Source: Candidatus Zixiibacteriota bacterium
Lineage (GTDB): Bacteria; Zixibacteria; MSB-5A5; UBA10806
NCBI GenBank assembly: GCA_020344055.1
Contig: CP070813.1
Span: forward strand, 89,091 to 153,090
Direction of reading: 5' to 3'
Length of the DNA: 64,000 bases
Numbering within the stretch: the stretch's first letter is position 1; the number at the start of each line of letters is the position of its first letter. The position numbers and the translations under genes are program-made. Below, one piece after another: positions 1 through 64,000 of this stretch. The notes under the pieces were generated by a model. That model was not told the origin of the DNA. It did not search any database and saw only the letters and a program-made list of their open reading frames with translations.

Positions 1-421
1 CATCGCCCTTGAACCTGATAACCACCGGTTCTTCCGAAAGCTGGTATTTAATGCCTTTATCGTCAATCAGGGTTATCTGGTAGGCGATCTTGCCGGCGGG
101 AGGCTGTTTAGGAATAACGGCCAGGAGATTATTCCCTTCGCGTTTCAGGCTGTCAACCTGCCAATCATCGTAGCTTTTTAGCCTGCGCCATCGCAACTCG
201 CCGGTTAGACGGTCGTTTTCCGCTAATATTTTAATAGCCGCATCTGAAGACGAGTAATTTGTTCTGAGGAGTTTATATTTAATTGTTTCGTCGCCGATCG
301 TAGTCGAACCACGAACGGGATATGTCGGCCCGGTCAAACGCTGATAGAGTGCCGAGCTAACGGTAATTACCACGGTCAGAAACCAGATCATCGCGGTTTG
401 TCTTTTTCGGGTTGCTGTCAT
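1..421 (-). CDS. Conserved hypothetical membrane protein, partial (runs off the window start)
   Basis: Manual translation from the ATG at 421 gives MTATRKRQTAMIWFLTVVITVSSALYQRLTGPTYPVRG...EEPVVIRFKGD. No stop before position 1, and there is an N-terminal hydrophobic helix. Absent from the ORF track because it is truncated. Confidence 0.75.
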   Translation of the reverse strand, partial: MTATRKRQTAMIWFLTVVITVSSALYQRLTGPTYPVRGSTTIGDETIKYKLLRTNYSSSDAAIKILAENDRLTGELRWRRLKSYDDWQVDSLKREGNNLLAVIPKQPPAGKIAYQITLIDDKGIKYQLSEEPVVIRFKGD

Positions 422-577
422 TATTTGAATTTGCCCTAAAAAATTCGTAGGTTCACGATTGAAATTAGCCAATTCTCCGTTTTCATGATGGTGCAAAGGT
501 ATTGAATGCCTTCGGAAAATTCAAGCGGATTAATTGAAGACTTGACGAAACTGCCTCAATTATTTGATTATTGAGTT

Positions 578-1126
578 ATGGAGGATCATATGGAGATAAA
601 ATTCCAGCAATTTGAGCCGTCGGAGATAAATTCACTGATCGATTTTTTGACATCCGATACCTGGCCGTTCCATATTTTTGAAAAGCCCGGACCGGAAAAA
701 ATAAGAGAGAATTTTAATAAAGGTCTATATGCCGACGAGGACAATCGCACTTTCTGGATTCTGTCGGAGAAGGGTGAACGAATCGGTATGGTAAGGCTCT
801 TCGATCTGACCATGTACTCGCCGATGTTTGATTTGAGGATTAAGAGCGCTTATCGGCGGAAGGGCCTGGGTGAAAAAGCGTTGAGGTGGCTGGTGGAGTA
901 TGTATTTAAAACCTGGCCGGAGAAGACGCGGTTGGACGGCGAAACGCGCAGGGATAATATTGCCATGAGAGGTCTTTTTCGAAAATGCGGATTTGTAAAA
1001 GAGGCCCATTACAGAAATGCGTGGCCGGACCAGTACGGGAATATCTATGACAGTGTCGGATACGGCATTTTGAAAGAGGACTGGGAACAGAATAAAATCA
1101 CCCCGGTGGATTGGGATGGCGAATAG
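578..1126 (+). CDS. GNAT N-acetyltransferase, RimJ/RimL family
   Basis: YRRKGLG acetyl-CoA motif and DNIAMRGLFRKCGFVKEAHYR, typical of the RimJ/RimL family. Confidence 0.85.
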   Translation: MEDHMEIKFQQFEPSEINSLIDFLTSDTWPFHIFEKPGPEKIRENFNKGLYADEDNRTFWILSEKGERIGMVRLFDLTMYSPMFDLRIKSAYRRKGLGEKALRWLVEYVFKTWPEKTRLDGETRRDNIAMRGLFRKCGFVKEAHYRNAWPDQYGNIYDSVGYGILKEDWEQNKITPVDWDGE

Positions 1127-1143
1127 GAATTTTCAAGGACGAT

Positions 1144-1272
1144 ATGCGAAAACGTATTAAAAGACCCAAACGCAGAATACCTCTTCCCAAAAAGACAGAA
1201 AAGGTCCACAGGGACAGATCCAGGTATTCCAGGAAAGACAAACATAAAAAAGACCCGGGCGATAGGGGATAG
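1144..1272 (+). CDS. Small basic protein (42 aa), ArfA-like candidate
   Basis: Manual translation MRKRIKRPKRRIPLPKKTEKVHRDRSRYSRKDKHKKDPGDRG*. AAGGA RBS at 1135-1139. 20 of 42 residues are K or R. Below the ORF-track size cutoff. Confidence 0.7.
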   Translation: MRKRIKRPKRRIPLPKKTEKVHRDRSRYSRKDKHKKDPGDRG

Positions 1273-1366
1273 ATTCGTTCTTTGATGTTCAAAAGCCGAT
1301 TATACAGCACCTGAAAATTCCTCCAGTTTATTGACTTTGTAATATTATTCGATTAATTAGAGTTCC

Positions 1367-1852
1367 ATGATAGATAAAGATAAAATCCTGATTGACTTCG
1401 CCAAGTTGTGGCTGGCCCATGACGGCTTATGGTTTCAGGCGGTGGAGAACGAGTTTGATCTTAAAACCGCCATAAAGCTCGATACCGAGGCCTGGCGTAA
1501 ATTCTCTCCCATAGAAGCCAGAAGAATTCTTGAGCGTTTGGAAAAGGAACCGGGCGGCGGGCTGGATCTGCTGGAGGAAGCGCTGGGGCAACGTTTGTAC
1601 GCCTTCATCAATAAGCAGAGGGCTGTTGAGAAAACCGACAAAAGGCTCGTTTTTGAGATGACCGCCTGCCGGGTGCAGGACGCCAGGCACAGAAGAGGAT
1701 TGCCGTCGTTTCCGTGCAAAGATGTCGGAATTGTGGAGTATTCGACCTTCGCGGAAACCATCGATCCCCGGATAAAAACCAGGTGCCTGAAATGCCCGCC
1801 GGATGAATACAACGGCGAGTACTGGTGCCGCTGGGAGTTTTCGATAGAATAG
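1367..1852 (+). CDS. DUF6125-like protein with Cys-rich C-terminus
   Basis: WLAHDGLWFQAVE motif plus CRVQ, FPCK, CLKCPP and CRWEF segments. Family recalled from memory. Confidence 0.7.
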   Translation: MIDKDKILIDFAKLWLAHDGLWFQAVENEFDLKTAIKLDTEAWRKFSPIEARRILERLEKEPGGGLDLLEEALGQRLYAFINKQRAVEKTDKRLVFEMTACRVQDARHRRGLPSFPCKDVGIVEYSTFAETIDPRIKTRCLKCPPDEYNGEYWCRWEFSIE

Positions 1853-1969
1853 CCTTCGCTGTCTATTTCCATCTTCGTCGCCCTTGAAAATTATCCTTGA
1901 CAGCCTTATGATACGGTATTTTTATGCGAAAAATCTTGCACGGATTAATTGCCGCTAAGGGAGACGTTT

Positions 1970-2149
1970 TTGGCCTACGAAATTAACGACGACTGTATCA
2001 TGTGCGACGCCTGCGTCCCGGAATGCCCGGAGGAGGCCATCACCGCGGCCGATCCCATATATATAATAGATCCCGATAAGTGTACCGATTGCGGCGACTG
2101 CGCGGAAGTCTGCCCCACCGAGGCCTGTATCCCGCTGGACGATGGTTAA
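1970..2149 (+). CDS. 2x[4Fe-4S] ferredoxin (59 aa)
   Basis: CIMCDACVPECP and CTDCGDCAEVCP motifs. TTG start at 1970 follows an AAGGGAG RBS, in frame with track ORF 1949..2149. Confidence 0.93.
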   Translation: MAYEINDDCIMCDACVPECPEEAITAADPIYIIDPDKCTDCGDCAEVCPTEACIPLDDG

Positions 2150-2270
2150 TTCGATAACCGAATAAAGAGCCTCCATAATCCTGATCATTGTTATCAGTTA
2201 TTTTTTGTTTTGTAAAAAAAATATATTATTTTAACATGTTTGCCGTGAAGTGGAGAGTGTGTGAGGAATC

Positions 2271-4145
2271 ATGATTCTAACGGGATTTTCGGGAATTAAC
2301 AAATCATATTCGGCTCGGCCCGTGCTCAAGAACGTCGCCGGTGTCGTCAAGAATGGCGACCGGATTGCCCTTCTGGGAGCAAACGGCACCGGAAAAACCA
2401 CACTCCTGGAAATTCTGGCGGGGAGGATTAACTCTGATTCCGGAAATATTGAAAAACCGAATGCCGTAAAACGGCAATACCTGCCGCAGGAGATAAAAAT
2501 CGACAATGGCGGCACGCTGTTCGAGTACGCCATGAGCGGTTTGAGCGAATTAATAAATCTGCGGGCCGCTATCGAGCATGCTCATGACAAATTGATGCTG
2601 ACAAAGGATGATCCCGGATTGCTTTCGGAACTGGGTGGCCTTCAGGAGAAATTCGAGGCGGCCGGAGGTTACGAAATGGAGACCAGAACCGGGTTGATTT
2701 TGACCGGCGTCGGATTCAAGCCTGAAGAGTTCCATATGGAGATGAATTCTCTGTCGGGAGGACAGAGGAATCGCGCTGCTCTTGCCAGAATCTTAATCAG
2801 CGCGCCCGATCTTTTGCTGCTTGACGAACCCACCAATCATCTCGACATCTCCGGCCTGGAATTCCTCGAGGAGTATCTGAAATCCTACGAAGGCGGTGTT
2901 ATTTTCGTATCTCACGACAGGACCTTCATCCAGAATACCGCGACGTTGATCTGGGAATTATCGGCGGGTAAACTGGATATCTATCAGGGAAGCTACGATT
3001 TCTATCTGGGCGAGAGGGAAAGACGTTTCATAGCGGGTTTGAAGGAGTACGAAGCGCAGAGAGAATTTATTAAAAAGACAGAGGATTTTATCAGCCGCAA
3101 TATCGCCGGGCAGAAAACCAAGCAGGCGCAGTCGCGCCGCAGGATGCTCGCCAGGCTGGAACGAGTTGATAAACCGTCCTCGGGGAAAACTATATCCCGG
3201 TTGGATTTTGGCAAAGCCGGAAGATCCACAAGGACGGTGGTGAAGTGCGAGAATCTCAACTTCTCCTATAACGATATGACTTTTTTAAGGGACATCGAAT
3301 TCGAAATAGAGAGGGGCGAAAAAGTGGGGCTTTTCGGTCCCAATGGATCGGGGAAAACCACAATTCTGAAACTTATTACCGGGCGGATAAGCCCCGATAA
3401 GGGCAGCCTTGAAATCGGCGGTAAGACATCAATAGGCTATTACGATCAGCTGGCGGAGGACCTCGATTATGCCTCCAACCCTCTGGAGACGATTCGCAAC
3501 GCTAAACCCGAGTGGATTGAGAGCCAGATCCGCGGTTTTCTGGGACGATTCTTGTTCAGCGGAGAGGATGTCTTAAGGCCGATAAAATCGTTTTCGGGCG
3601 GAGAGCGGTCGCGGTTGGCTATCGCAAAAATAATAGTCAACGAGCCCAATTTCCTGGTCCTCGACGAGCCGACGAACCATCTCGATATCAGGTCCCGGGA
3701 AGCTTTAGAAAACGCGCTGGCTAATTACGGGGGGGCGGTCTTCTGTGTTTCGCACGATAGATACTTTCTGGACAGCTTCGCCGAAAAAATATTCGCCATT
3801 GAGAACGGCACGGTGAAAATCTATTACGGTAATTACTCTTATTACAGGGAGAGAAAAGAAAAAGAGGCCGACAGGGTCAAACCGGAAAAAATAAAATCGG
3901 TTTCAGGTAAGCCCGCGAGGACCGAAAGGGCGCGAAGGGTTAATCCCCAGATATTGAATAAAATTGAAAATAAAATAGCGGCGCTGGAAGATAAAATAAT
4001 CGGTCTGGAAAATGAGATAGCCGGTCTCGAAGGATCATCCGACTGGCAGAAATTGGCCGCCATGCTGGAGATGCGGGATGAATATTACCGGGATCTCGAA
4101 TCTCTTCATCAAAAACTCGATGATTTGAAAAACGGCGATTCATAA
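2271..4145 (+). CDS. ABC-F family ATPase (ribosome-associated, Uup/YheS-like)
   Basis: Two ABC domains (GANGTGKTT and GPNGSGKTT; LSGGQ and FSGGE; two LDEPTNHLD), an inter-domain linker, a C-terminal coiled coil and no TM helices. Confidence 0.92.
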   Translation: MILTGFSGINKSYSARPVLKNVAGVVKNGDRIALLGANGTGKTTLLEILAGRINSDSGNIEKPNAVKRQYLPQEIKIDNGGTLFEYAMSGLSELINLRAAIEHAHDKLMLTKDDPGLLSELGGLQEKFEAAGGYEMETRTGLILTGVGFKPEEFHMEMNSLSGGQRNRAALARILISAPDLLLLDEPTNHLDISGLEFLEEYLKSYEGGVIFVSHDRTFIQNTATLIWELSAGKLDIYQGSYDFYLGERERRFIAGLKEYEAQREFIKKTEDFISRNIAGQKTKQAQSRRRMLARLERVDKPSSGKTISRLDFGKAGRSTRTVVKCENLNFSYNDMTFLRDIEFEIERGEKVGLFGPNGSGKTTILKLITGRISPDKGSLEIGGKTSIGYYDQLAEDLDYASNPLETIRNAKPEWIESQIRGFLGRFLFSGEDVLRPIKSFSGGERSRLAIAKIIVNEPNFLVLDEPTNHLDIRSREALENALANYGGAVFCVSHDRYFLDSFAEKIFAIENGTVKIYYGNYSYYRERKEKEADRVKPEKIKSVSGKPARTERARRVNPQILNKIENKIAALEDKIIGLENEIAGLEGSSDWQKLAAMLEMRDEYYRDLESLHQKLDDLKNGDS

Positions 4146-4231
4146 TTGAAAAAATATCTGGTTAATCGACGGAGATTATTGTATATGCGGGGTAAATGGG
4201 ATCAATATTTTAATGTGATAGAGGTGGAAAG

Positions 4232-5335
4232 ATGAAGGATCCGAGGATTGAGAAATACGCCGACGTTTTATTAAATTACTGTATCAAGTTGAAAAAAGAC
4301 CAGCTCGTTTGTCTCCGGGGTTCGTCTCTGGCGGAACCGTTAATCCTGGAACTGTATAAGGCGGCCCTTCTCAAAGGGGCTCATCCGTTCACGCGAATAT
4401 TGCTGCAGGGCCTGGAAGAGGTCTATTTTAAATATTCATCCGAAAGCCAATTGAAGTATATAACCCCCATCCAGAAATACGAGATGAACAATTCCGACGC
4501 CCTGGTGGCCATCATGTCGGACTTCAATACCAAGGAGCTGACCAATATCGATCCCCGGAAACACGCCGTGGCCCATAAGGCAGCCAGGCCGTTGATGCAG
4601 AAAACCATGAGGCGGGCGGCCCAGGGGACTTTTGCCTGGGTGGGATGCCTCTACCCGACCAACGCCGCCGCTCAGGATGCCGGCATGTCCCTTTCCGATT
4701 ATGAAGATTTCGTTTTTAAAGCCTGCCTGCTGGATAGAAAGGACCCTGTTGCCGAATGGCAAAAAATCTCAAAGTACAACGCGCGCTTGATAAAATACCT
4801 TTCCCGCAAAAGCGAGATTAGGATAGTCGCCCCCGATACCGATCTCACCTATAAAGTCAAAGGCAGGAGATGGATTAATTGCGATGGCAAAAACAATTTC
4901 CCCGACGGCGAAGTGTTCACCGCTCCCTGGGAAAACTCCGCCAGCGGACATATCCGTTTCACTTTTCCGGCGGTCTACAACGGTCACGAGGTCGAGGACG
5001 TCAGAATCGAGTTTAAAAACGGCAAAGCCATAAAAGCAACTGCCTCAAAAGGCGAGAATTTCCTGACCGCCATGCTCAACATGGATAAGGGTTCCCGGTA
5101 TCTGGGCGAGGTGGCCATCGGAACCAACTTCGGGATAAAAAATTTCACCAAGAATATCCTTTTCGATGAAAAGATCGGCGGCACCGTTCATATGGCCCTT
5201 GGTATGGCCTATCCCGAAACCGGCGGCAAAAACACCTCCGGCCTGCACTGGGATATGATCTGCGATCTCCGAAAAGACGGCGCCCTGTATGCCGACGGCC
5301 ATATGTTTTTCAAAAACGGCAAATTTCTGAAATAG
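4232..5335 (+). CDS. Aminopeptidase, M29 (aminopeptidase T/PepS) family
   Basis: PDGEVFTAP, GEVAIG, FDEKIGGTVHMALG and SGLHWDMI motifs. Confidence 0.92.
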   Translation: MKDPRIEKYADVLLNYCIKLKKDQLVCLRGSSLAEPLILELYKAALLKGAHPFTRILLQGLEEVYFKYSSESQLKYITPIQKYEMNNSDALVAIMSDFNTKELTNIDPRKHAVAHKAARPLMQKTMRRAAQGTFAWVGCLYPTNAAAQDAGMSLSDYEDFVFKACLLDRKDPVAEWQKISKYNARLIKYLSRKSEIRIVAPDTDLTYKVKGRRWINCDGKNNFPDGEVFTAPWENSASGHIRFTFPAVYNGHEVEDVRIEFKNGKAIKATASKGENFLTAMLNMDKGSRYLGEVAIGTNFGIKNFTKNILFDEKIGGTVHMALGMAYPETGGKNTSGLHWDMICDLRKDGALYADGHMFFKNGKFLK

Positions 5336-5517
5336 AAGGAATTATCGGTTTATTAGTTATTAGGTATAATTCAGTTTTGATTTATCCGGTACTATAGTTT
5401 AAAAATTATTTCAATTTAGTACCCCGCCCCCCGGCAACCGGTATCTCATATCCAGAGGCGGCCGGGAAATCTATCTCGATTCCGATCTAGGCTTTATAAA
5501 TGAATCCTGAAAACAGT

Positions 5518-6873
5518 TCATCCAACCTTTTTACCGGCGCTGGCGATAACCATATTTTCGGTGTCAAAATAGTCTTGCACAACGCGCTGTATATCGGCTG
5601 GAGTAACCTTTCTTATTTTTGATATATAATCGTCCTCGTAATCGTAGCCCACACCGAGGAATTCGTTCTTGCACATGTAATAGGCCTGGTTGATCCTCGA
5701 AGCCCTGGCCAGCAGCATGGAGCCCCAGGTGGAGTTCTGCGCCTTTTTCAGTTCTTCCTCTGTCGGGAGTTCGTTTTTCAGTTTGTTCATCTCGGCGATC
5801 ATTCCATCGCGGGCGATATCGTAGTTTTCGAAACCGGTGCCCATCGATGCAATCAGCCAGCCGAACTCCGGCATGAAGCTGACGCCCATACCCACGGAAT
5901 AAGCGAGCCCCTGCTTTTCGCGAAGGTTTTCCTTCATGCGGGACGATATAATCGATGCCGCCATGTCGATTGCGGGAGCGTCGGGCGATTTCAAACCGGG
6001 ACATAAACTTCCCAGATAAATATAAATCTGTTCTTTGTCCATTTCGTGGTTGACTTCCGCCCGTCCGCCCAGTTTCGCCGGCATCCCCAACGACGGATAA
6101 TCCTGGTTGCTTTTTTCCATTTTACCGAATGTCTCGTAGACCCAGCTTTTCACCGTATCGGGATCGACATTGGTCGCTATGGCCATAATCATGTTGTTGG
6201 GCGCGTAAAATCTCTTATGGTGATCTGCGAGATCCTCTCTGGTGAACCGCATTATGCTTCCCCGGTTCCCCATCACCGCTTTGGAGAACGGGAAATCGGC
6301 GAAAAGATTTTCGTAACACAGATCGCGTGCGTTCTGGTAAGTAGATCCGGATTTCATACCGAGGAGCCCCATTACTTTCTGCATTGTCTGCCCGATTTCA
6401 TCATCGGGGAAATCGGGTTTTGATACGATCCTGTAAAAAAGCTTCGTGCCGTCATAGGCATACTCGTCGATGGTTTCGAATTTGATAAATGAATAGGCGG
6501 TGCTTGTGTATCTGTCGTCATAGGGGATATAGGGATTATCGTTGGCGGTGATCTCCGCCCCGATATCGTCAAGGGAGTTCTGCACTTCGTTCGCGTCCAT
6601 TCCATCAGCGCCCTTAACCAGCATCCTGTTGACAAAATCGGTTATTCCGTCCTTGCCTTCGGGTTCCAGAAGGCTGCGATCTTTTCCCAGGATATTGATG
6701 GCGTAAACCCGGCTGTCGGGATTGTACTTTATTATCAGGTTCAATCCGTTCGGGAGCGTTTCATGTACAAATTTGTTATAGTCTTTTTCCCCCGCAGGCC
6801 CGGAGCAGAATAGCGATAACGCAAATAACGGGATCAGCCCCAGGGCAATTATAATTTTAAATGCGCTTCTCAT
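5518..6873 (-). CDS. M16 peptidase subunit lacking HxxEH (non-catalytic partner), exported
   Basis: M16 fold motifs RFYAPNNM and LREKQGLAYSV. DFVNRML replaces the zinc motif. Hydrophobic signal peptide with a possible lipoprotein Cys. Confidence 0.85.
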   Translation of the reverse strand: MRSAFKIIIALGLIPLFALSLFCSGPAGEKDYNKFVHETLPNGLNLIIKYNPDSRVYAINILGKDRSLLEPEGKDGITDFVNRMLVKGADGMDANEVQNSLDDIGAEITANDNPYIPYDDRYTSTAYSFIKFETIDEYAYDGTKLFYRIVSKPDFPDDEIGQTMQKVMGLLGMKSGSTYQNARDLCYENLFADFPFSKAVMGNRGSIMRFTREDLADHHKRFYAPNNMIMAIATNVDPDTVKSWVYETFGKMEKSNQDYPSLGMPAKLGGRAEVNHEMDKEQIYIYLGSLCPGLKSPDAPAIDMAASIISSRMKENLREKQGLAYSVGMGVSFMPEFGWLIASMGTGFENYDIARDGMIAEMNKLKNELPTEEELKKAQNSTWGSMLLARASRINQAYYMCKNEFLGVGYDYEDDYISKIRKVTPADIQRVVQDYFDTENMVIASAGKKVG

Positions 6874-6878
6874 TATCT

Positions 6879-8180
6879 CTACTCCTTTCCCGGGGCCAGG
6901 GCGCTGGCGATATATTGCGGTTCGGCGAAATATTTTTGCGCGGCGGCGCTGATATCGCCGGGCTTTACCTTGGATAAATTATCGATATAGCTTTCAAGGA
7001 ACTCGTATCCGCAGGTGGCCAGGTATGGCGCCTTCATTATGCCGTAATAATGCAGTTTCTCCTCGAGCTTGATTTCGTTTACCTTATTGGGTATCACCAC
7101 CCGCCTGATATCGGCCTCGCTGAATTCTGTACCGGCGGTCACCTTCAGCACATCGACCGTTTTTTGCACGATCTCCTCTATTTTATCGGGATTGTTTGTC
7201 CTGATGGAGATATCCATCATGGTGAATTCCGACTGGATATCGAGGGCTACCGAAACCGAGGTCGCCAGGGGCTTATCCCCGCCGGTAAGGGCGTCGCTTA
7301 ATGGCGATGCGTCGGAATCGATATACTGGGAAAGAACGTCATAAGCGAAAAACCCGCTGTCGCTATAAAGCGGACCGGGAAAGGAGATATCGATATATGT
7401 AACATTTGTCGGGAATCTCTTTATGTTAATCTTCGTACCGAACGGCGGTGAGATCGCGAATTCGTCAAGCCGCGGCTCCGGCCCTCGCTGAATCGTGCCG
7501 TAATATTTCGCCACCAGTTTTTTCATTTCGGGCGTCTCGAAATCGCCGCTTATAAAGGCGGTCATGTTGTTGGGGACGTAATATTCCCTGTAATATTTCA
7601 TGACCTCGTCGCGGGTAACGCTTCTTATGGTTTCCTCGAAACCGATCACCGGTCGCGCGTACGGCGTACCCTCGAATTTGACGGCGTTGAAGTAATCGTA
7701 GGCCACGTATCCGACGACGTCGTTGTCCTTTTTTATCTCCTCTGCTACGATGTCGCGCTCCTTGGGAAACTGGTCGGCGGGCAGGATGGAATTGAAGAGC
7801 TGGTCGGACTGGATGTCGAAACCCTGCTCTATAAATTCGCTGGGCATCACCACCAGGTAGCCGGTCATCTCCTGCCGGGTGAAAGCGTTGATATAGCCGC
7901 CGTAATCCCTAACTCCCTCGTTTATCTCTTTGCGGGTTTTGGTTTCGGTACCGTTGAAGAGCATATGCTCCAACAGATGAGTGAAACCGTTGTTCTGCTC
8001 GTTCTCGAACTTGCTTCCCGCTTTCACTATTATCACGGACGATACCAGCGGAGCGGCATGGTTTTCCTTAAGGATGACTTTCATGCCGTTACCAAGGGTG
8101 TAAAACGTAGTCTCTCCCGCAAGGGCAGAAACCGCCATCACCAGCAGACCAAGAAAGATAAAAATAGCAGATTTTATCAT
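6879..8180 (-). CDS. M16 zinc peptidase, catalytic subunit, exported
   Basis: Inverted zinc motif HLLEHMLF, then INAFT and YYVPNNM. Signal peptide ending in ALA. Confidence 0.9.
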   Translation of the reverse strand: MIKSAIFIFLGLLVMAVSALAGETTFYTLGNGMKVILKENHAAPLVSSVIIVKAGSKFENEQNNGFTHLLEHMLFNGTETKTRKEINEGVRDYGGYINAFTRQEMTGYLVVMPSEFIEQGFDIQSDQLFNSILPADQFPKERDIVAEEIKKDNDVVGYVAYDYFNAVKFEGTPYARPVIGFEETIRSVTRDEVMKYYREYYVPNNMTAFISGDFETPEMKKLVAKYYGTIQRGPEPRLDEFAISPPFGTKINIKRFPTNVTYIDISFPGPLYSDSGFFAYDVLSQYIDSDASPLSDALTGGDKPLATSVSVALDIQSEFTMMDISIRTNNPDKIEEIVQKTVDVLKVTAGTEFSEADIRRVVIPNKVNEIKLEEKLHYYGIMKAPYLATCGYEFLESYIDNLSKVKPGDISAAAQKYFAEPQYIASALAPGKE

Positions 8181-8468
8181 AATTCCTCCGTATCGGTTTT
8201 TTTCATAGTGGAGGATAGATAGAATTCCATATTGCTAAAGTCAAGGGGATAATTCCTTGCCTTGAGGTGGCAAAAAGATAGTCGGCAATGAGCTCCAGGA
8301 AACCGGCGCATTCATAATATCATAGCGTCATTTTTGCGGGAATAATCCTGAAGTTTAGCTGTATTGTTATTGGACGGCCGTCAAAACATAGCGCGTTATG
8401 CGGGGTCCGGGAGCGCTTCTTTCGCGTGAAACATGTAACATAATTGTGCTTTTAAGAGGGAGGCAAGC

Positions 8469-18488: not shown

Positions 18489-19745
18489 TCAATCACCGGC
18501 ACTTATATCCTTGTATCCGGCCATCGCCTTGAAGTCGCTTCCGGAGGGATTCTGGAAAACTCTTAAATCGAATTCCGGTATCACCGCCAGTATATGATCG
18601 AAAATATCGGCCTGTATGCCTTCGTACCTCGCCCATTCCTGGTCGCTGCTGAAAACGTAAATTTCGATAGGCAGACCGGTCGGGGTGGGCTGGAGATGAC
18701 GAATGAGAAAGGTCATGTTTTGGCTGATTTGAGGATGATTTTTCAAGTAGGCCGCTATATAAGCCCTTAAGGTACCTATGTTGGTGAGGTTCCTGCCGTT
18801 TACCAGGGTGGACGTATCGACATTATGAGCAAGATTGTATTCGTCGATCTCTTTTCTTTTGTTTTTTATATAGCCGCGCAAAAAATGGATTTTCTCGAAT
18901 TTATCGAGCATCTCCGGCGCACAGAATTTTATGCTGCTCATATCGATATAGATCGCCCTTTTTATACGGCGTCCACCCGATTCGGTCATACCTCGCCAGT
19001 TTTTGAATGAATCGGTAATAAGGGCATAAGTGGGAATGGTCGAAATTGTCTTATCCCAGTTTTGCACCTTTACGGTTGTCAGGGTTATATCGATGACATC
19101 GCCGTCCGCCCCTAATTTCGGCATCTCTATCCAGTCGCCCAGCCTCACCATTTTATTGGCGGAGAGCTGCATTCCAGCGATAAACCCTAAAATGGAATCC
19201 TTGAAGATCAGGAGTAATATGGCGGTCATGGCGCCTATACCGCTGAGCAAAACCCAGGGGGAACGATTCATCAGGGTGGCGATTATAAATACCGCTCCAA
19301 GAGTGTAAATCAGGATCATGATAATCTGAACCGCTCCCTTGATGGGCCGCTCCCGGGAGATGTCGTATCGATTGTAGATATCGATTACCGCGTTGGAAAA
19401 AGCGTTCAGCGAAACCAGAAGGATAATAGCCATTCCGCTTAAGATGATTCGTTGAATCCAATCCTGCGCGGCGGGAAAAATCGGCGCGGCGAAATATATC
19501 ACCAGGGCCGGCGCCAGATTGGCCAGCCTGTGAAAGACCTTTCTTTTTAATAGTATGTCATCCCAATCGCTTCTGCTGCCTCTGACAACGAAATGAAGAA
19601 TTCTGAGGAGGATTTTTTTGACGATGAAATTCCCCAGCAGCGCCAGCAGTATTATGCACGCGATCCCCGCAATCCAGCCGAGCGGTTCGGCATACTGAAT
19701 CTCAAGGCCCAGTTCTCTGAGCCGCGATATTATGACCTCAATCAT
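18489..19745 (-). CDS. ybdG: Miniconductance mechanosensitive channel, MscS family
   Basis: DWIEMPKLGADGDVIDITLTTVKVQNWDKTISTIPTYAL and FKNWRGMTESGGRRIKR motifs. Confidence 0.9.
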   Translation of the reverse strand: MIEVIISRLRELGLEIQYAEPLGWIAGIACIILLALLGNFIVKKILLRILHFVVRGSRSDWDDILLKRKVFHRLANLAPALVIYFAAPIFPAAQDWIQRIILSGMAIILLVSLNAFSNAVIDIYNRYDISRERPIKGAVQIIMILIYTLGAVFIIATLMNRSPWVLLSGIGAMTAILLLIFKDSILGFIAGMQLSANKMVRLGDWIEMPKLGADGDVIDITLTTVKVQNWDKTISTIPTYALITDSFKNWRGMTESGGRRIKRAIYIDMSSIKFCAPEMLDKFEKIHFLRGYIKNKRKEIDEYNLAHNVDTSTLVNGRNLTNIGTLRAYIAAYLKNHPQISQNMTFLIRHLQPTPTGLPIEIYVFSSDQEWARYEGIQADIFDHILAVIPEFDLRVFQNPSGSDFKAMAGYKDISAGD

Positions 19746-19760
19746 TCGGTTCTCCTTTCA

Positions 19761-20537
19761 CTATTGAAACAGCCCTATCAACAGGCCGGAGAGCCCCAGC
19801 AATATCGATCCCGAAACAAGCAAAACCGACAGCAAAAACCAGCGCACGAATTTTGCCCCTCGCCTGACCGCCATCCTGGAGGCGATCCAGGCGCCGGCCA
19901 TATTCCCCAGCGCCAGCACCATTCCGGTTTTCCATTGGACCTGTCCGTTCAACATGAATATTATCAGCGCGAAAAAGGTAAAGCAAAGCACAATCAAAAG
20001 TTTCACGGCATTCGCTCTTACCAGGTCATAACCGGCGCCCAGCACCAGGCCTGCCAGCAAAAATATACCAACCCCGGCCTGAATAAATCCACCATAAACG
20101 CCTATCAGGAAAAACGCGAAAATTTTCAGGATTAATGAAAATCCTTTTTCATCCCCGGTTTTTCCCTCGAGCCATCGACGCGGTTTTATCAAGACCACGA
20201 AAAACATAACCACCATCAATATGCCGACCGTCCGGCGGATTATGAATTCATCCAGATTAACCGCTATCTGCGCGCCTATAACGGCCCCGACAACGGCCGG
20301 CAATGCCAGCATATTACCGGCCCGCATATCGAGCACTCTCTGCCTTCGAAAGCTCCCCACCGCCACCACGTTCTGCAACAGGATGGCCACCCGGTTGGTG
20401 CCGTTGGCTATATTGGCGGGTAATCCGAGAAAGATCAAAAGCGGAAGCGTAATAAGAGAACCGCTGCCGGCAAGCGTGTTGATAAATCCCGCGGCGAATC
20501 CCGCGGCGATAACAGCCGGGTAAAAAAACCACTCCAT
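19761..20537 (-). CDS. Sulfite exporter TauE/SafE family membrane protein
   Basis: AGFINTLAGSGSLI, ANGTNRVAI and GVYGGFIQAGVG motifs; multiple TM helices. Confidence 0.88.
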   Translation of the reverse strand: MEWFFYPAVIAAGFAAGFINTLAGSGSLITLPLLIFLGLPANIANGTNRVAILLQNVVAVGSFRRQRVLDMRAGNMLALPAVVGAVIGAQIAVNLDEFIIRRTVGILMVVMFFVVLIKPRRWLEGKTGDEKGFSLILKIFAFFLIGVYGGFIQAGVGIFLLAGLVLGAGYDLVRANAVKLLIVLCFTFFALIIFMLNGQVQWKTGMVLALGNMAGAWIASRMAVRRGAKFVRWFLLSVLLVSGSILLGLSGLLIGLFQ

Positions 20538-20654
20538 CGGAAAACCGCCTTACCTAAAATAAACGCGCACGACCAGGGAAAGAATATAGAGCTATATATT
20601 TTCTATCAAGAGAATTTTTATAAGGAAGAATTGATGGTCAAAAAACAATATAGC

Positions 20655-22205
20655 TTAATTTCCGTCACCGGCTTCGAGATACAAGACCTGAAGGCTGTCG
20701 TTGTTACATATGTAAATGTAGTTTCCCGTTGCGAAAAGCTCTTCGATGGAGGAGTCGTCGTACCTGCCTGATAGCTGGGGCAGGGCCGGGACAGTTATGT
20801 CCACGGCCCTGAATATATCGGAATTATTGTAAATATAGGCATAACTGCTGTCGGCGAATAGCCTGTCGCAGCCGCCGGACAGGAGATAGGAGCCCGCGAT
20901 GACCGGAACCAGGGGATCGGCCACGTTTATTATTATAAAACCGATATCGTTCGCCAGATATACATAGCCGTTGCAGACGTGAATATCGTCGGTCGAGTAT
21001 TCCGGATTGTAATATCCCACCACAACCGGATTCGAGGGATTGCTGATATCGATAATTTTGAGCGCGTCGGCGGTCAAAAGGTAAATGTATTCCTCCTCGT
21101 AACAGATATCCTGTATATTCTGCGGTTCCGCATGTCTGCCCAACACGCTGAAACCTGTAGAGTCGGGTAAATCCATGATTAATAGGCTGTCGATAAAGCT
21201 GCCGCTGGAGGCCAGAAAAATATAATTGTCCGATACGCATATTAAATGTCTACCCGGCGTCTTTATATATTCGTTCGTTTGTACCGGGGCAGACGGCGTG
21301 CTGACATCTACCATGACGAAACCGGAGTCGTGGGCGATGTAGGCGTAATCGCCTTTTACGTAGAGATCATCCGTCTGAAAGAGTATGAAATATCCGCCCG
21401 TTATCGAAAACTGGTCCGGAACCGAAATATCTATGATTTTCATGCTATTGTACGCTCCCCAGAAACCGGAGCAATAGGCGTAATTACCCTCAATATGGAG
21501 AAATACCGGGAACGATGTCATGGGACCCTGAATTGAGCCCGCAAGTCGAATGGTGGTCAGGGTGGTAGCGATAATAGTCTCCGACGATGAACTGCCGAGG
21601 CTGTTTGTGGCCGCTACATAATAGGAATACTGCGTATTTCCTGTCAGGTTCGTATCCACGTATGAGACCGTATTTGTCGCCGTAATCCCGCTTATGACCA
21701 CCACCCCGGTATCCTGCCGGCAAACGAGGAAATTGGTTTCATTGTCGGAATTATCGATCCAGCTCAAGGCGATCCTGGTATCGGACAGTACCTCCGCGTT
21801 AAGTCCCGAGGGAGCATCCGGAATCGAGAAACTTATGGTAACAGTGTTGGAAAATTCCGATTCCGTCGCCGAATTAAAGGCGTTTATTCTGTAACTGTAA
21901 CTCTCGCCGATCACCGCGGTGCTGTCGTAAAAAACGATGGTGTTTGCCGTCACGGTTTCGATAGCCGCCCATTGCGCGGAATTCGTGTCGCCCCCGACCT
22001 CATACCTCATGACATAAAAACCGTCTTCGTTATCGGAATTATCCGTCCATCTTAACTCCAGGGTTGTCGCGGTGATTATCAGCGCCGATAGACCCGAAGG
22101 GGGATAGATTACGGAGTCGTTCCGGAACGGAGGAGAGACCTTTTCCCCGCATCCCGTCAAAAACGAGATGGCTAATAGAACAAATATCCACTTATTTTTC
22201 CGCAT
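20655..22205 (-). CDS. Lipoprotein with two fibronectin type III domains and LVIVD-type repeats
   Basis: Lipobox FLTGC; two WxDNSDNE...YSY FN3 units; repeated YAY...IIDISxPxxP blades. Confidence 0.8.
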   Translation of the reverse strand: MRKNKWIFVLLAISFLTGCGEKVSPPFRNDSVIYPPSGLSALIITATTLELRWTDNSDNEDGFYVMRYEVGGDTNSAQWAAIETVTANTIVFYDSTAVIGESYSYRINAFNSATESEFSNTVTISFSIPDAPSGLNAEVLSDTRIALSWIDNSDNETNFLVCRQDTGVVVISGITATNTVSYVDTNLTGNTQYSYYVAATNSLGSSSSETIIATTLTTIRLAGSIQGPMTSFPVFLHIEGNYAYCSGFWGAYNSMKIIDISVPDQFSITGGYFILFQTDDLYVKGDYAYIAHDSGFVMVDVSTPSAPVQTNEYIKTPGRHLICVSDNYIFLASSGSFIDSLLIMDLPDSTGFSVLGRHAEPQNIQDICYEEEYIYLLTADALKIIDISNPSNPVVVGYYNPEYSTDDIHVCNGYVYLANDIGFIIINVADPLVPVIAGSYLLSGGCDRLFADSSYAYIYNNSDIFRAVDITVPALPQLSGRYDDSSIEELFATGNYIYICNNDSLQVLYLEAGDGN

Positions 22206-22444
22206 ATCGCCCCGTTTTAGATTTTATATCTCAATTCTATAATCGGTTTTGTTTATCCCGTTTTTAACCCGTCGGCACCCCGTATTTCGGGAGCCATTTT
22301 TATAATAAGTTGAAACATATAGGATTAGACGGCGAAACATTTGAATTTTATTTACGTAGACCAAAATGGGAGCGTTCAGATTTGTAATGGTTGATAAAAT
22401 GCTGGTCGCTATTTCGGCAATTTTTAGCCAGAAGGGGAATTAAA

Positions 22445-23620
22445 ATGTATTCCAGACGAAGAATATGGAGTTTTATTATTGTCGCGGTATTGGCTGCAAG
22501 CTTTCCCTGCGGGAACCTCTTTGCGCAACAGGCCGCGAAGATATTTGTCGGTGAAGCGATCAATATTCATTCGGAAATCCTGGGCGAAGACAGGACATTA
22601 TACATCTATACCCCTCAGGGATATAGCTCTACCGAGGACAGATACCCGGTGCTTTACATGCTTGACGGGGGTGAGCATTTTGTTCATGTGTCCGGAATAA
22701 TACATTATCTATCCGGCATAGGACATATTCCTCAGATGATTATGGTGGCAATACCCAATACCCGGCGAACCCACGACTTTACGCCCACCTATAATGAGGA
22801 ATTTCCCACCAGCGGGGGTGGAGAGAAATTCCTGAATTTCCTTGAAAACGAATTTATTCCCTATATCGATCAAACCTACAGGACCCAACCCTATCGTATA
22901 CTTGCGGGACATTCGCTGACGGGAACCTTTACCGTATATACGCTTCTAACCAAGCCGGATTTATTCGGCGGCTATATCTCCATATCTCCATCCATAGGCT
23001 GGGATGACGGCGTTATGGTTAAGCGGGCGAAATCGTTTTTCCAGAAACAGGCCAGGTTTAATAAATTCTTTTACCTCACCCTGGGGGACGAGGGCGAGTG
23101 GAAGTTTTCGTTTTTTAAAGACCTGACCGATACCATAAGAAGGACCAGACCGCAGGATTTCAACTGGAAATTCGTTCACATGAAAGATGAATCCCATGTA
23201 TCTATTCCCCATAAGAGCGTTTATGACGGTCTCGAGCTTTTATACAAGGACTGGGCGGTGCCCGATGGAGTGGCGGCCGGAGGTCTGGAATCGATTCTGA
23301 ACCATTACCGGCAACTGACGGATAAATTTGGTTACACGGTTTCGCCGTCTGAAATTTATCTGAATATTCTGGGTTACGAGTTTTTAAATATTCGGGATCT
23401 GGAAGAAGCGCTGAGTATTTTCGCTTATAACATTAAACTGTATCCGAACTCCGCCAATGTTTACGACAGCTACGGCGAGGCGCTCGAAAGGGATAGCCAG
23501 CTTGAAAAGGCGCTCGAAAATTATCAAATCGCCTATAACAAAGGGAAAGAAAACTCCGATCCCAACGAAAATATCTACAGGCAGAATTACGAGCGGGTGA
23601 AAAAATACCTGGAAGAATGA
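22445..23620 (+). CDS. Exported alpha/beta hydrolase (esterase) with C-terminal TPR
   Basis: YPVLYMLDG, nucleophile elbow GHSLTG, ESHVS His, and TPR segment YPNSANVYDSYGEAL. The ATG at 22445 with a GAAGGGG RBS is preferred to the track start at 22391. Confidence 0.85.
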   Translation: MYSRRRIWSFIIVAVLAASFPCGNLFAQQAAKIFVGEAINIHSEILGEDRTLYIYTPQGYSSTEDRYPVLYMLDGGEHFVHVSGIIHYLSGIGHIPQMIMVAIPNTRRTHDFTPTYNEEFPTSGGGEKFLNFLENEFIPYIDQTYRTQPYRILAGHSLTGTFTVYTLLTKPDLFGGYISISPSIGWDDGVMVKRAKSFFQKQARFNKFFYLTLGDEGEWKFSFFKDLTDTIRRTRPQDFNWKFVHMKDESHVSIPHKSVYDGLELLYKDWAVPDGVAAGGLESILNHYRQLTDKFGYTVSPSEIYLNILGYEFLNIRDLEEALSIFAYNIKLYPNSANVYDSYGEALERDSQLEKALENYQIAYNKGKENSDPNENIYRQNYERVKKYLEE

Positions 23621-23646
23621 AACCGATATACGATTCGATTCCTGCT

Positions 23647-23672
23647 GGTTGCCAAGCGCCCGCCTGGCAGCC
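23647..23672. repeat. Short REP-like hairpin
   Basis: GGTTGCCA-AGCGCCCGCC-TGGCAGCC imperfect inverted repeat between convergent genes. Confidence 0.4.
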
Positions 23673-23682
23673 TGAAAATCCG

Positions 23683-23721
23683 AAAATAAAAAGCCGGAGC
23701 CAACGCCCCGGCTTTTATTTT
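23683..23721. terminator. Bidirectional rho-independent terminator
   Basis: AAAAGCCGG...CCGGCTTTT stem with A and T tracts on either side, between convergent genes. Confidence 0.75.
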
Positions 23722-23737
23722 GTATTGTTGTCAGATG

Positions 23738-25933
23738 CTAATTCGGGAATAATTCTCTCAGCTCATCCACTGAGAGGTATTCTATCCCGGAATCGGAGAT
23801 CTGAACCACCTGCGATCCCACCTTGAACCTTACCTCATCGCCGACCGCCAGATAACGCCCCAATGAGGGATCTTTTTCGAGCAGCTGGAAGTAGGCTTCC
23901 GAGAATCTCTTTATTTCGATATCGAATGAATCCTTCTCGATATCCGACTGTATCCAGTTGACGCCGGATTGGTAGAAAGCCTGAACGCCAACCTGCTTCG
24001 CGTTGGTGATCTCGTGCCTCTGTTCGTCGATCACAACCATCCCGTCGGGCGCAACCTGTTTCGAGACACTTTGCGAATGGAGACTCTGAGATTGCGTCAC
24101 TGCGGTTCTGCCCGACTTTTCGCCGCCCAGACCTTCCAGTTTATCCTTCAGGCTTTTTCTGAGTACCGGCGCCTCCGCCTCCCAGTAGGCGCCCGCCATC
24201 CGATACTCATCGCCGGTAACCAAAAACGAGGTATATTCGGTTATAATCCCGAATTTCTTGGAAAGCTCGATTACCTCGGTTAGAAGCTCGTCGCTGGTAC
24301 CGTGAAGCCGCATCTGCTGGAGCAGATGCCCGATTCTCCTGTTTGCCCACAAAAGTGCGATATACTCGTCCGACACGGAACCGTCGGAATACTCCACCGG
24401 GTACCTGTATTCCGCGTGTTCATCGGCGATTTTCCCCGACAAGGTCGCGTCCGAACCGCCCAGGCTTCTAAATCTCCCGGTTATTATGACCTCCGAGCCA
24501 TAGAAAAGATCGGGTAGCTTCTCCGGGTATATATTGTAGCCGTTTTCGGAGGCGAATCTCAGTTTCACATCCGTCATGGCCGGGCGGCTGATTCTGGCCG
24601 CCAGCCTGGAGACCTTCACCTCGATATTCTCATTCGGGAGAACGTACTCCGGCGCCCCGCCGTTTTCCTCGGCGAGACGGTCCAGAAGGTGCGCGTTGAC
24701 GTCATACCCGACCCCAAATACAAATAGCCTCGCCCTACTTTCGTTGAGTCTGGTCGTATTCTTTATGATATCCTCGATATTTCTATTTCCAACCGTTGGA
24801 AGGCCGTCAGTTAGAAAGATCAGATACGTTGGATCGCCGTTTTTCGGGATCATCTCGCAGGCCCTGGCGAGAGCGTCGTAAATATTGGTGCCTCCCGAGG
24901 CGTCGATCCGATCGGCGAATTCGATGGCATCGGCCACGTTTTTCTTGCTGGCGTCGAGAAGACCCGGATTGTAGGGCATTACGTTATCGTCATAATCTAT
25001 TATGTTGAATCTATCGCCGGCATTGAGGCCGAGCAGGCAGAATTCCAGAGCTTCTTTCGCCTGTTGCATTTTCTCGCCGCGCATGCTGCCGGAGGAGTCT
25101 AGAATAAAGATCAGATTTTTGTCGAAAGTCCTGGAACTGTTTTCCAGGGGCGGCGAGAGTATACCGATGAAGTAGCCATCCTTTGTGCCCGGCTCGCGGT
25201 AGCTCAAAAGATGAAACCCGAAGTCGCTTTTCTGGCGGGTGAAATGAAGTATAAAATCCTCGGCCGGTCTGATATTTCTTTCAAGATACGATACCGTCAT
25301 CGACCTCTCGCCCTTTCGTTCCGACGTAACGTTATGAGTGGGGCAGTAAACCGAGCCTATCTTTTCGAATGAGCTGACATCGATCTCGATTTTGCATTCC
25401 TCGAGATTCGAATTTGAATACTTTTCCGTGTTCAAGGGATAAAGATAGGTAACCGTCCCGTAATCCGACTTCAGGGTTTCCTCGTATTCCAGCTTTATTC
25501 GAACCTCCCCGTTGGCCGGGATGGGGTAGATCCGCATCCTGTACATCCCCCGGCCGGCGTATTCCAGGATTGCCGGGTCTTTATGCTGCCGGACGATATC
25601 CTCGTAAATCCTCCTGGCCTCCTTGGCGTCCAGAAGCTCCGCCTCCATTTTGCGGCCGTTGAGCCAGGCCACGAATCGGCTCACCGAGGCGTTTTCCGGA
25701 ATCGGGAAAATGTAATCCGCTTCCAGTTCGCGGCCGAAGGGGTTGACGAAGACCTGGTCTATGCTCGTAATGGCAACGGGATCGCTTATGCGGACATTGA
25801 CATGATGATATTTGACATTCACCCTGGGATGAGGGGGCATCCAGGGCTTGGGACGAGGCATGATAAAGCCGTCGGCCATCGCTGTGCCGAAAATCCCGAA
25901 TATCATCGCCATCAAGATTAGAGTTTTTTTCAT
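23738..25933 (-). CDS. Exported VIT + vWA domain protein (inter-alpha-trypsin-inhibitor-like)
   Basis: VIT domain (QVFVNP...EADYIFPIPENASV), MIDAS DSSGS, IFLTDGLPTVG and FVFGVGYDVN. ATG at 25933 with a GGAGG RBS; signal peptide ending in AMA. Confidence 0.9.
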   Translation of the reverse strand: MKKTLILMAMIFGIFGTAMADGFIMPRPKPWMPPHPRVNVKYHHVNVRISDPVAITSIDQVFVNPFGRELEADYIFPIPENASVSRFVAWLNGRKMEAELLDAKEARRIYEDIVRQHKDPAILEYAGRGMYRMRIYPIPANGEVRIKLEYEETLKSDYGTVTYLYPLNTEKYSNSNLEECKIEIDVSSFEKIGSVYCPTHNVTSERKGERSMTVSYLERNIRPAEDFILHFTRQKSDFGFHLLSYREPGTKDGYFIGILSPPLENSSRTFDKNLIFILDSSGSMRGEKMQQAKEALEFCLLGLNAGDRFNIIDYDDNVMPYNPGLLDASKKNVADAIEFADRIDASGGTNIYDALARACEMIPKNGDPTYLIFLTDGLPTVGNRNIEDIIKNTTRLNESRARLFVFGVGYDVNAHLLDRLAEENGGAPEYVLPNENIEVKVSRLAARISRPAMTDVKLRFASENGYNIYPEKLPDLFYGSEVIITGRFRSLGGSDATLSGKIADEHAEYRYPVEYSDGSVSDEYIALLWANRRIGHLLQQMRLHGTSDELLTEVIELSKKFGIITEYTSFLVTGDEYRMAGAYWEAEAPVLRKSLKDKLEGLGGEKSGRTAVTQSQSLHSQSVSKQVAPDGMVVIDEQRHEITNAKQVGVQAFYQSGVNWIQSDIEKDSFDIEIKRFSEAYFQLLEKDPSLGRYLAVGDEVRFKVGSQVVQISDSGIEYLSVDELRELFPN

Positions 25934-26148
25934 CGTTTCCTCCATTTCCGTTTTTAAAGTTTCTAATCCCAATACGAATCAGAAGTTTCATTATTCCGCA
26001 ATTTCTGAGGCAAGAGATTCAACCGCTTTCTATTCATGTACTTACGCAGGACATCAAAGGCCCCTTGACAGGGCCGGTTAAAATCGTTACTTGGATTCCT
26101 GCAGATGGTTATCGACAGCAAAGATTTTTTAGCGAAAAGGAAAACCTG

Positions 26149-27246
26149 ATGAAAAATATTATCGATTTTCTGAAAAGCGATCGCCCGGCTATGGGATTGA
26201 TAATTGTTATAACGTTATTCTTGATTATAGGAACCGTTTCCGCCCAGTCCCCAACTTTAGCGGAATCGGATAGTCCCGAACAGGTTGCCGAAGAAAGCTT
26301 ATCCGACACCGCCGATGTTACGGCGGCCGAATCTGTCGATGAGGAACAGGCTGAAGCCCCTGAGAAGGAACCGCCGGGGCTTCTGGATTTCCTCTTTACC
26401 GGGAAATTTGCGGGATTCCTGGTGTTGATGATTGCCGGTCTGGTTTTGCTTTTCGCCAGAAAAGTAAACATATGGGTGAGAGTCATAATGATGCTGATAG
26501 CTTTCGTGCTATACGGCCTCGATTATATCTTCCCTTTGCATCCCAGCCCCATGTGCGCGGTCACCAAGCTTTTCATGTTCAAGATCGTATTCGGCAAGTT
26601 CTTCCCGGTGTTTCTGGCTATCTTTCTGGCCATTTTCATTCCCAGTTTGATCGGCAGGAAGCTTTTCTGCGGCTGGGTATGTCCCCTCGGCGCCCTGCAG
26701 GAGCTGGTTAATAAAATCCCCCATAAATTTCATTTTAAAAATTTCAGTTTTTCCGTTTTCAATACCGTAAGGTTCGCGCTTTTGGGATTATTCATATTTA
26801 CATTTTTCTACGTGAAGGATATGATGGCCGGGCTGGCCGAAAATCCCGAGGCCTATATAAACCCCCCGCTTCTTAAAGCCTATTCGGCTTATAGCGTATA
26901 CGAGCCGATAAACTTCTTCGAGCTTCTTCACTGGAATATCGATACCACCTTTATCGTAATGATGATAATCCTGATAGTTATAAGTTTGTTTCTATATCGG
27001 CCGTTCTGCTATTTTATCTGCCCGGTCGGGGCGCTGACCTGGCTGTGCGAGAAGATCGCTCCCGGCAGGGTACGAGTCGATCATTCCAAATGCACCGACT
27101 GCGGCGACTGCGAGGAGAAAAGCCCCTGCCCCACAATCAAAAAATTAAAAGACGAAAAAGCGAAATATATACCCGATTGCACCTCCTGCGGGGAATGCGT
27201 GAGCGCCTGTCAGGAGAAAGCCGTCAAATTCGGATTTAAAGCTTAG
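26149..27246 (+). CDS. Membrane-bound 4Fe-4S protein, NapH/MauN/NosR-C-terminal-like
   Basis: TM helices with FCGWVCPLGALQE and RPFCYFICPVGA, then CTDCGDC and CTSCGECVSAC. ATG at 26149 with an AAGGA RBS. Confidence 0.85.
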   Translation: MKNIIDFLKSDRPAMGLIIVITLFLIIGTVSAQSPTLAESDSPEQVAEESLSDTADVTAAESVDEEQAEAPEKEPPGLLDFLFTGKFAGFLVLMIAGLVLLFARKVNIWVRVIMMLIAFVLYGLDYIFPLHPSPMCAVTKLFMFKIVFGKFFPVFLAIFLAIFIPSLIGRKLFCGWVCPLGALQELVNKIPHKFHFKNFSFSVFNTVRFALLGLFIFTFFYVKDMMAGLAENPEAYINPPLLKAYSAYSVYEPINFFELLHWNIDTTFIVMMIILIVISLFLYRPFCYFICPVGALTWLCEKIAPGRVRVDHSKCTDCGDCEEKSPCPTIKKLKDEKAKYIPDCTSCGECVSACQEKAVKFGFKA

Positions 27247-27259
27247 ATTATAAAATAAA

Positions 27260-27479
27260 CCGGGCGGACCGGCCGTATTGACCGGCCCGCCTGGGGCGCT
27301 ATCGAATCTCTTTGTGATATTTTTAATGCGGCGTCAGGAACCCATTCCTGACGCCCTCTTACCGATTTTGGAATTGTTTTTAGACGATTCTCTTAGCCGG
27401 GGTCTTGAAATAAAATTCCGCGCAAGCGCAAAGACCCCGGGGCTATGCCGTTCCGGGGTCCCTGCGGGACCCCGGCTAC
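27260..27479. repeat. Cluster of four palindromes (BIME-like REP composite)
   Basis: Hairpins at 27260-27294, 27330-27355 (perfect 11 bp), 27394-27445 and 27453-27479. The last reads GTAGCCGGGGTCCCGCAGGGACCCCGG on the minus strand. Confidence 0.7.
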
Positions 27480-27493
27480 GATTTGCCGCTTTA

Positions 27494-28420
27494 CTATCGA
27501 ATATCCTTAAGATATTTGAAATAATCCGAATCGGTGGTCAGGATAAGCCAGGAGTCCTTGTCTATGGTTTCCGGATAGGTCTCCAGGGCTTTTAAGAATG
27601 AATAAAACTCCGGGTCCTTGTTGTACGCGCCGGCGTAGATCTGGGTCGATTTGCCATCGGCCTGACCCCTGATTTCCTCAGCCGTTCTGTATGCCTCGGA
27701 GGTTATTTTCTGTAGTTCCTTTTCCATATCACCGAGAATCTTGGATCTTTCCCCCTGGCCCTCCGAACGATACTGCTCCGCGATCCTCTCGCGTTCGGCG
27801 ATCATCCTGGAAAATACCTTTTCGCGCACGCTCTGAACGTAATTTATATGTTTTACCCTTACATCGATGAGCTCGATGCCGTATTGCGGCGTCATCTCCG
27901 AGGCTTTCTTGAATATTTCCTTGTTGATTCGCTCTCTTCCCTTCTCAATTTCTATTACTTCTCTTTCTATTTCCTCACCCTCCGATTGAACCAGGGGCCT
28001 GTTTGAATTTCTCACTACTTCTATCAGGTCTTGTTCTGTGATGAAATCCCTGACGGCGGCATCGATGACATTATCGAGCCGGGTCTGGGCGCTGAGCTCG
28101 TTGCCTACCGACTGGTAAAATTTTAGCGGGTCGCTTATTTTCCAGCGGGCATAGGTATCCACCAGGATAAATTTCTTATCTTTGGTCGGGATCTGGGTGG
28201 CGTTGCCGTCCCATTCCAGTATCCGCTTTTCAAAAAAGGTGGCCGCCTGTATGAAAGGTGTTTTTATATGCAAGCCCGGGTCTTTTACCACCCTGACCGG
28301 CTCGCCGAACTGGGTAATGACAACCTGCTCCCTCTGATCCACTGTATAAAAGGCGGCGGCCAATATTATTAATGCCAGTATTGCGACTATTCCGGTTATT
28401 ATCCATTTCGCGCTGATCAT
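27494..28420 (-). CDS. hflC: Protease modulator HflC
   Basis: SPFH domain, VVITQFGEPV, RMIAERERIAEQYRSEG, AYNKDPEFYSF; translationally coupled to hflK. Confidence 0.93.
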   Translation of the reverse strand: MISAKWIITGIVAILALIILAAAFYTVDQREQVVITQFGEPVRVVKDPGLHIKTPFIQAATFFEKRILEWDGNATQIPTKDKKFILVDTYARWKISDPLKFYQSVGNELSAQTRLDNVIDAAVRDFITEQDLIEVVRNSNRPLVQSEGEEIEREVIEIEKGRERINKEIFKKASEMTPQYGIELIDVRVKHINYVQSVREKVFSRMIAERERIAEQYRSEGQGERSKILGDMEKELQKITSEAYRTAEEIRGQADGKSTQIYAGAYNKDPEFYSFLKALETYPETIDKDSWLILTTDSDYFKYLKDIR

Positions 28421-29415
28421 TTCGCCACCCCCTTCCCGGAAGTTTCTTCAAGGGGAAGTATCCTGAGGATGCCGCTTTCCTCGTCATCGACTATATATTT
28501 ACGTTCAACCCGGGGAAGCACTTTAGCCATGGTTTCCATATACAGGCGTCTGCGGGTTACGTCCTTCGCCTGGGAGTATTTCCGCCATATAGATAAAAAC
28601 CGGGCCGCGTCCCCTTCAGCGCGGTTTATGCGATCTATGGCGTAACCTTCTGCTTCCTTGACCGTTTTTTCAGCGTCGCCTCTGGCCTTGGGAATGACCG
28701 TGTTGTATTCCTTCCGAGCTTGATTTATAAGTGTCTCATATTCCTGTTTGGCCTCGTTAACCGCGTTGAATGCCGGTTTGACCTGGTCGGGAGGCGTAAC
28801 ATCCTGTAGTTTCACCGTGACTATCTGTATGCCGGCGCCGTAGTCATCGAGTATCTCCTGCATTTTTTTCTGCGCATCGTCACCGATCTCCATACGCTCG
28901 ATTGTAATGACTCCATCCACGCTTCTGTCGCCAACCACCTGTCTCATGGCCGATTCGGATACGTCCCTTATGGTCTCCTCGACCCGGTTGACGTTGAATA
29001 GATAATCTTTCGGATCTTTGATCTTGTACTGCACGATCCATTCGGCCACGACCACGTTCAGATCGCCGGTAAGCATCAATGATTCATTTAAAAGCGACTG
29101 TTTGCTGCGGACGGTTCTGACGCCCGGTTTTTCGGTCCTGAAACCGAACTCCTGGGTCAAGATCCTGGTGACCGGCACCTTGGTCACCTTTTCAATGCCG
29201 AACGGCAGTTTCAAGTGGAGTCCCGGGGTAGTGGTCCGGACATATTCGCCGAACCTCTGGATCACGCCCACCGATTCGGCGCCCACGGAATAGAATACGG
29301 TGTTTGCCAGCACGATGACAATTAGCGCAATTACGGCCGCGCTTATATATTTCCGCTTTTTCTTCAGGTTCATACCTCTTAAAAATTCTTCGATATTGTC
29401 TCGTTCTGGAGCCAT
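28417..29415 (-). CDS. hflK: FtsH protease modulator HflK
   Basis: PGLHLKLPFGIE, MLTGDLNVV, VTPPDQVKPAFNAV and TRRRLYMETM motifs; AGGAGG RBS. Confidence 0.93.
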   Translation of the reverse strand: MAPERDNIEEFLRGMNLKKKRKYISAAVIALIVIVLANTVFYSVGAESVGVIQRFGEYVRTTTPGLHLKLPFGIEKVTKVPVTRILTQEFGFRTEKPGVRTVRSKQSLLNESLMLTGDLNVVVAEWIVQYKIKDPKDYLFNVNRVEETIRDVSESAMRQVVGDRSVDGVITIERMEIGDDAQKKMQEILDDYGAGIQIVTVKLQDVTPPDQVKPAFNAVNEAKQEYETLINQARKEYNTVIPKARGDAEKTVKEAEGYAIDRINRAEGDAARFLSIWRKYSQAKDVTRRRLYMETMAKVLPRVERKYIVDDEESGILRILPLEETSGKGVAK

Positions 29416-29521
29416 TCAAACCTCCTTTATGACTGATTATTAAGTCGCATTATCCTATGATATTATGGAAATCAGAACGAATTAACAAGGGATATTTCAA
29501 TTATCATGATAATCGAATATA

Positions 29522-29555
29522 GTAGGTCGGGTTTGATCTCTCCCCAAACCCGACA
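29522..29555 (+). repeat. GTAG-tagged REP-like element
   Basis: GTAG-GTCGGGTTTG-ATCTCTCCC-CAAACCCGAC-A: GTAG tetranucleotide followed by a perfect 10-bp stem. Confidence 0.7.
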
Positions 29556-29811
29556 CTCCTCCAAAAACAAGTACATTCCGCATTTCTTTTCAAAACTCCC
29601 TATAAGTAGAAAGGCGATACTCCCGCCCCGGGGTACGTGGAAAGTCCAAATGGACATCGCCGAAAGCGAGTTGTGTAAATGTTGACAAAACCTCAAACAG
29701 ATTTCCTGAGCCGGACACAGTACGGCGCCGTAAAACTCGCTGAACTAAACCAGCAAAGGAGTCCCGCCATATGGCGCGACTCCCCTGGTAAGTCAAAATA
29801 TCATATAGGGA

Positions 29812-30939
29812 TTACTTTAAAAGCGTCAGGAACACTCCCGCCGCCACCGCCGAACCGATAACGCCCGCGACGTTCGGCCCCATGGCCGGCATCAGGGGAT
29901 TAACGCGGCCGTCGGTTTGTTCAGATACGAATTTCTGCACCACTCTGGCTGCCATCGGTACCGCGGAAACGCCCGCTGCCCCTATACAGGGGTTGATCTT
30001 TTTGGCCTGCGGAAGAAATATGTTTAGAATCTTGGCGAAAATGACGCCCCCGGCTGTACTGAATGCGAACGCCACGGCGCCCAAAATGAGGATCCCGAGG
30101 GTTTTGGGGGTAAGAAAATGACCGGCGTCCATGGTTGCGCCGACCGCCAATCCCAGGAATATGGTCACGATATCTATCAAAGCGCCGCCCGCCGTTTTTT
30201 TCAAACGTTCCGTCACGCCGCACTCGCGAATAAGGTTTCCGAACATCAGCATGCCCATCAAGGGGGCGCTGGAGGGCACCGCCAGGGAGGCCAAAGTGCC
30301 GGTGATTATCGGAAATAGTATTGCCGCGGTCTGGGAAACGGGCCGGGCCTGCGGCATATCGATGTTACGCTCTTTTTTTGATGTCAAAAGACGTATTATG
30401 GGAGGTTGTATTATGGGGACAAGCGACATATAGCTGTAGGCCGCTACGGCAATCGGTCCCAGCAGGTGAGGAGCCAGCTGACTCGCCAGAAATATCGACG
30501 TCGGCCCGTCGGCTCCCCCGATAATTCCTATGCTGGCAGCCTCCTTCATGTTGAAGTTTAAAAGGTAGAACGCCGTAAGCGCCGCCGCGAAAATCCCCAG
30601 CTGGGCCGCCGCCCCCAATAGAAAAGTAATCGGTCGGCCGAGCAATGGTCGGAAATCGGTCAGGACCCCCACTCCCATGAAAATAATCGGGGGAAGCAGT
30701 TCTGTTTTAATTCCGGAATTGTAGATTAAGGCTATTATGCCGTTATCGTAGGAACCCATCTCCCCCAGAGGCAGGTTGGCCAGAATGGCTCCGAATCCTA
30801 TGGGGATTAAAAGCAACGGCTCGTATTGCCTGGAGATGGCAAGATAGATCAAGACCCCCGCGATAATGAACATGATCCAGTTTCCCCAGCTCAGGTTGGC
30901 GAGACCGGATTGCTGCAAGAGATTTATTACCGTATCCAT
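29812..30939 (-). CDS. oadB: Na+-translocating decarboxylase beta subunit
   Basis: EPLLLIPIGFG, ASIGIIGGADGPTSIF, AVAAYSYMSLVPIIQPP and GPNVAGVIGSA signatures. Confidence 0.95.
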   Translation of the reverse strand: MDTVINLLQQSGLANLSWGNWIMFIIAGVLIYLAISRQYEPLLLIPIGFGAILANLPLGEMGSYDNGIIALIYNSGIKTELLPPIIFMGVGVLTDFRPLLGRPITFLLGAAAQLGIFAAALTAFYLLNFNMKEAASIGIIGGADGPTSIFLASQLAPHLLGPIAVAAYSYMSLVPIIQPPIIRLLTSKKERNIDMPQARPVSQTAAILFPIITGTLASLAVPSSAPLMGMLMFGNLIRECGVTERLKKTAGGALIDIVTIFLGLAVGATMDAGHFLTPKTLGILILGAVAFAFSTAGGVIFAKILNIFLPQAKKINPCIGAAGVSAVPMAARVVQKFVSEQTDGRVNPLMPAMGPNVAGVIGSAVAAGVFLTLLK

Positions 30940-30951
30940 TAAATCGGCCTA

Positions 30952-32814
30952 TCAGGATATGGTAAGTATCGATCTGGTATTATCGATCTCGTCGCCGATC
31001 TTGACATTTATCGAGGTTACCGTACCGTCGCAAGGGGCTTTGATATCGTGTTTGGCTTTCATGGCCTCTACGTTGGCGACAACCTGCCCCTTCGTGACTG
31101 TATCTCCCACCTTCACGAGGATGTCTACGACCTCCACCGAACCGGCGAAGGTCGAATAGACCTGCGTTCCACCCGCCGGAACCGCAGCCGGGGGAGCCGC
31201 CACAGCTGTCGCCTGCGTCGCGGGAGCGGTGTTTGATGAACCCGCCGGCTCTATAGTGATATTGAACAATCTGGTCGCTCCTCCCTCAACTACTGTACAC
31301 TTTGTGGAAACCGGTCCGTTGAATGGAGACGCTGCGGCCATAGCCGGCGCCGGCGGGGGCGCCGCGGCCGGCTTGGGCTCTTCTTTTTTCTTGAGAGGAA
31401 CATCTATCTTCGATTGACCCGTCAAAAGCCGTATCCCCTCGTTGAGCTCCATCTTCTTGCCGGGTACCATGGCCGCCAGAACCAGGAATATATTCTTCTC
31501 TGTAGCCGACAACCCTCTTTCCTCGAGCGCCTGTTTGGCGGGCTCGATATTTTTCGGAGCGGCTTCCAGAGGATCGCCATCGAATATCGGCAGGATCAGC
31601 TGTTCCGACGCTATCTTCACGACCTCCGGATCGGGCGGAAGCGGCGTCTTACCGAAATATCCCAATACCGCCTTGCCGAAACCGGCATCAATCTTTTTCC
31701 AGCGGCCGTATAGCACGTTATTAAACGCCTGCAGCCAGTATTGCTGACTGCCCGGGGTTACCGATGTCCACGCCCCGCCGGCCTCCACAACTACCGGGAA
31801 CTCCTGAAGAACATCGGTGTATTTATCGAGTATTCCTGCCTTAACCATCATATGAACGTTCGGTCCGATGGCGCCGCCCGGCATCGGGAAACCCAGCACC
31901 CGGGCATCGGCCGTAGTCGTCGTCGGATTGAAATCGTAATCCTTCATCAGATCGTTGAGCATATTTTCGATCTCGCCTATCTTGGAGGCGTCGATATCCA
32001 GTTCATAGCCGGTTCCCTTTAAGGCATGCGCCATGGAACGCACGTCGGGCTGCACCGTGCCGCTGGCCATGGGACGCACCGAAAGATCGATACCGTCAAC
32101 CCCGCCCTCGATACCGGCCATGTAGCAGGCCACCGCCGTGCTGGCGGTATCGTGAGTATGTTGCCAGAGGATCATCTCCGGCGGCATGATTTTTCTGAGG
32201 CCAACCGCGGTTTTATAAATGGTCATGGGATCAGTGGTACCGCTGGCATCTTTAAGGCAGATGCTGTCTATTTTCATTCCGCTGTCGAGAAGACGTTTAC
32301 CGATATTTATGTAGAATTCGGGCGTATGGACTTTGTCGGATTTAAAGGGCAGACCCATAAGGGCAATGCAGACCTGGTGATGCATCCCGGAATCGATGAT
32401 AGGCTTACCGGTTTTTACCAGGTTTTCAACGTCGTTCATATAGTCGAAATTTCTGTCCCAGGTAGTGCCGAATTCTTTCATCAGTTTCGCCTGCAGGGTT
32501 AACCCCTCCATAGATTGCGTGGTTAGAGTGACGCCGGATACCGACCTTGTTAAAATCTGCAGATCGACGTCGGGCCCCACGGCCTTACGGATTTCCATCA
32601 TGTCGTCGAATGGATCTTCACCCAGGTAAAAATATGGAGCCTGGTATCGGGCGCCCCCGCCAAATTCGAAATGACGGATTCCAAGTTCTGCGGAACGTTT
32701 CACAGCCGGTAGAAAATCATTCAACCTAACCTTTCCACCGAACGAGCTCTGCAGACCATCGCGGAAAGGCATGAACATAACCCTGATCTTTTTTGGTTTT
32801 TCAGTAAAAATCAT
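30952..32814 (-). CDS. oadA: Oxaloacetate decarboxylase alpha subunit (carboxyltransferase plus biotinyl domain), PycB-like type
   Basis: FRDGLQS, CLKDASG, HTHDT, MPGG and VTPGSQ motifs; Ala/Pro linker; biotin attachment EAMK. Confidence 0.88.
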   Translation of the reverse strand: MIFTEKPKKIRVMFMPFRDGLQSSFGGKVRLNDFLPAVKRSAELGIRHFEFGGGARYQAPYFYLGEDPFDDMMEIRKAVGPDVDLQILTRSVSGVTLTTQSMEGLTLQAKLMKEFGTTWDRNFDYMNDVENLVKTGKPIIDSGMHHQVCIALMGLPFKSDKVHTPEFYINIGKRLLDSGMKIDSICLKDASGTTDPMTIYKTAVGLRKIMPPEMILWQHTHDTASTAVACYMAGIEGGVDGIDLSVRPMASGTVQPDVRSMAHALKGTGYELDIDASKIGEIENMLNDLMKDYDFNPTTTTADARVLGFPMPGGAIGPNVHMMVKAGILDKYTDVLQEFPVVVEAGGAWTSVTPGSQQYWLQAFNNVLYGRWKKIDAGFGKAVLGYFGKTPLPPDPEVVKIASEQLILPIFDGDPLEAAPKNIEPAKQALEERGLSATEKNIFLVLAAMVPGKKMELNEGIRLLTGQSKIDVPLKKKEEPKPAAAPPPAPAMAAASPFNGPVSTKCTVVEGGATRLFNITIEPAGSSNTAPATQATAVAAPPAAVPAGGTQVYSTFAGSVEVVDILVKVGDTVTKGQVVANVEAMKAKHDIKAPCDGTVTSINVKIGDEIDNTRSILTIS

Positions 32815-33023
32815 TTTATCTCCTCAAACCTTGTAATTTTTGTTCCGGGATAAACGGTGCTCACGGTTGTTGCCACGGCCGCGAAAACCGCGGCGTCATC
32901 TTTCGATAATTGCTTTGGGAAAACAGTGATTATTATTCTCATCACCAGTGAAAGGAAAGCCAGCAATAAAAAAACCGCGGCAAACGCCGAGGTACAGATT
33001 ACAAGCAGATTCTGTGGACCCAT
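32811..33023 (-). CDS. oadG: Decarboxylase gamma subunit (OadG family)
   Basis: 70 aa, single N-terminal TM (AFAAVFLLLAFL) and AAVFAAV motif; its stop overlaps the oadA start (ATGA). Confidence 0.8.
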   Translation of the reverse strand: MGPQNLLVICTSAFAAVFLLLAFLSLVMRIIITVFPKQLSKDDAAVFAAVATTVSTVYPGTKITRFEEIK

Positions 33024-33149
33024 TAAATTCTCTCCTGCACAAGGCCGCCGTGTTCACCGGCCGCCATCACTTAGAAAACCGGCGTCAAAAACGCCTTAAA
33101 CAACCAATCAGTATAATAACCCGACTTTTGATTATCAAGGCTAAATTGA

Positions 33150-34082
33150 CTATTTAAACGCCAATCTTCCCCTTTTTACAGGTTTCTCCAGCCCTTCAAT
33201 AAAAAGCTCCAGATTTTCTCCAATGGAAATTACCCGTCCCTCGCCGGTCTTCGCAGGGATATCGTTTTCCGTATCATCGTAAATGATTACGTCGCGCCCG
33301 ATAATATTCGAACGACGGCAGTAGCGATCCAGAAGATTACGGAAACCGCCATTAATCAGAGTCTGATAATTTTGATGGATTGTTTTTTTCAGCAGACTAA
33401 AAAGCAAGCGGCGAGTATAGAAATCCTGTCCGGAGACGAATTCCGCCAACGATGCCGCCCGGGGCACGAATACGGTCGGTTCCGTCCGGGGCCTGGTTTC
33501 GACGTTTAACCCTATGCCAATTATGGCGTTAGTGACTACGTGGTTCTCGGCGATGGTGTGGGCCAGGACTCCGCATACTTTGGCATCGTCGATAAGTATG
33601 TCGTTAACCCATTTTACCCCCGCTCTACCGGACAATCCCGGAACCTCGTCGATGGCATCCACTACCGATACCGCCGCCAGAATCATGAAACCGGCGCCGT
33701 AGTTTCGAATCGGAAGGTTCGGGGCGAAATGAGCCGAAAGATAGATATTGCCCTCCGGCGAATCCCAGTATCTGCCCCTGAAACCATGAAATTTACGTCC
33801 CTCGCCCGCAAGGCAAATAATACCGGAGGGGAGAGGGATATTCTTACGTGCCATGTCGACGAGAATATCGTACTGCGATTCCGGGGCCGATTTCGCTATC
33901 AGCAGGTGACTCCAGGTCTGGTCCTGTGCTTCGGAAAAAGTATATAGATTTCCGGTTTTAAAGATTCTTTTGATAAGAGGGGAAACGGGACTATCTTCGT
34001 TTACTGAGCTTTTTTCCCGGGGGATATCCTTATCAACCAGAAACCGTTCGGCGCAGTCAGTATCGTCGGTATAAATTATCAT
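33150..34082 (-). CDS. birA: Biotin--protein ligase
   Basis: GRYWDSPEGNIYLS, VKWVNDILIDDAKVCGVL and IGIGLNV motifs; adjacent to a biotin-dependent operon. Confidence 0.88.
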   Translation of the reverse strand: MIIYTDDTDCAERFLVDKDIPREKSSVNEDSPVSPLIKRIFKTGNLYTFSEAQDQTWSHLLIAKSAPESQYDILVDMARKNIPLPSGIICLAGEGRKFHGFRGRYWDSPEGNIYLSAHFAPNLPIRNYGAGFMILAAVSVVDAIDEVPGLSGRAGVKWVNDILIDDAKVCGVLAHTIAENHVVTNAIIGIGLNVETRPRTEPTVFVPRAASLAEFVSGQDFYTRRLLFSLLKKTIHQNYQTLINGGFRNLLDRYCRRSNIIGRDVIIYDDTENDIPAKTGEGRVISIGENLELFIEGLEKPVKRGRLAFK

Positions 34083-34233
34083 CGTTCCGCCAAATCTATA
34101 AATAAAAAACCGGTATGTCTAATCTAAATTGAAGTAAAGAAATTGCATAAAGGCTCCGTGGTTTGAAGATATAAATTGCGCTAATAAATGAAACATCCTT
34201 TTTTACGTCGAATATGCCAAGCGGTTCTGAAAG

Positions 34234-35811
34234 ATGAATTCGGATTTTCCTTACACTTTACGGCGTGAACCAGCTACGGCCAAAAACATGGTCGCCACCT
34301 CCCAGCCCCTGGCGGTGCAGGCCGGCCTGGATATGCTGAAGACGGGCGGCAATGCCGTTGATGCCGCCCTGGCGACAGCCATTACGCTCACAGTGGTTGA
34401 GCCGACGGGATGTGGGCTGGGCAGCGACGCTTTCGCCATTATCTGGGATGGTTCGAAGCATTATGGCATCAACGGTTCCGGCAGATCGCCCGCCGCCTGG
34501 AACTATGAGAAATTCGCCCATTTGAAAGAGATGCCCCGAACCGGCTGGGATACGGTTACAGTCCCGGGCGCCGTTTCGGTCTGGGTGGCGCTCTCGGAAC
34601 GATTCGGTAAGTTGCCTTTTGAGACGCTCTTCAAAAGCGCTATAGATTACGCCGAGAGCGGATTCCCGGTATCGCCGATAATCGCGGCCCAATGGAAAAT
34701 CGCGGTCGAGAATTACCGGGGATTCCCGGAGTTCATCAAAACCTTCACGATTGGCGGCCGCGCCCCCGAAGCGGGGGAGACGTTCAAATGCCCCCGACAG
34801 GCCGAATCACTTATAGAGATCGCCCAAACTAAAGGCGAATCATTTTACAGGGGTGAATTAGCGAAAAAAATAGCTGCATGCTCAGCCGACGAGGGCGGCC
34901 TGATGTCCCTGGAGGATCTCGCCAATCACAAACCGCTTTGGGTCGATCCGATTTCGGTTCGTTACCGGGGGTACGATATGTATGAGCTACCCCCCAATGG
35001 CCAGGGCCTGGCGGCGCTGATAGCGTTGGGGGTACTGGATAATTTTGATCTGAAAATCTATCCCGTCGATTCCGCAGATTCGATTCACCTTCAGATCGAG
35101 GCTATGAAGATAGGGTTTGAAATCGTCAAAAAACATCTCGCCGACCCGGACTTTATGAGAGTCGATTATAGCCAGTTCTTAAAGCCCGATTTTTTAAAAA
35201 AACTGTATGAGAGAATAAATCTGGATCGCGTTTTAATTACGGATGGGAATATTCCTGATGATAAAGACACGGTATATCTCGCCGCCGCCGACGGGAAAGG
35301 CATGATGGTATCGTTTATCCAATCGAACTACATGGGATTCGGATCGGGCGTCGTTATCCCTGAAACCGGCATAACCATGCAGAATCGAGGCCTCGGGTTT
35401 TCTCTCGAAAAAGGACATCCCAACCAGGTGGACGGCGGAAAACGTCCTTATCACACCATCATACCGGCGTTCGTGATGAAGGGGAAGGAGCCGGTTTTGA
35501 GTTTCGGGGTGATGGGGGGTCATATGCAGCCTCAGGGCCACGTGCAGATGATGACCAGAATATTTGATCATGGCATGAATCCCCAGGCGGCATCCGACGC
35601 TCCCCGCTGGTACTGGCAGAAAGACGATATTGTCGCGGTTGAGAACGGTTTTTCGGAAGATGTTCTTGTGGAATTAGGCCGGCGCGGCCATAAAATTATC
35701 ACCAATATTCCCCGAAGCGAATTCGGCGGGGCGCAATTGATTTTGCGCCGGGAGAATGATTATATTGCGGGATCGGATCACAGAAAAGACGGAATGGCGG
35801 CGGGATTTTAA
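34234..35811 (+). CDS. ggt: Gamma-glutamyltransferase family protein (YwrD-like)
   Basis: GGNAVDAALATA, EPTGCGLGSD, autocleavage nucleophile DT(VYL), KRPYHTIIP and GVMGGHMQPQGH. Confidence 0.92.
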   Translation: MNSDFPYTLRREPATAKNMVATSQPLAVQAGLDMLKTGGNAVDAALATAITLTVVEPTGCGLGSDAFAIIWDGSKHYGINGSGRSPAAWNYEKFAHLKEMPRTGWDTVTVPGAVSVWVALSERFGKLPFETLFKSAIDYAESGFPVSPIIAAQWKIAVENYRGFPEFIKTFTIGGRAPEAGETFKCPRQAESLIEIAQTKGESFYRGELAKKIAACSADEGGLMSLEDLANHKPLWVDPISVRYRGYDMYELPPNGQGLAALIALGVLDNFDLKIYPVDSADSIHLQIEAMKIGFEIVKKHLADPDFMRVDYSQFLKPDFLKKLYERINLDRVLITDGNIPDDKDTVYLAAADGKGMMVSFIQSNYMGFGSGVVIPETGITMQNRGLGFSLEKGHPNQVDGGKRPYHTIIPAFVMKGKEPVLSFGVMGGHMQPQGHVQMMTRIFDHGMNPQAASDAPRWYWQKDDIVAVENGFSEDVLVELGRRGHKIITNIPRSEFGGAQLILRRENDYIAGSDHRKDGMAAGF

Positions 35812-35834
35812 ATTCAATCGGAAGCGAGCAAGTT

Positions 35835-36638
35835 ATGGATGATATGAAAAAGTATATCGAAACCAACCGTTCCCTCTGGGACGGCTGGACCGAAATCAAC
35901 AAGAATTCCGATCTTTACGATCTTGAAAGTTTTAAAGCGGGCAAGAACCGGCTCAAGTCAATCGAGCTTGAGGAATTGACCGGTGTATCCGGCAAAACCA
36001 TGCTTCATCTGATGTGTCATTTCGGGATGGATACCATGTCGTGGGCCAGAATGGGGGCGAAGGTAACCGGGATAGATTTCTCCCCCGAAGCGATATCCCT
36101 GGCCAGATCGCTGAGCGAGGAACTGAATATTCCGGCCCGCTTTATAGAAACCGAGCTTTACAACCTGCCGAAGGTTTTAGACGAGAAGTTCGATATCGTG
36201 TTCACCTCTTACGGGGTGAAGGCATGGGTTCGGGATACGGGAAAATGGGCGGAATTGATAGCCCGATATCTAAAACCGGGAGGAATTTTTTACATGGTGG
36301 AATTTCATCCTATTCTGGGGATGTTTGACGATGACGGAGAAAAGCTCGAATATCCCTATTTCTATTCACCGGAACCTATAAAATATGTCGCTGAAGGCAA
36401 CTATGCCGATCCGGACCATGATTTCAAACATGATGCCTACGAATGGTTTCACAGCCTGGGCGAAATTGTAACTGCCCTGATAAGTTCAGGTCTTGGGATC
36501 GATTACCTGCATGAGTTTCCCTACAGCCCCACCAACTGCTGCAGTTTTTTCACCGAGCATTCGCCCGGGAAATATGTCATAAAGAATTATCCCAATCTGG
36601 TTCCCCTGGTTTTTTCAATTCGCGCGACACGTAAATAA
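35835..36638 (+). CDS. Class I SAM-dependent methyltransferase
   Basis: LHLMCHFGMDT motif I variant, VTGIDFS, FDIVFTSYG and LKPGGIFY. Confidence 0.88.
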   Translation: MDDMKKYIETNRSLWDGWTEINKNSDLYDLESFKAGKNRLKSIELEELTGVSGKTMLHLMCHFGMDTMSWARMGAKVTGIDFSPEAISLARSLSEELNIPARFIETELYNLPKVLDEKFDIVFTSYGVKAWVRDTGKWAELIARYLKPGGIFYMVEFHPILGMFDDDGEKLEYPYFYSPEPIKYVAEGNYADPDHDFKHDAYEWFHSLGEIVTALISSGLGIDYLHEFPYSPTNCCSFFTEHSPGKYVIKNYPNLVPLVFSIRATRK

Positions 36639-36787
36639 GCGGTGGCAAGCGCGGAAATCGGGTATTGACATAATTGGATAATCCATTATTTTTCAGCAGG
36701 ATACAAAATAATACCGGGAGCGTCGCCAGTAGAATTCGAAACTGTATCAGGACCTGATTTGTTAGAAAGATAGATGCTTTTTTCAGG

Positions 36788-39424
36788 ATGAATACTAAGA
36801 AATACAAATTCCGAGGTCCTCTTATTTCATATTCATTGGTTATTTTGGTCTTTTTATTTGCCGTTCAGTTGGCCGCGGCGGATATCCCTGAGTTTCCAGT
36901 TTCCTTCAATGGAAAATTTGTCCCGGCTTTTTCCGATAGAGACTACCGATCGATATCCGAAAACGCCCTTTTCTACTGCCGATATGATATCGGATCGGCG
37001 GGCGACGAAACCCGGTTGTTATTGAATTTCAATTTATACAAAGAGGGCAGTCTTCTTTATTCGCTTGATAAAGCCCCCGGATCAGATGTTTATATATCCA
37101 ATTCAGGGATCACGGCCTTTATGGATCACACTTTTCATTATAACGGCCTATTGACGGTTCATTTCTATTCGGAAGCCGGCGATTACCTGTTTTCTAAAGG
37201 ATTTACCGGAGCGTCGTTGTTCGGTTTTTCCCCATCGGGGGAGATGTTTGGCGTTGGGACTGCCGAATACCTTTTTATCATGACTCCCCGTATACAGAAA
37301 ATAGAAAAGTATACGGGCGGATTTAAATTTGACATTTCTGTGAATGGGGATATGGTCGTCATTGCGGGTCAAAATCGCCTTTTCGTATATAGAAACGGAG
37401 ATCTTATTAAAGAAATCGATACCGATGTTTCCTACCCCCGGAAAATAAAGATATCTCCTGGTAACAATACTATCTCGCTGATAGATAAAAAGCGGATTTT
37501 TGTATATTCGATCGATGGCACTCTCATTTTCGAAGACACGCTGGGGGAGCATCTTTCTTTCAGGGATTTGAAATATCATAACGAAAATATCGTAACGGGC
37601 GTTCATTTTCGAGACGATGAATATTCGAAAGGGATAGCCAGGATATATAACCCGACGGGCGAGAATATTTATGAAAGCCAAGGCGAATCGAAAGATATAA
37701 AATCGCCGCCGCCTCCCGAAAATATCGGCAATTTGCCATTAGATTATGATCCTATCCCCTGGCCGTTCGCGCCCTTCGACAGCATGTGCACGGTCTGGAA
37801 CCATTATGAACAGCATATGAGCGACGGGACTCCCTACTGGTCATATCTTCACCAGGGCCTTGACCTAATCACGCCCATTAATGAACCGACTTACGCCGTT
37901 GAGAGCGGGATCGTAAAATGCGTGCTCACCATCGGCGGAGGCAGCTACTGGCGGATAGCCATAAGCCCCCGCCAGGATCCCGGGTGGACGTCCGGATGGC
38001 TCTACGCGCACCTGGTGGAGAGTTCAATACAGTTTGACGTGGGAGATACGGTTAATATATACGACTACCTCGGAGATATAATATATTGGTCCGCGGATTG
38101 GGGGCACATTCATTTTGTGGAGATAACCGATTCCGGTCTTGTATGGCAATATATCGACAACGAGTGGGGGATTGATTTCAACCCGTTATTAGCCTTACCG
38201 TCCGACGAGGACATATTCCCGCCGATTTTCGACAACGTCTTTCCCGGGCAGAAATTCGCCTTCAGCCCCAACCAGACCGATAATCAGTATCTCGATCCCG
38301 ACAGCCTGACCGGGGATATCGATATAATAGTGAAAATAAGAGATTACATCGGGACGTCTCCCTGGCAGCAGCCCGCCTATGAACTTTATTATTGGGTCGA
38401 ATCTATTGCCACGGGGGATACCGTTTACCCTCGAACCCTGGCCCAGATCTTAAATCATTCTTACGATTTTTATTCTTCAAATGCTTACGAGATATATGCA
38501 ACCTTGCTTTATAAGCGGGACAGCCTGCTGGTGCCATCCTTCTGGATGGACACGGTAAGGAACTATTATCATATTCTGACCAATAACAACGGCGATTCCC
38601 TGGGAGAGTTATGGGAAAAACAGCTTTCTTTTCATACCGCCGATTATCTCGACGGACCCTACAGGATATTTGTCGAAGCCAACGACTCCTATGAAAACTC
38701 CACCCTGGACAGCATGGACGTGTTTTTTCAGAACGGTCCAAACATATCGTTCGATCCTTCGCCTATAATAGATACCCTCTTTCAGGGCCGAACCAAAAAC
38801 TGTTATCTCACCATCTGGAATAACGGTACTGGCGATCTGACGGTGGAATTGGAAGCCGTCGAATTCAACCTCGCCGATAAATCAGGGGATTCCGATATCC
38901 AGAGTGATACTAAAAAAGGAAAAGTCGCCGAGCCCCCGGTTATCCTGAACAACTGGCTATTTGTTTCTCCCGCGGCCGACACCGTTCCGCCGGGCGACAG
39001 CCTTACGGTCACCGTCACGCTGGACGCCACCACAGTCGGCGAGGGGAATTATATCGGCGAGATCGATATCACCTCCAACGATCCTGACACACCAACCGGA
39101 ACAGTAGCGGTTAACCTGACTGTAGTCGCCTCGGGGCCGGAATGCGACTACGTGGTGGGGGACGCCAACAACAGCGGAGCATACGACGGCCTTGACATAA
39201 CCTATTCGGTCAATTATTTCAAGGGCGGTCCCGCGCCCCCGTATTCATGCGAATGCACGCCCGGAAATATCTGGTATGTGGGCGGGGATGTAAACGCCAG
39301 CTGCGATTACAACGGGCTTGATGTTACCTACGGTGTCGCGTATTTCAAGGGCGGCCCGGGCCCGATGCCATGCCCCGACTGCCCGCCGGTGGAATTATCC
39401 CCGAGAACCATCCTGACGAAATAA
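36788..39424 (+). CDS. Secreted multidomain protein: propeller-like N-terminus, M23-like metallopeptidase, Ig-like domain, C-terminal dockerin-like domain
   Basis: Signal peptide; M23 motifs HQGLD, YAHL and HIH; WLFVSP...SNDP Ig-like unit; duplicated GDANNSGAYDGLDITY / GDVNASCDYNGLDVTY motif. Confidence 0.8.
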   Translation: MNTKKYKFRGPLISYSLVILVFLFAVQLAAADIPEFPVSFNGKFVPAFSDRDYRSISENALFYCRYDIGSAGDETRLLLNFNLYKEGSLLYSLDKAPGSDVYISNSGITAFMDHTFHYNGLLTVHFYSEAGDYLFSKGFTGASLFGFSPSGEMFGVGTAEYLFIMTPRIQKIEKYTGGFKFDISVNGDMVVIAGQNRLFVYRNGDLIKEIDTDVSYPRKIKISPGNNTISLIDKKRIFVYSIDGTLIFEDTLGEHLSFRDLKYHNENIVTGVHFRDDEYSKGIARIYNPTGENIYESQGESKDIKSPPPPENIGNLPLDYDPIPWPFAPFDSMCTVWNHYEQHMSDGTPYWSYLHQGLDLITPINEPTYAVESGIVKCVLTIGGGSYWRIAISPRQDPGWTSGWLYAHLVESSIQFDVGDTVNIYDYLGDIIYWSADWGHIHFVEITDSGLVWQYIDNEWGIDFNPLLALPSDEDIFPPIFDNVFPGQKFAFSPNQTDNQYLDPDSLTGDIDIIVKIRDYIGTSPWQQPAYELYYWVESIATGDTVYPRTLAQILNHSYDFYSSNAYEIYATLLYKRDSLLVPSFWMDTVRNYYHILTNNNGDSLGELWEKQLSFHTADYLDGPYRIFVEANDSYENSTLDSMDVFFQNGPNISFDPSPIIDTLFQGRTKNCYLTIWNNGTGDLTVELEAVEFNLADKSGDSDIQSDTKKGKVAEPPVILNNWLFVSPAADTVPPGDSLTVTVTLDATTVGEGNYIGEIDITSNDPDTPTGTVAVNLTVVASGPECDYVVGDANNSGAYDGLDITYSVNYFKGGPAPPYSCECTPGNIWYVGGDVNASCDYNGLDVTYGVAYFKGGPGPMPCPDCPPVELSPRTILTK

Positions 39425-39430
39425 CCCCGC

Positions 39431-40123
39431 ATGCCCCCAAATAAATCCGGCAACAAAATTTCCAGAAACGTCCATCGTAAAAATACCATAAGGCGGCTTT
39501 TGATGGATCGCGATCTTACGGCGTTGGAAAACATGGCCGAAAACCACAAGAATATTATGCGGACTTTATCGTCTTTAATGTATGATCACCAGCCACTTAT
39601 TCGCTGGCGGGCTGTTGAGGTCCTGGGAAGAATTTCAAAGATAATAGCCGGGACCGACCCGGAGAAAGTACGTCGGCAGATAAGGCGGATCCTGTGGCTG
39701 ATGAACGACGAATCCGGGGGATTGTGCTGGAACGGGCCGGAGGCCATAGGGGAGATCATTTACAATAATCCCGTGTTAATTTATGAATATGGCCCTATAA
39801 TAACATCATTTCTGAGCGAGGAGCCGTTTGAAGCGGGCACAAGAAGAGCGATATGGCGAGTTGGCTCAATCGGCCCCGAAATTTTTAATGAATCTAAGAT
39901 ATTGATAATAAAATCGCTGGAAAGCCCGATTCCGGAGATGCGCGCCTTTTCCATAGAAGCGCTGAATTCATTGGATGATACTTCCGCCTATAACAGGGTA
40001 AAGATGCTGAAAAATGATTCATCACCGATTGAGATTTATGATTTTGTAAAGGGAGAATTGAAAAAAGCGACGGTTGCGGAATGCTCCCGGATATATCTGG
40101 AACGTTTAAATAAATTGAGTTAG
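39431..40123 (+). CDS. HEAT-repeat protein, DVU0298-like
   Basis: IRWRAVEVLG and WLMNDESGGLCWNGPEAIGEI motifs; predicted all-helical. Family recalled from memory. Confidence 0.7.
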   Translation: MPPNKSGNKISRNVHRKNTIRRLLMDRDLTALENMAENHKNIMRTLSSLMYDHQPLIRWRAVEVLGRISKIIAGTDPEKVRRQIRRILWLMNDESGGLCWNGPEAIGEIIYNNPVLIYEYGPIITSFLSEEPFEAGTRRAIWRVGSIGPEIFNESKILIIKSLESPIPEMRAFSIEALNSLDDTSAYNRVKMLKNDSSPIEIYDFVKGELKKATVAECSRIYLERLNKLS

Positions 40124-40225
40124 CATTTTGATTTTTTACGATCCGATGATATCTTTACCGGGAACGATTTTGTTGATACTAAAGTATTAATTGAGTATCG
40201 AAATTAATTGTTGGAAAGGGATGTA

Positions 40226-41404
40226 ATGAGGAAAGCGTTTTCGATCTTCTGTCTGGTTCTGGCGTTATCCGTTATAGAGTCTTTCGCTCAGGGCCCGGAG
40301 TCATTTGATGATGCCAAAAACCTGGCCGTTTCTCAGGGGAAACCCGTGCTTATGGAATTCCTGCGCCCCGGCTGAGAATACTGCGAACAGGCCGCTCGTG
40401 AAGCGAAGTCAGATCAGGCTATAATTAAAGCGCTGGAGAACGTGGTACACATTTCCTTTAATGTCCAGGAGGGGGAGGGCATCGAGCTTTCGAAAACGTA
40501 TAAAGTAGGACATACCTTTCCGGTTTTTATTCTGACCGACGGTAACGGCGATATCATATATCGCTGGACGGGGTATACCGGAGCGCCGAGATTTATATCC
40601 TCACTGAATAAGGGCATGTCGGATCTTACGACGGTAAAAGAAAGGATCGCCATGTATGACTCCGATCCTACCCATGACAGGGCGCTATTGCTGGCTCGAT
40701 ATTTTGTCGATACCGGCGAGTATCTTGACGCTATAGCATACTTCAGGGAAGCGGAAAAGTTAAAGCCGTCGAGTAATATAGATTATTCTTATGATATTTT
40801 CGCCAACAGCGCCAACGCCGCCTGGAAGGATATGCTGTCGTTCGAGGAGGTCCTATCGGTGGCCGATTCGATTTTATACGCTTCGAATAAAGATAATAAG
40901 AGTATTGTCAGGGTAGCGCGGGCCATGAGTCGTCTAACAAGAAAACTCGAAAAAGAAGAGTATGTGAAAAAGTATCTGCAGGCCGGCCTGGACGCAGCTG
41001 CCGGGTCCCGCGATGAAAAGAACAGAGATACACATACCTCGCTTTCGATTGAATACGCCCTTCAGGTCGAGAATGATACCATAAAAGCTATAACAATGAA
41101 AAAGAAAAGCATGGGGACCGACTGGACAAAGAATCCGGAGAAGTTTTACAATTATTCAAAATGGTGCCTGGAGAGAAAAGTCGCTTTGAGCGAAGCGGAA
41201 ATGCTGGCAAAAAAGGCGGCGCACTTAGCCAAGGGAGCGGAGTTCAAGGCTCAGGTATATAATACCATCGCGGAAATCTGTTTTGCCAGGGGAAACCTGG
41301 AAGAGGCTATAAAAATAATGGATCTGGCCATCGAACAGGATCCCGGCAACATGCAGTATCAGGATAGGCAAGAGCAATATCTGGAACAGTGGGAAAAAAG
41401 GTAA
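40226..41404 (+). CDS. Exported thioredoxin-fold + TPR protein, probable selenoprotein (UxxC; TGA at 40373-40375)
   Basis: ATG at 40226 with an upstream GAAAGGG RBS, signal peptide, then GKPVLMEFLRPG-TGA-EYC continuing in frame into track ORF 40442..41404. cis-Pro loop TFPVF; C-terminal TPR repeats. Confidence 0.85.
40376..40412 (+). promoter_or_regulatory. Putative bacterial SECIS hairpin
   Basis: GGC-CGCT (40390-40396), loop CGTGA (40397-40401), AGCG-(AA bulge)-GTC (40402-40410). The loop begins 22 nt after the TGA. Confidence 0.5.
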
Positions 41405-41442
41405 CGTCTTCCTACTGATAATTGCGCCGTCTAAAAATCCGA

Positions 41443-41994
41443 TCAAAGTTTTTTGTATTCGGATTTTAAGAGCCCGTAATAATATTCATCGATCCAGCGC
41501 CCGTATTTATAAATTTCATCCCGCAATATACCTTCGTGACGAAAATTGTTTTTTTCAAGGAGTTTCATCGACGCCAGGTTCCCCTCGAATACCCTGGCGT
41601 ATATCTTATTCAATTTCAACTCCCGGAATCCGAACCGCGATATTAAATTAACGGCTTCCGTCATAAAACCTCTCCCCCAGAACCGTTTTCCGATCCAGTA
41701 GCCCACTTCCGCCTTTTTGTCTTCCCAATCGATGTCGGATAAATCGATTATACCTATTATCTCTTTATTCATTTTGAGCGAAATTCCGAATGTATAACTT
41801 TTCCTGGACCGACGCTCGTTCTGCCGGAAGCGAATAAAACTCACCGCATCCTTTTTTTTATAAGGAAAAGGGACGACAAGCAGCCATTTTATGATAGCCC
41901 TATCTTTAATATGCTCGGCGATACTATCCGCATCTGAAAGCGCCAATTTTCGCAGGACTATATTCCGGCCCGTCAAACTGGAGCTTAATTTCAT
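41443..41994 (-). CDS. GNAT N-acetyltransferase, RimJ/RimL family
   Basis: AEVGYWIGKRFWGRGFMTEA and NLASMKLLEKNNFRHEGILR. Confidence 0.9.
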   Translation of the reverse strand: MKLSSSLTGRNIVLRKLALSDADSIAEHIKDRAIIKWLLVVPFPYKKKDAVSFIRFRQNERRSRKSYTFGISLKMNKEIIGIIDLSDIDWEDKKAEVGYWIGKRFWGRGFMTEAVNLISRFGFRELKLNKIYARVFEGNLASMKLLEKNNFRHEGILRDEIYKYGRWIDEYYYGLLKSEYKKL

Positions 41995-43560
41995 TTACCA
42001 CCAGACCTGTTTGCCGTTTTCCAGCGTGAATATCCGTTCCTCTTCGCCCGATCCTACCGCCACCATCCAGTACAGGCACCCGGCGGGGACATCGTCGAGT
42101 TCCAGAGCGCCATCCGAGGCCGAGTGTTTTCCCAGCGATTGCCAGCCATCTTCCCAGTAAAACAGCTCGTATTGTACGTCATCTTTAATCTCTGTTTTGC
42201 GGACTCCATTTGTGGATATCTCGAGCGTGCGAAGCGTGGTATAGGCGAGATCGGCATCGATGCTCTTTTGGCTTTCTTTAAACTCTGTGATGGTGCAATT
42301 TTTATCCAGCAAAATCGGGGGACCGAACGGTTCTATTTCCTCGTTCTGGTAAAGAGCGGGCAGATACATTACGTCGACGCCCATATCTGTAAAAACGGTC
42401 GAACCGTTCTCAATCCTCCCCCAGTGAATCGGTTTCCATTCGCCGGAATTGAATACGCATAAATAGGCGATATCTACCGAGTCGGGTATCTCTTTTTCGA
42501 AATTAATTGTTACGTCGCAGACATCGACATAGTCGGAGGTAACGTCAATATAGCTTTTACCGCCGAGCCAGCGTGGTACTTTTTCCTGTTTGCGATCCTG
42601 AAATATCAGGTTATCTTTCTGTTTCCCGAACATCTTGCGGTAGACCTTGGCGGCTTTATTATGAAGTTTGTAATCTCCGGGATCGGCCTCGGCGCCCATA
42701 AAAGGCACCACCTTGCCCTCGATGTCGGCGATGGCGTTCCAGGCGTGATTGTTGCCGGTGTTTGCCCAGTACGGGGTGTAATCGCTGGTAACCGCCAGCC
42801 CGTTGGCCCGCATGGCGTATATAGCCAGGTTGGTCATATCCTCGCACCGGCCCAGACCGCTTTCCAGCATCTCCGAAAGCCCCTGGTCGGTAGGGTGGAG
42901 GTAGTAGCGTTCGTTGAAGCCGAAATACGATCTTACATCGCTGTTTATAATCCTGGCGGCCTCGATAAGATCATACGGGTCCGCCATTATAGTATCAATA
43001 CCACTGTATTTCTCGAAAAAGTATTCCCGCCACGGTTCCAGCGGCTCGTTGCTGCCGCGATAGGGAAGAATGTACTTCTTGAAATTCTCGAACGTGACGG
43101 TCTTGGCCCAGGGCAGTCCCCGCCATGCCTTAAAGGCGTATTCGATCTGGTTGATGAGAAAATCGGCCTTTATATGTTCCAGGTCTTCAAACACCTCTTT
43201 CTTTTCGTACTCTATCTCGCCCCTTTCGGATTCCACCGTGTCCAGAAAGGCAAGCATGGATTTGAAATCGGGGTAGGCATCGACGTCGATTTCGACCTCG
43301 TTGCCGGAGGTATCGTAGTATGCGATTACAGCGTAATTGTGTCCCTCCATATTGCCTATCAGATAATAGGCGGCTTCCAGCATAAGCGAATCGCCTGCGG
43401 CGTTAAAGTGGTTAATAACTTTTTCCAGCTCTCCCCGGTTGTCTCCCGCTTTTTTCAGAGCGTCGGCAACATCCACAGGATATTTCGAAAGGCCGGAGCA
43501 GGAGGCTATAAGCGCGACCGGCAATATTATAAAAAGGCAATTTCGTATGATTCGTTGCAT
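41995..43560 (-). CDS. Transglutaminase-like domain lipoprotein
   Basis: Lipobox LIASC; YILPYRGSNEPLE, GRCEDM (Cys) and GNNHAWN (His). ATG at 43560 follows a GGAGG RBS. Confidence 0.8.
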   Translation of the reverse strand: MQRIIRNCLFIILPVALIASCSGLSKYPVDVADALKKAGDNRGELEKVINHFNAAGDSLMLEAAYYLIGNMEGHNYAVIAYYDTSGNEVEIDVDAYPDFKSMLAFLDTVESERGEIEYEKKEVFEDLEHIKADFLINQIEYAFKAWRGLPWAKTVTFENFKKYILPYRGSNEPLEPWREYFFEKYSGIDTIMADPYDLIEAARIINSDVRSYFGFNERYYLHPTDQGLSEMLESGLGRCEDMTNLAIYAMRANGLAVTSDYTPYWANTGNNHAWNAIADIEGKVVPFMGAEADPGDYKLHNKAAKVYRKMFGKQKDNLIFQDRKQEKVPRWLGGKSYIDVTSDYVDVCDVTINFEKEIPDSVDIAYLCVFNSGEWKPIHWGRIENGSTVFTDMGVDVMYLPALYQNEEIEPFGPPILLDKNCTITEFKESQKSIDADLAYTTLRTLEISTNGVRKTEIKDDVQYELFYWEDGWQSLGKHSASDGALELDDVPAGCLYWMVAVGSGEEERIFTLENGKQVWW

Positions 43561-43631
43561 TTTATCCTCCATTACGAATTAAAGTCCGTAGGGATTTAGT
43601 TAATTAAGCCCTGCATATTATTCACTAAATG

Positions 43632-44612
43632 TTATATTTCAACCTGCGCGCCTATGCCTGCTTCAAGCGCTTTGTCATACACCAGTTTAGCGGCGGCGAC
43701 GTCCTGTATGGCCAGGCCATTGGATTTGAAAAGGGTGATATCACTGTCGTTCTGACGCGCCGGCTTTTTGCCTGTTACAACCTCTCCGAGCTCGGCGTAC
43801 ATGTGCGATTTATCTATGGTGCCTTCTACTATGGGAATCATGATATCGCCGGCCTCTTTCAGGCAGGCCTGGTAAGAATCGGCTACAAGCTTGGAGCGCT
43901 TTATTATTGTCGTGTCAAGCTCGCGGGCGTTAGGGGTATGCGAGCCTATGCCGTTGATATGCGTGCCTTCCCGGACTTTGCTTCCGTCGAAGATGGGGGT
44001 TGCCGATGATGTCGCGGTGCAGATTATATCGCAGTTTTCAAGGATTTTATCAGGTGAATCGACTTTTGTGATACCGAGATCGAGTTTTGTGGTCATTTCA
44101 GATATAAATTTCCCCACCGCTTCGCTGGAGATGTCGTAAACATAGGCCCTGGATAATTCGCGGGCTTCGGCGACCGCCCAGAGCTGCATTTTCGCCTGCA
44201 CGCCGGCGCCGAATATTCCGACGGTCTGTCCCGAACCCTTGCGGGCCAGGTACTTGGTGGCGACGCCGCTGGCCGCGCCGGTGCGCACCGCGGTTAGATA
44301 ACCGCCATCCATGATACAGATTACATCACCGGTCTCAGGGTCCTGCAGAAGGACCTTGCCTATTACCGTGGGCAGATTGTGTTTGGCCGGATTGTTCTTA
44401 TATACGGTTACCACTTTGCAGGCCAGAGCTCCCAGATCTTTCAGATATGCGGGCATATAAAGGGAAAGGCCGTCCGGCGGCGTAATAGGAGTCCGTAAGG
44501 GTAATACCGCTGTTCCATTGGCCAGTTCCGCGAACGCCTTCTCGACTACATCCATGCAGTCTTTCATCCGAAGCACTTTTATAACATCGTCTCTATTCAG
44601 TATTAACGGCAT
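43632..44612 (-). CDS. Ornithine cyclodeaminase/mu-crystallin family protein (possible archaeal-type alanine dehydrogenase)
   Basis: LTAVRTGAASGVAT, Rossmann GIFGAGVQA and FKSNGLAIQD. Confidence 0.88.
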   Translation of the reverse strand: MPLILNRDDVIKVLRMKDCMDVVEKAFAELANGTAVLPLRTPITPPDGLSLYMPAYLKDLGALACKVVTVYKNNPAKHNLPTVIGKVLLQDPETGDVICIMDGGYLTAVRTGAASGVATKYLARKGSGQTVGIFGAGVQAKMQLWAVAEARELSRAYVYDISSEAVGKFISEMTTKLDLGITKVDSPDKILENCDIICTATSSATPIFDGSKVREGTHINGIGSHTPNARELDTTIIKRSKLVADSYQACLKEAGDIMIPIVEGTIDKSHMYAELGEVVTGKKPARQNDSDITLFKSNGLAIQDVAAAKLVYDKALEAGIGAQVEI

Positions 44613-44720
44613 GATAATCCTCCTGAAATCCGTTCATAAAACTATCATCCCCACAGTATAGCCATGAGAGATATTTTCTGCAAATGAATTTAAATTATGG
44701 CCTGCGGTCCGGTTCAGGAG

Positions 44721-46571
44721 TTATCGGGAGCTAATACTGTAGGTTATGCCCAGCCTGAGCCATCTGCCGGGCATAGGAATAGAAGAAATATCTTCATAGT
44801 CAGTATCGAATAAATTGGTAATATCGAAATGAATCTTTATACTTTTCCATAACCAGCGAAACCGCGTATCAAATATTGAGTATGATTTTCCGTTAACCCG
44901 GTCTTCATAACGGATCATCCAGCTGTTTGATATTTTCTCCGAAAAACCGATATTGATATTCGACTGCAATTGATGTCTCAAGTAATTCAACACATATTTT
45001 GATTCGAAATCGGCGGTTTTTCTATCTGAATCGAGGTATGAGTAGCTAATCCGCAATCCTGAAAATCGGAGGTTGTGAAAGGCAACGTCCGGATATAATT
45101 CAAAACTGTATTCAAAACCGCCGGTAAGGATTGACGAAATGTTCCGGGCTTTCCATGGACTTGAGTCGTTCTCTCTAACCCAATCTATCAGGTTATTGCC
45201 GTCCTGCAGGAACAGGCTTATTTTGGTAAAATACGGTTTTCGAGTATACGTTAGACCCGTCTCGTAAGAAATGGATTCTTCAGGTTTCAAATTCTCATCT
45301 CCCGCGTTTGCGGGACTCTGGTAGTAAAGCTCCGTGAATGTGGGAACTCTGAAAGAACGCCCTATAGACGAGTAGAGCTTTAGATTATCGGTAACCAGAC
45401 AGCCGGCATCGATACCGGGGCTGATTGTCCAGCCCCATTCGGAGTAGTAGCAGGCGTTAGTGCCCAGGGCCAGAATGAAGGGTTCGATGCCGTCAATGTT
45501 TTGCTCGAGGAATAATCCCGAACGTGATCTCAGGTGATCGTTGAGGCTGTTGCCTGAAATCTCTTCCCGCACGAACTCGCCTCCGATAGCGGTAATCCCG
45601 TATTTCGAGTTATATACTGATTTTATCTCGAAGCCATATATACCGGTATTATGCTTATTGCGATACCAGTCGGGCCTGTCGCGATCAAGCACGAAATCAT
45701 CTTCGTGACGTCGCCAGAATAATCCCGGCGAAAAAGATGACGCCCTGAAATTATTTTGATACGACATATTTAGAAAATATAAACGCGTATGTTCCCATTC
45801 ATTCGGAAATATGTCGGAATAAAAGCTGTTGGCGCCGAATTTCTTATCGGTATGGCCAAAGGCAATATCAATTTTATTTAATGAATCCCCGTAAGAAGTA
45901 CTAAAATAAGCGTTGTATATATCAAATTCGGTATTTTTGCGATAGCCGTCTGATTTTCTTTTTGAAAATGAAATATGGTTGTCCAGGCTGGATAGGGGAT
46001 AAACCAGAGAAACGTTGCCCTCGCCATACCTGAAATCGCCCGCCGTTATATTGGCTTCGGCGGATTTACCGGTTTGCTTTTTCGTGATAATATTGATAGC
46101 GCCGCCGAAAGCCCCGGGGCCGAACAGGCGAGAACCGTGACCTTTTAAAACCTCTATTCGGTCGATATCGCTTAAAATTAGCGGCAGGTTCATATTATGA
46201 TGCCCGGTCTGGGGATCGTTTACTTTTATTCCATCTACAAGAATAAGCGTTTGCTCGTATGAACAGCCTCTTATGCTGACATCCGCCTGTATGCCCTCGG
46301 CCCCGCGTTGTACAACGTCGACTGCCGACACGTATTCCAGCAGGTCATTGATATTATTAACGGGAAACCTTGTTATGTCATCGGAGGATATTACTGTAAC
46401 ATTTCTTGTCAGTTCGGCAAATGCAGTGGGAGTTCGGTTTGCCGTAACCACTATATCGTCGGCTCTGAAAACGGGATAATCCTGGGCGGGTGACGATGTT
46501 GACAAAATTGAAATAAGCGGGGCAGCGATTATGCTTAAGAGTCGACGAGACTGGGTAATTCCTGTTTTCAC
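44721..46571 (-). CDS. TonB-dependent receptor (BtuB-like plug and barrel)
   Basis: VVTANRTP TonB box; plug IRG...LILVDG, IDRIEVLKG, FGPGAFGGAINIIT; barrel FRVPTFTELY, LKPEES, NLFD. GTG at 46571 with an AGGAAGG RBS is preferred to the track TTG at 46646. Confidence 0.88.
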   Translation of the reverse strand: MKTGITQSRRLLSIIAAPLISILSTSSPAQDYPVFRADDIVVTANRTPTAFAELTRNVTVISSDDITRFPVNNINDLLEYVSAVDVVQRGAEGIQADVSIRGCSYEQTLILVDGIKVNDPQTGHHNMNLPLILSDIDRIEVLKGHGSRLFGPGAFGGAINIITKKQTGKSAEANITAGDFRYGEGNVSLVYPLSSLDNHISFSKRKSDGYRKNTEFDIYNAYFSTSYGDSLNKIDIAFGHTDKKFGANSFYSDIFPNEWEHTRLYFLNMSYQNNFRASSFSPGLFWRRHEDDFVLDRDRPDWYRNKHNTGIYGFEIKSVYNSKYGITAIGGEFVREEISGNSLNDHLRSRSGLFLEQNIDGIEPFILALGTNACYYSEWGWTISPGIDAGCLVTDNLKLYSSIGRSFRVPTFTELYYQSPANAGDENLKPEESISYETGLTYTRKPYFTKISLFLQDGNNLIDWVRENDSSPWKARNISSILTGGFEYSFELYPDVAFHNLRFSGLRISYSYLDSDRKTADFESKYVLNYLRHQLQSNINIGFSEKISNSWMIRYEDRVNGKSYSIFDTRFRWLWKSIKIHFDITNLFDTDYEDISSIPMPGRWLRLGITYSISSR

Positions 46572-46854
46572 CGGTTTTTCCTTCCTGATTTGAAAGCTTT
46601 CTGCGGTAACATCCGTTGCTTTTCTCTGCCTGACATTTCGCTCCAAAGTATATATTTTAAGAAAATTGTCAATATTTTAGGGGAAAATTCGCTGGAATCG
46701 AAGTTCAATTATATAGAAAGCATAAATTAAAACTTCTGATTCGCTTATGAAAGCGCTTGACCTTTAAGTAAATCACCACCATATTCTTCAGGAATCTAAG
46801 GCCGCCACACTGGAATTAGCTTTTATTAACTGAATAAAAAACCGGGAGTAGAGA

Positions 46855-47985
46855 GTGATGAGATGTACATGCGTGAAGTCGAAAGGGGGCAATAGGATCT
46901 GCCCGAGAAATTCCTTGATTGCGGCTTATACCCTGGTCGCATTATTCCTCGGATTACTATATTGCGGGGGAGGATCTGCGCCGGAGGGTACCGCTCAGAA
47001 AGCGTTTGAATTGCGAATGAGCGGTAAGGCCGATGACGCCAAGACCCTTCTTGAAAACGCCATATCGGAAAATCCGCAGGACGCCGCCGCCCATTATGAG
47101 CTTTCCAGGACCCTTCTCCATATGGGATTGGGAAAGGGACGCGAAATATTTAATTATATTGAACAGGCGAAGAACTCTATTGATAAGGCGGTTGAGAGCG
47201 ATCCCGAGAATGTGATTTACAGGTTTTTCGCCTGTCGAATGGGGTTTATGCAGGCGTACATGTCTTTGCAGGGGGATGAAGCTGCTGCCAGGGAAAAAGT
47301 AAGCGAGTTAAACGATCTTTGCGAGTCTGTACTGGAGCTCAGTCCCGGTTACCATGAGGCGCGGCTGTTTCTGGTGGAAATCAACGGCGCGCTTCCGGGG
47401 AATTTAGGAGCGGATAGTTCCAAAGCCGAAATGCACGCCAAACAGCTGGAAGCTGCCGATCCCGTTTTGGGGGCTAAAGCCCGGGCCATACTCCTGCCTG
47501 AGGAGACAGACCTTGTCGAATACTGGCAGAAAATAGTAGATGGTAATCCAGGGAACTCCGACGCGCTTGACGAACTGGGCAGGACATGTCTTCGCAGCGG
47601 GAAAACGGAGGATGGTATCAAGTATCTGGAGGATGTCTTTAGCGCGGATCCGGCAAAAAACATCGTGCTTCTGGATATAGCCAGGTATCATATAATGCGG
47701 GGTATGAGAGATGCGGAGATGAGAGATAAACTTGCGCCTCTGGTGGAAGAGGCTTTAAACAGATATCTGGCTACAGGTCCTGTCCAGCCTTTGAAGGCCT
47801 ACGCTACCGGTCTGAAATCCAGGATTAAATATGAAACGAATGAAGAAGAGGCCGATCGTCTGAGCGAAGAGGCTGTCACATTGGATCCGTATTATTCCAG
47901 GGCTTTCGGAGTCCCGACTCTCGATCTGTTTGTGCCGGTGGGAGAGGAATCGCACAACCACAGATACCTTTTTCAGCCATATTAG
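46855..47985 (+). CDS. Tetratricopeptide repeat protein, probably exported/lipoprotein
   Basis: Hydrophobic segment ending LLYC; repeated helical NPQDAAAHYELS-type TPR motifs. Confidence 0.7.
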   Translation: MMRCTCVKSKGGNRICPRNSLIAAYTLVALFLGLLYCGGGSAPEGTAQKAFELRMSGKADDAKTLLENAISENPQDAAAHYELSRTLLHMGLGKGREIFNYIEQAKNSIDKAVESDPENVIYRFFACRMGFMQAYMSLQGDEAAAREKVSELNDLCESVLELSPGYHEARLFLVEINGALPGNLGADSSKAEMHAKQLEAADPVLGAKARAILLPEETDLVEYWQKIVDGNPGNSDALDELGRTCLRSGKTEDGIKYLEDVFSADPAKNIVLLDIARYHIMRGMRDAEMRDKLAPLVEEALNRYLATGPVQPLKAYATGLKSRIKYETNEEEADRLSEEAVTLDPYYSRAFGVPTLDLFVPVGEESHNHRYLFQPY

Positions 47986-48058
47986 AAACGGATAATATAT
48001 CGTTCGGGATGAAGAAAAACGGCATTCCTGCGGATACGTAGAACCCGGGAGAAAAACC

Positions 48059-48631
48059 TTAAATAACTTTGTTTTTCCATTTGAGCCCTTCCTCGGTTAC
48101 CGAATAGTACAGGTGCCCCTCGTAGCTTTTATGCTTTTCGGGAAGTTTTCCGACAATCCCTTTATATTTCATTCCCAGCTTTTCAATAACCTTAACAGAA
48201 CCGATATTTTCGGGATTTGCTACGGCGACAATTCTATACAACCCGATCTCGTCAAATCCGTATCGTACCATTTCCGAGGCGGCCTCGGCGGCTATACCCC
48301 TATTCCAGTACTCTTTCGCCAATCCGAAGAATATCTCTATCTCATCGGGATTGAAATCGAGCGGCCCCAGGCCGCACCAGCCGATAATCCCGCCGGTCTC
48401 TTTCCAGACGATAGCCTCGGTCAGTTTGATAAGTTTCGACGGAGTATTCTTCTCATAACAGCACAGAATCCACTCGAACAGCTCCTTCAGCTCATCCGGT
48501 GATGTTACATCATCGGGCAAATAACGCATGACCTCGGGATCGCTTATAATCTCATATAAGGCGGGTACATCATCAAGGGTAAAGGGCCGGATGATCAATC
48601 GCTCGGTTTCACGACGCATATTTTCAAGCAT
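48059..48631 (-). CDS. GNAT N-acetyltransferase, RimJ/RimL family
   Basis: ETERLIIRPF, YWNRGIAAEA and NIGSVKVIEKLGM. Confidence 0.88.
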   Translation of the reverse strand: MLENMRRETERLIIRPFTLDDVPALYEIISDPEVMRYLPDDVTSPDELKELFEWILCCYEKNTPSKLIKLTEAIVWKETGGIIGWCGLGPLDFNPDEIEIFFGLAKEYWNRGIAAEAASEMVRYGFDEIGLYRIVAVANPENIGSVKVIEKLGMKYKGIVGKLPEKHKSYEGHLYYSVTEEGLKWKNKVI

Positions 48632-48660
48632 TTTTTACATCCTGCGGGATTTGAAAAACA

Positions 48661-49095
48661 TCATTTATTCTTGATGCCGCTATCATCCCCAATAGGTGTG
48701 CAGATATCGGCGACAACTTTCCACATCCCGTCTTCCTTCTGGAATATCAGCGTGAAATACGAATCCAGGACATATGTTTCGCCTTGCGGTCTTTTCTCGC
48801 GGTAATGAAAAACCGCCCTGGTATACCCGAACTCCCCTTTTTCGTAAACCTCTGTATTGTCCACTGGCATCTCCCAACCGGTTTCCGAGAACCATTCTTT
48901 GTGAAATTCGTAATAACCCAGCCGGTCGATCAGTTTGCCGCGGGTTGTAAGGAAAAAGAAATCCTCCGATTTCGATACTATGGTAAACAGCCCCTCCAGA
49001 TCGGAATTCTGGACGGCCTTGACGTAAAGATCGAAAGTTTCTTTTAAGGTCAAACCGGGACGGTTTCTAATGATATTTTCATTTGATTGAATCAT
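48661..49095 (-). CDS. NTF2-like/SnoaL (DUF4440-type) protein
   Basis: C-terminal FTLIFQKEDGMWKVV pattern. The start is uncertain: ATG at 49095 versus track TTG at 49113. Confidence 0.7.
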   Translation of the reverse strand: MIQSNENIIRNRPGLTLKETFDLYVKAVQNSDLEGLFTIVSKSEDFFFLTTRGKLIDRLGYYEFHKEWFSETGWEMPVDNTEVYEKGEFGYTRAVFHYREKRPQGETYVLDSYFTLIFQKEDGMWKVVADICTPIGDDSGIKNK

Positions 49096-49123
49096 CGCAT
49101 ATCTCGATGTCAAAAAAACGGTC

Positions 49124-49202
49124 GTAGGTCAAGTCTCCCCGGGTTTTGACGGCCAGCGGTCGGGTTAATAAACAACTTCGTTGGCGGGGAAACCCGGCCT
49201 AC
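49124..49202. repeat. Pair of oppositely oriented GTAG-tagged REP-like elements
   Basis: Plus strand GTAGGTCAAG...TTTTGAC (49124-49150). Minus strand GTAGGCCGGGTT...AACCCGAC (49202-49159). Confidence 0.65.
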
Positions 49203-49888
49203 AGCAACGCCTTGATCGCCTTCGCAAGACCATCAATGCTCTCTAACTCTGCATCCGGTATTTCAAACGGTGTTCTGGGGATTTGGTTGCGATGAATCCC
49301 GGTGCGGACCAGGACAGCCTTCATTCCCAGCTGATGCGCGGGTATGACGTCCTTATCGATACGGTCGCCTACCATGACACACACTTTCGGATCGACGCCT
49401 ATTTTTCGCACGATGGCCTCGTAGTAGCGCGGATCGGGCTTGGTGAGTTCGAAATCATCCTGGGTGATGTGATGGGTGAAATAACCGAGCAGTTTTTCAT
49501 TCTCCAGAAGCGCCAGGATCTCCCTGCCGAATTGTCCGGCGATGGCGGTAGCGAAATTTTCGTGAATCGCCTTTATCTCGTTGCCGAAACCGGGCATCAG
49601 TCTAAGCGGCGGTCGGGAACTCTTGAACCTGCTTTTGAATTCCAGAAGGGCCCGGTCATGAATCTGCCGATCGAACTGGAGATTTTTCCAGAGGACGTAT
49701 TTATATACGGTAGGGGTATATATCTCTACCGCCTCGTCCACATCAATCCAGTACTGCTCGAAATTATAATCGGGGAGATGTTCAGCTATCAAGCCAGTTA
49801 TAATCTCGGCGCAGAACCGTTCGATCTCCCCCTCGTCCAGTATCACCCCGCCGGCGTCGAGGAGCACTGTTGATATTTTTATTTTCAT
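49199..49888 (-). CDS. HAD-family hydrolase
   Basis: LLDAGGVI motif I variant, KPDPRYY and MVGDRIDKD. Confidence 0.85.
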   Translation of the reverse strand: MKIKISTVLLDAGGVILDEGEIERFCAEIITGLIAEHLPDYNFEQYWIDVDEAVEIYTPTVYKYVLWKNLQFDRQIHDRALLEFKSRFKSSRPPLRLMPGFGNEIKAIHENFATAIAGQFGREILALLENEKLLGYFTHHITQDDFELTKPDPRYYEAIVRKIGVDPKVCVMVGDRIDKDVIPAHQLGMKAVLVRTGIHRNQIPRTPFEIPDAELESIDGLAKAIKALL

Positions 49889-49912
49889 CTGCTTATCCTG
49901 TTGCAGGTAATG

Positions 49913-51517
49913 TTATTTCCCTTCCAGCCTGAACATACTGCCGTATCCCCAGAATCCACCGGAAGACGAAACAACCTCGTAATCTTGTTTGATTACATCC
50001 AGTATCTCGCGCTGCCTTTGTGAAGTATTTCCGTAAAGTAGAATACTTAAATAAAGACTATTATCCGTCAATCTTGACTTCCATTCAGCGCTGTTTTCAA
50101 TCAGATAGTTCTGGTCGGCGGCGAAAACGAGCTTGTCATCCGGCACATGCCAGATTATGCCCGGCAACACGCCTCGGGCAACGTTGTCGATCAATATAGT
50201 ATCGGATTCTTTAAGCCAGGATACAGGCTCCGGCCTCTTGTTATCCGGGTAATTCATATAGAACATATCGAGGCCTCCGAAAAATATTTGTGATACGATT
50301 AAAACCATCATCAGGATCGACTTGAATCTTCCGAAAACCCGGATGATCAAAACCGGGACGAAGGCGAAAAATGGCCAGACAATCGATAGATATTTGGGAC
50401 CCAGAGCATGCGCGGGACTCAGGAAAAACATATAGCCGAGAACGATTATTCCCGATGTCCAAAAAAGAAAATATAAAACATAATTTCCGGCTCGATCCGT
50501 AGCATCTTGCCGAATTTGATAATCCGAACGTGATTTGATATATAAAATGGAAAGAAAGAGAATAAGAATAATCAGAATCGAGGGATAGATATATCTGAAG
50601 ACGATCGATGGTGAAATAATATAAATGGCCGGCATACCCTGCCAGAAAAAGGTGCCGAAAGCGGTAATTACGGCCTTTAACCTCGGCAATATCCCGGAGA
50701 ACTGGAACGGCTGATTCTCCGCCATCTGGTATCGGACGGACAGCAGAAAATGCGGGTGCATCAGGTAAAATATAACCAGCCCCGCCACTATTGATGAAAG
50801 CGCTGTAAATAGCCGTTGTCTTTTGACCTTGATAAGTTTGTAGGCCATGAAAAGACTGCAGCCGAGAATGATGATCGCGAAATGGTAATGTGTCATCGCC
50901 CCGGCGGCGGACGTTATGGCCATGTAGATAAAATCCTTTGATTTTGCGGTTGCCGAAGCGTCGGTAATGCGAATCGTCTGCAGAGTTAGAAGTATGGTAC
51001 ATAACGCCAGAAGATCATAGGGCCTGGCATGACAGCTAACTCCCATCACTGCCGAACCCAGGGCCCAGACGAAAGCCGCCAGGGCGGCCTCGACCCGGTC
51101 CTTGAGAATAAGGTTCGCCAGGCGATATAACAAAAGAATCGCCATAACGGATATCAGGATATTCAGCGAGGGGCCGGTCCAGAGGTGGATTCCGAAAATC
51201 AAAGACCACAGATGCAAAAGCCAGAAATAGAGGGGAGGATGGATATCGTAGTTCGCGAGATCGTAGCCGATCTGTTTGAAGCAGAACCTGCTCTCTACCT
51301 GCAGAAACCTTTTCCATTGCTCGGCCTCGACCCAGGCGCCGTAGGGGGGCTGTCCATCCACGCCGAAATATTCGCCCAGGTGCCCGGTGGCGACCATGTA
51401 GGAGATACCCTCGTCGGGGTCGATGGTCTTCTTGCCGGCGGTTCCCGCCATCCGCAGGGCGGTACCGAATATTACGGCCAGTGCCAGTATTATGAGAGAC
51501 AATCGTGTCTGGCTCAT
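49913..51517 (-). CDS. GT-C fold glycosyltransferase (family 39/ArnT-PMT-like)
   Basis: First-loop acidic DPDE motif, DIHPPLYF, ARPY; about 11 TM helices. Confidence 0.8.
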   Translation of the reverse strand: MSQTRLSLIILALAVIFGTALRMAGTAGKKTIDPDEGISYMVATGHLGEYFGVDGQPPYGAWVEAEQWKRFLQVESRFCFKQIGYDLANYDIHPPLYFWLLHLWSLIFGIHLWTGPSLNILISVMAILLLYRLANLILKDRVEAALAAFVWALGSAVMGVSCHARPYDLLALCTILLTLQTIRITDASATAKSKDFIYMAITSAAGAMTHYHFAIIILGCSLFMAYKLIKVKRQRLFTALSSIVAGLVIFYLMHPHFLLSVRYQMAENQPFQFSGILPRLKAVITAFGTFFWQGMPAIYIISPSIVFRYIYPSILIILILFLSILYIKSRSDYQIRQDATDRAGNYVLYFLFWTSGIIVLGYMFFLSPAHALGPKYLSIVWPFFAFVPVLIIRVFGRFKSILMMVLIVSQIFFGGLDMFYMNYPDNKRPEPVSWLKESDTILIDNVARGVLPGIIWHVPDDKLVFAADQNYLIENSAEWKSRLTDNSLYLSILLYGNTSQRQREILDVIKQDYEVVSSSGGFWGYGSMFRLEGK

Positions 51518-51589
51518 AGTACAGCTTCTCCGATAATCGCCGCAGCTTGGTAGAAATAGATGGAGATCATTCTTTCAGAATTGGCGTTA

Positions 51590-52537
51590 TTATCGTTCAT
51601 ACAAAACCTGGTTTGCCTGAAATAGGCTGTCTATGTATCCGGCGTTTTCTGAAGAGTGACGTAGCGGGCCCTCATAACCCTGTTCGACCGCAATAGCCGC
51701 TACCCGGCCCTGGTTACTGTAAAGGACATCCGGGACCCTTTCGCCAATGGAATCGCTATAGGCCTCCGCTGGCGATATGATTTCCCATCCCTGCTGACGC
51801 AGAAAGCCTACCAGCTCATCGATAAACAGCGCCGCCAGGTCGTTCTCATGTAACAATAAAACATGTTTGGGCGAATAGCCGAGCAGATCTAAAGCCATGT
51901 TATCGTAGAATTGAATCGCCTCCCATAGGGTTTCGACATAGATCCGGCCCAGGGCGACGGTATCGATCCTTTGGCCGCTTTTGGGGGCATCCCGGCATTT
52001 TTTGTCGATATACGAGTCCCAGGTATCGACCGTGACGTAACCGTTGCTATAGCCCAATGAGTTCAGGGCCTCACGGATGCTGTCTCTAACCGGTATCGTT
52101 AGGCCTTCGTCCAGCATGGGATAGCGGTACCAGGGCATAAAGGTCGAGTACTGCTTCAGGCTATCGTGGGCCTGCTCGATATCGGCGATATATGAAGCGG
52201 TGCCGAAATCGCCGGGGCGATTGTGGGAGTGGCTATGATTACCGATGAGATGCCCCGCCGCCGCGTATTTTTTCAGGCGGGCGTGACCGTCGTGGTAGGG
52301 GAGTTTCTCGGTCACGCAGAAGAAGACAACCTGTGATACCTTTGCTTTTTCCAATTTTTCGATGAGCCTGACGGTACGTTCGGGCCCGCTGAACATAAAT
52401 CCCTCCCCCCAGGGCGCGTCATCGAAACTCAGGGCTATTTGATGAGGGTTTCGTTCATTATCTTCGGAAAATACGGTATTAATAATCAAACAGCCGGTCA
52501 ATATTAAAGAGACGGCTGTCAATCGCAATAACTGCAT
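51590..52537 (-). CDS. Exported polysaccharide deacetylase (CE4/NodB fold)
   Basis: SFDDAP, HSHSH, YRYP and LLHE motifs are intact; signal peptide. Confidence 0.87.
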   Translation of the reverse strand: MQLLRLTAVSLILTGCLIINTVFSEDNERNPHQIALSFDDAPWGEGFMFSGPERTVRLIEKLEKAKVSQVVFFCVTEKLPYHDGHARLKKYAAAGHLIGNHSHSHNRPGDFGTASYIADIEQAHDSLKQYSTFMPWYRYPMLDEGLTIPVRDSIREALNSLGYSNGYVTVDTWDSYIDKKCRDAPKSGQRIDTVALGRIYVETLWEAIQFYDNMALDLLGYSPKHVLLLHENDLAALFIDELVGFLRQQGWEIISPAEAYSDSIGERVPDVLYSNQGRVAAIAVEQGYEGPLRHSSENAGYIDSLFQANQVLYER

Positions 52538-52572
52538 GATGATATTATATGTTGAGGATTATTCGTCTGCAA
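52538..52572 (-). promoter_or_regulatory. Putative sigma70 promoter giving a leaderless deacetylase mRNA
   Basis: On the minus strand: TTGCAG (52572-52567), 17 nt, TATAAT (52549-52544), 6 nt, ATG at 52537. Confidence 0.65.
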
Positions 52573-52577
52573 GACGT

Positions 52578-53408
52578 TTACTTGAACCTCTTTAAATCAT
52601 CTCTTCCGAATACCCATTCGAGCATATAAAGCCTTTTTCTGAAATCGAGCTTGAACCAGGGGCTCAAACCAAAACTGGTGGGGTTTTTTATGATATGCAT
52701 ATCCTGGGCCGGGGTGTAACTCTGCGCCAGCAAAAATATCTTCATTTTATTTTTAACGCTCTCGGCGATATCGACCACTATCACCGCGTGACCCGGAAAG
52801 CCGCCCTCTATGAAAACATCGCCGATACGCATGTTATTTATATCCGGGACCTTCCGCAGTTCCTCGCTCAACGAATAGGAACCGGCATAGGTGAACAGTA
52901 TTTCGAGATATTCTTTGAAAACCTCGCGGTTGTTTTCTCTTTCGGAAAGCTGTTTCCAACTGACTTCATTGTTTTTAACTTCGGGAGTGATCCCCTTAAG
53001 CCAATCTGAGTATCTAAAGCGGTGGCCGCTGGTGAAATTGAACGAAATGGAATCATAATGTCCTTTAGAGTAAAAGTATTCCGAACGAAGTCTTATGACA
53101 GCGTCGGCGCACTGCTGCAGATCCTGGTCGCCCACGTCGATATCGATCACAGCGTAATTGGCCAGTTGGAAAAACTTCTTTTCGCCGTTATAAAGATATA
53201 TGGGCGGCTTGCCCTCCTTAAGGGGCAGATTCCGCAGCCACTCCTGGAACGATCCCTCTTCGACCTCGATCCTCTTATACCCCTCGGGCGGGGGAATGCG
53301 GCTTAATATACTTTCCGAGCTATCGTAATCGGCGAGCCAGCCATACTGGGCGAAAGATGTATTAAACAGAAAAATCGAAAGTAGATAAAATGGAATAATT
53401 ATTTTCAT
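52578..53408 (-). CDS. DUF4846-like exported protein
   Basis: WLRNLPLK, DLQQCADAVIRLRSEY, PGHAVIVVD and LAQSYTPAQ. Family recalled from memory. Confidence 0.78.
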   Translation of the reverse strand: MKIIIPFYLLSIFLFNTSFAQYGWLADYDSSESILSRIPPPEGYKRIEVEEGSFQEWLRNLPLKEGKPPIYLYNGEKKFFQLANYAVIDIDVGDQDLQQCADAVIRLRSEYFYSKGHYDSISFNFTSGHRFRYSDWLKGITPEVKNNEVSWKQLSERENNREVFKEYLEILFTYAGSYSLSEELRKVPDINNMRIGDVFIEGGFPGHAVIVVDIAESVKNKMKIFLLAQSYTPAQDMHIIKNPTSFGLSPWFKLDFRKRLYMLEWVFGRDDLKRFK

Positions 53409-54185
53409 TTAATTCGTTTTCCTCCTCTCCAGCTCCATCCCGCATTCTTTGAGATTATTTAGAAGCTGATCGATATCTCCATGCCATTGGCCCCATTTGC
53501 GGGAGATATGCTCGGTCCAGCCGTAGGTGTCGAAATCGTAGGTCTCCTTGCGGTCTTTTGCCTCGATCGGAATTATTAGTTTTGCCTTTTTGTAATAATC
53601 CTGCCCCATGTACCCCTCGTCCATCACCTTCATGGCGCGCTCCACCAAATCGTCGGTTAATTCGGGGTACTCGTCCTCGAACAGGGTAAACTCCAGCGGG
53701 TAACGGGGCCGCGGGGGAGGGTTCTCGGCGGGGTATCCCATGGCCAGCTGCACGAAGGGGAAGACCCGTTTGGGGAGCTTGTACTTCTTGCGTATCTTCT
53801 TCGCCCAATAGGGAACTCCGCCCAGGTAAACGGAGCCCATCCCCGCGCTCTCGGCGGCCATGACCATGTTCTCGCCCGCCAGGGTGGCATCCTGTATGCC
53901 GAATATGAGCATCGAAAGGTCATTGGTGATCATCTTCCAGCCGCGCTTTTTCATCACCGTCTCCATCTTGTGCAGGTCCACACAGAATGTGAACAGAAGC
54001 GGCGCGTGGCAAGCGTTCTTTTTGCGCTCCCGCGAGAGCAGGATGCTGTAAAGCTGTGCCGCGAACGGCGCCTGCTGCCCGGCCCGGACGATGGTCCTGA
54101 TCGTCTCATCCGACGGTATATCGTCCGTGAATTTGCGTATCGATTTGCGGTTCAGCATGGCCTTGATCATATCGGTATGTATCAT
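53409..54185 (-). CDS. Nitroreductase family protein (NfrA-like)
   Basis: RKSIRKF, QDATLAGENMVMAAESAGMGSVYLG and MGYP...PRPRYP. Confidence 0.87.
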   Translation of the reverse strand: MIHTDMIKAMLNRKSIRKFTDDIPSDETIRTIVRAGQQAPFAAQLYSILLSRERKKNACHAPLLFTFCVDLHKMETVMKKRGWKMITNDLSMLIFGIQDATLAGENMVMAAESAGMGSVYLGGVPYWAKKIRKKYKLPKRVFPFVQLAMGYPAENPPPRPRYPLEFTLFEDEYPELTDDLVERAMKVMDEGYMGQDYYKKAKLIIPIEAKDRKETYDFDTYGWTEHISRKWGQWHGDIDQLLNNLKECGMELERRKTN

Positions 54186-54214
54186 TTCGTCCTCCGTTAT
54201 TTTTTTTGACTATG

Positions 54215-54262
54215 TGTCGGGTTTCTCGTCCCGCCGTTGGCGGGACTCGGAACCCGACCTAC
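54215..54262 (-). repeat. GTAG-tagged REP-like element with inner hairpin
   Basis: Minus strand GTAG-GTCGGGTT-CC-GAGTCCCGCCAACGGCGGGAC-GAG-AAACCCGACA. Confidence 0.75.
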
Positions 54263-54265
54263 ATT

Positions 54266-55000
54266 CTACGCGCGACACCCTTTGTGAACAAGTATATACT
54301 CCTTCGCCGTCTTTCCGATCTCCGAGGCCAGATCCTCGGAGAGGTGGACCTTTTTGAGCTCCTCGTCGGTCGCCTCCTCGCTGGCGGCGAAGGTCGCCTC
54401 GATAATAGCGAAGTCGGCGCCCCGGACGTTGTCGCGCAACGATTCGCAGTCGCCGGTATCGCCGCTTATGACCACGATCTCGTCGCCGCAGGAGATCCTG
54501 TAGCCGACCGCCGGAATCTGATCCATAATCCCCTTCCCCTCGATAGAGCCGCAATGGATTACCGGGAACGGCTGAATGACCATTCCGGCGAATTCATATT
54601 TTTCACCGGGCCGCGCCCTGTTCAGGTAAATTTCAAACAGGGTCGTGGCCGAATACAATTTCAGGAAATTTTCCACAGCGGAGATTACCTCCAGGCAATT
54701 TTCCGGCGCCAAGATATGAAGCTCTTTTTTTCGCCCGATCATCCTCAGAAACCCCAGAAGCGGATGCAATCCTCCCATATGATCGAAATGGCCGTGAGTG
54801 AAAAAGATCGCTTCGATAGAGTCTTTGTCCAAGCCGCAGGTAATGATATCGCGCAGGATACCGTCACCGGTATCGAAAAGCAATGCGCCCCTGTCCGATT
54901 CGATTAAAATATGCTGAGAAAAGCCGGCCCTTGAATAAAGTATTTTAACTCTCAAGCTTTCGCCGTCCCAGCTGAAAGAATAATCAGAATTTTCGGGCAT
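54266..55000 (-). CDS. Metallo-beta-lactamase fold hydrolase, RNase Z-like
   Basis: LLFDTG, THGHFDHMGG, ISGDT, IIEATF, HLS and LVH motifs. Confidence 0.82.
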   Translation of the reverse strand: MPENSDYSFSWDGESLRVKILYSRAGFSQHILIESDRGALLFDTGDGILRDIITCGLDKDSIEAIFFTHGHFDHMGGLHPLLGFLRMIGRKKELHILAPENCLEVISAVENFLKLYSATTLFEIYLNRARPGEKYEFAGMVIQPFPVIHCGSIEGKGIMDQIPAVGYRISCGDEIVVISGDTGDCESLRDNVRGADFAIIEATFAASEEATDEELKKVHLSEDLASEIGKTAKEYILVHKGCRA

Positions 55001-55177
55001 CGGATTAACCTCTTTTGAAATAACAGATTATCGTTCCCCAAATATATGGGAGGCGGGCGCTGACGGAAACAGCTTTTTTATGGACAAGCCAGCTTTACAA
55101 ACGTCGGATTTATGATTGAAACCAGCGGTGTGAAAATCCGTAGATAAAAATGAGAGAAATATGAGAAGGAGGAAATT

Positions 55178-55795
55178 ATGAGGAGTTTTGCTATATCGAT
55201 ACTCGCCATATTTTTGATGTTTTCCATCGCCGCCGCGGCCGGCCCGGATTGCGGCGACGATTGGAAAGACAAACATAAAACCTGTATAATTAGCCATAAC
55301 CTTCATGACTACCATTATCACTGGAATGACAGGATAAGGCTGGAAATTGACGACAGTGATGTAATCATTACCTGCGAAAGACGGCGCTATAGATCTGACG
55401 AGGTCAAGATCACAAGGGATTACAGACTTTACGTAAACGGCGATAGAGTGGACGTGGAGGACGACCAGAAAGAACTGGTTAAAAACTATTATCATACGGC
55501 GATCGGCCTGCACGAAGAGGCCGAGATTATCGGCAGGGAGGGGGCAGAGATCGGGGTCCAGGGCGCCAAGATCGGCGCAAAAGCGGTATCGGGTGTTTTA
55601 CAGATGCTGTTTCTTGATTTCGATGAGGACAAGTTCGAGGCTAAAATAGAGCGGGAGGCCGAACTACTGGAAGAGAAAGCCGAAAAGCTGGAGGAAAGAG
55701 CCGAGGTTCTGGAGGATATGGCGGAAGATCTCGAAGACATGCACGATGACCTCGCGCGTAAGATACCGGAGCTACGCGAGCTCAGATGGTTTTAA
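55178..55795 (+). CDS. Exported YggN/DUF2884-like protein
   Basis: Signal peptide; LYVNGDRV; acidic coiled C-terminal half ending IPELREL. AGGAGG RBS. Confidence 0.7.
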   Translation: MRSFAISILAIFLMFSIAAAAGPDCGDDWKDKHKTCIISHNLHDYHYHWNDRIRLEIDDSDVIITCERRRYRSDEVKITRDYRLYVNGDRVDVEDDQKELVKNYYHTAIGLHEEAEIIGREGAEIGVQGAKIGAKAVSGVLQMLFLDFDEDKFEAKIEREAELLEEKAEKLEERAEVLEDMAEDLEDMHDDLARKIPELRELRWF

Positions 55796-55818
55796 TATAG
55801 ATTTTTCTCACCTAAGCT

Positions 55819-55846
55819 AAAAGGCGGCCGAGTTGGCCGCCTTTTT
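55819..55846. terminator. Bidirectional rho-independent terminator
   Basis: AAAAGGCGGCC-GAGTT-GGCCGCCTTTTT between convergent genes. Confidence 0.85.
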
Positions 55847-55867
55847 AATTTCAGGATAAATTTTGGA

Positions 55868-58057
55868 TTACCTCAGGAGGATCATCTTTATCGATCTCGA
55901 GGATTCTTCCGTCTCCAGCCTGGCGAAATAAATGCCGGAGGTTCTGTAGGAAGCGTTCCAGGTGATATCATAATAACCGGCCGGCTGATTTTTGTCTATC
56001 AACGTTTCAACTTTGCGTCCCAGAATATCGTAGATGTTGATTTTTACACGTGATTCTTCGGGAAGGGTATATCCGATTGATGTCGAAGCGTTAAATGGAT
56101 TGGGATAGTTCTGGGAGATACTGAAAGATCTAACCGGATCGATATTTCGGTCAACATCGGTTATGGGATCGGTGTATGACGCCATTCCCCCCCCGAATGT
56201 TCCTATCCATTTGGTATTATCGCTGTCGACGACGAGGCACATGATATAATTCATGGGCAATCCTGAATTCTGGGTATCGTACCACGCCCATTCGCTTCTG
56301 TCATATCTGCCCAGTCCGTTTCCGGTGCCGAACCAGATTATGTTGTTGATATCGACGGCGATATCCTTCACCACGTTTCTCGTAAGCCCCTCAAATATGA
56401 AAGTCTCCCAGTCGTCGCCGTCATAGCTGGCGGCGCCGTAGGTGGTGCCGATCCATTTAACGTCATATTGATCTATGGCTATGGATATGACCTGGTTGTT
56501 ATGCAAACCTGAATTCGAGGTGTTATAAACCGTCCAATTGCTGTTATCGAAAACCGCCACTCCGCCCTGATCCGTCCCGATCCACTTTCTTCCGGCTTCA
56601 TCGATCACGATAGATGTTACGTAATTATCCGGCAGACCGGAGTTGCCTGTAGTATAAAAATACCAGGAAGAGTTGTTGTATTTGGCCAGGCCAAGATGAG
56701 TACCTACCCATTTTGTCCCGTTGTCTTCTATTTCTATATCCGAAATCGTGTAACCCGTAATATAGTTATTCCAGTTATTTCCATCGAATGAGACTATTCC
56801 CATATAGCTCCAGTACGTGCCGATCCATGCCATACCGTTGTCCTCGACAGCAACCGCGCTGATATCGTTGCAGGGTAAACCGGAGTTATCGGTGTTGTAG
56901 ACGATCCAGTTGGTATCATCAAAATATGCCAGTCCGCCGGTACAGATGTCCTCAAAGGATGTTCCCCAGGTGCCTATCCATTTATCATCATTGCCGTCCA
57001 GGGCGATATCGAGGACCTCGTTATGGGGCAGGCCGGAGTTGCTGGTATTGTACTGAGTCCATACGTTATCTTCAAACAGGGCGAGGCCGTACAGCGTCCC
57101 GATCCATTTTCCGCCGTCGGAGTCGATTACCACCGATTCCACCCAATCGGCGGGCAGATCGGAATTTGACGGGTCATAAACATTCCATGAGTATCCGTCG
57201 TAATGCACCAACCCGCCCGATTCATTCGGCAGCAGGGCGGTTCGCATGCCTATCCAGAGAGAAGCATCATGATCGATCGCGACCGAAAGGATCGCGTTAT
57301 TGGGCAATCCGGAATTTTGTGTGGTATAAACCGACCAGGTTGTGCCGTCAAACCGGGCCAGGCCGCCATAGAGCGGCGACTGGCCGTACGTTCCGATCCA
57401 TAAGGCGCCGGTGGAATCGAAAATGACCGAAGTTATATAGTTGCCGGGCAGACTTGAATTACTTCTATCGTATACAACCCAGTTGTTGCCATCGTACGAC
57501 ACCAGGCCCGAGCTGAAGGTTCCGATCCATCTGGTGCCGTTTTCCGCTATGGCAATCCGGTTAATAATATTCGATGGCAGGCCCGAGTTATCGATTGTAT
57601 AGACTGTCCAATTAATGTCGTCGAAAACCGCCAGCCCGTCGCCCGTCCCTATCCACTTGTCACCGTTGGAATCGATCGCGACTGCATATACCCTTTCATA
57701 AGGGAGGCCGGAATTGCAGGTATTGTATACCGTCCAATTTACGCCATCATATTTGGTTACCCCGTCGTCAGTGGCGATCCACAGGTTGCCGGAAGAATCA
57801 ATGGCCAGGCCACGAATCCAATTATGTGATAAGCCTGAATTAGCATTGTTGTAAAACTCGGTATCTCCGGTCGACATATTAATCGCCACCAAACCGGCCG
57901 CGGTTCCTATCCAGTTGGTGTCGCCGACCAAAAGCTGGCTGGTGACATGTTCTCCACAGCTGAATTGCTGCCATTGTGAATCCTGGGCGTATGAGAATGC
58001 CGTATGGCAAATAATAAAAAATCCCACCACGCGTAAAAATACCTTAAGATTGCCCAT
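55868..58057 (-). CDS. Beta-propeller repeat protein (two-component regulator propeller-type) with T9SS type A C-terminal domain
   Basis: Nine NSGL copies plus NSSL and NSDL variants within W..Y...NSGLP.N...I.ID..G.KWIGT repeats; C-terminal QNYPNPFN...GIYFARL...KMILLR. Confidence 0.87.
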   Translation of the reverse strand: MGNLKVFLRVVGFFIICHTAFSYAQDSQWQQFSCGEHVTSQLLVGDTNWIGTAAGLVAINMSTGDTEFYNNANSGLSHNWIRGLAIDSSGNLWIATDDGVTKYDGVNWTVYNTCNSGLPYERVYAVAIDSNGDKWIGTGDGLAVFDDINWTVYTIDNSGLPSNIINRIAIAENGTRWIGTFSSGLVSYDGNNWVVYDRSNSSLPGNYITSVIFDSTGALWIGTYGQSPLYGGLARFDGTTWSVYTTQNSGLPNNAILSVAIDHDASLWIGMRTALLPNESGGLVHYDGYSWNVYDPSNSDLPADWVESVVIDSDGGKWIGTLYGLALFEDNVWTQYNTSNSGLPHNEVLDIALDGNDDKWIGTWGTSFEDICTGGLAYFDDTNWIVYNTDNSGLPCNDISAVAVEDNGMAWIGTYWSYMGIVSFDGNNWNNYITGYTISDIEIEDNGTKWVGTHLGLAKYNNSSWYFYTTGNSGLPDNYVTSIVIDEAGRKWIGTDQGGVAVFDNSNWTVYNTSNSGLHNNQVISIAIDQYDVKWIGTTYGAASYDGDDWETFIFEGLTRNVVKDIAVDINNIIWFGTGNGLGRYDRSEWAWYDTQNSGLPMNYIMCLVVDSDNTKWIGTFGGGMASYTDPITDVDRNIDPVRSFSISQNYPNPFNASTSIGYTLPEESRVKINIYDILGRKVETLIDKNQPAGYYDITWNASYRTSGIYFARLETEESSRSIKMILLR

Positions 58058-58286
58058 AGCTTCTTTCTCCTGAAATAACTATTGAATGAATGGAAATTAC
58101 ATCTGGCGGCCAAATACTAAACATAGAAATCCCGCAACTGAAAAAATCTCGAGCCGGATCATATAAATCTATATATAATTACAAATGGAAATCCCCCAAA
58201 GTTTCAATATTTACATCGGGCTGCGGCTACAGCGCCGGAATTAATAATAAAGAATATGGTTATAGTTACGAACTAACTATGTAACT

Positions 58287-61200
58287 TTATTTCAACAAAA
58301 TCATCTTTACCGATTTCGAGAACCCTTCCGTCTCCAGCCTGGCGAAATAGATCCCTGAGGTTTTATCGGAAGCGTCCCAGATGATATCATAATAGCCGGC
58401 AGGCTGTCTCTCATTGACGAGCGTTGCGGCCTTACGTCCCAGTATATCGTAAATAATGATCCTTACATGCGTTTCTTCGGGCAGAGCGTATTTCAATATG
58501 GTCGCCGGGTTGAAGGGATTGGGATAGTTCTGCTCCATTCCGAATGACGCAGGCAATGCGACAAAATCGTCTATTCCCGTTACGTCGTTGACAGTAAGAG
58601 TGCATTCCACTGCCGCGGTGGGGTTGTTGGAGTCGTTGGATTCGATGTTCAAAAATCCTGTATATATGCCGGCGTCGAGTTCGGTAGCGTCGAATGTCAC
58701 AGTAATATCGGTTGTTTGCCCCGGATTCACGTATCCGTTTAACGGGTCGGCGGTAAGCCAGAACAAGGGGTAATAGAACTGGACCGCCAAATCGTTCTGC
58801 ACGTAGGAGCCGTTGTACACAACCTCCAATCCGGTCGTACCTGTGGAGTTCTCAATTCCAACCGTGTTGGAAACCAGGTCGTCAACCATGTTTAAATACT
58901 GATACTTAATGTTACCGTCGGCCGTCAGGATCGCCTCGAAAGTGTAGAGCCCGGAGCCGCCCCAACCAGGTATGGCGTCATACTGGACAATAAAGGTATC
59001 AACGTTGTTTGAGTAATAATAAACCATTCCGCCGTCGGAGGGATTGAGGTCATCCCAGAAAGGCGCAACCAGGTTATTTGGCTCATCCGCCGTAGGAATA
59101 GACTGGTTTGAATAACGTGTTGACGTGCTCGTAAACGAAAGCCAGCCATTGGAGCAGATTCTTATGGCGTTAAACGTGCTCTCGTAGAACGGCATGCTGA
59201 AGCCGAGGCTGAACGGTCCTTGATTCTGGTCGTCTCCGAACGTCAACGGTTGCCCTGTACCGGTTATATCTATCCAGCTAAACGCCGGGCCGTTGGGATC
59301 GTTAGAATCGATCCAGATATAGCCAAACGCATCCGGGCCACCGGTGTCTTTTGATTGCGGCCGAGATGGAGTTTCGGGATAATCGGCTTTCGGACCGTAA
59401 TAGGTGACAGTAAGAAAATCCCCATTTCGTTCATAAGTAATATTTTTACCCCGGTTCGGGTCCTGTCTTATGGGGTCAGAAATGTAAATCGGTTCGCCGA
59501 TATTATAATCGCTGAGACCGACCATTATGGGATTTATACTGAATACCAGTATTCCATCGCCATCGTTGCCGATAACCAGGGTCTGATCGGTCGACTGACC
59601 CTGGTCCAGGGTGATGTTAAACGAATTAGGATTGGTTGTTATGGTAGGGGAGCCAACGACCGGCGTAATGCCGTTAACCACTACAGCATCGATATACCAG
59701 CCATCCCGGGTAAGCGAATAATCGCTGCCGAACCTGAACCTGAGCTCGATCACCTGTCCCGCGTACGATCCCAGGCCGACGTCGACCTGCTCCCAGTTCC
59801 CTGTTGTACCGGTAAAGCCGGGTTCCCCATCGAGACCATTGATACTGTTATCCGGGTAGCCGCCGACGGGAGTCACAAGCTCAAAATTACCTCCGTTTGC
59901 CGAAACCGATATATTACCACCATCGTAGCCATCTTCCATGTTATACCAGTGATAGAATGAGAATACGGCGTTTGAATCGTTGACCACGTAGTATTTCGTT
60001 ACCAGCCCGTCGTCGGCGCTATTGGGATATTGCCCGTCGAGAACGGTTGCCCAGACTTTGGCGCCGTCATAAGCTCCGTTGGGGCCGGAGGTCGGTTCGC
60101 CCCATTCCCAGATTCCCTCGCCGACCCAGCCGCCGTCGTTGTATTCAAACGACTCCATCGCCCTTAGCACGAACTCCAGGTCGCAGGTATAGCCGCCGTT
60201 CGCGGTGACGGCGAGATCGAAATCTATTGAATGTCCCGGAGGCATATTGCCTCCCGCGGTCACAATAAAAACATCGTTTGAGTTATTGCCGGTACCCCCG
60301 CCAGGGTTGAGGTCGCCGAATGTACCGCCGGAATCGGATATAGTTACATAATCATCCTGCTCCGAAAGAATGGCCGCCACTGATCCGGCCAGCGACGAGC
60401 CGGAGTTTTCGAGCGTGACGGTCATCTCGATAGTCTCGCCGGCTTCGAAAATACCGTTGCCATTGCCCCCGACCGCGTCGTCTATCATGACCTCGACGAA
60501 TTCCACGACGGGCGCGTGAGCGGTCAGGCTGAAATTGCTGGTCCAGGTGTCGGTGCTGCTGGTTATGGTCAGTTCGAAACCGATAGCGTGACGATCCGGA
60601 ACGTCAACGGCAACGTCAAAGGCGTAAGCGTCCTCGATATTGACGGTCCCGAAATCACCGACTATATCGCCAAATGTTTCAATAGTGTCGGTTATAATTA
60701 CAAAAGAGTCCTGGGTCGCCAATACAGCCGAGACGTTATAAGCGGTATCGGGGCCGACGTTTTTCAATTGCACATCGAGTGAAATACTCTCACCGAAGTC
60801 TATAACCCCGTTGTTATTGCCGGTCGGGTCGTTTACGGCGCAGGAATCGAATATTACGTACGGTCCCGAGGGCGCGATTACCTGGACGGTGGTGATATAA
60901 GGTTGCTTGTTTTGGCCTGATACGATAAGGTCGGCGGCTCCGGGGATAGCGAATGGAGTAATATCCATATTCACAATACCGGTATGATCAATGTATGCCG
61001 CGCCGTGAAGAACACCGTCCTTGGAAAGACCGACGTAAGAAGCCTCGTCAGCCTCTACCGTAAAGCTGTCATCGCCCAGTACGATCACCGCGGCGTGCTG
61101 TACGTTATTGGCGGCGGGAACTCCCAAATAGGTCATAACCGAGGGATCTCCCATCAAATGGTAGATCTCCCAGTAATAATTGGTTATGTTGCTGCCCGAC

Positions 61201-62948
61201 TCCTGAACCGCCATGTTACCGCAGAAGATGAGCGCGTCGTTTACAACGTAATGGTCGGAAACGTCCTCGCCGTGGGTATGGAAAACACCGTCGTAGGCGC
61301 CGAGCCCGGTTTGCTCGTAGGACGGTCCGTTGCCCATTATGGGCCCGTAGCCGACCCCCCACCAGTAGTCCTCATCCCAGTAGGTGCTGTTGGATCCTCC
61401 TATATAGCCGATGGCGCCCTTGTCTTCTTCCTGTAGCCAGACCTCGCCCACACAGGGGGTCGAATAATCATCGCCGAAAGTAACAGTCAGGCAGCAGTTC
61501 CCGATGGCAAGCGGATACTTGTGGATATTCGTTAAACTGCTGACATTGGATGAAGTAAAAGATGGATCTCCCCAACTGTTATGGTTACCGTGGGCGGTGT
61601 AGTTTATGAATCCGACGCCGTCATTTACCGTCTGAATTATGGCCGCAGAAGCTCCCGGCTGCGCCGATTGAGGATAGAGCCAGGTGTTGGAAAAAATCCC
61701 ATTCTGGGAATTGAAATATATATTAACGCCGTAATTGATCTGGCCGTTGCCGTGAGTGGGGGCATAGGTGGCGTCCACGCCCGCTATCATGGTAACATTA
61801 CCCGTATAACCCGGATCAAGCATGGTATATTGCTCATATTCCAGGGTTTTATCTATCTGGGGCTGCAAAAGCGTTGGATCCTGAGCGGAGAAACGTCCAT
61901 AATAGATCTCCGGATTGTGATCGCCGGTGAACTCGCAGAAATCGAGATCGGAGATATGGCTGCCGTAGGAAAAGGCCGGTATCTGCTGGTCGTCGCCCAC
62001 CAGAAGAACAAAAGACGGTCGGGGATCGGCGGGGGGGTTGCTGCTGTTGTAAATACCCTGGATATAGGTTTTGATGGCGGTGTTGCTGTAGCCGATATCA
62101 TCGGTGTAGGCGGTAATGACGTTAAATCCTTTTTTGGTTTTCCATTCGATAAACGGCTGCAGTTGCGCCTCGAACATGCGATCCGCGATAATGACATACT
62201 TGACCGGATATGTAACGAGGTCGTCCAGAATGGTCGGGGGGAGAGGCTCGTAGTTGATTATCCGGCTGTAGACCACCTCAAAAAAGGGCGAGTAGCAGCC
62301 GGTACGCATATCCATGGTTGTTTGCCAATCGGGATGCAGGAAATCGACCCGGATGATCAGATTTTTGTATACCCGTACTTTGTTCTCAAGGGGATTGTAT
62401 TCGACCGGCGCCACGGAAACCAGCTCCAGCCTCAGGGCTCTCATAATACCCGCGTCCGAGGATGAGACGAGCGGCAGGTCGTAATATCCGGGCCGGCTGT
62501 AGGCGGACGGATTGTACTGGAATTCCACGTCGGCAGGGTCCTGCGATTTGGAGAGGGATGGCTGAACCGGTATGAGGGGATCGGTATAATTGTAATCGGA
62601 CAGCGATATCTCCTCGATCTCGTAGCTGATCGCTTCGACCCGCACTTCGCATCCGAACGGCACGGATATGAGACGGTTTATCATGGGAAGACTCGGCTCG
62701 CCGATTTCATGCGAGCGCGAGAATCCATCCACGTTGAGAACCGTGAACGATCCTCCCTTCGTGGTAACTTTATCCAGGCTGACCGAACCTATATCGATCT
62801 TTAAGGTCAATCCGGTCTGAGTCTGGTTCAATAGAGCTATACCCGAGGGGTAATTTCCGAGATCTATTTCCTGAGCGGCGTATGCCCCTGCCGCGAAATA
62901 TAAAACGATTACCGCCGCGCAGACCGCTCCTGTTAACGATTTATTCAA
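58287..62948 (-). CDS. Gingipain-like C25 cysteine peptidase with propeptide, accessory domains and T9SS type A C-terminal domain
   Basis: Signal peptide; propeptide EIGEPSLP; catalytic NYTAHG and IGNCC; YWDEDYWW; GWEWGEP and DGWYID lectin-like unit; QNYPNPFN CTD. Confidence 0.9.
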   Translation of the reverse strand: MNKSLTGAVCAAVIVLYFAAGAYAAQEIDLGNYPSGIALLNQTQTGLTLKIDIGSVSLDKVTTKGGSFTVLNVDGFSRSHEIGEPSLPMINRLISVPFGCEVRVEAISYEIEEISLSDYNYTDPLIPVQPSLSKSQDPADVEFQYNPSAYSRPGYYDLPLVSSSDAGIMRALRLELVSVAPVEYNPLENKVRVYKNLIIRVDFLHPDWQTTMDMRTGCYSPFFEVVYSRIINYEPLPPTILDDLVTYPVKYVIIADRMFEAQLQPFIEWKTKKGFNVITAYTDDIGYSNTAIKTYIQGIYNSSNPPADPRPSFVLLVGDDQQIPAFSYGSHISDLDFCEFTGDHNPEIYYGRFSAQDPTLLQPQIDKTLEYEQYTMLDPGYTGNVTMIAGVDATYAPTHGNGQINYGVNIYFNSQNGIFSNTWLYPQSAQPGASAAIIQTVNDGVGFINYTAHGNHNSWGDPSFTSSNVSSLTNIHKYPLAIGNCCLTVTFGDDYSTPCVGEVWLQEEDKGAIGYIGGSNSTYWDEDYWWGVGYGPIMGNGPSYEQTGLGAYDGVFHTHGEDVSDHYVVNDALIFCGNMAVQESGSNITNYYWEIYHLMGDPSVMTYLGVPAANNVQHAAVIVLGDDSFTVEADEASYVGLSKDGVLHGAAYIDHTGIVNMDITPFAIPGAADLIVSGQNKQPYITTVQVIAPSGPYVIFDSCAVNDPTGNNNGVIDFGESISLDVQLKNVGPDTAYNVSAVLATQDSFVIITDTIETFGDIVGDFGTVNIEDAYAFDVAVDVPDRHAIGFELTITSSTDTWTSNFSLTAHAPVVEFVEVMIDDAVGGNGNGIFEAGETIEMTVTLENSGSSLAGSVAAILSEQDDYVTISDSGGTFGDLNPGGGTGNNSNDVFIVTAGGNMPPGHSIDFDLAVTANGGYTCDLEFVLRAMESFEYNDGGWVGEGIWEWGEPTSGPNGAYDGAKVWATVLDGQYPNSADDGLVTKYYVVNDSNAVFSFYHWYNMEDGYDGGNISVSANGGNFELVTPVGGYPDNSINGLDGEPGFTGTTGNWEQVDVGLGSYAGQVIELRFRFGSDYSLTRDGWYIDAVVVNGITPVVGSPTITTNPNSFNITLDQGQSTDQTLVIGNDGDGILVFSINPIMVGLSDYNIGEPIYISDPIRQDPNRGKNITYERNGDFLTVTYYGPKADYPETPSRPQSKDTGGPDAFGYIWIDSNDPNGPAFSWIDITGTGQPLTFGDDQNQGPFSLGFSMPFYESTFNAIRICSNGWLSFTSTSTRYSNQSIPTADEPNNLVAPFWDDLNPSDGGMVYYYSNNVDTFIVQYDAIPGWGGSGLYTFEAILTADGNIKYQYLNMVDDLVSNTVGIENSTGTTGLEVVYNGSYVQNDLAVQFYYPLFWLTADPLNGYVNPGQTTDITVTFDATELDAGIYTGFLNIESNDSNNPTAAVECTLTVNDVTGIDDFVALPASFGMEQNYPNPFNPATILKYALPEETHVRIIIYDILGRKAATLVNERQPAGYYDIIWDASDKTSGIYFARLETEGFSKSVKMILLK

Positions 62949-63113
62949 AACATCCTCCGTTCAAAAATTAGCTTTAAATTGTAAACACGCTCCCGTAAAA
63001 GGACTCCATAAAGGAGATCTTATTAATAATAACTAATATTTGCAAAATTGAAAGGGAAAACTGGATAATTATAGACTCATACGATCCACAAATTTCATGA
63101 AAGCCTCTATTTG

Positions 63114-64000
63114 TTATGAGGTTTGCCTTTTGGGCATCAATGATTTCTTTTCTTTTAAGGGAGTACCAAAGAGCTTTTTCAGGCATTTGATTATGCCTGG
63201 GATGGTATGCTCATCGGCCTCGTAAGAAACCGCCAGGCCCGATGATTTCAGGGCCCGGGTCGCCGACGGTCCCATCGACAGGATTTTGGCGCTTCGGATC
63301 AGTTTTTTAATTTCCCCGGAATTCAGGACCTTAACGAATCCATCCACCGTCGACGCGCTGGTGAATACGATTAAATCCGGCGGGTATTTAAACAGTCTTT
63401 CCCTCATGTTGCCGGGCCATTGCGGTACGTAAGTCTTGTATACCTCTATTGGCAGGATTTCCCGTGCGATCGGTTCCAGGCCCTCTTCTATACGGTTGTC
63501 CGCGAGACTGCCCTTGACGCGGATTATGGTTGACTCCGTAAGATCCACCTTGCTTTTAAATTCCTTTACGAATGAATCGATGGTGGCTTTTGCGGGAATG
63601 AAATCCGGTTTCAGGTTGTATCCGCCGAGCGCCTCTACGGTCCCGATTCCCACAGCCGCCAATCTAAAACGGCTCAGCTTCCTTATATCTCCATATCTTG
63701 AAATATAGGGGTTGAGAAAATATCTTACCCCGTTTTCGCCGGTGAAGACGACCCATTTGTTTTTTGAATCGTCTTTGACCAGATTTTCGAATTTTTCCCA
63801 GGAGGTTATATCCATATATTCGGAGGTGGCGATCGTGGGGCAGGGCAGGACCTCCGCCCCCAGGTCTCTCAATGACCCATACAGCGGTTCGGCCTGGTCC
63901 GCCGGTCTGGTGACCATGATTCTCAAGCCATAAAGCGGCTTCTGCTTATGCCAGTTTAAAAGCGGCTCGTTGCTCACTACCTCCCCGATCATGATGATGG
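63114..64000 (-). CDS. hemD: Uroporphyrinogen-III synthase, C-terminal part of a probable CobA-HemD fusion (5' end outside the window)
   Basis: IIMIGEVV...WHKQKPLYGLRIMVTRP junction typical of CobA/HemD fusions; VFTGENGV, AVGIGT, VFTSASTV and SMGPSAT. Confidence 0.88.
   Translation of the reverse strand, partial: IIMIGEVVSNEPLLNWHKQKPLYGLRIMVTRPADQAEPLYGSLRDLGAEVLPCPTIATSEYMDITSWEKFENLVKDDSKNKWVVFTGENGVRYFLNPYISRYGDIRKLSRFRLAAVGIGTVEALGGYNLKPDFIPAKATIDSFVKEFKSKVDLTESTIIRVKGSLADNRIEEGLEPIAREILPIEVYKTYVPQWPGNMRERLFKYPPDLIVFTSASTVDGFVKVLNSGEIKKLIRSAKILSMGPSATRALKSSGLAVSYEADEHTIPGIIKCLKKLFGTPLKEKKSLMPKRQTS

Follow-up and report, generated by a model that had tools for sequence, protein, structure and literature searches.

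A conserved basic 42-residue peptide of Zixibacteria: probably no true ArfA, but a ribosome-rescue or ribosome-binding factor of a new kind

Backup factors that free ribosomes after stalling include ArfA in the beta- and gamma-proteobacteria, BrfA in Bacillus, ArfT in Francisella and, more widely, ArfB. To our knowledge, most phyla are without an assigned backup rescue factor. A 42-codon open reading frame (ORF) near the start of the window, by which we mean the whole 64,000-nucleotide stretch of Zixibacteria DNA analysed here, raises the question of whether such a factor also exists in Zixibacteria. The original prediction took the encoded peptide for a divergent alternative ribosome-rescue factor or another rRNA-binding peptide, and it did so on the basis of a spacing of residues that E. 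coli ArfA also shows. The basic rear half of the product is related, by way of a phage family, to the ArfA segment that plugs the empty mRNA channel, and its front half is different; we therefore take it for a probable ribosome-rescue or ribosome-binding factor of a new kind, distinct from true ArfA.

The translation of the ORF is MRKRIKRPKRRIPLPKKTEKVHRDRSRYSRKDKHKKDPGDRG, in which 10 lysines and 10 arginines account for 20 of the 42 residues. Re-reading of the sequence confirmed the earlier description of a clean ORF with a ribosome-binding site, a 17-nt gap between the stop codon of a GNAT gene and its own ATG, and a K+R content of 20/42. The features of the locus are the following.

578-1126: GNAT acetyltransferase gene (Pfam Acetyltransf_1), with its stop codon at 1124-1126.
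1070..1098, plus strand: promoter-like TTGAAA-17-TAAAAT, sigma-70-like, a consensus match from a pattern scan, inside the 3' end of the GNAT gene.
1135..1139, plus strand: Shine-Dalgarno-like AAGGA, 4 nt upstream of the ATG, read from the sequence.
1144..1272, plus strand: coding sequence of the 42-aa basic protein, with the ATG at 1144 and the stop codon TAG at 1270-1272, from the ORF list and the sequence.
1174..1191, plus strand: head motif R11-I-P-L-P-K16, family-defining and nearly invariant by column frequencies over 203 sequences.
1195..1251, plus strand: rear module T18-K36 (TEKVHRDRSRYSRKDKHKK), from matches to DUF7230 and phrog_2701 and from hhalign.
1367-1852: DUF6125 gene (Pfam), downstream of the peptide ORF.
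Ending at 2149: 2x[4Fe-4S] ferredoxin gene (Pfam), between the DUF6125 and ABC-F genes.
2271-4145: ABC-F ATPase gene with two ABC_tran domains, ABC_tran_Xtn and a CTD, starting 1 kb downstream of the ORF.

Comparison with relatives shows that the 42-codon ORF is a genuine gene, conserved in an uncultured Zixibacteria lineage. When 41 relatives were searched in six frames, the peptide turned up in 13 of the 14 genomes of its own family, over six genera and at 58-83% identity, and in none of the other families among these relatives. Across the phylum, a profile run against 201 genomes was positive in 10 of the 11 that represent the peptide-bearing family (f1) and in 0 of the 190 genomes outside it. 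The orthologues conserve the ATG and range from 36 to 47 aa in length, and Shine-Dalgarno-like purine runs also precede several of them. In the codon alignment, invariant arginines are spelled AGA, AGG, CGA, CGC or CGG, invariant leucines CTA, CTG, CTT, TTA or TTG, and invariant serines both AGC and TCN. Invariant R, L, P and S residues are written with 3-5 synonymous codons, which is the mark of selection acting on the protein. The coding-type substitution pattern on which the original prediction depended is present, in 13 orthologues that share the same ATG. No terminator or significant fold was detected in or after the window ORF (fold z-score -0.2), and an RNA element in place of a protein was rejected on this value together with the protein-selection codon pattern.

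The gene order of peptide, DUF6125, ferredoxin, ABC-F and aminopeptidase is kept in 10 of the 12 Zixibacteria loci examined, and no shared neighbour gene recurs in the Acidobacteriota or phage contexts described below. A role as leader peptide or partner of DUF6125, the ferredoxin or ABC-F was rejected because the synteny holds only within the Zixibacteria family and no neighbour is common elsewhere. The nearby ABC-F gene, which had been suspected of being there by coincidence, does look coincidental, since its synteny is confined to one bacterial family and does not recur elsewhere. Fixed as the peptide gene is at one chromosomal site in one family, this adjacency has little functional weight.

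The peptide has many more distant relatives. Among 5.8 billion proteins, a profile search detected 84 clusters at 90% identity; among 1.84 billion representatives, an exhaustive HMM search detected 188 clusters at 50% identity with E<=0.001. The family is defined by R-I-P-L-P-K-[KQ]-x-E…D…Y-x-R-K and comprises about 190 clusters. When 203 sequences were aligned to the family HMM and numbered by the positions of the window peptide, the head was the most constant part, with R at position 11 in 100%, I at 12 in 83%, P at 13, L at 14 and P at 15 in 99% each, and K at 16 in 87%. Further back, E occupies position 19 in 78%, H or F position 22 in 82%, D position 24 in 80%, and K or R position 31 in 85%. 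Conservation of Y-x-R-K-x-K-H among homologues, a point on which the original prediction could be judged, holds for the Y at position 28 and the R at position 30 (99% each). It does not hold for the end of the motif, with K at position 33 in 57% and H at position 34 in 33%, so that the K-H pair is found in only about one third of the members. Many family members start with M-K-x-R-I-P-L-P.

The family is spread over Zixibacteria, Acidobacteriota (L032, L036-L038), a metagenome-assembled genome (MAG) of Planctomycetes (P0078) and uncultured phages, and phage-like contigs are the most frequent setting of its members. One member (L040) follows rIIA/rIIB on a 135-kb phage-like contig, three (L039, L042, L044) lie on contigs of small same-strand ORFs, and four (L047-L050) lie on IMG/VR contigs of 15-169 kb. 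Among Acidobacteriota, the gene occurs in 1 of 41 related genomes. The picture is that of a mobile, phage-rich gene that has become fixed at one chromosomal site in one Zixibacteria family. A tblastn search of cultured phages for RIPLPK-type peptides gave no real matches.

The rear module connects the family with a known domain family. When the window peptide was compared with Pfam, the sole match was DUF7230 (PF23876), at 22.6 bits for a cut-off of 27, and it covered residues 20-38 and model positions 18-36 only; an NCBIfam scan of the peptide gave no match. In Pfam-wide scans, 49 of 68 family members match DUF7230 over the same part, and this is the leading hit, with a best E of 7.7e-06. P0200 is the one family member that reaches the DUF7230 cut-off, at 27.2 bits, and a large protein search with P0200 as query returned only P0200 itself. 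The PHROGs matches, to phrog_2701, phrog_18092 and phrog_6310, are likewise restricted to the rear half. A back-translated motif search of IMG/VR found K-D-K-x-K-Y-x-R-K-x-K-H joined to several different front halves.

The sequence L090, which covers the whole DUF7230 model at 39.8 bits, was used as a query for genes of cultured phages. The matches were gp003 of the Acinetobacter T4-like phage Ac42 (MKGKRNPIAKAVRTPAFKMQVVKDKTQYSRKEKFKKSYE), ZZ1p0006, EST35_0191 of the Pseudomonas jumbo phage PA5oct, ORF023 of the Xanthomonas phage XacN1, an unannotated ORF of phage 133, and gp101 of the Rhizobium phage RHph_N34. The last of these gave no Pfam hit, and the five proteins from Ac42, ZZ1, 133, PA5oct and XacN1 are bona fide DUF7230 members with 49-60 bits. 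Comparison of the RIPLPK family with the true DUF7230 set by hhalign gave 94-95% and a score of 35, against 7.8 +/- 1.75 in a column-shuffle null (z 15.9). The window peptide can be aligned with Ac42 gp003 residue by residue, no gap being needed, and the two are of the same length up to the tail and share P15, V21, D24, Y28, R30, K31, K33, K35 and K36.

Likeness and difference between the two families are divided between the two halves of the peptide. Both families consist of phage-rich proteins of 36-50 aa, and both contain branches with a terminator inside the ORF. The DUF7230 rear module K-D-K-x-K-Y-x-R-K-x-K-[HFY] is present in the window peptide, and the longer rear pattern [HFV]-K-D-K-x-K-Y-x-R-K-x-K-[HFY]-K occurs there with identical spacing. 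In the front half, N6, P7, A9 and F17 are invariant among the seven aligned true DUF7230 members, whereas N-P-[IV]-A-[KH] and Phe17 are absent from the window peptide, which has K6, R7, K9 and K17 instead. The window peptide thus differs from DUF7230 in scoring below the cut-off and in carrying R-I-P-L-P-K in place of N-P-[IV]-A and F17. The gene is not strictly DUF7230, nor is it ArfA; it is a new head on the same tail, of the kind founded by ArfA. The companions of DUF7230 in PHROGs are phrog_2701, 6310, 18092, 1359 and 20887, and DUF7230 is annotated as being of 'unknown function'. The papers that were searched make no mention of DUF7230 or of phage-encoded ArfA relatives.

DUF7230 also forms the bridge to ArfA. 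When a profile of the seven DUF7230 proteins was compared with 177,635 distinct PDB sequences, the six best hits were ArfA chains, with E values of 0.0074-0.069. By hhalign, DUF7230 and ArfA align at 85% over 36 columns. These span ArfA 12-50 and thereby NAIEALLHDPLFRQRVEK, and a gap of 3 residues falls at the KGK loop. The score is 28, compared with 8.2 +/- 1.9 (maximum 16.5) in 200 column shuffles (z 10.6). The RIPLPK family compared directly with ArfA scores 14.5, which beats all 200 column shuffles (7.3 +/- 1.7, maximum 12.6). The profile comparison with ArfA that had been called for thus yields a direct match above the shuffles and a stronger one through DUF7230. The ArfA alignment used in these comparisons contains Enterobacterales sequences only, and all similarity among ArfA, DUF7230 and the family lies in short, lysine-rich sequence, where statistics are fragile.

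Single sequences give a weaker signal than profiles. With the ArfA HMM, the family reaches a median score of 7.75 bits and at most 15.3, compared with 7.4 at the 99.9th percentile of composition-matched shuffles; the window peptide itself scores 5 bits, which is rank 138 of 64,300 scored ORF segments in its own genome. The Pfam ArfA model PF03889 gave no hit with the window peptide at E<=10 (cut-off 25.5 bits), was not among the 25 families listed for the 68 family members, and gave no hit at E<=1 with the most ArfA-like members. The DUF7230 members are likewise without a PF03889 match, and E. coli ArfA, as a positive control, scores 89.5 bits. Homology of the rear module to ArfA is therefore supported by sequence profiles through the DUF7230 intermediate and not directly, because the window peptide reaches only 5 bits and rank 138 and the Pfam ArfA model matches no member.

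The alignment through DUF7230 allows the window peptide to be mapped onto the known structures of ArfA. In the 70S-ArfA-RF2 complex, His21-Glu30 of ArfA occupy the A site, and Pro23 packs on A1492/A1493 (PMC5378476, PMC6299226). ArfA residues 31-48 fill the mRNA tunnel (PMC5378476), and L19/L24/F25 bind Trp319, V198 and F217 of RF2 (PMC5378476, PMC6299226). The K-H pair, the sole similarity between ArfA and BrfA, is bound in a pocket of the mRNA entry channel (PMC8012679). Residues T18-K36 of the window peptide align to ArfA 26-47 with a 3-residue gap. In this map, P15 corresponds to ArfA P23, V21 to V29, K23 to K31, Y28 to Y39, R30 to R41, K31 to K42, K33 to K44 and H34 to H45, so that Y28, R30, K31, K33 and H34 make up the Y-x-R-K-x-K-H motif of ArfA. 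The ArfA string given in the original prediction is correct when compared with Pfam and with the ArfA chains in the PDB, and the E-K-x7-Y-x-R-K-x-K-H spacing is identical, the family profile aligning to ArfA in that very register from the Tyr onward. The lack of the GKGS core, also pointed out at the time, was confirmed: the KGKGS loop of ArfA is absent from the window peptide, which in the alignment through DUF7230 has D-[KR]-S-[KR] instead and is 3 residues shorter.

The RF2-binding patch of ArfA is not kept in the window peptide. R11 stands in the place of L19, K16 in that of L24 and K17 in that of F25. I12 and L14 are hydrophobic and conserved, but they lie in another register than the ArfA patch. 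DUF7230 has an invariant Phe at the position of ArfA F25. The R11-K16 head has no counterpart in ArfA or DUF7230. The residue map thus suggests that the tunnel-binding part has been kept and the RF2-binding patch has not.

ArfA (YhdL, PF03889; PDB 5MDV, 5MGP, 5U4I, 5H5U) is the RF2-dependent rescue factor of the beta- and gamma-proteobacteria. It resembles the window peptide, which is predicted to be coil, in being small and basic and in having Y-x-R-K-x-K-H with the preceding V/E-K and K/R pattern. It differs in that its N-terminal 14 residues have no counterpart in the window peptide. Unlike arfA, the window gene ends in a stop codon of its own and lacks both an RNase III hairpin and a terminator hairpin, and its family lies outside the Proteobacteria and mostly in phages. 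ArfT, whose gene carries a stop codon of its own, lacks an equivalent of F25 and yet functions with either RF1 or RF2 (PMC6299226). It belongs to a KGG-repeat family (PMC6514570), whereas the window peptide has no such Pfam hit. BrfA of B. subtilis and ArfT of Francisella are, like the window peptide, short and basic; in sequence, these release-factor-dependent rescue peptides have little or no relation to ArfA. The likeness of BrfA to the window peptide is limited to the K-H pair.

An mRNA that ends ahead of the stop codon is established for arfA and brfA. As described in PMC10107115, arfA-type mRNAs end before the stop codon, and the factor accumulates only once tmRNA is overwhelmed. Internal intrinsic terminators recur in three branches of the superfamily, one of which has the RIPLPK head. 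In PA5oct, EST35_0191 (gp191) contains an 8-bp GC-rich hairpin followed by ATTTTTT that ends 23 nt before the end of the ORF, with 0.0 expected in shuffles. In five phage genes of 'type A', a hairpin of 12-13 bp stands 8-20 nt ahead of the ORF end. In the RIPLPKQRCQAF subclade, which has the RIPLPK head, a hairpin and T-tract lie inside the ORF in all three genes whose DNA was examined (L103, L104, L105); they are located 32-51 nt before the ORF end, and the stems differ in sequence. The hydrophobic tails (…SFLSILVG, …DFLCIIY) merely reflect the translation of hairpin and T-tract, and the same is true of E. coli ArfA.

The majority of the remaining RIPLPK genes end at an ordinary stop codon and carry no hairpin of this sort. 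The 12 Zixibacteria orthologues have no internal hairpin and have ordinary stop codons, as does the window gene, and an arfA-style hairpin in the window gene or its orthologues was rejected because no terminator or hairpin was found there. In having an ordinary stop codon and no internal hairpin, the window gene resembles those of ArfT, Ac42, ZZ1 and 133. The idea of a divergent rescue factor outside the Proteobacteria is partly supported, by the direct profile match to ArfA above the shuffles and by the stronger link through DUF7230. On the other side, the Pfam ArfA model is unmatched, and the RF2 patch, the KGKGS loop and the non-stop design are missing.

The source genome contains tmRNA (tag ADDYSYALAA) and RF1. 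As assembled, it is a MAG in which runs of N link about 226 contigs. A true loss of RF2 was rejected: all relatives have RF2 and TGA is a common stop codon, so that its absence is an assembly gap. The peptide-bearing family has no short RF-1-domain ORF of ArfB size in any of its 14 genomes; in the sister family such ORFs occur in 5 of 10 genomes, and elsewhere in 2 of 17. The absence of ArfB fits a peptide that fills the backup role, and it is effectively one evolutionary event. For co-occurrence with ArfB in a second lineage, the presence of the gene in a single one of the 41 Acidobacteriota relatives is too little for statistics.

What the peptide does can be approached from these links, and we hold, with about even confidence, that it was acquired from phages and domesticated, plugs the mRNA channel of ribosomes and takes part in their rescue. 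Because the rear module corresponds to the tunnel-threading segment of ArfA, we infer that the peptide would bind ribosomes with a vacant tunnel. The shared residues V21, D24, Y28, R30, K31, K33 and H34, together with flanking lysines and arginines, would enter the empty mRNA entry tunnel of the 30S subunit, and the target would be ribosomes stalled at the 3' end of a broken mRNA. The R-I-P-L-P-K head, in which P15 is aligned with ArfA P23, would then lie at or near the decoding centre. Its partner there, which it may recruit or activate in a manner unlike the hydrophobic patch of ArfA, would most likely be a class-I release factor. The peptide is probably unstructured until bound and would become ordered only on its target, and an AF2 prediction of the window peptide as coil with the family alignment (pTM 0.21) fits this. 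The gene would have been derived from a phage and fixed in a Zixibacteria family with tmRNA, RF1 and RF2 and without ArfB.

A more far-reaching proposal, which we put forward tentatively and with less than even confidence, concerns the whole family. RIPLPK peptides may form a new class of rescue factors, in which the tunnel plug of ArfA and DUF7230 is combined with a different head that engages the release machinery in a novel manner. The plug would be a portable module on at least four heads, spread by phages against the stalling that arises from mRNA destruction during infection or host defence, and domesticated in Zixibacteria and Acidobacteriota. If this is true, there would exist a large, mostly phage-borne superfamily of 35-50-residue peptides with the ribosome-sensing tail of ArfA, and the DUF7230 genes of cultured T4-like and jumbo phages would be included in it. 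Phages would then commonly rescue stalled ribosomes, and with the RIPLPK branch Zixibacteria and Acidobacteriota would gain their first candidate for an alternative rescue factor. The variety of heads on a single tail would represent a natural experiment on the activation of release factors without a stop codon. The idea is cheap to test with a synthetic peptide in standard E. coli assays.

The replacement of the RF2 patch of ArfA by R11/K16/K17 next to a rear module that is kept would also suit a ribosome plug without rescue, which blocks or parks ribosomes during bacterial hibernation or phage host shut-off and recruits no release factor. Many relatives lie in early or accessory regions of phages, such as L040 beside rIIA/rIIB, and the Zixibacteria genes are without tmRNA-coupled regulation, both of which agree with such a plug. 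We regard it as rather unlikely, since the terminator-in-ORF design, which is known only from backup rescue factors, occurs in a subclade with the same head. Moreover, an inhibitor would be an odd thing to keep under purifying selection at a fixed site over six genera, and ArfT functions without an equivalent of F25 (PMC6299226).

Rescue by a plug with a head of its own must further be weighed against a generic nucleic-acid-binding polycation that condenses DNA or RNA or is associated with the nucleoid or the virion, its likeness to ArfA being convergent. With 48% K+R, the window peptide has the composition for this, and its relatives are frequent in phages. The tails that follow the basic core in the family are variable and often acidic, C-terminal zinc-ribbon fusions of at least four kinds occur, and a phage protein of 808 aa (L092) contains the rear motif within its sequence, all of which would be compatible with such a role; the long relatives with domain fusions gave no informative matches with Pfam or PHROG. 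However, a non-specific polycation has no need of the near-invariant, non-basic I12, P13, L14, P15, E19, D24 and Y28. The DUF7230-ArfA match runs through the non-basic N-terminal region of ArfA, controls of shuffled composition fail to give the observed scores, and internal terminators recur. A mere polycation is therefore unlikely.

The near-full conservation of R-I-P-L-P over hosts of several phyla is reminiscent of a short linear docking motif, and the head might dock on another conserved host protein, such as the sliding clamp, RNA polymerase or a chaperone, with the basic tail as a nucleic-acid anchor. The RIPLPK head may bear some resemblance to clamp-binding motifs. As no neighbour is conserved outside Zixibacteria, the partner would have to be a core host component. 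This reading seems improbable, since no match to a library of known motifs was obtained for RIPLPK and the tail is shared with DUF7230 and ArfA while the heads vary among branches, which fits a common target for the tail.

A paralogue of ribosomal protein bL32 was considered, since the profile of the zinc-ribbon-bearing relatives hits bL32 in the PDB with an E of 0.035 and the bL32 of Zixibacteria starts with MPLPKRRHSK. It was rejected: with the bL32 HMM, the family core scores no higher than shuffles (median 0.7, maximum 4.2 bits; 99th percentile of shuffles 4.7), and PF01783 finds the canonical bL32 in 14 of 14 f1 genomes and never the peptide locus.

The heads that accompany the putative plug are of at least four types, namely the ArfA type, the DUF7230 N-P-V-A-K type, the 'type A' EELAIASGTEMMRAS type and the RIPLPK type.

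In PA5oct, a cultured jumbo phage, the frame of a DUF7230 gene contains an intrinsic terminator (CAGGACTAGGAATAGTCCTG and then ATTTTTT) 23 nt ahead of the end of the reading frame.

L098:1977-2129, EST35_0191, DUF7230 gene of Pseudomonas phage PA5oct
L098:2087-2106, intrinsic terminator within the EST35_0191 frame

As judged from its nucleotide sequence, EST35_0191 appears to follow a stop-less mRNA design like that of arfA and brfA. RIPLPK heads are not the only partners of the tail: in the IMG/VR contigs L082-L087, a third head type, MKKFKKFVEELAIASGTEMMRASQMRP, is carried on the same FKDKSKYTRKxKHKN tail, and a 12-13-bp hairpin, AATCGCCAGG…CCTGGCGATT, is located in the last codons of each of these genes.

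Another DUF7230 gene is found, unannotated, in the early region of Acinetobacter phage 133, near srd, dda and rnlB.

L097:2507-2617 (on the minus strand of record HM114315.1, at about 12481-12591), DUF7230 ORF of 36 codons, TTG start as listed

Its product, KKRNPIAKAVRTPAFKMQVVRDRTKYTRKEKYKTF, is a full DUF7230 protein (48.8 bits), and the ORF overlaps the 3' end of the annotated Acj133p022 in a different frame.

The tail motif and the RIPLPK core also occur in larger proteins. One phage protein carries the tail motif internally (…QQTHKDKSKYTRKEKHKQSF…) and is an outlier against the reading of the family as small rescue peptides.

L092:1018-3444, phage protein of 808 residues, phrog_2701 match at residues 663-685

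Among the RIPLPK relatives, C-terminal zinc ribbons of at least four different kinds are fused to the core, and one viral contig encodes a fusion of the core with an approximately 200-aa protein; the set of zinc-ribbon and long fusions comprises P0062, P0064, P0066, P0073, P0078, P0085-P0087, P0096, P0133, P0152 and L050:3078-3692. The zinc ribbons give weak matches to bL32 in the PDB (E 0.035). The zinc-ribbon fusions are echoed in Acidobacteriota, where the peptide gene overlaps the stop codon of an MFS transporter gene (ATGA) and is followed by a small Cys-rich, zinc-ribbon-like ORF.

L037:5193-5417, Acidobacteriota peptide locus
L032:4035-4379, Acidobacteriota peptide locus

No prfB gene, encoding RF2, is present in the whole assembly of the window's bacterium. 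A change of the genetic code is rejected as the cause because RF2 is present in every relative and TGA terminates 455 long ORFs in this assembly. The absence is an assembly gap; the assembly is not a single closed contig and consists of about 226 contigs chained by 100-N spacers. Among the relatives' genomes compared, the sister family and a few others (G016, G017, G018, G021, G023, G027 and G034) have ORFs of 141-161 aa that resemble ArfB and contain an RF-1 domain; the peptide-carrying family has none.

Within the Zixibacteria family, a DUF6125 gene always lies downstream of the peptide gene.

Window 1367-1852 and orthologous loci, DUF6125 protein of 161 aa with several conserved Cys

The spacing between the two genes is just 13 nt in one genus (L005), and in the window's genus DUF6125 possesses a conserved -35-like box of its own, ATTGAC.

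Follow-up and report, generated by a model that had tools for sequence, protein, structure and literature searches.

An in-frame UGA in a Zixibacteria gene probably encodes selenocysteine in an exported thioredoxin–TPR protein

The comparative analysis presented here indicates that positions 40226-41404 of the DNA under study (the window: 64,000 nucleotides, C1:89091-153090 of the single-contig 3.83-Mb genome of Candidatus Zixiibacteriota bacterium) very probably constitute one gene for a 392-residue exported selenoprotein, a predicted periplasmic thiol-disulfide oxidoreductase that would most likely act as a DsbD-fed reductase or isomerase. The ATG at 40226 opens a frame that reads MRKAFSIFCLVLALSVIESFAQGPES…LRPG, followed by an in-frame TGA at codon 50 and then by E-Y-C, with the TGC of this motif falling in the same frame as codon 53 (Table 1). 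When the TGA is translated as selenocysteine (Sec, U), the frame stays open for 392 aa as far as the TAA. The standard ORF list contains only two pieces at this locus, a 55-aa frame at 40208-40375 that ends at the TGA and a 320-aa frame that begins on a GTG 216 nt after the ATG. The original prediction had described the locus as a hidden UxxC selenoprotein split by the ORF caller, and this reading is borne out and survives each of the refutations that had been named for it: its coordinates, its 392-aa frame and every other statement it made about the sequence check out, and the selenocysteine machinery of the genome, a Sec/Cys column among homologues, coding constraint on both sides of the TGA and a covarying hairpin all bear on the same conclusion. 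Judged from these sequence comparisons, the in-gene TGA is almost certainly read as selenocysteine.

Table 1. Coordinates of the features of the thioredoxin–TPR locus, in positions of the window.
Feature	Positions	Strand	Basis
Probable full-length selenoprotein CDS (392 codons, Sec50 counted; TAA at 41402-41404)	40226-41404	+	Translation with TGA as U; full-length homologues align over residues 1-392
Mis-called 320-aa "TPR protein" ORF, GTG start within the thioredoxin fold	40442-41404	+	ORF list; identical short calls in public databases
Predicted Sec-type signal peptide, residues 1-21 (MRK, AFSIFCLVLALSVI, ESFA, putative cleavage before Q)	40226-40288	+	Sequence features; AlphaFold2 pLDDT <50 at residues 1-21
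Thioredoxin-fold domain, residues ~27-132, Thioredoxin_2/Thioredoxin_7, DsbD-gamma-like	40304-40621	+	Pfam PF13098; AlphaFold2 secondary structure; PDB 2kuc, 2fwh, 2lst
TGA, predicted selenocysteine codon U50, N-terminal nucleophile of UxxC	40373-40375	+	TGA in 33 and Cys in 14 homologues; CxxC in 82/87 full-length representatives
TGC, resolving Cys53 of UEYC	40382-40384	+	Conserved in all 44 full-length homologues
SECIS-like hairpin: upper stem 40393-40396/40402-40405 (CGCU/AGCG), loop 40397-40401 (CGUGA), possible lower stem 40390-40392/40408-40410 over a 2-nt AA bulge	40390-40410	+	Covariation, energetics, synonymous-site freeze
cis-Pro codon P99 (CCG, in TFPVF)	40520-40522	+	Invariant in 44/44 homologues and 86/87 representatives; aligns with Pro of HAYPT in 2kuc
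All-helical TPR-like solenoid, 14 helices, residues ~137-391	40634-41398	+	AlphaFold2 model; Foldseek TPR superhelices; Pfam TPR models
W313-C314, part of the helical-domain conserved patch; C314 is a third near-invariant Cys	41162-41167	+	W313 in 44/44 and C314 in 43/44 homologues; each in 82/87 representatives

Any recoding at this position has to be local, since TGA is still an ordinary stop genome-wide. It terminates 707 of the 2471 ORFs of at least 200 aa in the genome (~29%), which rules out a global reassignment of TGA, and at the four other window sites that had been cited as ordinary stops it does close open frames, which run for 80-486 codons. Searching 60 relatives in six frames recovered 47 copies of the gene down to 30% identity, with full-length homologues of ~390 aa in relatives from the same genus, family, order and class, most of which have exactly one in-frame TGA and the rest none. 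Homologues with either TGA or Cys at this column, which the original prediction had proposed to look for, were indeed found, with TGA in exactly the window's column in 33 of the 47 copies and Cys in the other 14. The Sec-form motifs include UEYC, UQYC, UEHC, USAC, UGSC and UNTC among others, and the Cys-form motifs are CEYC, CEFC, CPYC, CGPC and CGYC. Conservation of the TGA in dozens of independent genomes excludes a sequencing error. Codon-position entropy indicates that the sequence is coding both upstream and downstream of the TGA; over the 15 codons that precede it, entropies at codon positions 1, 2 and 3 are 0.97, 0.73 and 1.51 in Sec forms and 1.03, 0.79 and 1.58 in Cys forms, and these near-equal values imply that the N-terminal piece is under the same protein-level selection with or without the TGA.

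A short distance downstream of the UGA, the Sec forms share a compact hairpin with the properties of a bacterial SECIS element, namely a stem-loop shortly after the UGA with a G in its apical loop. Numbering from the U of the UGA as 1, the Sec-form helix pairs positions 18-36, 19-35, 20-34, 21-33, 22-32, 23-31 and 24-30 around a loop of nt 25-29, usually CGUGA, in which G26 and G28 are invariant and U27 is present in at least 90%. Pairing is observed in 88.7% of cells in Sec forms (n=33) vs 58.2% in Cys forms (n=14), and the four innermost pairs are formed in every Sec form and broken in about half of the Cys forms. Five of the seven pairs show compensatory changes on both sides among the 33 Sec forms, including U-A to C-G at 24-30, G-C to A-U at 22-32 and U-A to C-G at 20-34; none of 500 shuffles reached the observed pairing or covariation, and control structures slid by 1-3 columns were only 34-46% paired. 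Local folding recovers the shared helix as the minimum free energy structure of almost every Sec form, the averages being 6.2 contiguous bp and -7.2 kcal/mol, compared with 1.2 bp for Cys forms. Third-position entropy over hairpin codons 6-11 is 0.60 in Sec forms vs 1.67 in Cys forms, and 1.5-1.7 in the flanks of the Sec forms, so that synonymous sites are frozen only over the hairpin and only in Sec forms.

Within the family, the weakest hairpin is the window's own, whose loop begins 22 nt after the A of the UGA as originally predicted; it forms 4 canonical bp and reaches about -5.6 kcal/mol when the bulged, possible 3-bp lower stem is included. Because it is the weakest version, its single-sequence fold is unremarkable (z = +1.28 over the 68 nt after the UGA, no better than shuffles), and the hairpin is therefore convincing only through the comparative evidence. 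Among four genomes of the window's genus, whose proteins are 63-81% identical, the segment nt 13-38 shows 96% identity and no change at 7 of its 8 third positions, compared with only 11% identity at third positions in nt 39-90; this near-freeze within the genus argues that the hairpin is constrained in the window's lineage too. Rfam, scanned over 40200-40600 with E values as high as 10 admitted, returned no match, its SECIS models included. A long-range pairing enclosing the UGA, suggested by RNAalifold from the four same-genus sequences, was rejected, as it shows zero covariation and is absent from the wider family. A scan of promoters and terminators gave counts no higher than those of shuffles.

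All four components of the selenocysteine pathway named in the original prediction are encoded in the genome and score over curated cut-offs. The genes selD, selA and selB lie adjacent at C1:1600362-1604601 (343, 452 and 365 bits, respectively, all above the NCBIfam cut-offs), the SelD of this genome carries an in-frame TGA of its own, and the tRNA-Sec (selC) is found both by Rfam (RF01852, 68.8 bits) and by ARAGORN, which calls it SeC with anticodon TCA. The established model is E. coli fdhF, in which the UGA is decoded by SelB-GTP-Sec-tRNA(Sec) docked on the hairpin; by analogy, the same complex would bind the CGUGA-loop hairpin as the ribosome reaches the UGA of the window gene, resulting in selenocysteine in place of termination. 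A crude genome-wide scan for further selenoproteins, which demanded a stem of at least 5 bp and for that reason missed the gene at 40226-41404, returned 81 candidates; these were mostly spurious, and only the in-genome paralogue described below and a tandem cluster of four genes appeared genuine.

The one reading in which no selenocysteine is made takes the TGA as a true stop, leaving either a pseudogene or a 49-residue exported peptide followed by a 320-residue TPR protein initiated at the GTG. Gene callers and all public annotations read the locus in this manner, and the thermodynamic weakness of the window's hairpin would fit it, but it is hard to reconcile with a TGA column that is kept across the whole class and replaced only by Cys, with same-frame purifying selection on both sides of the TGA, with hairpin covariation and synonymous-site constraint that are confined to TGA forms, or with a genome that holds the full Sec machinery. 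A protein initiated at the GTG would moreover begin after helix 1 of the thioredoxin fold and have neither signal peptide nor active site. We consider a true stop highly improbable.

Read as a single selenoprotein, the product has a clear two-domain architecture behind its predicted signal peptide. A hydrophobic N-terminus is present in 79 of 87 full-length representatives, and one homologue (L037) has a lipobox-like MAGC in place of the signal peptide. Pfam places Thioredoxin_2 (PF13098) at residues 36-124 with 37.1 bits (cut-off 27), along with a weaker Thioredoxin_7 match, and TPR_2, TPR_8 and TPR_14 exceed their cut-offs over residues 342-378. An AlphaFold2 model made from ten full-length family members (pLDDT 88, pTM 0.78) shows disorder over residues 1-21, as would fit a signal peptide, and folds residues 27-132 into an uninterrupted canonical thioredoxin domain of beta-alpha-beta-alpha-beta-beta-alpha order, in which U50 starts helix 1; the proline of the cis-Pro loop TFPVF, which the original prediction had singled out, is invariant in the homologues. 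The helical remainder of the model is a TPR-repeat solenoid, and in Foldseek searches of the PDB it matches TPR superhelices including CTPR and the OGT TPR. Residues conserved over 44 homologues comprise U/C50, C53, P99 and W114 together with a helical-domain patch of W300, W313, C314, E316, L321 and E325. Foldseek and HMM searches of the PDB matched the N-terminal part to a Bacteroides "putative disulphide-isomerase" (2kuc, 1.6e-8), to DsbD gamma (2fwh and others) and to a Thermus thioredoxin, and no solved chain among the matches listed spans both the thioredoxin and the TPR parts.

These structural relationships provide a framework for considering what the protein may do. From the fold and the genome content, a periplasmic thiol-disulfide oxidoreductase is the indicated activity, and a role as a DsbD-fed reductase or isomerase, which we hold to be slightly better than an even bet, is favoured over that of an oxidase. 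Reduction or isomerisation is favoured because the domain is of the DsbD-gamma/TlpA-like type without the DsbA insertion, because the Cys-form relatives mostly carry CGPC, and because a full-length DsbD-like protein is encoded in the genome and DsbA (PF01323), DsbB and VKOR were not detectable there. In such a scheme, the N-terminal signal peptide would direct export and be cleaved, Sec50 would attack a substrate disulfide (or sulfenate) in the periplasm, Cys53 would resolve the resulting selenylsulfide intermediate, the 14-helix TPR solenoid may hold the client protein, and electrons would be supplied by DsbD.

The same genome content could also be read in the opposite direction, as the absence of DsbA, DsbB and VKOR could equally make this thioredoxin–TPR protein the oxidant, a periplasmic catalyst of disulfide formation that replaces the missing DsbA/DsbB for secreted and T9SS-exported proteins. 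The original prediction had leaned this way in suggesting an oxidative-folding catalyst. Selenylsulfides are efficient oxidants in folding chemistry, and secreted T9SS cargo is abundant in the window and at related loci. Set against this, the 392-aa protein has no PF01323 (DSBA) match in Pfam and its model no helical insertion, so that the thioredoxin domain resembles the reductase-type DsbD-gamma and thioredoxins rather than DsbA; most Cys-form relatives carry the reductase-type CGPC motif; and no re-oxidising membrane partner is evident, whereas DsbD, a supplier of reductant, is present. We regard the oxidase role as unlikely on this balance.

A third possibility is that the protein serves as a periplasmic "chaperedoxin" or in peroxide-sulfenate defence, with the TPR domain holding unfolded or oxidised clients and the selenocysteine acting as reductant of sulfenic acids or hydroperoxides instead of structural disulfides. 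The CnoX/YbbN chaperedoxin is a cytoplasmic protein without selenocysteine in which a thioredoxin-fold redox or adaptor domain is followed by a client-binding TPR domain, and a structure of CnoX exists in the PDB. The statement in the original prediction that no characterised family has this architecture overlooked this protein, which parallels the window protein as an analogue with no detected homology. The preference for selenocysteine in peroxide and sulfenate chemistry and the conserved helical-domain patch with its third Cys (W313-C314) would both suit such a role. CnoX, however, is absent from the PDB match lists of the phmmer, profile and Foldseek searches, whether by sequence or by fold, the window protein carries a signal peptide where CnoX is cytoplasmic, and a peroxiredoxin-type motif is absent. 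Membership of CnoX/YbbN was accordingly rejected, the relationship being one of analogy at most, and we rate a chaperedoxin or peroxide-defence role a little below the oxidase in likelihood. The DsbD-fed reductase or isomerase stays our preferred reading of the selenoprotein. Gene neighbourhood gave no functional clue, as the downstream synteny (GNAT, transglutaminase-like, OCD) holds within the genus only and no neighbouring gene is conserved in a distant relative.

The phylogeny of the family suggests that its use of selenium is old. Of 201 genomes drawn evenly from the phylum, 61 have the family; they represent 40 of 108 genera and belong without exception to the window's class. By count from the table of that sample, 47 of 75 family copies have one TGA and never more. 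A maximum likelihood tree resolves two deep paralogue clades (support 100/100), both of them mostly Sec with scattered Cys forms; the window gene belongs to clade A, and a second Sec copy in the same genome, on the minus strand at C1:2121351-2122445 with the motif WUGSC, belongs to clade B. The strongly supported branches cannot be explained with fewer than 4 Sec/Cys changes, and the parsimony count is 7. The hairpin and its offset are the same in clades A and B, for which the simplest history is that Sec was ancestral and gave way to Cys repeatedly. The Sec state appears older than an early duplication, with at least four later replacements by Cys. One Cys-form homologue (L042, CGYC) is a near-twin of a Sec form (L040, USYC), yet retains a fossil hairpin.

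Thioredoxin-fold proteins with UxxC make up the most common class of bacterial selenoproteins, and the family described here is new within that class, a result that is real but unsurprising. The features particular to it are the fused TPR solenoid with its W-C patch, the predicted envelope location, the two ancient Sec paralogue clades and the CGUGA-loop hairpin. Its best matches by both sequence and fold, DsbD gamma and 2kuc of the Thioredoxin_7 group, cover residues ~20-131 and have in common with it a W/x-CxxC motif, a cis-Pro and a periplasmic location, but they use Cys rather than Sec, neither has a TPR arm, and DsbD-gamma is tethered to a membrane domain. NCBIfam contains no model that covers the family; the best match is VPGUxxT type 2 (NF041383), a thioredoxin-like selenoprotein whose "PGU" resembles the RPGU of the window's genus. 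Membership was rejected at 16.6 bits against a curated cut-off of 275, and the VPGUxxT motif is UxxT where the window family has UxxC; in the window family the PG itself varies, with EGU, DDU and EWU in other members.

Among catalogued selenoproteins, the closest entry is the "Thiol:disulfide interchange protein" family (PF13098, UxxC; representative WP_011366075.1) listed in PMC9312934 and PMC13188914. As far as that listing describes it, this family has in common with the window protein an exported thioredoxin fold, PF13098, a Sec in first position of UxxC and a SECIS hairpin within the ORF. It is listed as single-domain, whereas the window protein adds a ~255-residue TPR solenoid with the W-C patch, the comparison being one of the shared Pfam domain and motif; and the window family, unlike the listed one as it is described there, forms two deep paralogue clades and is found in one Zixibacteria class only in the 201-genome sample. 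The searchable text of PMC9312934, PMC13188914 and the BSepDB paper (PMC13326102), a scope that excludes the BSepDB family table, mentions neither a TPR fusion nor Zixibacteria, and the thioredoxin–TPR architecture is listed in the searchable text of neither the 2022 nor the 2026 selenoprotein inventory.

The effect of the in-frame TGA on annotation extends well beyond the window. In CP070742.1 (GCA_020348065.1, "Candidatus Zixiibacteriota bacterium") the same-genus orthologue bears the product name "tetratricopeptide repeat protein" and a length of 320 aa, and identical short calls stand in public databases, for example P0001 and P0012 in CP070742.1. The label "uncultured Ignavibacteria bacterium" is attached to some related metagenome-assembled genomes. 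When 1.84 billion cluster representatives were searched with a profile, 268 family clusters were found at E <= 1e-30; of the best 150 of these 268, 87 are full length, 82 of them with CxxC (mostly CGPC or CEYC), and 63 are N-terminally short calls whose first residue lies within the thioredoxin fold, directly past the Sec column. Public records of the window gene, of its in-genome paralogue and of a large share of the family describe short "TPR repeat proteins" without signal peptide or active site, and hundreds of records would be put right by a family model that marks the Sec column. The thioredoxin–TPR family would add to the roughly 111 catalogued bacterial selenoprotein families, and its 4-7 bp hairpin with a CGUGA loop constitutes a compact, well-sampled SECIS variant that Rfam models miss.

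In the broader context of envelope biology, candidate T9SS-secreted Omp28-type UxxC selenoproteins are encoded elsewhere in the same genome, and it is a speculative possibility that the thioredoxin–TPR selenoprotein partners with them. A more far-reaching and decidedly speculative proposal, to which we give little credence, is that the family is the main envelope catalyst of disulfide formation or isomerisation in anaerobes that lack DsbA, DsbB and VKOR, acting through a three-residue relay of Sec50, Cys53 and Cys314 within a client-holding TPR groove; if true, this relay would offer a route based on selenium in place of the Dsb system. At the level of the family itself, the repeated replacement of Sec by Cys offers a useful natural series for asking why selenocysteine is kept, and the thioredoxin–TPR family gives the Zixibacteria a predicted selenium-dependent redox enzyme of the envelope.

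The host genome encodes a second selenocysteine (Sec)-containing Trx-TPR protein (L048; see table), which shares 36% identity with the target protein, falls in the opposite deep clade of the family and has a 7-bp hairpin, GUUCGCU[CGUGC]GGCGGAC. The adjoining selD, selA and selB genes lie elsewhere on the same contig, and SelD has one in-frame TGA of its own and is therefore itself a Sec-containing protein.

Directly 5' of the target UGA, the 15 nt at window positions 40358-40372 (CTGCGCCCCGGC plus flanks) are invariant within the window's genus at synonymous sites as well. RNAalifold on the same genus paired CGGCU, which spans the U of the UGA, with a downstream AGGCCG, and returned no covariation for this pairing.

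Two near-identical orthologues from a single genus differ at the active-site column, with TGA in L040 of G019:C147 (USYC) and TGC in L042 of G022:C66 (CGYC). Although L042 is a Cys form, its sequence still forms the hairpin UUUGCC[CGUGA]GGCAAA, which is a fossil SECIS and a sign of a very recent Sec-to-Cys switch. A further family copy with a CEYC motif, L060, is broken into two overlapping frame segments, the first of which has a TGA at a site other than the CEYC column; either pseudogenisation by a frameshift or a mistake in the assembly accounts for this.

In relatives from the class's other families, many frames of ~290-320 aa likewise combine a distantly related Trx domain with exactly one in-frame TGA; the table gives three examples. 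These frames may represent the VPGUxxT thioredoxin-like selenoprotein family, whose profile, NF041383, is 287 positions long.

Coordinates of the selenoprotein-related and redox features
Feature	Location	Strand	Detail
selD, selA, selB	G000:C1:1600362-1604601	-	adjoining genes
DsbD-like frame	G000:C1:42173-42808		636 aa
Omp28-type paralogues	G000:C1:794130-798906	+	four in tandem, ~350-365 aa each; outside the window (C1:89091-153090)
L048, Trx-TPR paralogue	G000:C1:2121351-2122445	-	WUGSC
L060, Trx-TPR copy	G010:C6:879485-880616		
Distant Trx frame	G053:C2:43470-44036		one TGA
Distant Trx frame	G038:C13:11034-11504		one TGA
Distant Trx frame	G060:C8:62764-63276		one TGA

DsbA (PF01323), DsbB (PF02600) and VKOR (PF07884) were undetectable across the whole host genome, and a DsbD-like frame was found. 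The organism is without a canonical disulfide-forming pathway despite its many secreted T9SS proteins. Each of the Omp28-type tandem paralogues has an in-frame TGA within the motif …GEMxTNxS-U-(G/P)xC-Y…, followed after 24 nt in all four by a strong hairpin of 8-9 bp, GCUGAUCUG[GUCU]UAGAUCAGU. One copy has an N-terminal signal peptide and Pfam matches to Omp28 (55 bits), FlgD_ig and Por_Secre_tail. Omp28 is not mentioned in the portions of the bacterial selenoprotein inventories that we searched, and the four paralogues are candidate T9SS-secreted selenoproteins of the cell surface or the extracellular space.
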